Source of the DNA: Neoconidiobolus thromboides FSU 785
Lineage: Eukaryota > Fungi > Entomophthoromycota
Length of the DNA stretch: 64,000 nt
Assembly: GCA_025603075.1 (NCBI GenBank)
Contig: MU626354.1
Location: forward strand, 1 to 64,000
Direction: 5' to 3'
A program made the position numbers and the translations under genes. Of this stretch, positions 1 through 64,000 are shown one piece after another. Below the pieces are notes generated by a model, which was given only the letters and a program-made list of their open reading frames with translations, had not been told where the DNA came from and did no database searches. Each line of letters opens with the position of its first letter. Position 1 is the stretch's first letter.

Positions 1-34
1 AAATTTATTCTGAATAATGGTAATATTAAGGTAC

Positions 35-1747
35 TTATTTTCTAAAATTTTCATTGATAACAAGTTGTTTACCCATAACTAAATGGGCAGTAATATGACA
101 ATGCATAAACCATGAACCTGGATTGTCAGCATTGAAACGAATAGCGTACCATCCACATGGAACATCATCAGCAGCAACACGAGAGTTCCCAAAGCTAAAA
201 AGATTTTCATTAGAGTTTTCGTTATTAACTCTAACACCTAAGGTATCTGATAATTGATTAGTAGCGGACCTAGCTGATTCTTTAACATTATTAGCATATT
301 GAATGAATGTATCACGATAGATTGGAATTTTATTAGAGGTACTTAATTTAGCATCAATAGCCTTTCCATCAACCTCTGGGTTATATACACCTGCACCTTG
401 ACCTACAACAAAGAAAGAGTGTCCATGTAAATGCCATGGGTGAGAAGCACAAGTTCTTCCAGCAGGCATATAATGTTGAAGAACAAGTTGTACAACTTCC
501 CCTTCAGTAATTTCATAAACACCTGGGGTAGCTTTATGACGTCCAGCAATAACATCATCCCATACAGTTGAATTCCTTGGCTTTGAAACAACATCATTGA
601 TAGTAAAGATTGGATGACCTTCGTGAGTAGCTGAAATAATGTTTAATACAATTTCGTTGGTAACTTTTTTAGGAACTGGATAAAAGTGAGAGTTAAGTCC
701 CTTATTGTACCATTTACTTGTAGCTAATTGTGATTCTACCCAACGATTGAATGGTCCAGTAGGTGTTGGTGGAGTAGCTGGAGTCCTTTTTAAAGTGCTT
801 GGATTTTCAGCACCTTCATAATGAAGAATAGCAACACCATTGTTAGGATTAGCAGATCCACCACTGACTTGAGTATAAGTATAATAGTTAGAAATTGGTT
901 GATTTGTTTCCATGATTACGGAATATCTTTGGCCAGGTCCTATTTCAACTCTATCAACTTCAATTGGTTCAATAATAGTACCATCAGCTTCAATTAAGGT
1001 AAACTTATGCCCTGGAATACGAAAGGTAAGGAATGAAAGTCCATTGGCACCAATTAAGCGTAATCTATATCTCTTATTTGGTTTTACATCAATGACATTA
1101 AACCCTTTATTAAATGGTACAGTAGAATTATCAGCACCTTTAGTATCCCATACTTTATAAGTCATACCATTCGTTAAAATACTATCAGCACCACCAACGA
1201 ATCTAAATGGTAATTCTAAAAGTCCTTTAAGCATTTCATCACTTGGTTTATGCCATATTTCAGATAGCATTACTACTCTATCCTCATCGTAACGATATCT
1301 TGGATCGAACTTTACTATATCACTCCAAACATCTTTTTTATCTTGAACAATTAATGCCCCATAAGCATGTTCAGCATCTAATCCAGTATGAGCATGGTAC
1401 CACCAAGTACCAGTTTGATCATTTACATGGAAATTGTATAAAAAGTCTTCACCTGGCTTAATAGGAGGAGAACTAACATATGGTACACCATCAGAACCAA
1501 CAGTACCTTTTTGAACCATTCCATGCCAATGAATAGAGAAATCTTTGTTAAGTCTATTACGTACTTTTACAACAATAGTATCACCAGCAGTAGCATTGAT
1601 AGTAGGAGCAGGGTATTGACCATTGAATAATATACCTTCAAAAGCAAAGTTATCAGGCGCAATTCTACCTTCTTTTACTTCCCAATCAAAGTTCAAAGTG
1701 GCAGAATTAATAACAGATGCGAGCAATAAACTAATGAAACACTTCAT
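35..1747 (-). CDS. Secreted multicopper oxidase (laccase/ascorbate-oxidase-like), 570 aa, intronless
   Basis: All four copper signatures are present: HWHG, WWYHAH, HPWHLHGH, HCHITAHLVMG. Hydrophobic N-terminus is signal-peptide-like. Confidence 0.95.
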   Translation of the reverse strand: MKCFISLLLASVINSATLNFDWEVKEGRIAPDNFAFEGILFNGQYPAPTINATAGDTIVVKVRNRLNKDFSIHWHGMVQKGTVGSDGVPYVSSPPIKPGEDFLYNFHVNDQTGTWWYHAHTGLDAEHAYGALIVQDKKDVWSDIVKFDPRYRYDEDRVVMLSEIWHKPSDEMLKGLLELPFRFVGGADSILTNGMTYKVWDTKGADNSTVPFNKGFNVIDVKPNKRYRLRLIGANGLSFLTFRIPGHKFTLIEADGTIIEPIEVDRVEIGPGQRYSVIMETNQPISNYYTYTQVSGGSANPNNGVAILHYEGAENPSTLKRTPATPPTPTGPFNRWVESQLATSKWYNKGLNSHFYPVPKKVTNEIVLNIISATHEGHPIFTINDVVSKPRNSTVWDDVIAGRHKATPGVYEITEGEVVQLVLQHYMPAGRTCASHPWHLHGHSFFVVGQGAGVYNPEVDGKAIDAKLSTSNKIPIYRDTFIQYANNVKESARSATNQLSDTLGVRVNNENSNENLFSFGNSRVAADDVPCGWYAIRFNADNPGSWFMHCHITAHLVMGKQLVINENFRK

Positions 1748-2513
1748 ATTTAAATGTTATAATTAATGTGAGTTATTTTTGTTTATATTTATACTGTTTC
1801 AATCCCAGTGAGGTATTTATTGTTATAATTAACACGAATGTATTTGGTGTTAACCATTTATTAAACAATGTTGAGTTATATAAATTATTTTTTATTCTCA
1901 GGTAAATGCTTCCATTTATAAAAATAATTCAAACATCCTAAATTAGTATTAAAATTTTATTACACCAAAAGAATTTTCTTTTTTGTGCAATTTTCAATAA
2001 CGCCTCATCTGATAGGCTAAGGTACTACTGTAAAGGATTTACTATGCCCGCCTACATTATTCTCAATATTTTTTTATTATATTCATTTACTGTGATCTTA
2101 ATATTTGAAGAATTTTAAATGCTAATTTAATGCTAATTTAATTTTCTTATAATAAAGACAGACAGATTCCATTGACTTCAGATATTGTATAATTTTAAAT
2201 TATTTTTATTTCATTATATAAAACTATTTTTGAAATACAATAAATCTTACTGTATTAATTTATTTTATATCATAAACTTAAATTGCAAAATCTGATTAGA
2301 TTTTTTGTAAAAAGAACATGAATAGTTGGAAAAATTATACTTCTATTTACAAATAATAAAATATAACAGAATTGTATATTGATACGAGTGTAATTAATAA
2401 TATTTCAAATCGCTAAAATGACGCTAATAATTTTACTATTTTATATTATGTATATAATTGAAACAGCTAAAAATAAACAAACGCTATTAAATTAAATCAG
2501 TGTAAATAAATAT

Positions 2514-2611
2514 GAGAATATGTTTTTTTGTTTAAGAATTTTACTAGTAAGTTTTTACACCTGAATAGCGCTTAAAAATGGAAAAAGTAATGAAATAAAA
2601 AAAACACTTCC
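2514..2611 (+). mobile_element. MITE copy 1 (degenerate)
   Basis: GAGAATATG...ACACTTCC flanked by ATAT/ATAT; contains family core TTTAAGAATTTTACTA...AATAGCGCTTAAAAATGGAAAAAGTAATGAA. Confidence 0.85.
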
Positions 2612-3920
2612 ATATTTTGTAAGGAATTCACTGTTTGAAAGCTAAAAGGTATTAGTTTTATTCTGTATTTCTAATTTTTTATTAATTTGAAAAGTTCTTT
2701 AAAATCTATAGTATGCAATAACGTTGGTTAGATATATATATTTACTAGCAGAGTAGTTTAATGCGGTAGCAAAGTATTAAATGAAAATGATTTATTTATA
2801 TCTTGTAAATGATATTGCTATACTTTATGTCATTTATAGTACCAATCTCCATATGAAATATCACCAACTTATAACTAGCAGTTATCTTCTTTTTATTCTG
2901 TTAATCAAATTTATCCAATTGTTTTAACTATCAATTTATATTTTTTATAAATAAATATCTCAAAAACTTTGGTCATTTTATTCATTTTAACATAGATGGG
3001 ATACAAAAACAACTTTGAAATTTGAAATCTAAATTTTCAAAACCAGATATAGATAATGTGTTTATTAAATATAATAAAATGGATTTAAGTATATAGAGAA
3101 TGCGCTGTATTGCTTATAAAAGGAAACTTCAAGGAGTATGGGTTATTATTTTTAATAACAAACAAGATTCCCGGCGCATTATGAAAATATATAATTCGTA
3201 GTAAATGAATCGATCCTTAGAATATTGCTTTGTCATAATCAAGTAGAATAAAGAGCTATTTTAAAGTTTTTCTACTTTTAGATACTTTAGTACAATGTAT
3301 GTTTTATTTCATAACTAATACTTTTATTATATTGATTGTAAAATGATGTAAAAGCTAGTAGCATTGGAGATGAAAATGTACAATAATTTTCACATTTTGT
3401 TTAATTTTAATTATGTTTGATAAAATTGCTATGATTGATTTTTGTAAATACAAATATATAATACAACCATAAACATAAGTAAAATCACATATAAAAATCA
3501 ATAGTTCTATGTTGATTATTGGAAATAGTCATACTAAATCCGTTCCCAACATTTTAGAAACTATTATATAACAAATAATTTAATAGAATGTTTTTAAAAA
3601 TAGATAGTCATAAATTGATTTTTTATCAGATATAATAAACTATTCTTAGTTAAATATAATTAACGCCTGTATCTTTTATTTGATCAACCAAAACCATATA
3701 TTTTAAAAACAATTTGAATTATTATAGATCATAATTTTACTACTTTATAAAACCAGAATGAGATTATTTCAAAATCAACTACTTATAACTAGAAATAGGC
3801 CCTAATAGCATGATAAATAAAGTAACAATATGAGTAATTACTTAAATTAAACAATATTTAATGAATACATATAATATTTAAGATACTTCCCAAGTTCGTT
3901 GTTATCACTACTAAATATAT

Positions 3921-4019
3921 GGGGATGTATTTTTAGGTTTAAGAATTTTACTAATAAAATTTCCACTCAAATAGTGTTTAAAAGATAGAAAAAATGATGA
4001 AGCCAAAAAAAACATTCCC
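3921..4019 (+). mobile_element. MITE copy 2 (left half of inverted dimer)
   Basis: GGGGATGTATTTTT...AAAAAAACATTCCC, ATAT on both sides. Confidence 0.92.
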
Positions 4020-4023
4020 ATAT

Positions 4024-4121
4024 GGCGATGTTTTTTTGGCTTCATTACTTTTTCCATCTTTTATGTGTTATTTGAGTGGAAAAAGTGTTAGTAAAATTTT
4101 CAAATACAAAAATACATCCCC
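4024..4121 (-). mobile_element. MITE copy 3 (right half of inverted dimer)
   Basis: GGCGATGTTTTTTT...AATACATCCCC; shares ATAT 4020-4023 with copy 2; ATAT at 4122-4125. Confidence 0.92.
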
Positions 4122-4711
4122 ATATGGTACTTACTGAACTATAAATTGATAGTTTTAGGTAGAATATTTTAAGCAACCTAAGTTCTTAGAAAGAGTTAAG
4201 TAACAATTTGTGTTTTTATTCCAATTATCCATTGTTTTCCCAAGAATAGCATTTTAAGAACTTCCTTATAAAAGTAGTAAAATTATTTTTTAAAAAATAA
4301 ATGCTTGTTCCCAATATTACTCTCATGGGAAGAGTCTAGGCCTCGAAGATTTGCACTATTAGAGTCAGAATAAATACATTATGATAATAATGTGTTTTGT
4401 ATTATTTTTTCAAAATCATATACAAAAAACAGCAATAATTTATTTTTGCAAACGTTTAAAAAATAGACAAAGTAGATAGCAAATCCTTATTATTATGATA
4501 AAGGTATTTCCTATACACAAGCACAAGGGCATTAAAATGATTTACTAATGCTCATAGAAGTTAATCTTAATTCGTTTATTATTATTTTTAATATATCTGC
4601 AAAATATCATCAACATTGTATAACATTGAGCTATACTAAATGTTTATAAAGAATGTAAACAAAAAGTTTGATGTATTTTTCAAAAATGACTTAGTAAAAT
4701 TTAATGATAAA

Positions 4712-4924
4712 TTAAATTAAGCCAATAGCCAAAGGAATAAATGAAAATATTAATATGATAATAGATATCATACAGCAGCATAATAAGGGAAATATCATGA
4801 CACTATAATAAATACTGTAAAAAAAGGGATGTAATGTGATGAAGCCTATCAAGAAAACACTATAAAAAGCTCCTTTCTCTCTTTTAAAGGGCCAATAAAA
4901 TAGTATTAAACTTTTTTTTGTCAA
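4712..4924 (-). pseudogene. Hydrophobic ORF fragment, possible membrane-protein relic; paralogous fragment at ~6432-6530
   Basis: FPLLCCCMISIIILIFSFIPLAIGLI aligns with FSLFCCYVVSIIIPVFSFILLLIGLI on the minus strand of unit B. Confidence 0.4.
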
Positions 4925-5304
4925 ATATTTGTTTTATCTCAGTTTTGTTTTTAACAATTAATTATAATTATTTTAGAAAACTATAGTAACGATTTGTATT
5001 AAAAACAACATAAAATTAATAGCTTCATTTTTATCAATATACATCTTTTTGTAAAGATATTCAATAGGGAGAGAGATCAATTTATATACTAAATATAGTG
5101 GCTAAATCATACTTTATCATTTGCTATAAAATTAAACTAAAAAACATCAAGTTTAGAAGAGCACTTAAACAGTACCTTATTTAAATAATAGAACGCCTAT
5201 TAACATTATTAAATATACTACTAAAACAATTATCTATTTGATATCATAACACATAGTACAGTTAACTGTCCTTATAAATAACAACCAACAATAAGTTAGA
5301 TAAA

Positions 5305-5568
5305 ATGCGACCAACTATATGGAGTACTATGAGTTACCAAAAAAGGGAATTTAAAACAATATTTTTAACTAGTTTAAGTACAATAGCTGTTAGTAAGGTA
5401 GTTAGTAAAACTTATAATTTATACCAAAGTTTGTCGATTAACGGTTATTTTAAATGTATTTCAGGAAATTCCGTAACTGAAACTGTATTTATCAAAGATG
5501 AATTTGGTATTTCTATTATTGATCGTTCACAAAAGCGCATTCAAACAAATTGTAAGACTAAATTATGA
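5305..5568 (+). CDS. Small hypothetical protein, 87 aa
   Basis: ATG-initiated; 33 of 75 aligned residues identical, without gaps, to the paralog at 7043. Confidence 0.55.
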   Translation: MRPTIWSTMSYQKREFKTIFLTSLSTIAVSKVVSKTYNLYQSLSINGYFKCISGNSVTETVFIKDEFGISIIDRSQKRIQTNCKTKL

Positions 5569-6051
5569 TAAGCTTAGGAAGAATTATTATATTGTAATAA
5601 ATAATAATCATGAAATAAAGAAATTCCGAAGCAAATTTTGATGTTTTTAACTGATTTTATAAAACATTATTAAAAATGTTTAATTAAAATATTATTTATC
5701 GAATTACTATTACTTATTTTTATTTTTAAATTTTAATTCTTTAATAGCTAAAAATAAACTGAATGAAAGCATTATATTTATTTGTAATAACAATATATAT
5801 ATAATACTATCACATTTAAATTAAATTAAGTTAAGTTTTAAGAATGACTTTTGTAGCTGAATTAATATGTTTTAAATTTTACTTTAAAATCTTTTTTAAA
5901 ATTTTTACAAAATAGTCTCTATTTTTTTCCTGAATATAGAATTTCATAGAAACTCCTTAAATGTTTTATTTTTCTATTTTTTGTAATAACTTGAGTGATA
6001 TTAAATGAATGTCATCTGATGTAATTTCGATATAAAATGTGAGTCTGGTAA

Positions 6052-7350
6052 GGAAAGTCTAAGCTCTGGAATTACCTGTCTTTTGTTAGATATAAAATAT
6101 GTTTTATATACAGCAATTGTATTCCATTATTTTTACACAATTATAATAACAAAACAATAACATTTATGTAAGATCTTAGAGAGGATGAAGGAATTAAACA
6201 AAGTAAAAGACTAAATGTTATATAAATAACAAAGAATTTCCATATATGTTACATGAGACATAAGAACATTTATAAACACATACAGAATTTAAGTCTTAAA
6301 TTTGTATTAATAACATTATAGTTATTTTAGATTATAACAAAACATTGATATTATATCCCTAAACAACGTTAAATATTTTTAAAAAAAGGTTGGAAATGTT
6401 TAATGTACTTTCTCAAAGTATATAAAGTGACTCAATAATATAATAGATCGATTAGACCAATAAGTAGAAGAATAAATGAAAAAACCGGTATAATAATAGA
6501 TACAACATAACAACAGAATAAAGAAAATATTAAAATAGCTTAGCAATAATAATAAAAATAGGTGGTGAGTACCCTATGAGTTGCTATAAATACACTCTCT
6601 TTTAAAAAATAAATCAAAACTACAATATTAAAACAACATTTCCCTAATTATTTAATTTGCTTTGGTCTTTATAAAGCCCTTGTGTAATAATATCAAGAAA
6701 CTCACATCTCTGAAAATATAAAAGGTTTCTACTAAAAACACCAAAAATAGAAAAAAGCATATATTTGCTAGCGGATAACTTATTTTAAAAATAACGTTTA
6801 ATAAGAGCATAATAATCTGATCATATAAATAGAGTGATTGATAATATTTTGATAATTTCTATAGAGCTAATCAAAAAGAAATAAGATTTAAAAGATACTT
6901 TATTAGTGATTCATTTCAAACAGTACATAAACTTACTTATATAGACCGACTTATTAAATTAATATCACCTATATAATACTACAATATCTAATAAAGAGAG
7001 CTCCTCTGTACATATATAGTAAACAATAAGCTAAGCTTGAAAATGCAGCCAATTTTATGGAATATCATTGGCTATCAAAAAAAGGAATTAAAAAGAATAG
7101 TTGGAATTAGTTTATGTACAATAATTGGAAGTAAACTGATTGGAAAAACTTATGATCTATATCAAAAATCATCATTTGATGGTTACTTTGAGTTCATCTT
7201 CAAAAGTTCTAAAACTCAGTTTGTATTTACTAAGGATAAATATAGTACTCTTTATATTTCGTACTTGTAAAATCATATACAATTAGATCATAAATTATAA
7301 TGAGCTTTGAGAAGAACCGAATATCAGTATTAATTGTAGTAATACCGTTA
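6052..7350. repeat. Tandem duplication, unit B
   Basis: Collinear with 4328-5620; boundaries approximate. Confidence 0.8.
7043..7270 (+). CDS. Small hypothetical protein, 75 aa, paralog of 5305-5568, C-terminally truncated
   Basis: TAA at 7268-7270 aligns with CAA in the paralog; similarity continues past it (..IQLDHKL* vs ..IQTNCKTKL*). Confidence 0.5.
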   Translation: MQPILWNIIGYQKKELKRIVGISLCTIIGSKLIGKTYDLYQKSSFDGYFEFIFKSSKTQFVFTKDKYSTLYISYL

Positions 7351-8090
7351 TTGAATAAAGCATAAATCTTTTATAAAGCTGATCAATTGTATTAAATAAA
7401 TAATCGTTAGAGCTTTATGTTTGTTAACGAGAGATAAATTTTTATAACAAATTCTAATTTCTTAAATAAATTAAGCTATAAATGAGAGTAATGTATAGTT
7501 AATAATAATAGTTACATATATATTTTAAAATAACATCTCAACTTTAAATAAATTCATGTAAAATCTGATTATGTAAACGTATTATAGATTTAATTAATTT
7601 ATAACAGTTAAATTTTAATGCATGTTTCAAGATAATACTAGATAGAATATTATTTTCTTTGAAAATATTTATAAGTCAAAGACTACCAGCAAGTTTATAA
7701 GGAATTCTTTTGATTTTTTAAATAACAAAGGCTGATATGTATTTATTCATATATTAATTAAAAAAGCTTGTAGATTTACAAGGAAATAACTTTTTATTAC
7801 ATCTATCTTTTATTTATGGTTTAGAAGTTGAACAAACTTCAGTTAGACTGATTATTAAAATCAACTTACTAATAAATTTCAAAGCAATTGTAAGAGTTTT
7901 TAGCACTTAACTTTTAAATGTATATTTTGAAGAACTAAATTTTTTTAAATATGTACAGATTAAATTCTATAAATTAAATTAAAATTAAATTAAATATCTA
8001 AATCCTCTCTCTAATTTTAGTAAATTATATAATTAATAAATTTTCAAAATTAAAATATTTAAGTGCTACTTTTATTTAAAAATTAAAATC

Positions 8091-10766
8091 TTATTTCACA
8101 AAATGATTAACAGCTTCAGCCAAATGAAGTACTATTTTCATCCTTTCTACATTAGCTGATAAACGTTCTCTATTAATAGCATCTATCTTCCTTTGAGCAA
8201 GCTTAGATCTTCTACTAGGAGATGGCCAAACTGTAGCAGTAAACTTAAATGACCAAAGACGGAATACCAATACTTTGACAATATCTAAAATTACAAAGTA
8301 AACTAAAGAAATACCAATAACTGCGAATCCCCAGGCTGGTCCTACTGGTGCAATTAATTCAGGAATACCAAAAATTGTAATTAACATTGCAAACACCTGA
8401 GTGCCCATAATTGCAACAAAGAAGAACCAAGATGGTAATGAAACCCAGAAAAATCCAGCTAATCTGGTAGAGAAGATAAGGAAGTGAGGAGCAGATGAGA
8501 TATGAAGGTACATTACTGATTGTAACTCTCTTAATGGTCCAGGATCGAGACCAAATACATCTTTAGCAACATAAAAATGAGCAAATGAAAGGCCAGTTAA
8601 AAAGAATCCTAAAAGTACAGATAAGAAAATCAATTGCCCGATTCTCCATTTATCAGGTTTTTGGGAAATTTGGGCATTATCAAAAGCAATTACAATAGTT
8701 GCAAGATCATTAAGGACAGCTATAAAGATTAGTAAAACAGGATCCATATGCCAGTCTTCAATTAAAATGATACAGAAGAAAAAGATCAAAATATGTACAG
8801 TTGAAGTAATTCTATACAATGCATAAGATCTCATTCTTTGGAAAATAGCCCTTGAAGTAGTAATACCATCAATAATAGTAGATAAACCCGGTGCTAATAA
8901 AACAATATCGGCAGCAGATCTAGCAGCATCAGTACAATCATGTACAGCAATACCAACATTAGCTTTCTTAAGTGCTGGGGCATCATTGACACCATCACCA
9001 GTCATACCAACTAAAAGCCCTTTAGCTTGTAAAAGTTCAACTACTCTATATTTGTGTTCAGGAATTACTTGAGCAAATCCATCAGCTTGGAGACAACGTT
9101 GAGTAATTGTTTCCTCATCAATACCTTTTTCGACAAGTTTATTGGAATCAAGGATAGCCCTTTGCATACCTAATCTATGAGCTACTTCTTTGGCAATAAT
9201 TAATTGATCACCAGTAATCATTTTAACTGTTACACCATAATGGTGACATTTTTCAACGGTATCTGCAGAATCAGGTCTAGGAGGATCTAATAATGATATC
9301 ATACCTACTAAATGCCATTCATCAGGTTTACCAGGGAAGGTTCTAGCAACGCCTAATGCACGTAACCCACGGCTTGCAAGATCATTGACTGCCCTTACAC
9401 CCTCATCATGACCACCTACAAGTTTGACCATAGTTGGTGGTGCACCCTTTGAAACCATAAAAGATTCATTGGTTGCAAGATCAGTAACAGTAGCTTGAGT
9501 CCTTTTTGAAGTTGGATTAAATGGAACAAATGATGTTACTTTAAATCCTGGAATAGAATGCTCTTTATCTTTGGGGAGATTTTGAAGCACAGAAACACCT
9601 TCCTTGGCAGCGGAACGAACAGCTTTTTCAATAGGATCATTTGCTCCAGGTTCAGATGCAATGTAAGAATATAAAAGGATATCTTCTTTTGTATATCCTT
9701 CAGTAAGGTAAGGCTCATCAAAAGTAAGTTGGTTAAGAGTAAGGGTACCAGTTTTATCAGAGCATAAAATTCTTACTGATGCCATTTCTTCCACAGCAGT
9801 TAACCTTTTAACAATAACTTGTCTTGCAGCAAGTTGCTTAGCACCAACAGCCATTGTAACAGATAATACAGTTGGTAGTCCAACTGGGATGGCAGCTACA
9901 GTCAAGACAACAACTTGTTGGATAGATTGAATTGGATCTTCAGCATGAGTTTTGACAAGAAGGTAGATAAGAAGAATAATTACCATAACTGCAGTTACTA
10001 AAACCAAGAAATTTCCTATTTGACCAATAACCTTTTGGAAATGACCTCTTTCATTAGTAATTGAGATAAGATTAGCTGCTCTACCAATAAATGTATCGCT
10101 ACCAGTCTTTGTAACAACGGCCATCATTTGACCTTGTTTAACAATAGAAGATGAGTAGGCAGTTGAACCACGTTCTTTAGTGACAGGCAAAGATTCACCA
10201 GTAAGAGCAGATTGATCAATTTGTAAACCAGCATCTGATTCTTCACCAGTAACAGAAATACCTAACAACCGACAATCAGCAGGGACAATATCACCTAAAC
10301 GTAAAACAATGACATCACCAGGAACCAATTCAGCTGAATCAACTTCAACTAATTCACCGTTCCTCCAACATTTAGTCTTAAGAGCCAATGTATTTTTAAG
10401 AGCATCTAAAGCACTTTCAGCTTGTGCTTCCATCAAAAACCCAATTAAAGCATTCAAAAGGAGTAAGAACGCAATAATACCAAAATTAATCCAATCTTGA
10501 GCCACACCGGAAAAAATTAAAGCAACAATAATTAATATAGCAATAGCATCAGTGAAATATCCTATAAACTTCAAAAATGGATTTGTTTTATGCTCAGCAA
10601 GTTCATTTCTTCCAAATTTTTCTAATCTTTCTTGAAATTCAGCTGTAGTAAGGCCTTTTGTGGTATCTGTATGAAGCAATGCTTCTAATTCTGGAGAAAT
10701 GACATCTTCAGCTTCTTCATGTTTATGTTCAGTAAATTGAACTTCTTCCTTATTTTCAGTAGCCAT
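8091..10766 (-). CDS. PMA1: Plasma-membrane H+-ATPase (P3A), 891 aa, intronless
   Basis: TGES, CSDKTGTLT phosphorylation site, KGAP, MITGD, GDGVNDAPALKKA; PVGLP in TM4. Confidence 0.97.
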   Translation of the reverse strand: MATENKEEVQFTEHKHEEAEDVISPELEALLHTDTTKGLTTAEFQERLEKFGRNELAEHKTNPFLKFIGYFTDAIAILIIVALIFSGVAQDWINFGIIAFLLLLNALIGFLMEAQAESALDALKNTLALKTKCWRNGELVEVDSAELVPGDVIVLRLGDIVPADCRLLGISVTGEESDAGLQIDQSALTGESLPVTKERGSTAYSSSIVKQGQMMAVVTKTGSDTFIGRAANLISITNERGHFQKVIGQIGNFLVLVTAVMVIILLIYLLVKTHAEDPIQSIQQVVVLTVAAIPVGLPTVLSVTMAVGAKQLAARQVIVKRLTAVEEMASVRILCSDKTGTLTLNQLTFDEPYLTEGYTKEDILLYSYIASEPGANDPIEKAVRSAAKEGVSVLQNLPKDKEHSIPGFKVTSFVPFNPTSKRTQATVTDLATNESFMVSKGAPPTMVKLVGGHDEGVRAVNDLASRGLRALGVARTFPGKPDEWHLVGMISLLDPPRPDSADTVEKCHHYGVTVKMITGDQLIIAKEVAHRLGMQRAILDSNKLVEKGIDEETITQRCLQADGFAQVIPEHKYRVVELLQAKGLLVGMTGDGVNDAPALKKANVGIAVHDCTDAARSAADIVLLAPGLSTIIDGITTSRAIFQRMRSYALYRITSTVHILIFFFCIILIEDWHMDPVLLIFIAVLNDLATIVIAFDNAQISQKPDKWRIGQLIFLSVLLGFFLTGLSFAHFYVAKDVFGLDPGPLRELQSVMYLHISSAPHFLIFSTRLAGFFWVSLPSWFFFVAIMGTQVFAMLITIFGIPELIAPVGPAWGFAVIGISLVYFVILDIVKVLVFRLWSFKFTATVWPSPSRRSKLAQRKIDAINRERLSANVERMKIVLHLAEAVNHFVK

Positions 10767-12030
10767 ATTAAATTAATTTACAACGTCAATATAACACTTA
10801 AATATTATTAAAATTCAAAAGAATAAGGATGATATAAGCCCTCAGTTTAAAAGATAAGATAAAATATTTAATTGAAGTATGAATATAAAAGCCTTTTTAA
10901 AAAAATAAGTAGCTAAAATGCCTGTTTAAATAGTTTTGTAAATCATGCTATTTCATCTAGTTAATGAGATTGGTATAGACTTTATATGAAAGAATTCTAT
11001 TTAAGGTAGAGATCTGATTTCATTCTTATTTGAAATGAGGTCGGTTCAAAATAAACCGATTACATTAATAATCTTTGACCAATTAAAGACATATTTCCTC
11101 ACTCTATGACTTTCCATGGTGCGATAACATCCTTTTTTGCAAAATTTAGAAAATTTATAATTTAACTACTTTCCCCATAAAGCTTAAAAAGAGATTAAGA
11201 TAACCAAGCTAACTTTATATTCAATTTATTCAGACAAAATTTAATTAGCGTTAATTAAAAATTAACTTAAAAAAGAAAAAAATTAATCAAAATGGCTTTC
11301 AATTTTAATGAGTGTAATTTTATCTTTCAAAACTAAATATATTTGTTATAGTGAAATAATAAATCAAAAATAAAGATGAGTTGTTTATTAAGAAATGTGT
11401 AAAAAATAAAATAAAATAAAATAAAATAATTTAATATTGTTTTATTAACCCAGATCGAGATAACTTCAAATAGCTTTAAATAGCTTTGAATTCACAAAAC
11501 AAATTCTAAAGTTTAATAGTCAACTGATTTATTAATCTAATCTTTAAAACAATAGAAAGATACTTTGCATAAAAATTAATATATAAAATACGCTTATAAT
11601 CATCCTAAAAAAATACTAAAATATATTTGCAATATGGTAAAGATAAGATAATTTATTCTTTTGAACATAAAACATAAATCATGAACTGAATTGTTTATTA
11701 ATAATAAAACTATTAATTTGATGGAAACAATAAATAATAAATTCATAATAAATTATATTTTATTGATACTTTTCACTTTACTTTAAAATCGACATCTTGT
11801 TAGATACTTGTTTTTAAGGCTCTATCCTAACAGTAAAGAATTGGAAATAAATGTTTTAAGTCATCATGGCTAACACTCATTACCCTGATAGTTTAAACCT
11901 CTTGAATCATCTTAAGAGGTAACAAAATCGGTAACGGAGTTATTTAAATTCTCGAAGTCTGTTAAAATCTTATTATTGTAAGTAAAGATTAGTATTTTAT
12001 GGATTTAATATGTCAAAAAATAATACATAT

Positions 12031-12129
12031 AGGGCTGTATTTCTGTGTTTAAGAATTTTACTAACAAAATTTTCGCTCAAATAGCGCTTAAAAGGTAAAA
12101 AGAGTAATGAAGCTAAAAAAAACATCCCC
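12031..12129 (+). mobile_element. MITE copy 4
   Basis: AGGGCTGTATTT...AAAAAAAACATCCCC, ATAT/ATAT flanks. Confidence 0.92.
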
Positions 12130-13638
12130 ATATATAATAAGATTTTATTCTTAACTCTTTAAAAATTGACGTTTTAATAATTTCGTCAACATAGTGATTG
12201 AATCATTAAACTGAAGGTTCAATAAATAGTATTAAATCATTTAGAATTAAAATACAAAGCTTTTTGTAATAAAACATTTTTATAATTTGAGATCTATGTT
12301 TAAACCATAAACTTAATATATACAAGTTTAAAAGCTTAGTTAAAAGTAAAAATAAAATTTCTTAATTTATTTTTATCTATTTCCTATATAGCATGAAATT
12401 TTTAAAAATTATTAAGTAAAGCTGGACAAAAAAAGGTTTAATATAGGTTATTTAAATTAAGCAAAAAAGTTTACATTTAATGCTTAATTTGCATTTTTTT
12501 GCTAAAAATCAAATTAAACAAATTTTAAACCAAGTTTAAACTAACTTATATTTAAAAATAAATGTTAATAACTCAATAAAATATTAATTATTTATAGCTT
12601 ATTTTTGTTATTAATAGTATAGCTTTATATTTTATTATATGGGGTTGTCTGAATTAGTTTCATTATTTTATCCAATTTTTGAAAAATTTTGTGTTTTAAA
12701 AACTTTGCTTAAAATTCTATAAAATCATATCTTTATTAAAATAAAAGTACCCGGACACAGTTCTAAATCATTGTATTATAGTTTATACTGTAAGTTAGTT
12801 GAATTTCTACTAGATCTTAAATACACGTTTTTATAAAACTTTATTGAGAAATATTTATTATTGACCACTTTATAAGCAACATTGCAGATTTGTTATCAAA
12901 TAAATAAACTATTTTAATATTATAATTACATTATTAACATATTCCCAATTTAATAAATAGCTGTATGGGAGGGAGTGGTTAGCCCCAAAACTATAATTAA
13001 CCATCCCTATATAGTGCAAGTAATAATAGTTTTTACATATTATTACAGTTGCTTGTTCTTTGACTATTTATTAACTTAGCTATTAATAACTTAAGTAATA
13101 ATAACATTTAATAAGCTATTTCTATCATTCAACAAACTACTTACTTGCTTAGTAAATATCGAAATTTTTAAATTCTCTGTTATCTTCGTAAGGTAAGCTG
13201 GGATCGATCTTTTAATTTTTCTATTTTCTATAGACTCTATAACTTTAATTGGAACTATATCGCTTTTTTTTGATGTATCAGATACTGGATAACAATGTAG
13301 TTTATTGTTATGTTTAATAAAGTGTAAATACTTCTTAATTCCTTGCATCTCTATTATTCTTTTTATGTTTTTGTTTGTTTGATACTTTTTAAAAATTATA
13401 TCTGTTTTCCTATTATTAACAGTCGAGTTATTAATTTTATTATGCTTGCAAATAAAAGCCTAAAATCTTGAAATTAATTGATTAATGTCTTCTACTTTAC
13501 CTAATGCTTCAGAACTACTTTTCCATTTTGAAAGGTTTCCAATATGTCCATCAACTATACTTTTTCCATGATGCTCAGCAAAAAAATTAAGATTAACATT
13601 CAAACTACTATTTATTTTATAAATTTCTTTAAACATAT

Positions 13639-13735
13639 GGGGCTGTTTTTTTTGGTTTCATTATTTTTCCATTTTTTAAGCACTATTTGAGTGGAAAGGT
13701 TGTAGTAAAATTCTTAAACAAAAAAATACATCCCC
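13639..13735 (-). mobile_element. MITE copy 5, inserted in the transposase
   Basis: GGGGCTGTTTTTTTT...AATACATCCCC, ATAT/ATAT; removal restores CAT TAT ATG TTT AAA. Confidence 0.95.
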
Positions 13736-14480
13736 ATATAATGTAGGAACTCTTGGGATCTAAAATGATTTCCTGTATCTGCCCATATATTAATTTTTGT
13801 AAACTTTTTAAATAAAAGCTCTGTAGAGATTAAACCGATTAAACAATCTCCTGCATATGCTGAATTATGATTCAATATTTCAGATAAATAATCAAAGTAA
13901 ACTTTGCCTATTGTTTTATCATCTTTTAAATATAATACACCAAAGCCTAATACTGATATAGCTTGTTTGTTATAATGGTCTAGATTTATTGAATTTGGTT
14001 TTGTTCCTATTTCCATATTTTGTTTAAAATCTAAAATCATTATACAACTTCTATTATTTAATTTTTTAATAGTCATTAAATGTGTTTTTTTGAGTACCAG
14101 CACAGGATTTATTTAATTTGTATAATTTTTCTTCTTCATTGAAAATTTGATCTGTCTCTGCTTTGTTTTCAAATAACTTTTTTCTAATTGTATACTGAGC
14201 ACATATATTACATATATCTGTTTTTCTTGCTGCATTTTTGAAATTATTTGGTATATATTTAAGAAATGTTGATCTAGCTATCCCCCTATCTTTTGAATCA
14301 TTAAAATATTTACTATATATCATTCTTCTACTTTTATTTAATATATATATTATCTGATGAATATTTACTATTGTTATTTTTTTTATTAAATCTTGATGAA
14401 ATAGTTGAATCATTTAGTAAATATTGTATGATAGTTTCAATTTGGTCATCTTTAATTTTTTTTGTATTTTTAATAATAGG

Positions 14481-14690
14481 NNNNNNNNNNNNNNNNNNNN
14501 NNNNNNNNNNNNNNNNNNNNNNNNNNNNNNNNNNNNNNNNNNNNNNNNNNNNNNNNNNNNNNNNNNNNNNNNNNNNNNNNNNNNNNNNNNNNNNNNNNNN
14601 NNNNNNNNNNNNNNNNNNNNNNNNNNNNNNNNNNNNNNNNNNNNNNNNNNNNNNNNNNNNNNNNNNNNNNNNNNNNNNNNNNNNNNNNNN
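14481..14690. other. Assembly gap (210 N)
   Basis: Run of N inside the transposon; reading frames across it are not interpretable. Confidence 1.
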
Positions 14691-15137
14691 TTTATTATAA
14701 AATTCCATAAACCTTGGGTTGTTATAAGTAGCTTTTAAAATTGATGTAAACGAATTACAATGTTTATATTGTGTACTCCTCCCTACTGTATTAAAATTTT
14801 CAAAAATCCCATTTCGAAGTTTAATTATGAAAGTTTGCATTTTGTTTTTATTTCAACAAAAAATAAAGTCAAATAAGTGTATTTATATAATTATATAATC
14901 ATATAGTTATATATTATATATCTATTAAATATCTAACAGAACTAACATAAAACATATAGTTAGGAAAATTAGCTATTTAAGAAAAGGAAACAATTAAAAT
15001 AAGCTTTAAGTAGAGAGATTCAATTTTAGGCTTTTTAGATTTAACTATCACATTAGGCACAAATTTAAAAATTTAAAAATTTAAAATTTGGATTAACTTC
15101 TAAGTAAATTCTCAAATCAATTCGGACAACCCCATAT

Positions 15138-15237
15138 GGAGATGTTTTTTTTTTGGCTTCATCACTTCATCTTTTAAGTGCTGTTTGGTTTGAATGGAAA
15201 AATTATTAGTAAAATTCTTACACAAAAATACATCCCC
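15138..15237 (-). mobile_element. MITE copy 6, abutting the right TIR of the Sola-like element
   Basis: GGAGATGTTTTTTT...AATACATCCCC; left ATAT (15134-15137) is the transposon's own TSD; right ATAT at 15238-15241. Confidence 0.92.
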
Positions 15238-16175
15238 ATATGTTTTTAAACTATAAACATAGTATACTTTTTTAATAAAATACTATAATTATTTTAATAA
15301 AAATTATATAATATAATATATTAACTAATAAAGTTTTATTAAAAATAATTTTATATTTAAATTATAATAAATAACCAATTTTAACTTTTAAAATCCTAAA
15401 CTTCATAAAGAAAGTAAAGAAACTAGTTAGCTAAAAAATTATTTTTTGTTTTCAATAAGAATACAAAGTTAATAAACTAGTTTTAAAACTTTTGGGTGAA
15501 AATTATAAAAAAATAATAACTTATTTATAAAATTATTCTGTATAAGCTTAGAAAAAATGAAATTAATTAATAATTAGTTTAAAAATAATTTATTAAAACA
15601 TGATTTATAAAAATTTATGTCAAATAACATTTTCTATCATATTAAAAATAAATAGAAAATTTAAACACATTTGATGCATTATTATAATTATTAGATTTTA
15701 AGCTAAATAGTTGCTAAATTTGAATGTAACTTATTAAAGTTAAAAACATTTTTCCACTTATATTTGTTTTTTGGGTTTAAAAAACAAAAAAACTTTTCAA
15801 TTTGGCTTTTTATTTATTTTTGTCTAATACACCAATTGCTAATTATTTTAATAATCAAACCTATGTTTACTATTAACTATAGCAAAAAAACTTTAATTTA
15901 GATAAGTTAAATTTTGTTCCTTTTCAAATCTATGCGATTTTAAAACCAATCAATTCGTTACAATACGAAACTTTGCATTTTTATTGACCAATAATCCATC
16001 AATAATTTATCAAGCCAAACTCATCACTATCTTGTGGAAACATTAAATCAAACTACTAATTTTTAATAGTACCATGTGAAACCCAAAGCTTTAAGCTTCC
16101 AATTTACCAAGGAAGCTAAGTTCTTAAATCACAAATTAATTTGGAATTTTATTTCTTTTACAAATAACGGTAAAA

Positions 16176-17794
16176 ATGAAAAAGGTTACAGAGATTGTCA
16201 AAGAAAGTCAATTCAAAGAAAATAAAAATGAAATCTTGGGCTTCTTGTTATTTATGTTTAGTGCTTATACCACTACAGTGACATTAAATGGTAAGCTTTT
16301 ATTTACTCTATTTAATAAATTTATTGATAATCTATATCCTAAAATTAGTTTATTCTGTATGGAACTTTGATATTTTACATCATTTATTATTGCAGCTATT
16401 ATCTGCTGTATTTTATTTATTTTTTAAATTAAATGGTAATCAGCTGAGGTTAAAAGCACCAGCAAAAGTGGATTTAATCAAAGAAAATCCAGAAGAAGAG
16501 AAGATTCTTAAAGATAATTTAGAAGAGGAAATAGTCCTCACTGATAAACCTAAAGAATCTATAATAAATGGACGTTTGAATAAAGAAAAGGAGGACATTA
16601 AAATAAACAAAGCACCAGTACATAAATATACACCAATGATTGAAGAATTAACTACTGAATTTTTAAATAATGTTAAAACTCCTATAGCTCATCAACCAGA
16701 ATTATGGGAAAATATAGTGAGTTTAACCTACCCAATGGAGCTCACTGTTAGTCGACATAAAAAATTAGCTCATTGCTATACGATGACAACAATATTTGAT
16801 AATACCCCAGCCAATGTATTTGATATCTTTAATTCACCATCTGAAAATGGAAGTTCTTCAGGTTATATTGCAGTCCAAGAAGAAATTGAGATTGTAGATG
16901 CAAATACATCCATTATTTATATTTGTACTAAAAGTATTTGGCCAACTTCAGCAAGGGATTTATGTGTTATTAAAAGTTCTACAGTGTTAAAAGATGGTAG
17001 TATTATTTCTGTTTTAAAAAGTGTCCAACATGAAAGAAGAGGTAAAGGTTATAAAGATAATGTAGTTAGGATGGAGATCTATTGTGCAGGAACAAAATTT
17101 GAAAAATACGGTAAAAATAAATGCAAATTAACTATCTTCTTCCATGGAGATCCAACAGGATGGATTCCTAAATCATTAGTTACTTTTAGTAAGTTTTATT
17201 TTATTATTTTTTATTATGAGAATACTGATGAGTTTTTCTGTTTAAATAGTTGTTTCAAATGTATTACCATCCCAATTTGAAAAAACTAATAAAAAAGTCA
17301 AAGGTTTATCACCAAAGGATAAACCTTCATTAATATTAGATTATAATCAAATTAACAAAGAAGAAGATGAAAAAGAAGCTATTATTGAAACAGAAAATAA
17401 CAAAAGAGGAATTTCAATTATTAATAAAATAGATGATGAAGTTAAATTACCTATAAAACAAGAGAATTCAAATATTCAATCAATAATAAGTAATTCAAAT
17501 AATGGAAGTAATCTAACTACAGAGTCTATAATAGAAGAGAACATAACAGAATCAGTACCATCAGTTAATATAGAAATTCAATCTAAAGAAGTCAATATTA
17601 ATCCAGAATCATCAAACATAAAACTAGATTCATTACCAATTATTACCCCAAGTAAACCAAGTATATGGGAAAGAGTTAAAGCAAGATTTTTTAGTGGTAG
17701 TTTATTGAAAAGATTATTGGGTACTACAACACCTTTGATATTAATTACAGCATTATTTGCTATTTTAGCAAAAAGGAATAGGATTACTTTATGA
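16176..17794 (+). CDS. START/Bet v1-like lipid-transfer protein with N- and C-terminal hydrophobic segments (3 exons)
   Basis: Introns 16291-16348 and 17189-17249 (GTAAG..TAG) join in frame. START-like TKSIWPTSARDLC, VRMEIYCAGT, HGDPTGWIPKSLV. C-terminal LILITALFAILAKR. Confidence 0.8.
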
Positions 17795-18138
17795 TGAGAG
17801 ATTTTATAAAGGAAAATTAAAAGTAATTATTAGATAGGATTAATTTGGAATAAGATATATATTAATTGAAAGTGATGTGATTCTCTTTATAAGTTTTAAT
17901 ATGTAGAGAGAAAGTAATAATTAGATTTGGAAGTGAATAAGTAAATAAAGCTAAGTTTAATTAGTTGATTTTTTTATAATAAAATATAGTTTTAATAGTT
18001 ACTTATTTATTGTTTTATTAATTGATTATAGCTTATCTTTATTCGATCATTTATTTCAAAATGCATTATAAATAAAACTATAAATATTAGTAGTTTCCAT
18101 TATAATAATAATTCTTTTTTAATAGTAGAGATATTCAA

Positions 18139-18788
18139 ATGAATTGGATGGGAGGTAAAGGGTAAATATTTAATTAACTATTCAATAATAATATAAATTC
18201 AAACAACTCAAATAGTTTTAAAAATCGAAATATTAAGGATCGATTAGCTAGTTTAAATGAAAATAAAAAACAAACAAACTATTTGAATTTAAATGAAGAT
18301 GCTATTGATATTCAAATATTAAATAAACCAATTTTAAATTATTTTCAAGAATCTGAAAATAATGATAACAATAAAGATGATAATAATCACAGTACAAATA
18401 TTGAGTTAGAAAATAATAGTCAAATATTAAGTTCTGATCAATTGATTGAAAGTGAACAAGTCAATATTAATGTATTTAATGAGATAGAGAATAGGTAAAT
18501 TATATTAAATAAAATTAGTTATGATTTTAAGTTCAATTTTAATTTTAATTTAAAGGAATTCTACACCAAATAATACTAATAAAACCAATAAAGATTCCAT
18601 AACTGATGAAAAGGTAATTATATTAATTAAAACTAGAACATTAGTATTGCCATTAATAATCAATTAAGATTCAAAATCTTCACTTTGAAAAACAATACAA
18701 TACAATATTTACCACAGTTGATAATATTTCAAACCAGTTAATTCAATTAAAAGCTCAATTAAAACAATTAAAACAAACATTCAATTAA
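18139..18788 (+). CDS. Hypothetical Asn-rich protein with N-terminal MNWMGG and C-terminal coiled coil (4 exons)
   Basis: Introns at ~18162-18215, ~18495-18555, ~18614-18669 give a continuous frame ending QLKAQLKQLKQTFN*. Confidence 0.6.
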
Positions 18789-18931
18789 ATATCAATTTAA
18801 ATGTACTTATTTCATTTCCTTAGCCATAATAAAACTCAAACCAATTAATCACTATAATTTTAATTATTCAAATGTATCATTTTTATATATAAAAAAGATT
18901 GGATTATAAGATGATTATTTAAAAATAGTAA

Positions 18932-21906
18932 TTATAAATATTCCACATAGTTACTTGGAAATTGACCAGTAACTCCATTTAAAGTACCTAAAAATAGTTA
19001 ATAAATAAATTATTATTATTATTATGATATATATAATAAAGTACCTTCACTCCATCCAGAATCATCTTCTGCTTTAGTAAGTGTAATAATATCTCCTACA
19101 CATATATTTAAATCATATTCCGACTGCGCTTCAAAATCATATAATACACGAACTAATCAAAATAAAAAAATTAGAAATAAACTTTTATTTCAATATCAAT
19201 ATCATTAAAATTTACCTTGAATTACTTCTGATGGGGCATTAACATGATCAGGAATATTACTTTGATCTCCTTCTATTTCAATATAAGTTCCTGGTACAAG
19301 TCCTGTATTACCATTTGACATTGCTTTTACCCACCCTGACCCATCATCTCCTTCAGTAATTTCAATCATAGTCCCCGCAGTTATACTTAGTTCATTATCA
19401 TCACTAGCCTCATAAGAATATAATACTTTAGCCATAGGATATATTCCTTGTATATGTGATTGGTTATTTATTTCTCCTACAGAATGTTGACTATCAATTG
19501 ACGAATGGTGAGTAAGAGATATAGGAGTTGATAGAACTGGAGAATGTAAATTTGAGCCTCCAAATTCAGGTGTTTGTGGTTGAATAAATTGATCCGGTAT
19601 AGGTTGACGTAAATTATGAGAAGGTAAATTATCACTTGTTGAATTTTTTAGAAAGGGAGCTGTTTTATCTATGTTATAAATAAATTAATAAAATATTGAT
19701 TGATAGTGAGATAAAATATAAACTAATATTACCTTTTAATGTGTTAAAATCCATTTGCTCTTTTCTTATTGATTTTGCACCTCCTTTAATCTGCGTACAA
19801 TTTGGAGGTACTTTGAATTCACAATTGGCATGACAATTATATTTACAATCTAATTATAATTATAATTATTATTATTATTATTATATAAAGTAATCTACCA
19901 ATTACCTTTACAAGTAGAACCATGTCGATTTAAACCCCAGATACTATTTTCACAATAATCACAAGTAGTTGGTATTGTAAATGAAGTAGTTTTAAAATCA
20001 TGTTTAATACCATTTAAATTATATTGTCCAATACTATTTGATATTAATTGATTTTCAGTTAATGAGGTTAATTCTTGATTTTTTAATATAACTAATTCTC
20101 GCCAAGTTTCAGATAATTTCTATTAAAAATTTAAATTATTAATACAATCAATATATTATTTGATATTAAATATACTATACTATAATATAATATAATATTT
20201 TTAGAATTACCTCATATATTTGTTCCCCATTATTTTCTAAGCTTGGATTAAGATCAAATTGTGAATATTCTAATTTTAATTGTTCAACTTCTTCTTGTTT
20301 TTGTAATATTTGATTTTTCATTTCATTTAATTCCATTTCGTTTTTATTCATTTTATTAAATAAATAAACTTTACTAGAATACTCATCAATCAATTGATTC
20401 TAAATAAATAGTTGTATAAGTATAGAATTATTATATATTATATATTATATATTATTATTAATTTACATCTTCCGCAAATTGTCCAAAACTAGTAAATTGA
20501 AAATCACCTGGTGGAGCCCAATTGGATGGATTATTATTTATAAATGATTTTGATTCTAACTTTTTATCTACTTTATTGACAGACAGTTTTAAATTATCTA
20601 AATTTAATTTAGAATCATTAAAACAGTTGGATTCTAATTGAATGTAATGGAACCAAAAAGATTTTATATGTTCCATCCAATATTCATTTAATGTTTGATA
20701 AAACTAAAAATAATATTAATATATTATTTATATATTATTTATATTTATATTAACTTACATTTAATAATTCTGGTACATCCATAGTATAATGTTTATTTTT
20801 GTGTTGATTAGCTACTTCAACTGCTAATATATATAAATTCTAAAACGAAAATATTATGGTTATCTTTAATTTAATAAATAAATAAATAAATTAAACTTAC
20901 TTTGTTATTATTTCTATCAATAACATCTTGATAATATTGTTTTTGTAACTAATTAAATTAACAAAAATGAATATTAATATTATTAACATTATTTAATTAA
21001 CCTTATCTAATACTTTAGTTTCCATTGTTCTTTCTTGCTTAATTTGACTAGTTATTACTTCATTACAACTTTCATCATATTTTGATTTCAACTAAATCAA
21101 ATTAAAATGGAAAAATTATTTCTCAATTAGTATAATTATATATTATAATTTAACTTACTTTATCTTTTTCATTATAAATTTTATCTCTTTCATCTGTGAT
21201 TTTTTTACTAAAATTAAACAACTAATAAAAAAGAAAGTATAGATATTAATTAATATTGATTTTTATCCCTGTTATATAAAAAACAATAATAAACAATAAT
21301 AAAAACTTACTTTTTTCCTTTCTTCTTCCACTTTATTAGCTAACATTTTCAATGGATCCGCAATATCAGTAACTAAATATTCTGACAAAACTGCCCTTTC
21401 TCCTGCTATTTTTTCAGTATCCGAAAATAAATTATTTAACCCTTGTAATAAAGTACTATAATAATAATAATAATTGAAACATTATTATATTTCATTATTA
21501 TATTTCATTATTATTATTATTTAATATTACCTATTTTCATCTAACATTATACCACCTTCATTTCCCTTCACACTACTAATAGTACCACTTAGACTTATTG
21601 CATCAAAGGAGCCTCCACCTCCACCATGACTTGGTGCAAATGGATCTCGATTGATATTAGATAAATTGAATATCTTTTTATTTCGATATTTCTTAATTAA
21701 ATTTTCTAATTTGTTAGAATACTCTTTTTCTAGTTGACTTTTTTCTTTAATGTATTCTCGAAATTCTAATAAAAATTGAGAAGCTTGAACTAATTGTTTG
21801 TTTACTAGAGGGAGTTGACTTTTCTATATAAAGGAGCTTAGGGTATAAGTATGATAAATAGAAGAAATATAGAACTTACTGTCAAATGTTCACCATAAGT
21901 AGTCAT
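18932..21906 (-). CDS. BZZ1: F-BAR + C1 + two SH3 domains, Bzz1-like, multi-exon
   Basis: Start MTTYGEHLT; helical F-BAR exons; C1 HDFKTTSFTIPTTCDYCENSIWG; SH3 KVLYSYEA..GDDGSGWV..GLVPGTYI; second SH3 ending GQFPSNYVEYL*. Internal exon limits not fully resolved. Confidence 0.88.
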
Positions 21907-22348
21907 TTTTTGAATGTTGTTTTATAATAATTGATAATAAAGCTTGGAATTTATTTTAATTTAATTTATTTTAATGTTGGTTTTATTTTAAAACAAGTTT
22001 TAGAATGTTTGATTGGTTTATTGATTAGTTTGATGACTTAATTTTAGATTAAGTTTAATAAAAATAACAGTAATAAAAATGATTTAATTATTGTTAATAA
22101 TGATAGTAATAATATAAGTTAAAAATATCAATACATAGGAAATGTGTTATTTCTATTTATCAGTAATAAGCTATTGAATTTTCATTAATAATTAAAGTTC
22201 AATATAAAGTATAAGTTTCACTTATAATAAATAAGGGATTGATTTTGATAAATACTCCGTCAATTTAATAAATAAAAAGACTAATTACAAATTTTATCCG
22301 AATTTTCATTTGCTTTATCTTTCATTTCATTTTTAAATCATAAAATAA

Positions 22349-22639
22349 ATGTCAATAGAATTACAAGAAATAGTCATTAATACAAATGAACAGTCTTCTA
22401 ATACAATACTTGATACAACAACAACAGATTCAAGTTTAAATCCTAATACATTACCCACTTACCATGAGTCTTTATCTTCTAATAATAATTTAAATACCAT
22501 ATCATTGAGAGATACAGCTCCGATTATAATAATTCATCAATTAAATCATACTGATATTTCATTAAATAGTAATATTTTATTCATAATATTAATAATAATA
22601 TTAACATTAATAATCCCTATTAACTATATTTATTATTAG
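22349..22639 (+). CDS. Hypothetical small protein with C-terminal hydrophobic helix, 96 aa
   Basis: ATG ORF; LPTY motif; terminal ILFIILIIILTLIIPI. May be part of the next gene. Confidence 0.4.
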   Translation: MSIELQEIVINTNEQSSNTILDTTTTDSSLNPNTLPTYHESLSSNNNLNTISLRDTAPIIIIHQLNHTDISLNSNILFIILIIILTLIIPINYIYY

Positions 22640-22755
22640 CATCTCAATCTAATCAAAATGAAAAGTAATTTTTTAATCTATTTTATTAATTTTATTATTT
22701 ATTGCTAACCCTCTATTTAAGTTCTATTACCAGTCCCTCTTATCCACCAACAGCA

Positions 22756-23031
22756 ATGGCCACCAATCCCTCATCTTCACCTTCCCTCTCCTCAGATCCC
22801 TATATCACTGAAATTGTATATGAAATTGAACCTGCTCCAGCAAGTGAAACACTTTGCTCAATACCAGCAATGTTATTTTTATTAGGTTGTGTCTTCCCAC
22901 CTTTTTGGTTAATAGGAACGGGATTCTTAGTTAAATCCGAACCTGAGTCTTTAACTAGAGCTTATGCCATTATTTGTTTATTTTTAAGTTTTATATTTTT
23001 AAGTTTTTTTATTACTGTATTGGTTAAGTAA
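22756..23031 (+). CDS. Hypothetical small two-helix membrane protein, 91 aa
   Basis: First ATG of ORF 22702-23031; LFLLGCVFPPFWLIG and AIICLFLSFIFLSFFITVLV; higher GC than flanks. Confidence 0.6.
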   Translation: MATNPSSSPSLSSDPYITEIVYEIEPAPASETLCSIPAMLFLLGCVFPPFWLIGTGFLVKSEPESLTRAYAIICLFLSFIFLSFFITVLVK

Positions 23032-23887
23032 GTGAATGAAATTTAATTGATATTGTTTTTAATAAATAAAATACTAACGATTTTTCTTACTATATTCTTA
23101 CTATAGTGCCCTTCTAAATCCCGAAAAGGTAAGTAGATAAAATTATTTTGGAGTTATGATTATTTGATTATGATTATTAACTATTTGTTTAGTCTGCTGT
23201 ATTTTTAAAAGATTTAGTTACTTGGCAATAAGGGGGGTAATCGAAATATTGGAAATAATATCAAAGTAAAGAGAAAGACAAGATTATTAGTACTTTATGA
23301 AATTTGAAGGTAAATCAAATCAAACATTTGAGTTTTTATTTCTTATTAATTTGTTTGTTTGTTTATTACTTAGTAAGTGATGTCTCTATAAGATTTAATT
23401 CTCTGGTAGTAAATATAAGAGTTAAATAATAGAAGTATATCGGATAAGAATTGAGTTCTTGCAATTGAATTGTAAATAATCATTAAATAAAGAAAAAGTA
23501 CATAATTTAAAATGAACATCATTATTATTATTATATAAAGTTAAGTATAATTAGGTTTCATAAAAATCAATTACATTTACTTTTAACTTTTTGGAAATTA
23601 AATGAAACAAAAAAGTGTACTGTAAAATTAATATTACCTTAATTATCAAATTCTCAGATCCCATTAAAGAATAATTAAAAAAAGCGAAATGTGCCTAATT
23701 TCGTTTTTGTTGATTTTATAAAAAAATAGCCTTTTTATTGAATATATATATAATTTATAAGAAAAAAGGTAGTATCATGAAAAACGATGCGAAGATAAAA
23801 TTGAATATTGTAACTATTACCGTTTGACTAGTTCAATAACATAAGATTCTAAAAGTTCGACCAACATAGTACTATTATCTACCCTAT

Positions 23888-24473
23888 TTAAGCTACCTGT
23901 GTATTGACTCTTTTCTTTTTATAATCATTGATAGCGGACTTAATAGCGTCTTCAGCAAGCACTAAAAAAAATTCTATTAATACCTTTTTCTATTTAATTC
24001 AAATTCAAATTCACTTACTGGAACAATGCAATTTAACAGGAGGCAATGACAATTCCTTGGCAATATGTGTATTTTTAATAGCAGAAGCTTCATCCAAAGT
24101 CATACCTTGAACCATTTCGGTCATAAAACTAGAAGATGCAATAGCTGAGCCACAACCAAATGTTTTAAATTTAGCTTCAATGATTTTACCACTGGATTCA
24201 TCTACTCGGATTTGAAGTTTCATAACATCACCACAGGCGGGTGCTCCAACTAAACCAGTCCCAACATCAATATCATTTTTGTTTAAAGAACCAACATTTC
24301 GTGGACGTTCGTAATGGTCAATAACCTAGATAAGAGATAATAGGTAAAATGAAGCGATTATTCAATGTATATAAATTATAAGTTACCTTTTCATGATAAA
24401 ACCTTTGGGTTAAGATTTTAGATGTAAATTTTGGTTTTAATAAATGAGCTTGGGATTTTAATAAAGTAAACAT
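23888..24473 (-). CDS. ISU1: Mitochondrial Fe-S cluster scaffold IscU/Isu1 (3 exons)
   Basis: Presequence-like start, then YHEK|VIDHYERPRNVGSL, GAPACGDVMKLQI, KTFGCGSAIASSS, LPPVKLHCS, AEDAIKSA. Confidence 0.96.
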
Positions 24474-25873
24474 CTTTTTTTGAATGATATATTGTTTGTT
24501 ATAAAAAATGTAAAGCTTTAAAAACTTTCACTCTTTTTACTTTATATCTTAAACATGGTGAACAATAAGGTCATCTTTGATTGGCTGTTACTCATACTAA
24601 GTAAACGCATTTTTGTTTTGCGAAATCGAGGATTGAAATAATATTTATACTAATTATATGTAGTAAATTAAAAATGATTGGTTAATATGAAGTTGTTCAG
24701 CTTAAAGTTTATCGGTTTTGTAAGGAATAAAAATCATGATTTTATTTAGTCCAATTAAAATTTTTAAATTATTAAAAATTGATGTGATAAAAAAAGAAGT
24801 ATTTCAATTCCAATGATTAAGGATAAGATAGTAAAATAGTTTATAATCTTTTTTTCATTTAAGAGATGAAGTGTTCTTATCTTTTTTATATCATCTTTAA
24901 AATATTAACATAGAATTGAGATCAATAACGTATGTATTTTCATTAAATATTAATTCCATTTTTAAAAACTTAAATAATTTTAATTGATTCAATCAAATAT
25001 GAAAAAAGTAAGTTTCTTATAAGATTATCTGATCAATGAAATCAGATTACAATCAATAATGGAATTAATTTTCTAATTAGTAATCCAATATTCTAATAGG
25101 TTAATTGAATTAAATTTATTCTTTAAAAGAAATTAGAATAAAATTTTTTGATGAAGTTAAATTTTTGAAAGATGCTAGTATTTTTTCATGTTTGTCCTAT
25201 TAGTCATAGTTTCGGGTTATTAAACTTTTGTCTTGAAAAGTTACTTTGGGATCAAGTTATTTTAATTGAATTGATAGTGATTAAATTTTTGATAAAATTT
25301 AAAGTACACTTTAATATTGAGGTGACGGTTAGGGTTATATCTTATAAAAATGTCTTTATTAAAGTTGTAAAAAGAGCAGTTTGTTAATTCTAAACTAAAT
25401 CACTAACCAAGCAAACCACAATAGACTTAGCTCGATATGTGACTGTTGATAAACAAAATTTCAAAAACCCAAATTCAAATCCTTGAGATATCACTGCTAT
25501 CTGATATAGAGATGTAAAGTAGAGAGCAACGAAATTCGATAAATATGAAGCTTTCACATGACAATTTGTATTAAATCTTATTTTTTAGGTATACTAATTG
25601 AATCATTTATAGTTGTATCATATAAAATAGTAATAGGATAATAGTTGGAAGCATATTTTTTTGTTCAAAGACTTAATACATTATCTGGCTTTTTGACTGC
25701 ATAAAAAATGAATAAATAAATGGAAGTAAAAGAGTATTTCTATACTAATTTTATCAAATATTACATTTATTATTGTTATTTAGTAAAAAATTAACTTAAA
25801 TAGGTAGAGCTCAATTTTAAAAAAATCAGTTTTTATAAACTTATTAACAGATTTACTTTAGAACTTAATATAT

Positions 25874-25972
25874 GGGAGTGTTTTTTTTGACTTCATTATT
25901 TTTTCCATTTTTTAAGCGCTATTTAAGCGGAAAATTTGTTAGTAAAATTCTTAAACACAAAAATACACCCCC
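25874..25972 (-). mobile_element. MITE copy 7
   Basis: GGGAGTGTTTTTTTT...AATACACCCCC, ATAT/ATAT. Confidence 0.92.
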
Positions 25973-26064
25973 ATATCTTTCCACAATTTAAAAGTATTAT
26001 TTTTAAACTTTGAAATGCAAAGTCTTTAGATGTTTTTATAAAACAAATATATATAAAAGCAAAA

Positions 26065-26175
26065 AGATAATAGATAATAGATAATAGATAATAGATAATA
26101 GATAATAGATAATAGATAATAGATAATAGATAATAGATAATAGATAATAGATAATAGATAATAGATAATAGATAA
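26065..26175. repeat. Perfect 7-bp tandem array (AGATAAT) x~16
   Basis: Read directly. Confidence 0.97.
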
Positions 26176-26520
26176 ATGAATGTTAAACAAAGGGTGAAGA
26201 TATTAGATTTTAGAAAGCAACCGAACTCAATAACAACAATGTTAAATAAAATAAGATTAATCTAAAAGATTAATACTTTGTTCTATGTAAATTAGATATG
26301 ACACAGAAAGGTTACAGCATAAACTAAAGTTGAAATATTGTTAACTGGTAACTTAATATGGTAGAATTGGATTAATCATAGGTTGATTGAGTCTATAAAG
26401 CCTAAGAAGACATTAAAAAATAGAAATAAGCTTGGGTTAGTTGTAAGGGTTTTAAATTTAAGTAATTTAGAAAATGAATAGGATACTAAATAAAGTATAT
26501 TAATGTTTAAGTTTATTTCT
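26176..26520 (+). pseudogene. Possible F-box/LRR-like gene relic
   Basis: Stop-riddled frame ILDFRKQPNSI..INTLFYVN*I*HRKV, then in another frame NKLGLVVRVLNLSNL; by-eye resemblance only. Confidence 0.3.
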
Positions 26521-27552
26521 AGCATAATAAAATCAAATAAATATAATACAAAGCATAGATATATTGCAAATATATATGTTATTAACTGAAAATTAAAATT
26601 TTGATTTTAGTTTTAATACTTTTCTATTTTAAAGTAAAAGCGATGTAGAAATTATTCCTTTGTTTTTTCTATTTTATTCATTTTTACTGAAATCCAAATT
26701 TAAATATTTTTTATTCTTAATTCTAAAAAACGTTCCAACATAAACATATTTCAAAAGTTCCTTTTTCTATCTAGATCAGTATGACGTTGTGATTACTTAA
26801 ATGAGAAGTGAATGGAAATGGTTAAGAAAAAGGGATAGTGATGTTGAAATAGATCAGTTTGTTCTTATAATAATGTTAGAATGATATTAAAACTTGGTTA
26901 TAAAAAAAACTCAGATGACTTCTTTTTCTTTTATTGATACCTCAAATTATATATGCTATCAAAAGAAATTTTTTTAGTTACGTTTCTTCTTAGCTTAAAT
27001 ACTATTACATATTAACTCCTAATAATGACTTTGATATATAGCAATATTAAATTTAAATCGCAATTTAAGTATCAATATTTGAATAGATTTTATTATGATT
27101 AGCTCCCACTGAAATCGGGGATCATGGGAATACTTATACGTATGTAGTTGTCTCTAGAAGCTGTATTGAGATTGCTTATGATGTCCCATTTTTTGGACCA
27201 TTTTATACTATAAGTATGAGAGCTGCTATGATTGAATTAAATTAAGTTTTATAATAAAGAGTATAAATTTTATGTGAACGAGTTGAATTACTATGGTATT
27301 AATATTTAATAAAGCATGTTCAAGTAAGTTTAATAGTTTACTTTATATCCCATACCTTGTTATATAAAATTATTAAATTGATAAAAAAGTCCATAGAGTA
27401 AAAATTAAACTTTAATTAAAACTATTATTTATCTTATTAATTTAAAACAAAAAAAACTTCCACTTAATAATATCCATTATTAAGTTGACATAAAAAACTA
27501 TTGACTACTGTTAAAACATTTCTTAAAAACATCGATCAAACATAATAATACA

Positions 27553-28918
27553 TTAAAATGGCAAACCCCCTTGAGAAGAGCCACTGTGACCTCTTCTATG
27601 ATTAGCCCTAGCACGAACATTAGGTGATCGACTTCTTTCTATGTTATGAGTACTTGTTCTCCTTGAAGTTCTAAAAGATTCACGTTCTGAACCATCAGGC
27701 ATAAGTGTACGAGAAGTTGAATAAACTCTATCTCTTGGATTGTAATAAGGAGATTGAGGATGTGAAGGGCGTCTAGGAGTGGATAAAGTATTTACTCCTG
27801 ATATAAAACTTAAAGAAGGACGTCTAGAAGATACTGAGTTTGTTGATGGTGCTAATGTATTGAAAAGTGGATGTTGTGGGTTAGAAGCTCGTGAAAAGAC
27901 TAATTCTGGATTAGCTGAGGCTTCACTTGGTTGATTGATATAGTCTATACCAGCTCGATAATTTAAAAAGGGATTTTGTATATTCGATGGTCGTCTTGAT
28001 GTATTTATAGTTTCTCCATTCATCCCTAAACCATGTCTAAAAAATGATATACGTCTTGCTACCGCTAACTGATGTTGAAATGCACTTACATGGGGTAAGG
28101 AACTACGTCTGTTAAGTAAATGTGGAGGAAGTGATTCTGAATTAGCTGTTTGATTATTTGTTTCATTTGAAAATACTGGATTATTTGAATTAAAAGGTGA
28201 GATACTGTTGGCTCCATTAGTATTTCCCTCAACTGATTCTGGTGGGTTATTATTATTATAATAGCTTTGGGGCAAAAAGAGATGAGCATTTCCTGATCCC
28301 TCTTGTTCAGGATTTGAATGTTGATTGCTTAATGTTTCATTAAGTAGTGCACGATCGTGTAATGTTTGATTACTCATAGATTGTGTAAGTAAAGCGTGAT
28401 TTCTTGAATGTATTGCTCTTAAGAAATTATCTTCAAAAACGGGCCGTCTTTCTCCATCTGGAAAATAAGCCATTCTTGATCTCCGTCTTCTAAAAGGATT
28501 TGGTTCCTCTACAGTCTGGTTATACACGTTGAATAATGGATCAGTTCTTTCTTCATCTCTATTTACATTATTTATCGCCAAATCTTCTGGATGATCTATT
28601 TCATCTTCAACAATATCTGAGCATTCCGCTTCCATATTTTTTCTTATTTTATAACTCTATCAACTAATTTAACTTTAGTATAATAGCAATAATAAATTTA
28701 CCTTCATGACATAATTAAATAGGTTTGTGGTAGCAACATCTGTTTCACGAAAGTTATCAACAAACTCCTCAAAGCTCATAGAAACATCCTAATCAAATTT
28801 AAAACTAAATAGATAAATAGTAAATTAAGCTTACATGGTCCGCTTTTGAATTTTCAAATAACAATCTCAGCTTCTCAATTAACTTTTGCTCTGCACTCAA
28901 TTCAATACTTTTTCCCAT
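27553..28918 (-). CDS. Hypothetical, largely disordered Ser/Arg/Asn-rich protein (3 exons)
   Basis: Exons MGKSIELSAEQKL..ADH | DVSMSFEEF..VMK | SYKIRKNMEAEC.. join in frame with ORF 27553-28635. Confidence 0.75.
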
Positions 28919-29999
28919 TCTGAATTATTTTTTTAATTTAACAAAAATAAATAATTTTAATTTTTTATTTCTTTCTTCCTCAATCATTTTAACTTGAGTA
29001 TTTGCTAAACATATTCCAGAATACAAGTTATTTTATTGGATCAAAATTAATAATCATATTTGATTGGTTGCGATCGCTCAAGAATGGCTGCTATTTTATT
29101 GATTGGATTAACCCACCCAACTTAACTTTTTAAGTGCATCTTCCATACGCTCAATAGATAGCCCCTCGATCAAGCTGCTAATAAAATAATTATTTTATAA
29201 CAAATTAAATGAAATGGAGAAATTAAATAAATAGCAACATTATAGTTTGACTTTGCTTAATTCGACTCACATTAAAAACTTTATTAATGTACTTTAATAT
29301 CTGTTTTATTTTTTACAGGATTTGTAGTATATAAAACATTAGAAGTTATTAAAATTAATAGAATTATGATTACTAAATTTATGCTGTTTTGATATTTGTA
29401 GCAAATGTATCATTTTGAACCTAAAGATTTGTTTTGAAAACTTGAAATTTAATTAAACTGAAATAAATTTAATATAAAAGTAGAAATTTGTTGACTAAAT
29501 ATATGCATTTTAGTTTAATTGGGGTATGGACAATATTTTATTTTATTTTAAATACAACAGTAAAGCTACCAAATCAGTTTTTATTTTTAGGAATGTAATA
29601 GCAAATTTTTAAATATGAATATTATATAGCAATATAAGACACTGTATCGTCCTTATTTGATTTTCTATAATTTAAAACCTTAGAATAATTCTTATCTTTA
29701 AACATTAATGCTAACAAATTAATAGCACAATAAGCATAACACAATTTTCATAGATAATAAGTAACTAAAGGGGTTTTCCTCTCTTTTCCAGTAGCTGGAT
29801 TATGACTCTAATAAGAATTTAGGCAGGGGTTAACAGTGGGTTCTAGCACATAGCTCTTTATTGATAATGTTTTCACTTAAAATAGTTTTAAAGATAGTTA
29901 AAAATGATTGGGTTAAAAAAATAACATGAATTTTTCGAAAATAAACTTCAAATGTTATTTTTATAAAATTAATTTTAAAATTGACATAGAATGAAATAG

Positions 30000-31973
30000 A
30001 TGACTTTAAAAATAATAGAAATTAATTATAAAAGGATAAATAGGAATACAGTTAAGTATTTATACTATAATAAATGTAAAAAACTAAGGTATTCCACATT
30101 TAATAAAACAAACGATGTACTTGCACCCAACGGAGAGCGAATTGTGATTTCTAATACAGGTTTACCTGTAAAAGTAGTAAGTTGGTCGGATTTAGAAGCT
30201 CAACTCCTTGGAATGTATCAAAGATTACATATACCGATGGAACAACTATATTTAGAGCTTCCTACTAGAACATCAGATCAAATAAATAAAAGATATTCGT
30301 CATATCATCAAATTCCATTTACAACAGACGAACCTAATTATATGGATCTGCCAAATATAACCACCAGAAGTCAACGGAAGTTAGTAAATTTGAACAATCA
30401 ATGGATTGATGTAACACCAAATTTATTACCATCTAAAACAGGAGCATTTTCAGCTAATGAGATTGCATTGATAAATATTTTAACTACTATTGATGAGAAG
30501 ATGCCACATTTAACTCAACTTATGCCAACAAGGAGTTTAATACAGTTGATTTCATACAAAAAATATAATGAAATGACTCGGAAAAAAGAAGGGGTGGGTA
30601 TTCCAAACAGGACTTCTATTTATGGATTTGAGTTACAAACTTCAAAATTAAGCGAAGTTGAAGCCCAGTTATTTAATCTTGCAAAGTCTTATTATAATGA
30701 TCTCACCGAATTAACTCAATATTTACCCAATAGATCCCTTTCACAATTAAGTAGATTTAAAGATAATGACCATTCAGTTTCACGTATTACCCTTAATCAA
30801 AAGAGTATAGAAGCAAAAAATGACCAGTCAACCAACATAAATGAAGTTCGAATTACATCTCTTGATTTGCCTTGTAAGATAGGACCTTATAGTACAGAAG
30901 AAAAACTTCTTCTTGATAAATTAAGCCAATTAAATTTTAATTACAATACTATGAGTAAGCACATGGGTACTCGAACTAGAGCTCAACTTAGTAGCTATTT
31001 TTTAAGAATAAAACGTCAAAAAAAAGTGGGGCCTTGGAATTTAGACGAAATTGAACGTTTTAATAAGTCAATCAAGACCAATTTCCCCAACATAAATGAA
31101 ATTATTAAGTCAGATGATGTACATTTAGCAAGTACTATTTGGCCGAGATTGGCTATTGATGTTGGTACGCGTACACCTTCTCAATGTCGTTATCGCTGGT
31201 TTGTTGTTTCAGATCCTTCAATTGTCAAGTATAAATCATTTACGGAAGATGAGGATAGAATCATATTAAGTATGAACAAAAAGGTACCAAGTCTACCAGA
31301 AATAGCACTTAGTCTACCTCATCGATCTTATTCTCAGGTTAAAACAAGAATTAACTCATTATCAGCAAAAAGACGAAAGAAATGGAGTGAACAAGAAATT
31401 GAACTATTGTTAAAAGGGATCGAACTTTATGGATTAAGTGAGTGGAAGAAAGTTAGCGAATATGTTGATACTCGGAATCAAAGTCAATGTCAACATAAGT
31501 ATATAGTTAATCGTTATTCAATTGATTATTATTTTAAAAAGTTTCGAAATGTTACCAAAGAGGATAGCGATCTAATTAATAAACTAGAAAAGTATTTTCC
31601 GCAACAGCCATTAACTATTTCACTATTAGTACCAGGCTACACCTTGAATCAAATTAAGTACACTTTACTAACACATAAATTAAAAAATAAAACCCAATTA
31701 TATGCGCTTAATCGACGTTGGACCCCAGATGAGTATTCAACGTTATATGATATGTTTTTAGCGTATGGTGCAGATTGGGAAAAAATTGCTTCTTGTTTGC
31801 CAGATGATATAACACCCATACATTGTAAATATAAATTGCAAGTTACAACATCAAGTAGGAAATGTATTAAGCCACACATAATGTTAGTAAGGGAAGCGTT
31901 GCGTTTGAAATATAATGAAGAAAAAGAAAACGGTAAGTTTATGCCTAAAGAAAGGGTTTATTATCGTGGTTAA
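30000..31973 (+). CDS. Multi-repeat Myb/SANT-domain protein, 657 aa
   Basis: Repeats: GPWNLDEIERF..RTPSQCRYRW, FTEDED..RSYSQVKTR, KWSEQEIELL..GLSEWKKVSEYVDTRNQSQCQHKY, RWTPDE..GADWEKIA. Confidence 0.88.
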   Translation: MTLKIIEINYKRINRNTVKYLYYNKCKKLRYSTFNKTNDVLAPNGERIVISNTGLPVKVVSWSDLEAQLLGMYQRLHIPMEQLYLELPTRTSDQINKRYSSYHQIPFTTDEPNYMDLPNITTRSQRKLVNLNNQWIDVTPNLLPSKTGAFSANEIALINILTTIDEKMPHLTQLMPTRSLIQLISYKKYNEMTRKKEGVGIPNRTSIYGFELQTSKLSEVEAQLFNLAKSYYNDLTELTQYLPNRSLSQLSRFKDNDHSVSRITLNQKSIEAKNDQSTNINEVRITSLDLPCKIGPYSTEEKLLLDKLSQLNFNYNTMSKHMGTRTRAQLSSYFLRIKRQKKVGPWNLDEIERFNKSIKTNFPNINEIIKSDDVHLASTIWPRLAIDVGTRTPSQCRYRWFVVSDPSIVKYKSFTEDEDRIILSMNKKVPSLPEIALSLPHRSYSQVKTRINSLSAKRRKKWSEQEIELLLKGIELYGLSEWKKVSEYVDTRNQSQCQHKYIVNRYSIDYYFKKFRNVTKEDSDLINKLEKYFPQQPLTISLLVPGYTLNQIKYTLLTHKLKNKTQLYALNRRWTPDEYSTLYDMFLAYGADWEKIASCLPDDITPIHCKYKLQVTTSSRKCIKPHIMLVREALRLKYNEEKENGKFMPKERVYYRG

Positions 31974-32243
31974 AAAGTTAAATAAAAAAGTTATAAAACA
32001 ATTTAACTTATTGGCTTATAATTATTGAACTATGTTAAAATTAATATTTCAGATTCTTGTTTTAATTAAAAAAATTAAATAACAATATTAAATAAAATCC
32101 ACTTTGGTAGCGTTACATTTAATTAAATACTATACTGTTGGAGCATTGCCAATAATTCAGAATTGATCTAAAAAAATTCAACTATCACTTTTATTCTATT
32201 TTTTTACAACCATATATTTACTCAAAACAGATGCTATAAAAAC

Positions 32244-32836
32244 TCAAAAGTCAGATAAAATACCGTTTTCCAACTCAATACTTTGACCTTCAAAAGTTAG
32301 TCTGCTCTCAGCTTCTTCCAAATTTTCCTCATTGTTTCCTTCTTCTTCTTCTTCACCAGTTTCAAGCTGTAATTTTTCTACAATCACCTCCAATAACCTT
32401 TGTTGTTCTTCCTCATTAAATCTTTCTTCGAAATCTTCAACAAGCTTTGTAATTTATTTTTTAAATGAAAGTGATAAAAATTAATAATGTGCTTACCACA
32501 ACAAGCTGTACCAATTCGCTTGGTGCAACATTTAAAATCTGAAGTTTTTCAGCTTTGGTTAACTGAAACTCGGTTAAAGCAGATAACAAATTATGAACTT
32601 TTTCTGTACTCTGACTTCCACTATTCAACTCTGATAAATATTTTTTTACCTAAAAATAACATTAACATTAATTTTTCATTTTATGTTATGTTATTAATTA
32701 CTTCAAACTGAATAGTTGACACATTTTCGCCTTTTTTAACCTTCTTTAATTGTTTGGTTAAGGCGCTTGTTTCTTCGATTATTGTCAACACTTCATAGTT
32801 TGATAGCATCGCTTCATGTTCATTTACTACCTCCAT
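32244..32836 (-). CDS. RPC17: RNA polymerase III subunit C17/RPC9 (Rpb4-like), 3 exons
   Basis: MEVVNEHEAMLSNYEVL, STIQFE|VKKYL, LTKAEKLQILNVAP, LVEDFEERFNEEEQQRLL; acidic tail. Confidence 0.82.
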
Positions 32837-33125
32837 GTGTAAAATAAAGTTGAGAAAATGAATTGAACTTTTTGATTTATAAATAGTTTATTCCATCTTA
32901 AAGATAAATTAAAATATTTTTGAAATAGTAAAAAAGTGCTAACAAGTGAGATAAATTAAGAAACGTATACATAAAAAATATAGCTAATCTTTGTTATCTT
33001 TATTTTACTCATATAATATATAATATATAATACCATGTTAAAAGAAAACAAAATACTTATGTTTAATAAAGGCATAGGCAGATAAATATTTATATAAATT
33101 TAAATTTTATAATAATATAATAACA

Positions 33126-33197
33126 GCCCGTTTGGCCAAGTGGTAAGGCGTCAGTCTTGTAAACTGAAGATCAGTGGTTCGATCCCGCTATCGGGCA
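33126..33197 (+). tRNA. tRNA-Thr(UGU), intronless
   Basis: Acceptor GCCCGTT/ATCGGGC; D arm GCC-AAGTGGTAA-GGC; anticodon arm TCAGT-CT TGT AA-ACTGA; T arm AGTGG-TTCGATC-CCGCT. Confidence 0.96.
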
Positions 33198-33202
33198 GCA
33201 TA

Positions 33203-33208
33203 TTTTTT
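33203..33208 (+). terminator. Pol III terminator (T6)
   Basis: TTTTTT 5 nt after the tRNA 3' end. Confidence 0.8.
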
Positions 33209-33278
33209 GCATTAAAAATATGCTAAGTATACTCTAATCAAGTTTCTTTTTTATCTCTTTTTAAAGATACCTCATTAA

Positions 33279-33470
33279 GGGGAGCGAAGTGGTTGAGTGG
33301 TAACACATTCCTTCTCCTTACCCAAAGCTTGAGCCTCAAACCTTAATCTGGCCAAGGAAAATAAATTGTCTGTTAAAAGTGCTGTCAACATTATCTGATA
33401 AAGTAGTGAAAAGCGTCTTAACCGCCCCACATTGTATTCGCATCTTCTAGATCTGCAAACTTTCTTTAGA
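33279..33470 (+). mobile_element. Candidate tRNA-derived SINE or degenerate Pol III element
   Basis: Box A TGGTTGAGTGG (33290-33300); degenerate box B GAGCCTCAAACC ~41 nt later; non-tRNA GC-richer body follows. No cloverleaf, no TSD identified. Confidence 0.4.
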
Positions 33471-33580
33471 TATTATATACATCAATATTCTTTAAATTCT
33501 TAAACTATCTCAAATAAACCAACACATTCAGTATTTATGGACGTATGATTAAAAAAATACTTTGTTAAGGATTAAAATAT

Positions 33581-33674
33581 GAGGATGTCTTTTTCGGTTT
33601 TATTTTTCTATTTTTTGAGCGCTATTTCAGCGGAAAATTTATTAGCAAAATTTTTAAACAAAAAATACATCCCG
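33581..33674 (-). mobile_element. MITE copy 8 (internal deletion, right TSD lost)
   Basis: ATAT-GAGGATGTCTTTT...GAGCGCTATTTCAGCGGAAAA...AATACATCCCG. Confidence 0.85.
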
Positions 33675-34679
33675 GTGCACTAAATTAGGACATTGCTTTA
33701 TCAAAAGTTGAATTAAATTAACCTTATTTTGGATTACAAATGAAACTTCTAATAGTACATTGATAAAGGATAGTGTAAAAACCATATTAGTTATATTAAA
33801 ATGAATATAACTGTAAAAGTAAAATCTTACATTATTTTTTTGAGCATACCATCTGTTTATATTTTTAGAGTTTTTTTGTTAATATAGTTTGATTGTTTTT
33901 TAGCTAAGTTATGTTATTAGTCAATAAATTGATGTTTAAAAAAGTTAAACATTTAGTTCAAGTTACGATTTTTTATTATGAATTTCTTGGTACTTACAAT
34001 TAATAATGTATTTTTAAATATAAATCCTCATAGTTCATTTAAGCTTACAAATATTTGATAATTTAACAAAAAACCTATATTTTGACTATTGCTACTTTGA
34101 AAATAGAGGTATTAAATAGTTGACTTTGTTTAAAGCCTTAGTTTATTTTTTTAATAAATTTAGCTATGATTTCTAAATTTTAGGCTAGTTAACAAAATAT
34201 TGTAGTGACGAGATATTCTTACTTATTTTATGATGTTCTTCAAAGCGTATGAACTTAATATTTATTATTATTTTGACTTTCAAAGCTTTTTTGATATTTA
34301 ATAAAAATTATTGCTTCAAACCAAAATGTAATTTGTCAATATTAAGTTGTTTTCCATATTTCAGATGCCTTTCATTTAAATCTCTTATTACTTTATCTGA
34401 ATTTAAAGATTTGTGTAGCTATATACTTTTAAACTCAGGTAAGAAAAGTAATAGTAGATTTAGATAAAGGCGTCTTGAATATAGAAAATGATCTAACATT
34501 GATAAATACTATATTAATTGCTATGTAAATAGTTGCCATAAATAGCAAATTGGACTTTTAAAATTTGAAATAGGGCCAGCTTTGCCCTATTGCAAACAGT
34601 TCATGATTTGAGAATTCTTAGTATTTGGAAAATAGGCAAATGAATTTTTTAGTAAATGCATTGTTTGAGAGGGCATTGA

Positions 34680-35255
34680 AATAAGTGAAGAAGATAAAGA
34701 TATAAAATAAACACAAGAAATGTGGATAAAAAGTAACAATCAAAATAGAGATAAACGAATCTATTTTTTTCTAATAAAATATAGGGTAATAGCTAATCTT
34801 CATATCATCGATTCAACTTAAAGTATATCAAAGCACGGTACTTTTTAGTATTCTCTAAGAAAAAATCAATAATTTTATTTTTCTCCTATGATAAAGGTAT
34901 AAGGGTACTCCATTTTATTTTTAAATTAGTATAGTTTTCGATTAGCAAATTAGCATATTTAAAGATTAGGAAGTAGGAATATATTATAAACAAGACGAAG
35001 TTACAGAATAAACTTTAATTTAAATAAAGAACAATTTATAGTCCAAAAACGATCTGTGTTTTTATTGAATATATCTATAATAGACAATTTGGCTATTCTT
35101 TGAGCCTATTTCTATTAAGTAATCTGACAATTTGAATGTAAACTTATACTGTAGTCATAGTAAACGCCTGCTCATTGTAAAGTATAAAAGTTTTATAAAA
35201 TGCGACATTATACTAAATAACTTTTAATTAAGTTAGCTAAGTTACAATATAGAAA
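34680..35255 (+). repeat. Upstream region duplicated with ~61230-61816 (lipase promoter)
   Basis: Collinear blocks TAAATTAGT(A/G)TAGTT, AGGAAGTAG, TTTTTATTG(A/G)ATATATCTATAATA, and GCTCA..AAGTATAAAAG (TATA-like at 35183 and 61729). Limits approximate. Confidence 0.75.
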
Positions 35256-36448
35256 ATGCTTTTAAGCTGCTATAGCCCAGCATTTGTTGCTTTATTTTAT
35301 GATATATCATTAGTCCAACGATACCAAGCAGTTGCAAGTCGCTATAATATTGCTACTGTCATCAGTGCTGATAGGATATTATCGCCAAATAATGATAATG
35401 GTAACATGTTATCATCGAACGACAATAAAGCCTGCTTGAACATCAATACAGAAGGAATCTCAGATGTAGAAAACTACTTTAAAGGCTTGATAGAAAATTT
35501 AAACTATTTAAGAAACCACACTAAATTTGAATCCCATGAGTTACCCGATTCACGTACATTTGAAAGACTAACTCAGCTCAAAAGGAGCAATATTCTAAAA
35601 GATGAATATTATGCTAGATTGGGTGGTGTTGCTTATTGTAATGACGCAAACTTAAAAGCCTGATCCTACTTTTATTGTAAAGAAGTCCTAGTTCAACATG
35701 TACCCACTTATTTTGACAAATTAACGCAAACCAAAATTTATTTAGGAATTGGGGATGTATTTTTTTGTCTAAGAACTTTACTAACAATCTTTCTGCTCAA
35801 ATAGCGCTTAAAAAATGGAAAAAGTAATGAAACCAAAAAAAACATCCCCAATTGATAAAAACAAAAAATCGATTATTTCAGGTTTCTGTGGAAACTCAAC
35901 TTTAAAAGATTTTATACAAGGTGTTAAGTATTCTAAAGATTCAATTGTATCAAATAAAAAATGATATAAAGTGCACCGCAGGTTCAAGCAATGCAGTGAT
36001 ATATTGTTGCCTTTGTATATTAAGGGCTTGAGGAATTTATTGACTAAAAAGAAAGATTACAAGCTGGTTATCATTTGAATGGTACAATAGCCATATTAAG
36101 TTCTTTGATTTTAAGGCAAAGACTAAGTTTGAATGACAATATACTATTGGTATTTACTTATATTGAATCAAAAGTAGAGGATAAAGGATTTTCACGCTAT
36201 TTAAATCAATAAACTTTTACCCTAACTCGAGTTATTAACAATAGAGATATAGTACCCCATTTACCTCTACAAACTAATTCTATATCTGATTATCACCATC
36301 ATTATGGAATTTGGGTAAATGGTAATAAAGATGCCTATTGGAATAATAGCTATTCAGAAGGCCCTGAGTGCTCTGCTTCAAAATGGTATGGCTTTTAGTG
36401 GATGATCACTTGTATGTTTGGGGTATTAGATTGGGTAGTGAATGTTGA
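35256..36448 (+). pseudogene. Secreted class-3 lipase pseudogene, paralog of 61817-62886
   Basis: Collinear with the 61817 gene (YYARLGGVAYCND, HRRFKQCSD, DIVPHLP). TGA at 35661, further stops, MITE insertion, and the GHSLGG segment is eroded. Confidence 0.92.
35751..35849 (+). mobile_element. MITE copy 9, inserted in lipase pseudogene
   Basis: GGGGATGTATTTTTTT...AAAAAAAACATCCCC, AATT/AATT; removal restores YLGIDKNKK. Confidence 0.96.
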
Positions 36449-36667
36449 TTTTAATAACTTTTGATAAAATTAGTCACTTTGTCATTTATAGTTTTTTGTT
36501 TCTAATTCTAATAAACAAATAAACTATATATGCAAAATGATCAAAATATAATACAGTAAAGACTATCAATATGGGGGTTATAGAAGCTTTGAATTAAATT
36601 TTGAAAATTGAAAAAAATATAAAAAACATAATTAAGTAAGCCTTTTTTCGCCTCTTTTTTGTCAAAT

Positions 36668-36764
36668 AGGGATGTTTTTTTTATTTTATTACTTTTCTAT
36701 TTTTTAAGCGCTATTTAAGTGAGAAATTTGTTAGTAAAATTCTTAAATACAGAAATACATCCCC
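36668..36764 (-). mobile_element. MITE copy 10
   Basis: AGGGATGTTTTTTTT...AATACATCCCC, AAAT/AAAT flanks. Confidence 0.92.
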
Positions 36765-36873
36765 AAATAAAGGGGTTTATAAACTTTTTGAATTTTTAAA
36801 ATTGGTTTTTGTCCTAAAATTACTAAGGGTATATCAGCCTCAAAGTTTATTTAGTACGAAGCCGCTTGTCTTC

Positions 36874-36977
36874 AAAACATACTAAAACATATTAAAACAT
36901 ATTAAAACATATTAAAACATATTAAAACATATTAAAACATATTAAAACATATTAAAACATATTAAAACATATTAAAA
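36874..36977. repeat. 10-bp tandem array (AAAACATATT) x~10
   Basis: Read directly; first unit variant AAAACATACT. Confidence 0.97.
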
Positions 36978-37338
36978 TGCAGAGAATGATAATGTTACAC
37001 TGTAGCTTTCTAGTGATATTTTTGCTTTATTATATTATTAAACAGAATTTCCTAATGTTTTTAGAAATTGATAAATTTAAGTTTTTCAATGTCTCAGGTA
37101 CAAGGTTTTGTTATAAATCTGTTGTCTATTAATTTGATATTTAGATTCTTATATGACTCCTAAACTTTGTTTGGTATAAATTATACTATATCTACTAAAA
37201 AACATTGATTATCCAAAAAAAAAATTAAATATAGTTAATAAGAAGCATTTATAATTTTGTAAACCTATGGTTTTTTGTATATAATAAGATGATATAAAAT
37301 TGATATATTTAATAACAATATATATAAAAATACCATAT

Positions 37339-37431
37339 GGGGATGTGTTTTTGTGTTTAAGAATTTTAGTAACAATTTTTCCGCTCAAATAGCGCTTGGA
37401 AGATGGAAAAAGAAGTCAAAAAATATCCCCC
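37339..37431 (+). mobile_element. MITE copy 11 (left half of inverted dimer)
   Basis: GGGGATGTGTTTTT...AAAAATATCCCCC, ATAT/ATAT. Confidence 0.92.
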
Positions 37432-37435
37432 ATAT

Positions 37436-37534
37436 AGAAGTGTTTTTTTCGGCTTCATTATTTTTTCCATCTTTTAAGCACTATTTGAGTGGAAAACTTG
37501 TTAGTAGAATTCTTAAACACAAAAACACATCCCC
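37436..37534 (-). mobile_element. MITE copy 12 (right half of inverted dimer)
   Basis: AGAAGTGTTTTTTT...AACACATCCCC; shares ATAT 37432-37435. Confidence 0.92.
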
Positions 37535-37821
37535 ATATAGTGAATTTTTGTTAAATTTTATATCGTATTTTTAATAGTATTAATATCTCAGAATAATTCA
37601 ACATATAAGGCTATGTCAAAAAAAGTTAATTTTTTATAAATTAAAATTTCAATAATATAATAAAAACAAAACAAAACAAGTTGAAAATTCACTATATAAT
37701 GGTTTTTGTATACTATTTATATTTTCATAATTTCATAAATTTTAAGGTCTATTTAAAAAGCTATAAACACTTTCTCAAAACTTTTCATAACCCTTATATA
37801 TATAAAATAAACTAACTTTAT

Positions 37822-37907
37822 GCAGGTGTTTGGGTTCTTTTTTCCCATTTTTTAAACACTATTTGAGTGGAGAAATTATTCGTAAAATTCTTAAATACCC
37901 ATCCCCC
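37822..37907 (-). mobile_element. MITE copy 13 (degenerate)
   Basis: Core CACTATTTGAGTGGAGAAATTATTCGTAAAATTCTTAAA; TTAT/TTAT flanks. Confidence 0.8.
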
Positions 37908-38035
37908 TTATGATTTTATTCGAAATTAACTTATTACAGAAACACTAGTTTTAAGGTTTCAGTTTGATGTAAAAATCAAAGCAATTAATTTTATTTCATG
38001 TATATCTTAATTATAATGCACTCCATATATCACAT

Positions 38036-41000
38036 TTATTTAGCTCTCTTAGATTTAGATTTAGGTGTCTTTGGTTGTGATTGCGGTTGTTGTTTTATTA
38101 TTGGAGTCTCTGTACTTTGTTCTTTTTCCTTAGTTTCACCAATTGTCTCGTCTGGCACTAGACTTAAATCGAATCCTGGTATATCTAAACCTTCTAATAT
38201 TTTCATAGGCAGTTTATCATTCAAGGGATGATTAGGTGAATTATAGATGGAATCAAGCCTTTCTTTTAAAACTGGGATTCTAGATACTACATTTAATAAG
38301 GTTGCTTGTTGTTGAACCAAACTAATTAATTGCGAATCTCTTTGAAGTATTGCTTTACGATACTGATTGATTTCTTCGGCTTGTGCTTTGATCACTTGTT
38401 GTTGTTGTATTGATTCTTGATTAAGCTTTTTAAACCTTTCGTTCATTAAAGTTCCATGCATAGTAAATTTATCAATCATATCTTTGAACTGTGCCCTTAC
38501 GGATATAACAGGTAAAATAAGTGAAATAATAGCCTCCTTTGATAGATGATCCAATTTCTCTGGGTATCTTGCATAATCTGCTATATCCGTTAAAAAGAAC
38601 ATTCTACTCTTATAAGTCCTTGAAAGCGTAGCTTCTGCTTCATCAGTGTCATACTGAATGGTTTCATTAATATTCATTGAGTTCATAGCTTCTGCTGCAT
38701 CCTTTAAACTTATACCGCTTTCCATCTCACATATTTTTTCAACTATGTAACTTTTGATACCCTTACTTAAGGCAGCAAACATATCCCTATCTGTTTTGCC
38801 CGAGTTACCACTCAACCTATTGATGTTATTTATTAATTGTTGATCTTCGCCAAATACTCCAAGTATAGTATCTAACTCAAATGACTTGGAGTGTGGGTTG
38901 GTGCCATTTGTAAGCTCTTCTCCTTCTTCTTTTCTTTCATTATAATTTGTCAATTCTTTGATTGGATCTAATGTTTCAACAGTATTTGATTCTTGCTGTG
39001 ATGAAGATACTTTATTACCAACAGTGTTATTATTCACATGATTTAAGGGGGTTGAATTTGAATCCTTATAAAGTTTGGATGGAACATTCGTCCTATTAAC
39101 TTCATCCTTTTTTACATCTGTGTTCTTTGGAGTATTTTCGAGATTTTTAATTATAGTAACAGGTTTCGGTGGAGGTGAATGTTCTAAAGCTGGTGAATTA
39201 TTTTGAGCAGGGCTTTCCGTTATTGGTGAGCTAATACTGCTATTCTCTGCTTCTTCTGCTTTTTTCTTCTTATTCTTTTTCTTATTCTTTTTCTTACCAT
39301 CATTGGTGCCAAGCTGATCCCCTACATCCTTCTTGCCATTCGTGTCATCTAAATCCCATTGTTTCAACAGTTGGTTTTGTTTCTCTAAAGCTATGTATTT
39401 CTCCAATTCCTTAAATCCTTCTCTAAGTAAAAATTTGCCTATAATAACTGATAGCATCTCCCGACCTTCTTTGATCCCTATTTCAAGTTCATCAACAATA
39501 CTTCTCCTATCATTGCCTAAGCGAAAGATATGAGGGTCAAAGACTCTAGAATATGATTCCATGAGTAAAATTGAAAACGAAAGTTGTGCTTCTTCAACTA
39601 AAGCATCTGTAGTACTTAAAATATAATCAGCTAATTTATCCATGGAAAGGATCATATTGAATTGGTCCAAAGCATACATTCTAAATGTGGCGTGGTGGAC
39701 TTCCAATCTTTTAAATTGTTTTCTAAATTCCTTGTTAGTAGCTCTCTCAATTCTAGCAGCAACTGTTTTTAAAGAAGGATCCTTCCAACTTTTTTCTATT
39801 TCTTCTTTTAAATTGTTATAAACTACATTTCTTTTACTTAACTCACTTAATATAGCATTCGATTTAATCCTAGCTTGCCTATAAGCATCTTTGTATGCTT
39901 CACCACAACTGAAATACTCATCACTCAGCAAAGATTCTGCCTCTGTAAGTGAATCAAGTTTTAGCAACTCATCAAAAAAATCCATCTTTTTAAGTCCATT
40001 TAATAAATTAACAGATGTAATCGCGTTTACTTTGTAACCTGCCATCTTTTTCCTTGCACTTTCATATTTTTCATTATTTTTCAACTTCCTAAATCTATCC
40101 TTTGAGCTAGCCAATAATCTTTGTGAAGCTTCTACTACCTCATGAATAACAGCTGTAAGAACTTGAAGCTCACTACGGATACAAGAAGCAAAACTTCTAT
40201 GTGTCGTGGTTAAAATTTCTAAGTAATCATCAATGATCTTTTCTACATATTTAACTGGGTTAGCTATCTCTTCCCCTTTCTTTCTATTCTTTTCTGCTTG
40301 ACGAAACTTTTCTATTCCTTTAGACCAATTATCAGTAAAGTATCCAAAGTGTGCATGTGAAAAAGTGTCAGCATAATTATAAGAACTCACCCTGTTTCCT
40401 TTAACAAGCTGATTTACTCGAGTTTGATCGATCCTTGTAATAGTATCAAAATAGGAAAACGTAAAATTAAACGCTTCTTTAGATATAGCATCCCAATCTG
40501 AAGTAAGCTTAGGTACAAAGCTCCTCAGGTAAGTATGATATCTATCCACTGACACTTTAACCTCATCTGGGGTTTTAAAGTGCTTTGAGCTATGGTTACA
40601 TGAAGGTGTAATCAATGATGACTGAAGTTTAGCTGTTATTTGTTTTAAGAAGCAAAAATCATCTCTATGTAAAGTAAAGTTTCCTTTGTCAGAAGTATCT
40701 AAAGCGTCCAAAAGTAGTACATATTCTACCTCGTCAAAATCCTGTTCAACATCTTGAGGCTCATCTTCAATGTCAATATTTAGTTGATCAAGATAAAACT
40801 CCAAATAGGAGCTTGAAGAATATTCTTTTAAATTCCTTTCCCCAATGGTCACAAGTTTTGTTAACAGATCAAAGTTAGGATTTGTAAAATGAAAACTCTT
40901 TTTATCATTTTCCATTTCCATTTCAACAACATCTCTTAAATGGGCCATCGTTTTTTCTGGACAATGAACTACATTTGGAGGTTCGATATGAGATTCAACA

Positions 41001-41275
41001 AAATCTTCGATAAAATGTACTTGCGAAATGATGTTTTTTTTTAAAACATAATTCATCCATTCTCGACAGATATAACACCCTTCTTCGCAAGGTCGAAAGT
41101 TCTTTGCTTCTTTAATTACTTTATTGGTGGCTACTTTTAATTGTTGAATTTTACCAGTTTCTTCTTTTTTATTTCCTTTTTTAGTGTTAGTAATGCTAAT
41201 GTTGTCATAGTTTAACTCCAATAGAGCATCAACAATTGATGGCCCATGGAAGTTTACATATTCAGATAAACTCAT
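38036..41275 (-). CDS. Hypothetical protein, 1079 aa, intronless
   Basis: Long ORF; N-terminal PCEEGCYIC; helical core; KKKNKKKNKKKK tract; low-complexity linker; Q-rich coiled coil. No family recognised. Confidence 0.85.
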   Translation of the reverse strand: MSLSEYVNFHGPSIVDALLELNYDNISITNTKKGNKKEETGKIQQLKVATNKVIKEAKNFRPCEEGCYICREWMNYVLKKNIISQVHFIEDFVESHIEPPNVVHCPEKTMAHLRDVVEMEMENDKKSFHFTNPNFDLLTKLVTIGERNLKEYSSSSYLEFYLDQLNIDIEDEPQDVEQDFDEVEYVLLLDALDTSDKGNFTLHRDDFCFLKQITAKLQSSLITPSCNHSSKHFKTPDEVKVSVDRYHTYLRSFVPKLTSDWDAISKEAFNFTFSYFDTITRIDQTRVNQLVKGNRVSSYNYADTFSHAHFGYFTDNWSKGIEKFRQAEKNRKKGEEIANPVKYVEKIIDDYLEILTTTHRSFASCIRSELQVLTAVIHEVVEASQRLLASSKDRFRKLKNNEKYESARKKMAGYKVNAITSVNLLNGLKKMDFFDELLKLDSLTEAESLLSDEYFSCGEAYKDAYRQARIKSNAILSELSKRNVVYNNLKEEIEKSWKDPSLKTVAARIERATNKEFRKQFKRLEVHHATFRMYALDQFNMILSMDKLADYILSTTDALVEEAQLSFSILLMESYSRVFDPHIFRLGNDRRSIVDELEIGIKEGREMLSVIIGKFLLREGFKELEKYIALEKQNQLLKQWDLDDTNGKKDVGDQLGTNDGKKKNKKKNKKKKAEEAENSSISSPITESPAQNNSPALEHSPPPKPVTIIKNLENTPKNTDVKKDEVNRTNVPSKLYKDSNSTPLNHVNNNTVGNKVSSSQQESNTVETLDPIKELTNYNERKEEGEELTNGTNPHSKSFELDTILGVFGEDQQLINNINRLSGNSGKTDRDMFAALSKGIKSYIVEKICEMESGISLKDAAEAMNSMNINETIQYDTDEAEATLSRTYKSRMFFLTDIADYARYPEKLDHLSKEAIISLILPVISVRAQFKDMIDKFTMHGTLMNERFKKLNQESIQQQQVIKAQAEEINQYRKAILQRDSQLISLVQQQATLLNVVSRIPVLKERLDSIYNSPNHPLNDKLPMKILEGLDIPGFDLSLVPDETIGETKEKEQSTETPIIKQQPQSQPKTPKSKSKRAK

Positions 41276-42141
41276 ATTTACTATATCTAAAACAATAGAA
41301 CCAAATTAATCTTGTAACTCTCATTTTATTAATATTATATATATAATCAGGCGCCAGGTTGGTTGTTATATCTTAAAGTTCAAATGGGGTAATTACCTTA
41401 TTATCAAATATAAACAAAGGTTTGAAGCCAAAACTATGTACTACTATTTGATTAAAGAGATTTTGCAAACAAGTAAAGTTAGCTATTCCTTAATTAGGTA
41501 ATTTGATCAAAGTTGTAGAAAATATTAACTTATTGGTTAAAGGTTTATTAAATTTCTCAGCTATTGGCTATAGCTTAGAAATAAAAGGATTCGAATTATG
41601 GGTTGAAAATTCAAATGAGATGAATTTATAGCATTAAACAACTTTGGGTGTCAGTGATTTGTAACAGCACTTTGTGCTACTCATCAGTCTTTTATTTTAA
41701 GCTATCAAGCAAGGATTTATACTTTTAATTGGTATTTATAAGGCAACTTTTTGAGATGGGGAAACTTTAGGTGAGACTATGCAAAAATTAGCAAAAATTA
41801 TTGGACATGTATCTCAGCCAATAATTTTCATAAAATTTTATTAAACAAAGAGAGTTCATCTTTGAATTAACAGGCATTTAAGCATCTTTAATAAGAGTCG
41901 TTGATATCTTAAATTATAGTATTAGGCTTTAATAAGATTTTCTTTAGTCAACTATCGTGAGGGAAGACATACGTAGTTAACGATGTTATCCTTCAAATAG
42001 GGATATGAAAATCTGCGATTTTAACATCGTTTATTGCATTAGTTAAATTGCGAATTTTGGGCCATAGGATTTAAGTTGCAAATTCTGGGCTTGCAAAAAG
42101 ATGAAGTTAAATTCTTTTGACGAAAGAAATAAACTTTAAAA

Positions 42142-43908
42142 ATGGATCATCCAACACTAGCTAGTTACAATAATTTAACTTTAGTAAGGAAAAACACGAG
42201 TCAAAATAATTCAGGAGTAGGGACACCAAACGCCAGTAATAAGACGAAGATTCGTAAAACGGTTGATAAAAATATTAGCGAAAATTTACAAGACATTATA
42301 CCAGAAAGTAAACTATACAATAAATTATTAAAAGAAGAAAAAAGATTGGATGGCTTACTATTGAAAAAGAGATTAGATTACCAAGATATTAAGTTTAAGA
42401 CTGGAACTAAAGTATTTGGCTTTTCATTTATTTAAATTTTTAACTTAGTTTTAGACGTTTAGAACATTGCGTCTATTTATCAGTAATCAAGCTGCTTATC
42501 AAGCAGATAATACGAATTATCCAGACCCACTATACCAAGTTAACCAGGGTGAAATTCCTTCTTGGACATTGAAAATAGAAGGAAGAGTATTAATGGTACA
42601 TTTTTAGTGAGTCAGATAAAATAAATTAACTTGACATTTAGCCTATTTCTGCAAATGGTAAAGCTAAAGGTGTAGCTAAGAAGTTTTCGTCTTTAATCAA
42701 TTCTGTGGTCGTTGAGCTTGAAAGGGACAGAAATCTTTATCCTGAAGGAAATCTAATAGAGGTGATATTGTATATATATTGTTTTTGCATATGTATAACT
42801 TTTCATAGTGGTTCTCAAATGATCAAACACAAGAAGTAGATGGATTCGAAATTAAAAGACAAGGATCTGGAGAGGTTAAATGCAAAATAGTCATTCAACT
42901 TAATCAACCATTGAATCGATTTAAACCAAGTTCGGAGTTAGCAGAAATTATAGTAATCGGCCAAAACCAAGAAAATAAAAGCAATTCAGGTTTATTTACA
43001 AGATCAGAAGTTGTTATAATGCTTTGGCATTATATTAAAGTAAATATTATATTCAGTGAACTCACAATTAACTGAACTTCATAACTAGTTTCATAAACTT
43101 AATGACCCTAAAGATTTAATTGCTATAAACTGTGATGTTAACTTAACAAAAGTAAGAAACTGAGAATTGCTTTAGTTTAGCTTAATTTCTATTTATATAA
43201 CCATTTTAGCTATTTGGAATGTCAAGAGTTACCTTTTCACAAATTCCACAGCTGTTAGATCGTCATTTGCTCCCACCTGAGCCTATTGTTATTGATTATG
43301 TTGTTAGGTATAATTAGCTTTTCATATAAAAATAAGATTGATAATAATACTTTTAGAACAAATAAAGAGCATACTAATTCACCGGTAGTATTTGACATTG
43401 AAGTAGAACAAGAAGATGAATTTAAAACGAAGTTAGGATCAATTTTAGGGAATACTTCTGCGAATCGTACAATTTTAAATTTAGATGATAAAGTAACTTT
43501 AACTAAATCATTAAATGGCAAATAATAACTCATGATAATTAGATTAACCAAATGCTTGTTGAAATTCAACAACGTAAAATGAAGAGGGATTTTATGATGG
43601 AATTTATTAATTCACCTGTTGATTTTATTAATAAATGGATGGATTCTCAGGCAAAAGATTTGGAAGTAAGAGCAGTATTATATAATAAGAGTTAAGCTTT
43701 ATTATTGATTTTTAGGTTATCTTTGGTGAAAATCATGTCAATATGGAGGATATACGTCACTCTCAATTTTATGATCAAGATTGGGTTAAAGAGGCTGTGT
43801 TTTATTATTTAAATAATAAGGTATGATATTTGTTAAATATCAATAGCTATTAACTTTTTAATATTTTAGTCGCAAGAAAATGTTTCTAATTCAATGTTAA
43901 ACAAATAA
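42142..43908 (+). CDS. SNF12: SWI/SNF-RSC BAF60/SMARCD-type SWIB-domain subunit (9 exons)
   Basis: IIPESKLYNKLLKEEKRLD..KKRLDYQD, RTLRLFISN, PSWTLKIEGR, LWHYIK|FHKLND, FYDQDWVKEAV; eight GT-AG introns join in frame. Confidence 0.92.
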
Positions 43909-44017
43909 AATTTTCAACTAAATATACTGTTAAGATCTGAAAGATTTTTGTTACTTCATTTTTATTACCTTTGTAACCTAGATTTTGTAGTATTTTATTG
44001 AATTTTAGCAATTACCA

Positions 44018-45258
44018 TCAAACTTCCCATAATGAAATTTTACGATCATTAGAAGCAACAAATAAAGCTTCTTTATCTTCAAGGGTGGTACAAAGTAAAG
44101 AAGTGATTGTTCCTTGATGATAGTTTAGAGCCTTTATAAGCCTTAAACTTTTTTTACTGTATAATAAGACCTCCCCATCCGAATGAGCAGAAAATAAATA
44201 ATATTGATTAGAAATACAAATAGCTTGAAGTTTGTCTTTAGTTTTTATCTTTTTCAACGAAATATCTTCAATATTGATTCTTAAATTATCCTATTGATTG
44301 ATGAGTAAATCGCTAAAAATCAATAAAATTGAGTACCTCTTTATTTTCTGAATATTTTAAAATTACTCGTAATAAGCCACCTTCATAACTAGAACAATAA
44401 AGGGAAGTGTAATCATTGTCTATAACGATACAACTTATTGTGTTATCCCTTTCAAATGGAGTTAGTTTCCAAATTTCTTTACTATCAAGGGTATTCGTTA
44501 AACAATTAAAGGTAATAGCGCCATCAGAGTAGGCCAATATAAAATAAGTATTATTATCATAATTATACCAAAGGCTATGCACCACATCTAATAGAATTGA
44601 GCAAATAACAACAACTTATAATTAGTTTTACCTTCTTTTCTACCCGATTTTAACGTTTTTACCATTTCAAAACTAGACATTTGCTTTAAGTTTACGCTTA
44701 CAATTTGAGTCTCTGCATTTTGCGTAGGGCAAGAAAAGTAAGTATTTTCGTTGTTTAGGTTGGTATTATCTAAATTGATAAATACATAAAATTATAAATA
44801 GTATGAACTAATTACCTAACAAATAAACCTTACAAAAGTTATAAGAAGTAGTGGCTAGACTTTTTAAAAAGGTAGGCTTTTCAAAGTTCTTTTTTAATAA
44901 CTGTTCAAACTGTACTTCCCATTTCCAAAATGTAATACCTATTGCTCGATTGTAAACACAAAAATAGCCTCCTTTTATATCAATAATTTCTATTATACTA
45001 TTTAACTCAACCATTTTTTCGTCCTTATAGGGTAGCGAAATGGTAAAACATAAATGGTGAGTTTTCAAAGAATAAAAACTAATATCACCAGTACTATTAC
45101 TATAAATATAAAGATTAATAAGGAGTCTTGTTTATGTTATTTAGTTACCCAACTAATAGAAATGGCAACTGAGTTTGATTTCGACACAAAAAATGTACAA
45201 TTCTTAAAGCTGTGATGGTATGTGGTTGACCTCGATAAACAAAATAGGGTTTTAACAT
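44018..45258 (-). CDS. WD40-repeat protein, ASA1/GNB1L-like (multi-exon)
   Basis: Start MLKPYFVYRGQPHTITAL; AHSDGEVLLY; LNYHQGTIT; ASNDRKISLWEV*. Family assignment by resemblance only. Confidence 0.6.
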
Positions 45259-45309
45259 TTTCAAATTTGAATTTTTAAACAAAAAACAAGTTTTTATCTT
45301 TCTGTAAAA

Positions 45310-45730
45310 ATGAGTTATCGAAATTTCAATCAAATACGTGCTTTTAGTATTAAAAGAACTTTATTTACAAATCCATTTAAACAGAACGATACTCTTTATT
45401 ACAAATTAAAGCCAATATTGTTATTGTTGTTTGTTGGAAGTGGTAGTTTAAATTTACATTGGAGCAAACAACAGTACTTAGAAACGGAAATAAGCAAGGA
45501 AACAAAGATAATGTTACTTAATGAAAGAATTTCAAATTTAAAGAACCAAATGAACATAGATGAAACTGAAATTAATACAGGTAATAAAGAAATAGTCCTA
45601 TTTTAATAAATGTTGATGTAAATATTCCTTTTTAGTTGAAAACAGAGAAAATGAGAGAAAAACGACCACTTTATTAAACGTATCTAAAGAAGAAAAATCA
45701 AAACTACCAAAGGGAGGCTATTTCTTATAA
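45310..45730 (+). CDS. Small predicted mitochondrial membrane protein (DUF5321-like), 2 exons
   Basis: Presequence-like MSYRNFNQIRAFSIKRTLF; hydrophobic ILLLLFVGSGSL; ETKIMLLNERI. Intron ~45581-45635 extends frame to KGGYFL*. Confidence 0.65.
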
Positions 45731-46582
45731 TTTGGTCTTATTATTAAGTAAATATTGATTGATGATAGAAACCAACTGATCGATTTCTCCTTGTTTATCA
45801 AAAAAATGACTTACACCTTCTAAAATAAATACTTGATGATTAATTTTAATCATTTCTTTAATTAAAATAGCGTCTTGATATTTGACCACTTTATCTTTCA
45901 TGCCGTGGATAGTAACCATCCCTTTAATATTAGGTTGGTTGTTTATATTATTATAAATATCTAGATTGAATTTATCACGCCATAAGAAATCATTATTACT
46001 AATAAAAATTTTTCTATTTTTTGGCCCTACTTTCCATACTACTTCTTTTCCTTTGCCAATCTTTTCTAATTGTTCAGGTTCAAACCTAGCCATGCTTTTT
46101 TCTCTCAAGTCTACTCTTCCAGATATATTTATTATATATGGAACGTTTAAATTGCAATCCAAGTTTGAAGCTAATAATAAAGCTATCGAGCCACCTTTCG
46201 AGTGCCCAATTATCACCTCGACGTTGAACCGGATACCTTGTTCTTTAGTCACAACCTGGATCCCGTTATTTTCAAAATTAAAGCCATTCTGTTTAAAATA
46301 ACTCAATACCTGAATAACGTCCTGAACCTGTTGTTCATAATCAGAATAAGTACTTTTACCACTACTTAAACCATTACCAGTAAAATCAAACGTAAACGTG
46401 TTGTAAGTTTTGTCTAACCCCTGTTCGATCCCATTCACTACAAAGCTTTCTTTGTGATTTAGTAGGCCATGTAAAATGATACATAGCTTGTTTTCAACTC
46501 CATTAGCCCCTGTAATTACTACTAATTTACCTACTAAGTGTCCCTCTCTTGAAGGTATTTTTAGTTCAAAATGGTGAGACAT
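45725..46582 (-). CDS. Alpha/beta-hydrolase (esterase-like)
   Basis: ILHGLL, FDFTGNGLSSG, nucleophile GHSKGG, IHGMKDKVV (Asp), GVSHFF (His). First ATG at 46582. Confidence 0.9.
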   Translation of the reverse strand: MSHHFELKIPSREGHLVGKLVVITGANGVENKLCIILHGLLNHKESFVVNGIEQGLDKTYNTFTFDFTGNGLSSGKSTYSDYEQQVQDVIQVLSYFKQNGFNFENNGIQVVTKEQGIRFNVEVIIGHSKGGSIALLLASNLDCNLNVPYIINISGRVDLREKSMARFEPEQLEKIGKGKEVVWKVGPKNRKIFISNNDFLWRDKFNLDIYNNINNQPNIKGMVTIHGMKDKVVKYQDAILIKEMIKINHQVFILEGVSHFFDKQGEIDQLVSIINQYLLNNKTKL

Positions 46583-46922
46583 GCTTGATTTCAATTAAAA
46601 TTTGTCTCTTATTTTCAATAAAATAGACATAAATTCTGAGATAATTTGTACTAAAATAATTATTCAATATTACATAACGTACCTATAAGCTAATAAAGTA
46701 AATAATAATCCAAGCAGTTTTAATAAATTAAAAACATTCAACATGGTAAATATACATGAAATAAATCTTCAGTTAATCACCAAATTTTTATTATAATTAA
46801 AATAAATGAACACAAAAAATACACGGAATATTGTTAAAATAAAATATTTGCTATCAAATACTAAATTGCACCTAAAAACGGTTACAAAAATAATTACAAA
46901 ATACTAACAAAACTGCTATTGT

Positions 46923-49900
46923 TTAAGTAAAGGAGGAGGATTTAGCTTGAGCAGGTAAAGAAACACGATTCCTTGAAGGGGAGGAAGACAGATCCTTATT
47001 ATATTCTGAAAGTAGAGGGATATTTTTATAAACAAACGCATCAAAATCTGGCTCGATATTCTTTTGATTATATGATGCCGAGATAGCTCTTGGTCTTCCT
47101 TTTTTAAGGCTGGCATGTTTAGGCTGTGGTGTAAAAAGTCCAGATTCTTTATCAGGCTTTATGACCTTGACTTGAACCTCTTCTTTCTGTTGGCTATGTC
47201 TTTTGTTTTCTTTACTTTCCCTGTCAGCCTCTCCACTCTCCATCATTATATCTACATCAAAACCATTTTCATCTTCTAATTTTTGTATATCTGGCCTTTC
47301 ATTCCTCATATCAAAATAACTTGTATCCAATAAGTCTTCTGGACACGGTTTGAAGGGGGCTTCTGATTCCCTAATGGTATCAAAGTCAAGTCCACTAAAG
47401 AAAGGATGTTCTTTGATCCTTTCTCCTTGCAACCTAGAATTAGGATCACTGTTCAGAAGACCTTTTATTAAATCTTCAGCTAAAGGGTCTTCGATTCCAT
47501 CTTCTGGCCATTGGATATTATGATCAAGTATATTTTTAAAAATAGCCTCTGGACTCCCATCCATAAAAGGTGGATAAGCACATAAAAACTCAAAGAGACA
47601 TACGCCAAGTGCCCACCAGTCTACAGGAGTATGATGGCCTATACCTAAAAGAAGTTCCGGTGCTAAATAATCTGGAGTACCTAAGACACCTGTTTCTATT
47701 GCATTACTAGAATTTGTAACTTCATCCGTTTTAGGAGAAGGTAAAGAAAAACCGAATGGAGAATTCATCCCACTGTGATTTCGTTTTGTTGATTCATCTT
47801 TACTAACTGTTTGACTCCTTTCATTTTCTTTGACTACAATTCTAGAAAGCCCAAAATCAGTTAATTTAAGGTGACCATCACCATTTAATAGTATATTATC
47901 CGGTTTGAGATCTCGATGAATTACTCCATTTTTATGGAGATAATTAAGTGCAAGCGCCGTTTCTGCCGTATAAAACCGAGCCATCTCTATCGTTAACCCT
48001 CCCATTCCTGTAATCAAAGAGCTTAGATCTCCACCAATGAGATATTCTTGAACGAGGTAGAGATAATTTTTAGAATGAAAAGCATAAAAAAGGTTGACTA
48101 CATATGGCATTTGGGCTAAGGACATAACTTTGCGTTCTGTCATTACTTCCCGTATCATATTTTTTCTTATCATATCATCTTTTCTTATGACTTTAATAGC
48201 AAATAAGTCTTGAGTAGCTTTTTTACGTGATAGGTATACTTTTCCAAAAGCGCCTCTAGAGATAGGTTTAATAATCTCAAAATCATTGATTTGAGGTATT
48301 TTCCCACGCTTACTACTATTGTTCGAATCACTTGACTTAGAACTGGTTGGCGAACTTTTATTTTTCCTAAGGCTGTTTTTTAACATTCCGGAAAGTAAAG
48401 ATATTAGCTTTTGTGACATTGGTGAATCTTCTGAGCTTGTAGAACTTGTGTTGCTATTCGAACGATAAAGCTTATTCATATGGCGCAATCTTGATTCCGA
48501 TACTTCTTTTGATCTACCACGACTAAAATAATTTGTAGTTGAAGTGGGAGAAGAAGGAATAGAAATAGAATCTTTATTTAAATGCCTTAATTTTTCTAAA
48601 TAATTATCCACAACGGACCTTAAAGAATTACTAACTTCTAATGTTTGCTTAGCGTAGTTCTTAACAAAGTTCAAATCTTTTGAAAAATACATAATTTCTT
48701 TTAGTTTCTTTTTGATCCAATTTTCTTCGTCGATTATATTTTCCATACAAAGTCCTAAAAGATCATTCGATTCCTTTTCTAATATTTTAATATGTTTTAT
48801 AAACTTTTTGACGATTGTTGCACCTTCTTGATTCAATTTTTTTTCGTTTAGTGCTTCACCCAGCTCACTTAAAATGACTCCATACTCATTATGAATTTCA
48901 TGAAACTTCATCTCATGTAGCTGTGTGATAGCACATTCCTCAGAGTGATGCTCAAAATCATGTTTATATACCGTCTCATCACAGATGCGACATACAATAG
49001 ATTCAGTATTATTGTCAGTTAGATCATTTTGTGATGTAGAAAAAGGCCAACCTTTAAATAAGCTAACATCTCCGGACTTTGTACGATTATGAAGTTGTAA
49101 TGAACTCTCTTTATCGCGTTTTTTACTTCGAATTGGAAGAGTAGAACTACCTTTTAGCTTACTTTTATCAATAATCGATTTAAACCCAAAATTGTCCATT
49201 AGGTTTCCAATACTATTTTTACGTTGCGGGGGATTCATAGTCTCGGTTTTTTTGATATTCATTTCTTTTTTGTCAGGCTTATTTAATTGAACTGAAAGTC
49301 GCCTTAAGAAGTTTGGTTTAGGTTTCGAGTTAACTGAAAATATCGAGGGTCTTCTTAAATTTTTTACTTTCTCTTCACTCTCAATGTAATTCGAAGAGTC
49401 GTATGATTTACTTGCCACCATCATATTTGAACTAATTGACTGTTTTACTTCATCTTTGAGTGGACTTATAGGTTCACTTACTATCCCAGAACACTCTTCA
49501 AACTGTAATTTTGGTAAATTTAATCCCGATTGAATAAATGAAGTCGAATGCCTTAAAGGGGATGGTGAAATAGGTTGGGATAACAAGTACTGATTTTCAT
49601 AGTGTTTTATTTCCATCTCTTTTTTATTATAATCGTTCTATAATTTTTAATAATTGAATTAAAAAACATAAAAATACATACTATATACTCGGACAACCTA
49701 CAGCATGGCGAAAACTCAAAAACTAACTTAGACAATAAGTCTTCAGCTTCTGCATTACCAACAGTCATTTTTCGTAACTTTTGTAACAGCAATCGGAACT
49801 CTTTCATAATATCTTGACAAACGGTACTGTTGACCATCATTTCAACTGTAGTTGTTAAAATCCTTTCTGCTAAAGTTTCTATTTTAAATAATGATATTGT

Positions 49901-51552
49901 ATCTAAAGATGCTAAATAAAGTTTTAGCTATTAACTTTTGAACTTTAATTGTATTACCCAAATATGAAGGAGGCCAGCTGTTTGAATGTAGCCTTAAAAA
50001 ATGAGCGTTTTTTGAATGGCCATCTCGAGTTGAAACCTTTTTTACTTTGGGCAGATTAATCGGTTTAGAACTACTAAGCAATTGTTTAATATTTAGCAAA
50101 AGATTAAGTTTTAATACTTACCTATAAGATGAAATAGGTTCAAAAATTTCATGTTGATTGCTTTCTTCAGATTCCTCGTGCTTGATATGCCAATCACTTA
50201 TAGTCTGTTTAATTCCTTTATCTGCTAAAACCTTTTCGATCCTAAGTTCCTCAATAAGTTGTTCTTTAAAGTGGCCAAGGCTTAAGGGATTTATTCCGGG
50301 GTCTAAAGAACTAACTTGTTCCCCAGACTCAAAGCCTGGAAACAATTGCAGATTAACTCCTTGATCAAACGGTACTTCGCTGGCAGAAAGATAAGAACTA
50401 TCTTTCAGCTCATTTTCCTCGATATCGACTGATTTTTTCCCTTGGTGATAAGATACTAGTGGGTTTGGTGTAGTAATCAATGAACCCGATCTTCCCAAGG
50501 TTACGGCAATCGAGTTACTTCTCTTTCTAATCATTGGAACCGATACACATAAATTCTTACAATCGTGATTTACAAGGGAATTTTTGTTGTCTTGGGCGAA
50601 TGGTAAATTATTCAATTGACTAGATGGACTGGTTTCTGGACTTGTATAAATAGTTGAGAAATAAGGAGTGTTTAAAGAATGAGGAGAGTGGAATAGAGAA
50701 TCATCAGTATTTGTTGAATCGATTGATGATGAGAGGTAGTAGTCGCTTTGCATTTTACTATCGTAGTCGCTTGCATTAGCTCTAGAGTTGTAAGAGCTAG
50801 GCGAGAGATCTCTTTGCGGCAGCATAGCCCCACGTTTTTTCGCTAGATTCGATAAGCTTTGTACAGCTAAGTTTGATAACCCATCATTACTTCTTCGTAA
50901 TCTGTTTATTCTATCATCAGAGCAACTAGATATCTTTTTATTATTGTTGGAGCCATCATTTGAAACTTCATATAATCCTTGAGTCTGATAGCTTTGGAAA
51001 GAATCCTCTTTGTTATCTGATCCTGTACTGTTTTCTGATAAAGACGGTAGGTCTTGTAAAGGAGATACCTTTAATGATGAGCTATTGGTGGAATTGGGTG
51101 TACGGAAACCACCATACATTGAATGAGATCTTTCAAGTTGGTAAGGCGAGGTAGTACAAGGGGATAGATTGGGAGACTCTAAGGCATCTCTAAATGAATT
51201 CTTTCTTCCTAGCTGAGATATTTTTTTGTCTGATCCTATGTTGTCTACTGAAGTTGATTTTAAAGTCGAAATGGTTAATGCATCTAAGGAAGACATCGTT
51301 CTTCTTTGAAACCAATTTCCTACATGCGCTAAAGGGTGTTTACTATCTAAAATAATATTAGTATAAGTTAAAGTTAAAGTATATTGAGATACCATTTGAT
51401 TTATTTGTGCTTTTTATTGGTAGTGGAGGCGTTGGTGGGGGTCTTTGAATATTCAAAGTACCAAATTGAGAAGGTGAATTTGAAGGTAAAGAACTTAAAT
51501 CTATGTCATCTTTTGAAGAATTCTGTCGAGAATTGATTGGTGCAGGCAGCAT
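46923..51552 (-). CDS. RIM15: Greatwall/MAST-family AGC kinase, Rim15/Cek1-like (5 exons)
   Basis: FEIIKPISRGAFGKVYL, HRDLKPDN, LTDFGLS + insert + LGTPDYLAPE, VDWWALG, CRICDE..HSEEC. ORFs 51358, 50118, 49884, 49607 and 46923 splice in frame. Confidence 0.88.
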
Positions 51553-52519
51553 ATTTTAACAATACTACTATTGTCAAGTCAAAAAGGTGGATATTTATTA
51601 TTGAAATTGAGGAATGATTTTAATAAGTCAATATACAATCTAGTTTGATGTTATTTTAAATAAGAAAGATTTATTTTTTGTGTTAACCTTTAAATTTGAA
51701 ACTCTTTCCTGCATTCACTTAAATTTTCAATCTTTTTTGATATGCAGAAATAGCTAAATTTGTACGTGACTGTGTTATTATTGATAAATCCCTACTAATA
51801 TTTGAAATAAACATGTTTTAAAATAGATCGAATTTCATTGGCTAAAGTTGCTATGGCTATGTGTACTTTAATTATTTTTTTGGTTAATTTTAATAACAAC
51901 AAATATCAAAAATATCAACCTCAAATTATCAATTTTATATTCATAATTATAATCTCTATATGGTTATGTAATAAATCTTGTATATCTTATTGCTGTTAAA
52001 TTACATATAAATATTTTTTAAGTAAATTTAGATCATTAAATTTCATTTTTTTTATCTATATTTCTTTTGATTTCATCTTTTTGATTTTTTTTCCCATATA
52101 ATTTATAGGTGTGGGAATAAAAATGATTTAGGTGAAATCACTAATTTTAAAATATTTTATTGTCAAATCATTTCATTATGTGACTATTTTTAATTCTAAC
52201 CTTTATTGCTTAAATTATATTTAGGATTTAACTTATTGGTTTAACTAAGAATATGATTATAAAGAGTACTAATTTCTGATTCAATTTATTATTATTGACC
52301 CTTAAAATAACACGTTTTAATGTCTAAAAATATTCTATTTATTTAAAACATATAATCTATAGAATACAGTATATGTAATTAAAATTGATATTTGAGTTCT
52401 TCTAGTGCTATCTAATTCGAGCTTTTATTTATCAAGTCATTCAGTTAAATTTGTTAGAAACTATTTTGCTATTTTAATTATGCAACTTAAAACAAGTTTA
52501 AATTAACAAAACATATGAT

Positions 52520-52930
52520 AGCTGCAGCTCTATTGCGACTTGGCTAGCACTAATTTTTAAAGTCAATTAGTAGTTTGTTGTTTTCCAATACCTAACGCAG
52601 ATTTTAAATTTAATAAAATTTTATCCTTGAATGAACAGTTAATTATGTTGCGATGGATCTGCGATAGGTGTATTTAGACATAGAATTCGATACTATTTGT
52701 CGTAAAAATAGTTTTAGATATAACTTTGTTTCTACCCAACTTTTATATACAATTTTTTAGCTACAAAAAGCACCATAAAGCTTTTGCTCTAAATCGCATG
52801 TTAAATGGTCTAATTCCTCCACAATTTGTAAACTTCTTATCTATATATGTTATAAAAGTCAATGTGAACTCATCGTTTCCATATTTTGGTTTTTTCAACT
52901 TGTCTTAAATAAGGACATGAATATTTTTAG
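52520..52930 (-). mobile_element. Possible decayed non-LTR retrotransposon RT fragment
   Basis: Stop-interrupted frame containing CGGIRPFNMRFRAKALWCF, reminiscent of the GGLG..N...AL..KW.W region of L1/Tx1 ORF2. Confidence 0.25.
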
Positions 52931-53294
52931 ATATGTCATGGATCTAATTTCTTATTTTATTATTATACTAAATACTAATATTTATGATCTTTTTATATTG
53001 ATGGTTATCTTATTATGAAACACACACAAATTTCCAAAATAAACACTATCTCCTATTTCTGAATTAAAGATTCATTTCATAACTCATTACACACAGCAAA
53101 TTTGAATTATTAACTTCAATTACAGACTACTTTATTCAATTTTCATACTCTTTTAAAGTCACAAAATAAAATAACATTTTAAAATGTTATTTTATATTTA
53201 TAATTTTAATTTGTAAAGTACTATAAAGTATACTATATTTTATAAACCTTGTTTTGAACTTATTTTAAATACAAAAGCTATTAAGATGGAATTT

Positions 53295-53388
53295 GGGAAT
53301 ATATTTCTTAAAGAATTCTACTAGCAACTTTTCCACTTAAATAGTGCTGTAAAAATGAAAAAAGTGATGAAACCAAAAAAACACTCCC
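53295..53388 (+). mobile_element. MITE copy 14
   Basis: GGGAATATATTT...AAAAAAACACTCCC; flanks ATTT/ATAT. Confidence 0.88.
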
Positions 53389-53871
53389 ATATAGTCCATT
53401 AAAATATACTATAAAATTATTTACACTATTTTTAATTTAACTCAATTTTAAATCTTTACTTTAAACATTTATTATAAGTATAGTTACAATCAGTTGTGAG
53501 ATTTTTGATAACAAATTAGCTGAGACTTATAATATAATACAGTTTAATCATATTTAAAATAAATTTATATTATTCTATAAACTATCGATTGGGTTACAAT
53601 CTTTACTATAACATTAATGTGTAAAAAAAACAGTAAATAACTTCTATATAATTTAAAGATAGAGCAAATATATAATACTAAAACAAAATAGTTTAAAGCC
53701 AAAAAAATAATAATACTTACATTATAGTTCTAGAGCACTGTTAAACAAATGAAATGTGTTTATGACATTTTGTTTAATTTTCTAATATAGAATTTAAAAA
53801 AATAGTGAGCAAATTATAAAAAAGCGAATAGTTTTGTTTACTTTCTAATACATTTTATAATTCTTTAGAAT

Positions 53872-53971
53872 GGAAGTGTTTTTTTTGGCTTCATTGCTTT
53901 TTCTATCTTTTAAGTGTTATTTGAGTGGAAAAATTGTTAGTAAAATTCTTAAACAAGAAAAATACATCTCT
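53872..53971 (-). mobile_element. MITE copy 15
   Basis: GGAAGTGTTTTTTTT...AATACATCTCT; flanks GAAT/GAGT. Confidence 0.88.
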
Positions 53972-54287
53972 GAGTACAAATCCATATATCATTCGAAGTT
54001 TTTATTAAGCATATCAATAATAAGTTTACTTTTCATATTTGACTTATACTTACATGCTATAGAAAAAAAGCCATAAAAAGGAAATATCAATCTCAATATA
54101 AATAGAACCGTTTATTAATATTAAAATGAATTAATATAGTTTTGATGATACGATTTTATTTTAATAAACCCTTAATTAAAATAGATTATTCTAATTGACT
54201 GAAATAAAAGATTGAAAAAGCGAAGTACTAAGTTGCTAAATAGTGGGTAATTCTAAAGGAAATTAATAATCCAAATCCACTAAATGA

Positions 54288-55937
54288 ATGATTGGCTGGA
54301 AATTAAATTCGAAAATTTATTTAAAGGAGAACTGGGGAGAAAAAAATCAAAGATTTAGAATGATTGGAATTGGGGATATCAAAGAGATAAGACGATATGA
54401 GGATGAAGAAATAGAAGAGATGGTACAGTTAGTTGAGAAATATATTCCAAAGATGATTGATTTTATGCGTGAGGGGAAAGAAGGAGGTGGTAAAGTAGTA
54501 ATTAATGAAAGCAAAAAAGAGTTATATGAGATCTTAGATTTGAAGTTTGAAAATAGAAGAATAGGATCCAAAGAGTTAGAAACGGTTATAGAGAAATTAT
54601 TCAAGTATTCTATCAACCCATACAATGCCAAGTTTTGTGACAAATTATATTCCGGAAGTAACCCAATTGGCGTATTATCTGAATGGCTATTGACTTTTTT
54701 AAACGCTAATAGTCATGTGTACCATGTATCCCCAGTATTAACTCAAATAGAATTATTCACTTCAAGGGAGCTGGCTAAGTTGTATGGATTTAATGATAAG
54801 TTTTCGGGTGGCTTAACATTCCCTGGAGGTTCTACTTCTAATTTGATGGCTTTAGTAACCTGTCGTAACTTATGGTATCCTCATATTAAGTTTAATGGAT
54901 ATACAGAGAAAGATAAATTGTCTATTTTTACATCGGATAAATCTCATTACTCTATACAAAAATCAGCAATGAGTATAGGAATAGGATTAAATAGAGTATA
55001 TAAAGTGAAGACTAAAATAGAAGGCACTATGGATATTGAAGACTTGATAAATAAGATCGAATATTCTATTAGTTTAGGGGAAACACCTTTATTTTTAAAT
55101 ATTACTGCAGGTACTACAGTACAGGGATTTTTTGAAGACATAATAGAGTTGTGTAAAGTAGCAAAAAAATATCAATTATGGGCTCATTTAGACGCTAGCT
55201 GGGGAGGACCAGTTATATTTTCTGAGAAATATAAACACTTATTAAATGGTAGTGAAATGGTTGATTCTATTACTATGAATCCCCATAAATTATTGGGGGT
55301 CCCTTTGCAATGTTCCTTTTTATTACTTAAGGATAGAACTCAGTTTGTAAAGGCAAACTCTTTAGATGCGGATTATTTATTCCATAATTCGAGCCTTAAA
55401 GAAAATGATGATAATTTGGATTGGTTAGAACATCAATCAGATTTAGGACAGGGTACTATTGCTTGTGGGCGTAAACCAGATGCTTTTAAGATGTATTTAG
55501 CTTGGAAATACTACGGAAAGATCGAATTTGAAAATAGAGTTAATGTTGCGTTTGATAATATCTGTTATTTAAAACAAAAGATTTTAAACCATCCCAGGTT
55601 TCAATTAGCGTTTAATCCAAATTCTGTCAATTGCTGCTTTTGGTACATTCCATTATCTTATACCAAACAATTTGCTTATTTGAGTGAGGATAACCTAATC
55701 TCGAATGAAGTGGTCCCTAAAGCATACGGCATTGCTACCATTGATATTCATAAAAAATTGAGAGAAAATGGAGAGTTTATGATAGATTATAGTCCTTTAG
55801 ATATTAATACTGACAATGGCTTGATAACTTTACCTCCTTTCTTTAGAATGGTAAGCCATAATCCTAATCTTAACCCCAATCATATGGATCAACTAATTGA
55901 ACTAATATTATATTATGCAAGTGATTTAAAGTTATAA
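54288..55937 (+). CDS. Group II PLP-dependent amino-acid decarboxylase (GAD65/67-CSAD-GADL1-like), intronless
   Basis: TFPGGSTSN, SHYSIQKSA, TAGTTVQG, HLDASWGG, PLP-lysine NPHKLL, CGRKPDAFKMYL. Start codon could be a later ATG. Confidence 0.93.
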   Translation: MIGWKLNSKIYLKENWGEKNQRFRMIGIGDIKEIRRYEDEEIEEMVQLVEKYIPKMIDFMREGKEGGGKVVINESKKELYEILDLKFENRRIGSKELETVIEKLFKYSINPYNAKFCDKLYSGSNPIGVLSEWLLTFLNANSHVYHVSPVLTQIELFTSRELAKLYGFNDKFSGGLTFPGGSTSNLMALVTCRNLWYPHIKFNGYTEKDKLSIFTSDKSHYSIQKSAMSIGIGLNRVYKVKTKIEGTMDIEDLINKIEYSISLGETPLFLNITAGTTVQGFFEDIIELCKVAKKYQLWAHLDASWGGPVIFSEKYKHLLNGSEMVDSITMNPHKLLGVPLQCSFLLLKDRTQFVKANSLDADYLFHNSSLKENDDNLDWLEHQSDLGQGTIACGRKPDAFKMYLAWKYYGKIEFENRVNVAFDNICYLKQKILNHPRFQLAFNPNSVNCCFWYIPLSYTKQFAYLSEDNLISNEVVPKAYGIATIDIHKKLRENGEFMIDYSPLDINTDNGLITLPPFFRMVSHNPNLNPNHMDQLIELILYYASDLKL

Positions 55938-56837
55938 AATAAAATAGTATATAAAGTTTAAATGTTATTTATTCAATTTTAATGAGATTCAAATTACACA
56001 CGGCATAGAAACCTAGAAATATATATTAATATCTTGTTTAGATGTGCTTTTTTAACAATTAATTGTAAAACTTCAGAATAAAATTAGCATCAATAAATCA
56101 AACTATTATGTTTTAGAAGAAGAATAGGATGACCTGCCCAAAAAGGACTTCAGTGCTTGACTCTATTAAATATCTCATCATATTCTGTTTAAACTTGAAA
56201 TTTATGGATTTACTTACATTACAAAATTAACAATATTGTGCATTGGTTATTGACGATTTGCTTTTATACTGTTATTTGGTCGAAAATTTCGAGTTGTAGG
56301 GTGCAAATTTTTTTAATTGGTTAATTTTGAAATTTTTCTTATTAATGGATTGGAAGTTATGGGAAGTTTAATTTATTAGTAGAGTATAATAATTTGATGT
56401 CTATTATGTGAATAATAAATAACACAAAATGAAAAATATATTGATTTTCAATACCAATTGGCTATTTTATTACTATATTGACTTAAGGTCTACTAGTTTA
56501 TAGGACCTTAGTTGTTCACCTATATGAAGTCTAGTTTATTAATAAAAGTAGTCAAAATGATTTTCATACTAATGTTTTAAAATAGTTTGCTAAAGCTATA
56601 AGTTTTAAAGAAAATTACTGAATAAAGATATTCAAAGTAGTATTTAAATAACTTATTATAACAGTTTGCTATATTTTTAAAGTAATATTCTTTATAAAAT
56701 ATTTTTTAAGCAATACTATAATAAATGATTTCAAAGGTTATTTTTTAGCTATTTGCTATTTGTGGCCATTTTAATAATGCAAAAAAATGAAATAATAAAG
56801 TTCTAAACCTAAAATCAAAGTTTTAAGATTTAACTTA

Positions 56838-58018
56838 ATGAATTATAAAGAATTAATATTAAAGCAGTATACGTATTTAGAAACAAAAAAAGATATTCAA
56901 ATAGAATATAAAAAAATCAATGAAGTAGCAGATATCAGTAGCCTTGGAGCGAATTTAACCTTTGATTATGGTATTGAAACAAAAGCAAGGGGTAACTTTT
57001 TTAACATGCTTTTTATATAAAATTAAATTCTTATTAAAAGAATAGTGTATTTAAAATGGACATTTATAAAACAGTTACAGGATTACACTTTAATCCCAGA
57101 GCTAATAATTGAACCAAGCTATGCACCATATAATATAACAAAAGACGAAAAGTTCTTAAATGAATTTCAATTAGGCAAACTATGGCTGCAAGAAGGTAAC
57201 AATTTAAGGATAGAAGGGCTATATAAAGTGATAAAAACGTTAAAGGAGTATTTTAAGCTCCATTTGCAAAAAAACGTTTTATCCAAGGGCTATGAAAGAG
57301 TTCAGTATGAGCTTGAAAACTGGAAACATGAAGAAATATTAGAGTTTCAATATATGGACTTAAAGGATAAACAGCGTTTAAGTTTATGCACGTTTTTGAA
57401 ATTTAAGCTGGAAGAAAACTTAAGTAATGATATCCTAGACCAAGTTGATGTACAGGCAAAAGTTACTTTTATATATAAAGACTTAAATTTAGTTGACATT
57501 CAATCACACCTATTATTGTCACCAGAAGCTATGGTTTTAAACGACCATATTATACTTCATAATATGTTGCCAAATCAAACATTCTCAAAATATGTTACTC
57601 AGTTTCAACAGTATTTAAAAGGCAAGATTGAAAAAAGTTTCCTACCTAGCTTGGAAATCAAACGTCAGCTTATAGCCATGCTAAAAAATAAATATGAAAG
57701 GTAAGCTTATTAACATTTTTAGTTGTTTAGTTTTTATTAACTAATTTAAATAGCCAAGTTGATGTGTACGATTATCAAAGCATTTGTTTTAATGTTAAGA
57801 TTGAAAATAAAACTGAAATAGAAAGTTTTAAAGTAAATATAAATTTAAATCAAAATTACCCAAAGCAAGGATTAACATTAAGTATTGAATCAGAACCCAA
57901 TGTTTTACTTCAACCTCAACCTAAGTCTGAAGATACTATTGATTCTTTTCTATTAAGAGTCTTAGATTTAATCGAACAATACATTCTAGCAAAAATGTCT
58001 CAACATTTATACAAATAA
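56838..58018 (+). CDS. BRE/BRCC45 (BABAM2)-like tandem UEV/RWD protein (3 exons)
   Basis: Introns 56992-57045 and ~57701-57753. LKWTFI..LIPELII, LYKVIKTLKEY..RVQYE, KRQLIAML..VDVYDY..VNINL..NYPKQ parallel human BRE segments recalled from memory. Confidence 0.6.
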
Positions 58019-58126
58019 ATAAAATAATTTCAAAAACAATATGCTTTATTTTATTTTATTTTTAACTGTTAACAATTTAAGCACTAATTTCAAATTTTAA
58101 TAAAGTTAATATTCTTAAAATTAAAT

Positions 58127-59450
58127 TTACCTTTCTCTTTCTAAAAATCCAACTTGAGTTTTAGAATTGATAGCTTCTTCAGCTCTAGTTTTAAGTTGAT
58201 TTAAAGCTTCAAGGTTAGGACCAACCTTCTCGAATACAAGCTCTAACTTAGCTAGTTGTTCTTCAGCTTGAGCAGGGGTTGGAGTTTCAGGTAAGAAATG
58301 ATTAGCTTTCTAAAAAACAAATCAGTTATTAATCAAACCATCTTAAGATAAAACTTACTTCTGAAAGCTCTCTAATAGCCTTCTTAACCTTACGGATAGC
58401 TTTCTTTAAAGCTTCTTTATCTTTCTTTTCTTTAGCTGCTTTTTCTTTGGATTCGGCAATCACTTTTTCTTTAGCTTTTCTTTCTTCTTCTTCTTGTTTA
58501 GCCTTAGCTTCTAAAGCTGCCTTTTCAGCTTGGGCTTTAGTTGGTTTCTTTTTAGCAGCACGTTTATCCTTATCTTCTTGTTTAAACTTGATAATACGAG
58601 GATCAAGGGAGATAGCGGTATCAATTAATTTAAGGAACCTTTGACCATCTTCTTTCTTACGTTGAGCTCTTTCTTTTTTATTCTTTTGTTCAATGTATCT
58701 CTTATTATCACGGTTATCACCATCAGCATCCTCTTTATCAAGGTATTCAAATGAACGCCATGATTCCATGTTATAAAAGAAGTCATAGAAGGCTTCTACT
58801 TGATCACGGGGGCTATCGATATCACCTAATTCGGGCACTGGTTGTTTCTTACTGAAACGTCCTTCTCTTTCGAAAACTGGGGTCCAAAGCTCAAAGAAAT
58901 CACCCTTAGTTTTAGAAGTTGGGAAGGTATCTGGGTAAAACTCATCTACAGAGTCATATTGACGTCTCTTTTCTTTATTCGTGAGGATCTCATAAGCCTT
59001 TTGAATACATTTGAAAACACGATCATCGTTAGTATTACCAGAAGCAGCTTTCTTATCTGGATGATGACGAAGAACTTTCTTATGGAAAGCTCTCTTAATT
59101 TGGTCGTCAGTGGCTTTATAGCGGTATTTAGAAAGACCTAGTAATTGGTAATGATCTTGAGACTTCCAGTCTCTTGGGTCTAAGTTTTTCATATCAGCTG
59201 GCTCTTCTTCATCTTCAGAAAGATCTTCATCATCACCTTGATCATTTCCATAGATTTCTTGTTGGATCTTTTCATCTTCAGAGAAGGTACGTTTGTGGAA
59301 ACGACGACGGACAAAAGCTTGGAATTTAGGGCCAATTAATTCTAAGTTACGTTGTTCAGTTTTGGTTAATCCATCTTTGATGCTACCTGGTGTGGCGGCA
59401 TTGAATGAAGTTGGTACTTTTGCTAATTTTAATGATAAGACAGTTGCCAT
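58127..59450 (-). CDS. ZUO1: Zuotin, ribosome-associated J-protein
   Basis: DWKSQDHYQLLGL, HHPDKK, FEREGRFS, SWRSFEYLD, NRDNKRYIE, DPRI. Second exon ~58310-58130; last codons may splice to ~58078. Confidence 0.96.
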
Positions 59451-59919
59451 TTTTTGATTAAAATCTCAAAGAAATGAAAATAACTTAGATTGCAAATAAA
59501 TCGATAAAAATTATGGGACCTAAAATATTAGCTTGCTTTGGATTGACTGATGTTAACCTTCTGAGTATTAAGTTTCTTGAAAAAGTCTGTTTGGTTGGAT
59601 CAAAATTTTCGATCAATTTATTGATTTGGTCCTGGATAAGTAAAAATTTATTCCAAGTTATGCGAGCTGAGCTCGTCAATAGTATCAAAATGGTTAACCC
59701 TTATTGTAGGAAGTTGCTACTTTTGAATGTGATTATAATTTGCTAAAAAATTCAAAGAAATTCACATATATATTTTAATTTATTCTATTTATTAATTTAA
59801 GGCATCTTCTATTTAGAGTTAATATTAAGTATGAGTTAATTCATAACTGAGGGTCAATTTTTTCATATTTCATTTATTGCAAGAGATGTTAGCCATAAGA
59901 CCAAGAAAATAAAGGATAC

Positions 59920-60017
59920 GGGGATGTATTTTTTTGTTTAAGGATCTTACTAATAATTTTTCTGCTCAAATAGCGCTTAAAAATAGAGAAAGTAATGAAA
60001 TCAAAAAAAACATCCTC
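59920..60017 (+). mobile_element. MITE copy 16
   Basis: GGGGATGTATTTTTTT...AAAAAAAACATCCTC; non-palindromic ATAC/ATAC flanks. Confidence 0.95.
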
Positions 60018-60948
60018 ATACGTCTTTTTTTGTTGGAGAACGATAATTTTTATATATTTTAAATACTTAGAAAATAGGGGAATAATAAAAATATATATTC
60101 TTTAATAGCCTTTTTTTAATTTTTAGCCTTTACTGATTTCAAAAGTTTAAACCTAAGCCAGTTGGGAATTTTTTTTAAATTTAATCTGGTTTTCAAAACT
60201 CAGCTAAATTTATACTTCAAAGTTTCCATACTCAGACTGTTTAAATAAAAAAACTTAATAGCAAAGATATTAGCTTTTAAATAATGATAAACGTCTTTTA
60301 GCCATTTATAATGCCAATCAATACTATACCATTAGTGTTTTTCAACATGTTTTTGAATTCAAAAAAACTCTAAGTCAGCTAAAACCTAGTCAATTTGAAA
60401 ATTAATTTTACTTGAAAATTTTATGTCAATGTCAATAATGTTATGATCTTATTTTAATGAAAAGGAAGTGGGGTTAATCTGAGGAGAAATTGTAAAGTGG
60501 AAGATCTCCAAGTGTTAAGTTAATTGTCATTGCGAAAGGTAAAGACGGGGATTCTGAGATAGAGTCTAATATAATAGTAGCTTCGATCGAATCCCTAGAC
60601 TTAAGTTCCTAGATAATCAAAATCAGCTCATTAGTAAAAGAATTGTACAAGGAAAGGGATGAGAGTTGGAAGAAAGACTCGATTCAGTAAACATCCGTTC
60701 AGTGTGAGTAGCCGTCAGAGCTAAGAGAACCGTATCATCCAAGCAAGTACAGGTGGTAAAAGAAAACCATCAGGGAACTGACTTAGTTGGCTCAAAATTA
60801 ATCGGACATTTTTATCAGAGACAGAGGGGATATTAGTTAAGTATCAAAATAAAAAAGTATCTGCTTTATGAAATTTGCTTAAATGATATGAATTTGGCTG
60901 AAAATTTTTTTTATTTTTATTTCATTAAAATCTTCACATTTAATATAT

Positions 60949-61036
60949 GTAGCTGTTTTTTGTCTTAACACTTTATAATTCTTCTCAATTCAAACAATAC
61001 TTAAAATGGAAAAAATAATGAAGCGAAGACGTTCCT
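60949..61036 (+). mobile_element. MITE copy 17 (highly degenerate)
   Basis: Retains CTTAAAATGGAAAAAATAATGAAGC; flanks ATAT/GTAT. Confidence 0.6.
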
Positions 61037-61816
61037 GTATATTATATGTTATTATTTTGACTTAAACTTGACGCTCAAAACGTTCACATAATAAACCGCT
61101 TAATGGTCTAGAGCCTCAAGAGTCTTTTAAAAAAAATCAATGTTCAAAGCTACCTAGCATCGATAAATATTACACCTTTAATTAATATATGGATAGTCAC
61201 TATAAATAGTAAATTGTATTACAAAAATTTGAAATAAGCGAGAAAGATAGAATGAAGAAGAAAAATAAGATATTATTAAATAAATTTAAAAAATAAATAT
61301 AGATAATACCACTACTTTTAATAAAAAATATGGTAATAATTGAATTCCATATCACTAATTTAAATTAAAGTATAAAATAAGATATTGCCAAGTTTTTCAA
61401 TAAAAATAGAGAATTTCGTTTTTTTCCCATGACAAAGATATTCTATTCTGTTTATAAATTAGTGTAGTTGTTTAATTAATTTCATTAAGTAATAGCATTT
61501 AAATATAACAAGGAAGTAGAATACATTATAATAGAAACGAAGCTATAGAAGATAATTTAATTAAAATAAGGAATTTTTAATAAAATTATGTTGGGGAATA
61601 CATTTTTATTGGATATATCTATAATAAACAATCTGAACTATTCTTTAGACTTATTTTTATCAAGTAATCAGATCATGTAAGTATAAGATTACAACATAGA
61701 TATAACAAATACATGCTCACTAAAAAAGTATAAAAGGCCTCTAAAATATAGCAATATATCTAAAAAAACCTCAGTAACAAACTTATCTATATAATAAACT
61801 ATAACTCATATCAAGC

Positions 61817-62886
61817 ATGCTCTTAAGTTATAATAGTCCAGTCTTTATTGCCTTATTCTGTGGGATATCATTAATCCACCAATGTCAAGCTTCCGTAAGC
61901 AATTATAGCAGCGCTAATGCCATTGATAAAGGCAGCGCATCATCATCAGGTAATACAAAACCCAGATTAAATAACAGTATTGATGGAAATACAGTTGAAG
62001 AAGATTACTTTAAGGATTTGATGGAAAACTTGAACTATTTAAAAGAAAATGTGAAATTGGAACCACAGGAAGGCCCCACTTCACGTACTTTTGAACCACC
62101 AACTCAACTAAAAGTGAGTGATGTTCAAACTAGTAAATATTATGCTAGATTGGCTGGAGCTGCTTATTGTAATGATGCAAGTTTAAAGAGCTGGTCATGC
62201 TCACATTGTAAAGAAGCCCCAGTTCAGCATGTAGCCACTTATTTCGACAAGTCAACGGAAACTAAGGCTTATTTAGCTGTTGATAAAATCAAAAAAGCAA
62301 TCACTTTGGGCTTTCGTGGAAGTTCAACATTAAAGAATTTTGTCCAAGACGCCAAATATTTTAAGGATCCAATTGTATTCGATAAAAAACAATACAAAGT
62401 GCATCGCGGATTTAAACAATGTAGCGATCGATTATTACCAATGTATATTGACAAGTTAAAAGGTTTATTGAATGAACACAAAGATTATAAATTAGTTATT
62501 GTTGGTCATAGTCTAGGTGGTGCAATAGCTACATTAAGTACTTTAATCTTAAGACAAAATCTAAACTTGAAAGACGATAGGCTTGCAGTTTTTACTTTTG
62601 GTGAACCAAGAGTGGGTGATAAGGAATTTGCACGTTATTTGAATCAACAAACTTTTACTTTAACTCGAGTTGTTAATGGTAATGACATGGTTCCTCATTT
62701 ATCTCCACAGATTAAATTGTTATGCAATTGTTATAATTAAAGTGGGGATATATAGGTAAATGACAAGAAGGATGTATATTTTAGAAATAGCAATTTAGAA
62801 GACACTGATCGCTCTGTATCAAAATCGTATATTCCTTTGTTGAATGATCATTTATGTATTTAAGATATTAGATTGGGTAGTATATA
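61817..62886 (+). pseudogene. Secreted class-3 lipase with nonsense-disrupted C-terminus (open frame 61817-62740)
   Basis: Signal peptide, GFRGS, VHRGF, GHSLGG, FGEPRVG, DMVPHL. Frame continues through three stops to NDHL..IRLGS; the DHL catalytic His lies beyond the first stop. Confidence 0.8.
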
Positions 62887-62970
62887 AGGGATGCTTTTTT
62901 GATTTCGTTACTTTCTCCATTTTTTAAGCGCTATTTGAGTAGAAAAATTGTTAGTGAAATTCTTAAAAAA
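62887..62970 (-). mobile_element. MITE copy 18 (one end truncated)
   Basis: AGGGATGCTTTTTT...AAGCGCTATTTGAGTAGAAAAATTGTTAGTGAAATTCTTAAA immediately after the lipase frame. Confidence 0.88.
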
Positions 62971-63176
62971 AGGTGTCAATATTTTTTATTTATAATTTTT
63001 TTACAATGCCCATAAACACTATAAAATCTATCATCTAAAAAAATAGAACATATATAATATAAGTATATTATTTGTTAGTCTTAAGCCACTATCATTTGAT
63101 GCCTTAATTCTAATAGGAGCAGTTTGTAATGATAAAAAGCAAAATCTCAATACCAAACTATAATATAAATATATCT

Positions 63177-64000
63177 TTAATTTGTAAAATCCCATTTAGT
63201 ACAATCGGTACAATTAGATTTTGAGAAGCAATTAACATTTAAGGGTTTGGTATTATTCATCCACTGAACTAAAATATTATCAATAACACCAGCAATAGTA
63301 TGATGAAGTAACGTTTCAGACCATCCCAAATCCTTTTTGGTATCAAATACACATTTAGTAGCTGTGTGACATTTGCTATCCATCCCATAACCAGCAATAT
63401 AGCAAAGAGATAATGCACCATTGCTAAAATAGTAAGTAAAAATCACGTTTTATGTTAAAACTCAAACATTGACTTACCAAGTACCCAAAAATAGAGGATC
63501 TGCATTATTACCAAAATGAAAGATAGCTGGTTTTTGAGTTTTGTTCAACTCTAGACCAAGTCTTCTAGCATAAAGACGATCTGGTGGTGCCTCAAAAGTA
63601 ACTGCAATCTGGTCATATTTTAATGCTACTAATGAAGCCAATGCTCCACCCAAAGAATGACCCACCAAAATAAATTGGGCATTGGGGTATTTTTCTCTGG
63701 CTTCTTTATAAATTAACTATTGTAAAGATAACTGTTAACATTAACCCTCTTTAAGAAACTTGAAACAACATTACCTCTGCACCATGGAAATATGTAGTAT
63801 TTCTCTGAGCACTTTTATTTACACATTCGGTATTACACGTTTTATTATCTTTTGCACAAGAGCAAACTTTAGAAAAATCAAAATTAGTGACTCCACAACA
63901 ACAAGAAAACATTAGGTTATCTGAGTCTCTATCTGATGGACTAGTAGAACTATCACCACCTGGTAGATAAGGTGGTGAAGTACCTTTAAATGATATAACC
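63177..64000 (-). CDS. ATG15: Atg15-like vacuolar lipase, 3' part only (runs off window)
   Basis: GHSLGGALASL, TFEAPPDRLYARRLGL, HFGNNADPLFLG, CYIAGYGMDSKCHT, HHTI, terminal C..C..W.F; introns present. Confidence 0.9.

Follow-up and report, generated by a model that had tools for sequence, protein, structure and literature searches.

A decayed Sola2-type DNA transposon of the fungus Neoconidiobolus thromboides, its ATAT target duplications and its relation to an abundant MITE family

Sola is among the least studied superfamilies of cut-and-paste DNA transposons; no Sola activity assay was found in the literature searched. Among the known systems closest to the element reported here are the Sola2 transposons of dictyostelids, which make 4-bp AWWT target duplications, including ATAT, AAAT and ATTT (PMC3627910). 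The AWWT target is elsewhere given as a hallmark of Sola1 (PMC3845634). Fungal records are few: one survey lists Sola2 only once, in Aspergillus flavus, and did not include N. thromboides (PMC5751038), which agrees with the remark, in an earlier sequence-only reading of this locus, that Sola is sparsely reported in fungi. A literature search for Sola in Conidiobolus thromboides returned nothing.

In a 64,000-nucleotide stretch of the genome of the insect-pathogenic N. thromboides (the window), an element with both ends preserved occupies positions 12641-15133. We consider it, with a probability of roughly 0.85, to be a decayed copy of a Sola2-type cut-and-paste DNA transposon that is present in many copies in this fungus. 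It adds a fungal record, rare as these are, to a known kind of transposon, and introduces neither a new kind of element nor a new mechanism. The boundary features are the following.

12641-15133, minus strand: whole Sola2-type element; assembled length 2493 bp, of which 210 are N and 101 bp are a MITE insert with its duplication
12637-12640, no strand: left target-site duplication ATAT, likewise present beside the second copy
12641-12660, plus strand: terminal inverted repeat (TIR) at the 3' end in transposase orientation, GGGGTTGTCTGAATTAGTTT, 17/20 against the other end
15114-15133, minus strand: TIR at the 5' end in transposase orientation, GGGGTTGTCCGAATTGATTT, 17/20 against the other end
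15134-15137, no strand: right target-site duplication ATAT, serving also as the left duplication of an adjoining MITE

The 17 matching positions are counted between 12641-12660 and the reverse complement of 15114-15133. The 15-nt terminal pattern has two sites in the 64 kb (0.13 expected), located at the two element ends in inverted orientation, and the summed contig depth jumps about 600-fold exactly at 12641 and 15133. The background for the duplications is an ATAT content of 1.3% of all 4-mers in the window. The palindromic ATAT also permits a 2-bp TA or AT duplication; this is ruled out by MITEs with the non-palindromic flanks AAAT and ATAC, which set the length at 4 bp.

The genome holds a second copy (L001:5520-7883), 90% identical to 12641-15133 from end to end, which has the same termini and ATAT on both sides, without the nested MITE. 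The sequence-only reading had proposed these TIRs and the perfect ATAT duplication as the limits of a Sola-type element complete at both ends, having 4-bp duplications and a DDD transposase. The termini, the ATAT and the three Asp motifs described below bear this out, and a check for copies overrunning the termini came out in its favour, the second copy ending at identical bases. Read as contig sums and not as true copy numbers, summed depths are ~3-5e5 over the element, ~2.8e6 over the MITE and ~500 in the unique flanks.

The transposase gene is preserved in pieces, listed here in the direction of transcription together with the gap and the stop codon that interrupt it.

14691-14840, minus strand: start of the transposase ORF (MQTF...FYNK, 50 codons), kept in the second copy
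14481-14690, no strand: assembly gap, concealing ~80 codons of the conserved N-terminal region
14337-14480, minus strand: piece A' (PIIKNTKK...), in a frame different from that of piece B
14069-14413, minus strand: piece B with the TDxCxxC motif; BLASTP match to residues 282-338 of P0167, E 8e-6
13741-14103, minus strand: piece C with catalytic Asp 1 and Asp 2; 373 database relatives
13463-13636, minus strand: piece D with the third catalytic Asp (HHGKSIVDG); BLASTP match to residues 482-508 of Sola2_DFa-2 (P0167), E 1e-5
13460-13462, minus strand: in-frame stop TAA, private to this copy
13094-13459, minus strand: C-terminal part, 122 codons, downstream of the private stop; found by tblastn with P0022

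All minus-strand motifs noted in the sequence-only reading are present. The Cys codons of the CxxC motif (DICNIC) lie at 14212-14210 and 14203-14201, and the Asp codons at 14031-14029 (LDFKQN), 13779-13777 (WADTGNHF) and 13552-13550 (HHGKSIVDG). The tblastn match of P0022, a relative from Smittium, spans 13636-13211.

The gene of this copy is dead, a relic as had been proposed. It carries a frameshift between pieces A' and B (near 14340-14365), a 2-bp deletion at ~14072 that parts piece B from piece C, a MITE nested between the second and third catalytic Asp, and the private stop, in addition to the assembly gap. The corresponding positions of other copies carry alternative states. Position 13462 is C in nearly all of their contigs, giving GAA (Glu), as in the second copy. 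The bases TT are added behind 14072 in about half of the depth of run X1 and in all contigs from RNA runs, and the second copy has both. Excision of 101 nt with the MITE restores the frame from piece C to piece D; in runs X1, X2 and X5, contigs without the MITE connect 13633 with 13735, and the site is empty in the second copy. The transposase gene of the second copy is also broken, and no intact family member was found, neither of these two copies being one.

In the second copy, the two sides of the gap follow each other in collinear order, with orientation and reading frame maintained. They are ~240 bp (80 codons) apart there, and this stretch equivalent to the gap, L001:5938-6177, matches residues 47-121 of relative P0002. 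Contigs from other copies extend into the gap with sequence resembling the second copy. The flanks of 14481-14690 are therefore very probably continuous, the letters and frame inside the gap being known from other copies alone.

Two MITEs are in direct contact with the element.

13639-13735, plus strand: nested 97-bp MITE, with its own ATAT duplication at 13635-13638 and 13736-13739
15138-15237, plus strand: 100-bp MITE adjoining the element, with its second ATAT at 15238-15241

The MITE family has a length of 99 bp and is found roughly once per 5 kb in the window. The flanks of ten insertions in the window are ATAT (seven cases), AATT, AAAT (36668-36764) and ATAC (59920-60017; one case each). 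These MITEs are most likely deletion derivatives of the Sola2 family described here or of a sister Sola2 family, and are presumably mobilised in trans by its transposase. Both kinds of element share the 4-bp target, and seven of the eight outermost terminal bases are identical (GGGG.TGT). At the 3' end of the element (the 12641 side), a subterminal block (positions 17-40) aligns in register with the corresponding positions of the MITE consensus at 87.5% identity; its score is 22, against 8.5 +/- 2.7 for shuffled sequences, and none of 2000 shuffles reaches it. No other transposase family with an AWWT target was seen in the window.

The same comparison leaves room for a separate, unseen autonomous Sola2 element with termini exactly GGGGATGT(A/T)TTTT as the mover of the MITEs, 12641-15133 being only its cousin. 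Terminal positions 5 and 9-16 differ between element and MITE, the similarity of the MITE right end to the element 5' end is not significant (345 of 2000 shuffles attain its score), and no homology was found beyond the ends. Set against the identical target, the shared outermost bases, the in-register block at one end and the single transposase family with this target in the window, such a mover is possible, though the less probable explanation. The sequence-only reading was thus right that the TIR of the element is related to the MITE TIR and distinct from it. Its further suggestion of a master lineage of the MITEs stands in part: the target, the terminal bases and the subterminal block agree with it, but the other end is not significantly similar, and the dead copy at 12641-15133 cannot itself be the master.

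Piece C has 373 relatives among 1.8e9 database proteins. The relatives share the signature D[FY]K[EQ]N / W.D.G.HF[RK] / E.HGK...D[GS]H; the three Asp motifs are present across the 150 relatives listed, and DFK[EQ]N in all of these 150, which defines a distinct lineage within what is called Sola2. In 28 full-length relatives, the columns D282, D364 and G400 are invariant and D405 is nearly so. Three relatives, P0110 and P0167 of Cavenderia fasciculata and P0089 of Heterostelium album, contain exact strings of the published Sola2_DFa-2 and Sola2_PPa-1 (PMC3627910 supplement). The dictyostelid Sola2 proteins match piece C at E 6e-10 and 9e-11 in the search of the entire database (1.8e9 proteins). 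In pairwise comparison, piece C is 36% identical to Sola2_DFa-2 (E 5e-19) and matches Sola2_PPa-1 at E 2e-17; pieces B, C and D are collinear on P0167 (E 8e-6, 5e-19 and 1e-5). Sola2-type relatives are also present in Smittium and Furculomyces. Cluster look-ups attached few organism names to the relatives. One match comes from a plant (Thalictrum) assembly, where its contig is 1.9 kb long, and is probably a contaminant. A word-indexed profile search with alignment A1 returned six proteins only. A Pfam scan of five ORF pieces and 28 relatives gave noise and a sub-threshold match to DUF7869.

The AlphaFold model of relative P0005 (pLDDT 81) has the order b1-b2-b3-a1-b4-a2/3-b5-a4, and its three Asp are canonically placed: one on b1, one behind b4 and one where a4 starts. 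Its best matches among solved structures are the IstA transposase and retroviral integrase cores; no solved Sola structure is among the fold matches.

Sequence comparison places the transposase in the lineage of Sola2_DFa-2 and Sola2_PPa-1, published from dictyostelids as Sola2 by the describers of Sola. The tie of this lineage to the Sola2 type of Hydra has as its basis the curators' classification of the dictyostelid elements and a by-eye comparison of motifs, in which DF.EN, S..L.HD and NFF...HGK favour Sola2.

The sequence-only reading had further suggested that Sola1-like AWWT targeting combined with a Sola2-like enzyme may mark a distinct Sola subgroup. The citation of AWWT as a Sola1 hallmark (PMC3845634) points in this direction, as do the 150 listed relatives, which have DFK[EQ]N and W.D.G.HFR and not the DFAENY and DG.A.QYK of Hydra and sea-urchin Sola2, and the Pfam result, with nothing past the weak DUF7869 match. 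The idea nevertheless fails, because the matching dictyostelid Sola2 elements also make AWWT duplications. Bao and Jurka placed transposases of identical signature (DFa-2, PPa-1) in Sola2, with AWWT, ATAT, AAAT and ATTT duplications; the combination was thus already published (PMC3627910), and the same proteins are significant matches here. A separate subgroup is therefore quite improbable, and the element represents at most a known Sola2 sub-lineage, extended to fungi.

A transposase from another superfamily (Sola3, Sola1, Zator/ISAzo13 or piggyBac) is far less probable still: by eye, E....FY.K...S and D-N-x-x-x-[FY] are Sola3-like in their spacing, the ESM Atlas neighbours include DUF7869 and ISAzo13-type clusters, and piggyBac likewise has a DDD enzyme and 4-bp duplications, but the matches to curated Sola2 proteins are significant, and S..L.HD and NFF...HGK fit Sola2, not Sola3. 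The Sola3 cores (D[YW][CS]QK, SDNA..YH, and GK followed at once by D) resemble the fungal protein in the spacing around Asp1 and Asp2, while in its HD motif and in the H of HGK the fungal protein agrees with Sola2 (by eye). The Sola1 core motifs FDL[EQ][KQ], SD[NC]C.GQN[RK]N and GH[TS] (PMC3985635) are absent, at motif level, from the window protein and the 150 listed relatives. Zator and ISAzo13 make 3-bp duplications (PMC10045372); they were rejected on the 4-bp duplications found here and on the cores of Zator-1_HM and PF07592, which do not have the motifs of this family. Rejection of piggyBac rests on the ATAT/AWWT target, which is not TTAA, and on a Pfam scan of the window pieces and ten relatives, with no DDE_Tnp_1_7 match.

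An intact member of the family would encode, in a single exon, a transposase of ~550 aa. Such a protein would have a helical N-terminal region, a TDxCxxC...H motif, for which zinc or DNA binding is probable, and an RNase H-like catalytic core. Of its three catalytic Asp residues, the first (DFKQN) is predicted on strand 1, the second (W.D.G.HF) behind strand 4 and the third (HGK...D) where helix 4 begins. From the analogy to other DDD/DDE enzymes, we infer that the transposase would attach to the terminal repeats, which begin with GGGG, cut the element out and insert it again at an AWWT site, in most cases ATAT, producing the 4-bp duplication.

The DFKEN-type Sola2 lineage may, though with low probability, still be active in N. 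thromboides; the signs of this are copies in the hundreds, MITEs in the thousands, and RNA-library contigs of the transposase without the MITE. Given an intact copy, the family would offer the first tractable pair of a Sola2 transposase and its MITE. The hosts of the lineage are scattered over fungi (entomophthoralean and harpellalean), dictyostelids and animals, rotifers and cnidarians among them; in that case, this distribution would speak for repeated horizontal transfer among organisms sharing insects, soil and water. The locus supplies exact family ends, confirmed in two independent copies, and a proven 4-bp ATAT/AWWT target. It also ties a very abundant MITE family to a transposase lineage and documents how fungal copies connect to the dictyostelid Sola2 elements already published. 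These data are useful for repeat annotation in N. thromboides and related genomes and for the hunt for an intact, testable transposase.

Among the known systems, piggyBac is similar in its DDD RNase H-like transposase and its fixed, AT-only 4-bp target that is duplicated, but the target is TTAA, not AWWT, and neither sequence nor Pfam kinship was found. Sola1 (Sola1-1_AP; insect Sola1 and their MITEs, PMC3845634) shares the AWWT 4-bp duplications and the MITE derivatives; it differs in its termini (GGACCG...) and in the cores FDLEK, SDNCGGQNRN and GHTQS, missing in the fungal element. Rhizophagus irregularis is the source of the main fungal Sola records (Sola1 and Sola3; PMC5751038); its genome, too, is AT-rich and that of an early-diverging fungus, but the elements fall into other Sola groups. 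Canonical Sola2 (Sola2-1_HM of Hydra; sea-urchin LOC100887903; Majorek 2014, PMC3985635) has a DDD core of the same size, with ~84 residues between Asp1 and Asp2 and ~41 between Asp2 and Asp3. By eye, it shares DF.EN, S..[LI].HD and NFF...HGK with the fungal protein, whereas its Asp2 context is DG.A.QYK, with one extra residue, against the fungal D.G.HFR; the Hydra motifs are DFAENY / DG.A.QYK / SHG.

The dictyostelid Sola2 elements DFa-2 (Dictyostelium/Cavenderia fasciculata) and PPa-1/4/5 (Polysphondylium pallidum/Heterostelium album) have the same TD.C..C, DFKEN, W.D...HF[KR] and HGKS..D motifs (PMC3627910), with a core identity to the fungal copy of 34-36% (E 5e-19 and 2e-17). They also share AT-rich AWWT 4-bp duplications, including ATAT, and short G-initial terminal repeats, though these differ in sequence, GAGCATTT... 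and GTTAAATTT... against GGGGTTGTC... in the fungus. The dictyostelid elements are 10-15 kb chimeras with Fanzor1 and have transposases of at least 888 aa (PMC3627910), whereas the fungal element is ~2.4 kb long, encodes only a transposase (~550 aa) and has a large MITE progeny.

The element occupies positions 12641-15133 and its transposase pieces, read from a six-frame translation, lie on the minus strand. The following features were located at the locus:

12637-12640: ATAT duplication directly outside the left end
13459-13094, minus strand: last 122 codons, beyond a TAA stop
13636-13463, minus strand: HHGKSIVDG piece
13639-13735: nested 97-bp MITE with its own ATAT duplication
14103-13741, minus strand: LDFKQN and WADTGNHF piece, past the second shift
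14413-14069, minus strand: DICNIC piece, past the first frameshift
down to ~14337, minus strand: PIIKNTKK... piece
14481-14690: N gap
14840-14691, minus strand: MQTF...FYNK piece
15134-15137: ATAT duplication directly outside the right end

The sequence-only reading had described a complete-ended element, and direct reading bears this out: 12641-12660 (GGGGTTGTCTGAATTAGTTT) and the reverse complement of 15114-15133 match at 17 of 20 positions, with ATAT on both sides. ATAT accounts for 1.3% of the 4-mers of the window. The terminal 15-nt pattern occurs only at the element ends in the 64 kb (0.13 chance matches expected), and the same terminal pair with its flanks was listed by a repeat finder (pair I12). 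A second copy (copy 2, L001:5520-7883) was located on another scaffold via the top database match, P0001 (KAI9294929.1), which is a gene model from Neoconidiobolus thromboides FSU 785. It aligns with the window element from end to end at 90% identity, starts and stops at identical bases and has ATAT on either side, which favours the element over a repeat whose other copies run past these termini. In the genomic run X1, the summed contig depth jumps from ~500-1200 to ~3e5 exactly at 12602-12702 and drops back beyond the MITE adjoining the element. The termini are the true ends of the element.

The palindromic ATAT alone is ambiguous and may represent a duplication of 4 or 2 bp, according to the placement of the element end. 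The MITEs in the window are flanked by ATAT (n = 7), AATT (n = 1), AAAT (n = 1, 36668-36764) and ATAC (n = 1, 59920-60017). Since AAAT and ATAC are non-palindromic, the duplication is 4 bp and the termini are the G run.

The translation contains the expected CxxC and acidic motifs (LDFKQN, WADTGNHF and HHGKSIVDGH) in an open reading frame that is in pieces. Deletion of the nested MITE with one ATAT (101 nt) exactly repairs the frame from the second acidic motif to the third. Opposite the N gap, copy 2 has ~240 bp that code for a conserved N-terminal region found in relatives, with the order, orientation and reading frame of both flanks preserved; contigs of other copies extend into the gap with similar sequence. 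The collinear copy 2 and the contigs entering the gap indicate that its flanks are very probably continuous at this locus. A 53-bp stretch (12694-12746) is present in the window copy and missing from copy 2, and some genomic and RNA-run contigs skip 12679-12732, so that this is an indel polymorphism in the 3' untranslated part of the family. The sequence just upstream of copy 2 contains a degenerate MITE and an apparent tRNA gene (L001:4985-5085 and L001:5250-5330).

Lesions were judged against public contigs of the same organism and then against copy 2. The window copy carries a private stop at 13460-13462, nearly all others having C at 13462 (GAA). Two bases are missing at 14072, behind which 'TT' is added in about half of the X1 depth and in every contig of the RNA runs, and in MITE-less copies 13633 is joined to 13735. 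Copy 2 agrees that the stop, the deletion and the MITE insertion are lesions of the window copy, which is dead, a relic as the initial reading had it. Copy 2 is broken too, at other places, and no intact family copy was found. A 1226-nt contig of the RNA-labelled run X5 (record 19; ~95% identity), from a library carrying another organism label, covers 12945-14246 with the transposase free of the MITE; it could be a transcript of another copy or DNA carry-over.

A Pfam scan of the transposase pieces gave no match. With the 121-aa core piece as query, exhaustive HMMER searching retrieved 373 relatives (89 at E <= 1e-10), close ones coming from Smittium and Furculomyces. The full-length relatives (480-640 aa) have in common TD.C..C with a conserved downstream His, D[FY]K[EQ]N, S..L.HD, W.D.G.HF[RK] and E.HGK...D[GS]H. 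In the AlphaFold model of one relative, P0005 (pLDDT 81), strands and helices follow the order canonical for RNase H-like folds, and the three Asp sit on strand 1, directly behind strand 4 and where helix 4 begins; its closest solved folds are the catalytic cores of the IS21 transposase IstA and retroviral integrases. The protein is a DDD cut-and-paste transposase. Among the relatives, P0004 (a Furculomyces model) has an internally duplicated core, and P0025, whose 1.9-kb contig belongs to an assembly of the plant Thalictrum, is probably a contaminant.

Eleven MITE copies in the window yielded a 99-bp consensus with fixed polarity. The MITE and the element have the same target, and their terminal repeats are related and not identical, as previously noted, with 7 of the 8 outermost bases equal (GGGG.TGT). 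One end shows 87.5% in-register identity between them over positions 17-40, with an end-to-end score of 22 (shuffles 8.5 +/- 2.7; 0 of 2000 shuffles reach 22). The other end has no significant likeness (345 of 2000 shuffles score as high), and no internal homology was found beyond the ends. The common target, termini and one homologous end thus make the MITE a relative of the element, apparently derived from the element's own family or a sister Sola2 family. The proposed master lineage holds as far as this kinship, but the window copy itself cannot be the MITE master. The summed depth suggests, as rough figures, hundreds of elements and thousands of MITEs, in line with the MITE density in the window (~1 per 5 kb).

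A 100-bp MITE adjoins the element at 15134-15241 in the order ATAT-element-ATAT-MITE-ATAT, with three ATATs for two insertions; the second insertion targeted the duplication of the first. Two MITEs in opposite orientation at 3921-4121 are joined by one common ATAT, an insertion into an existing duplication. A 196-bp element at 37339-37534, with termini GGGGATGTG as in the MITEs and ATAT flanks, is a MITE dimer or else a non-autonomous relative of greater length.

The Sola2 reading was reached via published dictyostelid transposases. The supplement to a Fanzor paper by the describers of Sola labels two of them Sola2_DFa-2 and Sola2_PPa-1 (PMC3627910), and exact 23-29-residue strings of these occur in P0110 and P0167 (Cavenderia fasciculata) and P0089 (Heterostelium album). 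Proteins with the published strings match the window core database-wide at E 6e-10 and 9e-11, and pairwise at 36% (E 5e-19) and 35% identity (E 2e-17); the CxxC and third-Asp pieces are also collinear with P0167. Together with the fold model and the AAAT and ATAC flanks, these matches uphold the proposed Sola-type DDD transposon with 4-bp duplications. piggyBac is ruled out, with no piggyBac domain and no TTAA target, as are Zator and ISAzo13, whose duplications are 3 bp (PMC10045372) and not 4 bp as here. Compared by eye with published cores (Majorek supplement, PMC3985635), the window protein lacks the Sola1 and Zator motifs and agrees with canonical Sola2 in DF.EN, S..L.HD and NFF...HGK, whereas its spacing round the second Asp is nearer Sola3.

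Fungal Sola elements are indeed sparse, being mainly Sola1 and Sola3 from Rhizophagus; one survey has a single Sola2 record, from Aspergillus flavus, and Neoconidiobolus thromboides was outside it (PMC5751038). A distinct subgroup had been suggested from a Sola2-like enzyme combined with a Sola1-like AWWT target, but published dictyostelid Sola2 elements already have both, with AT-rich 4-bp AWWT duplications (ATAT, AAAT and ATTT are named; PMC3627910). The window element has in common with them both transposase similarity and an AWWT-type 4-bp target, so that enzyme and target both fit published Sola2 elements. The element is neither a new subgroup nor a new mechanism; it adds a new host and slightly extends a known Sola2 sub-lineage.
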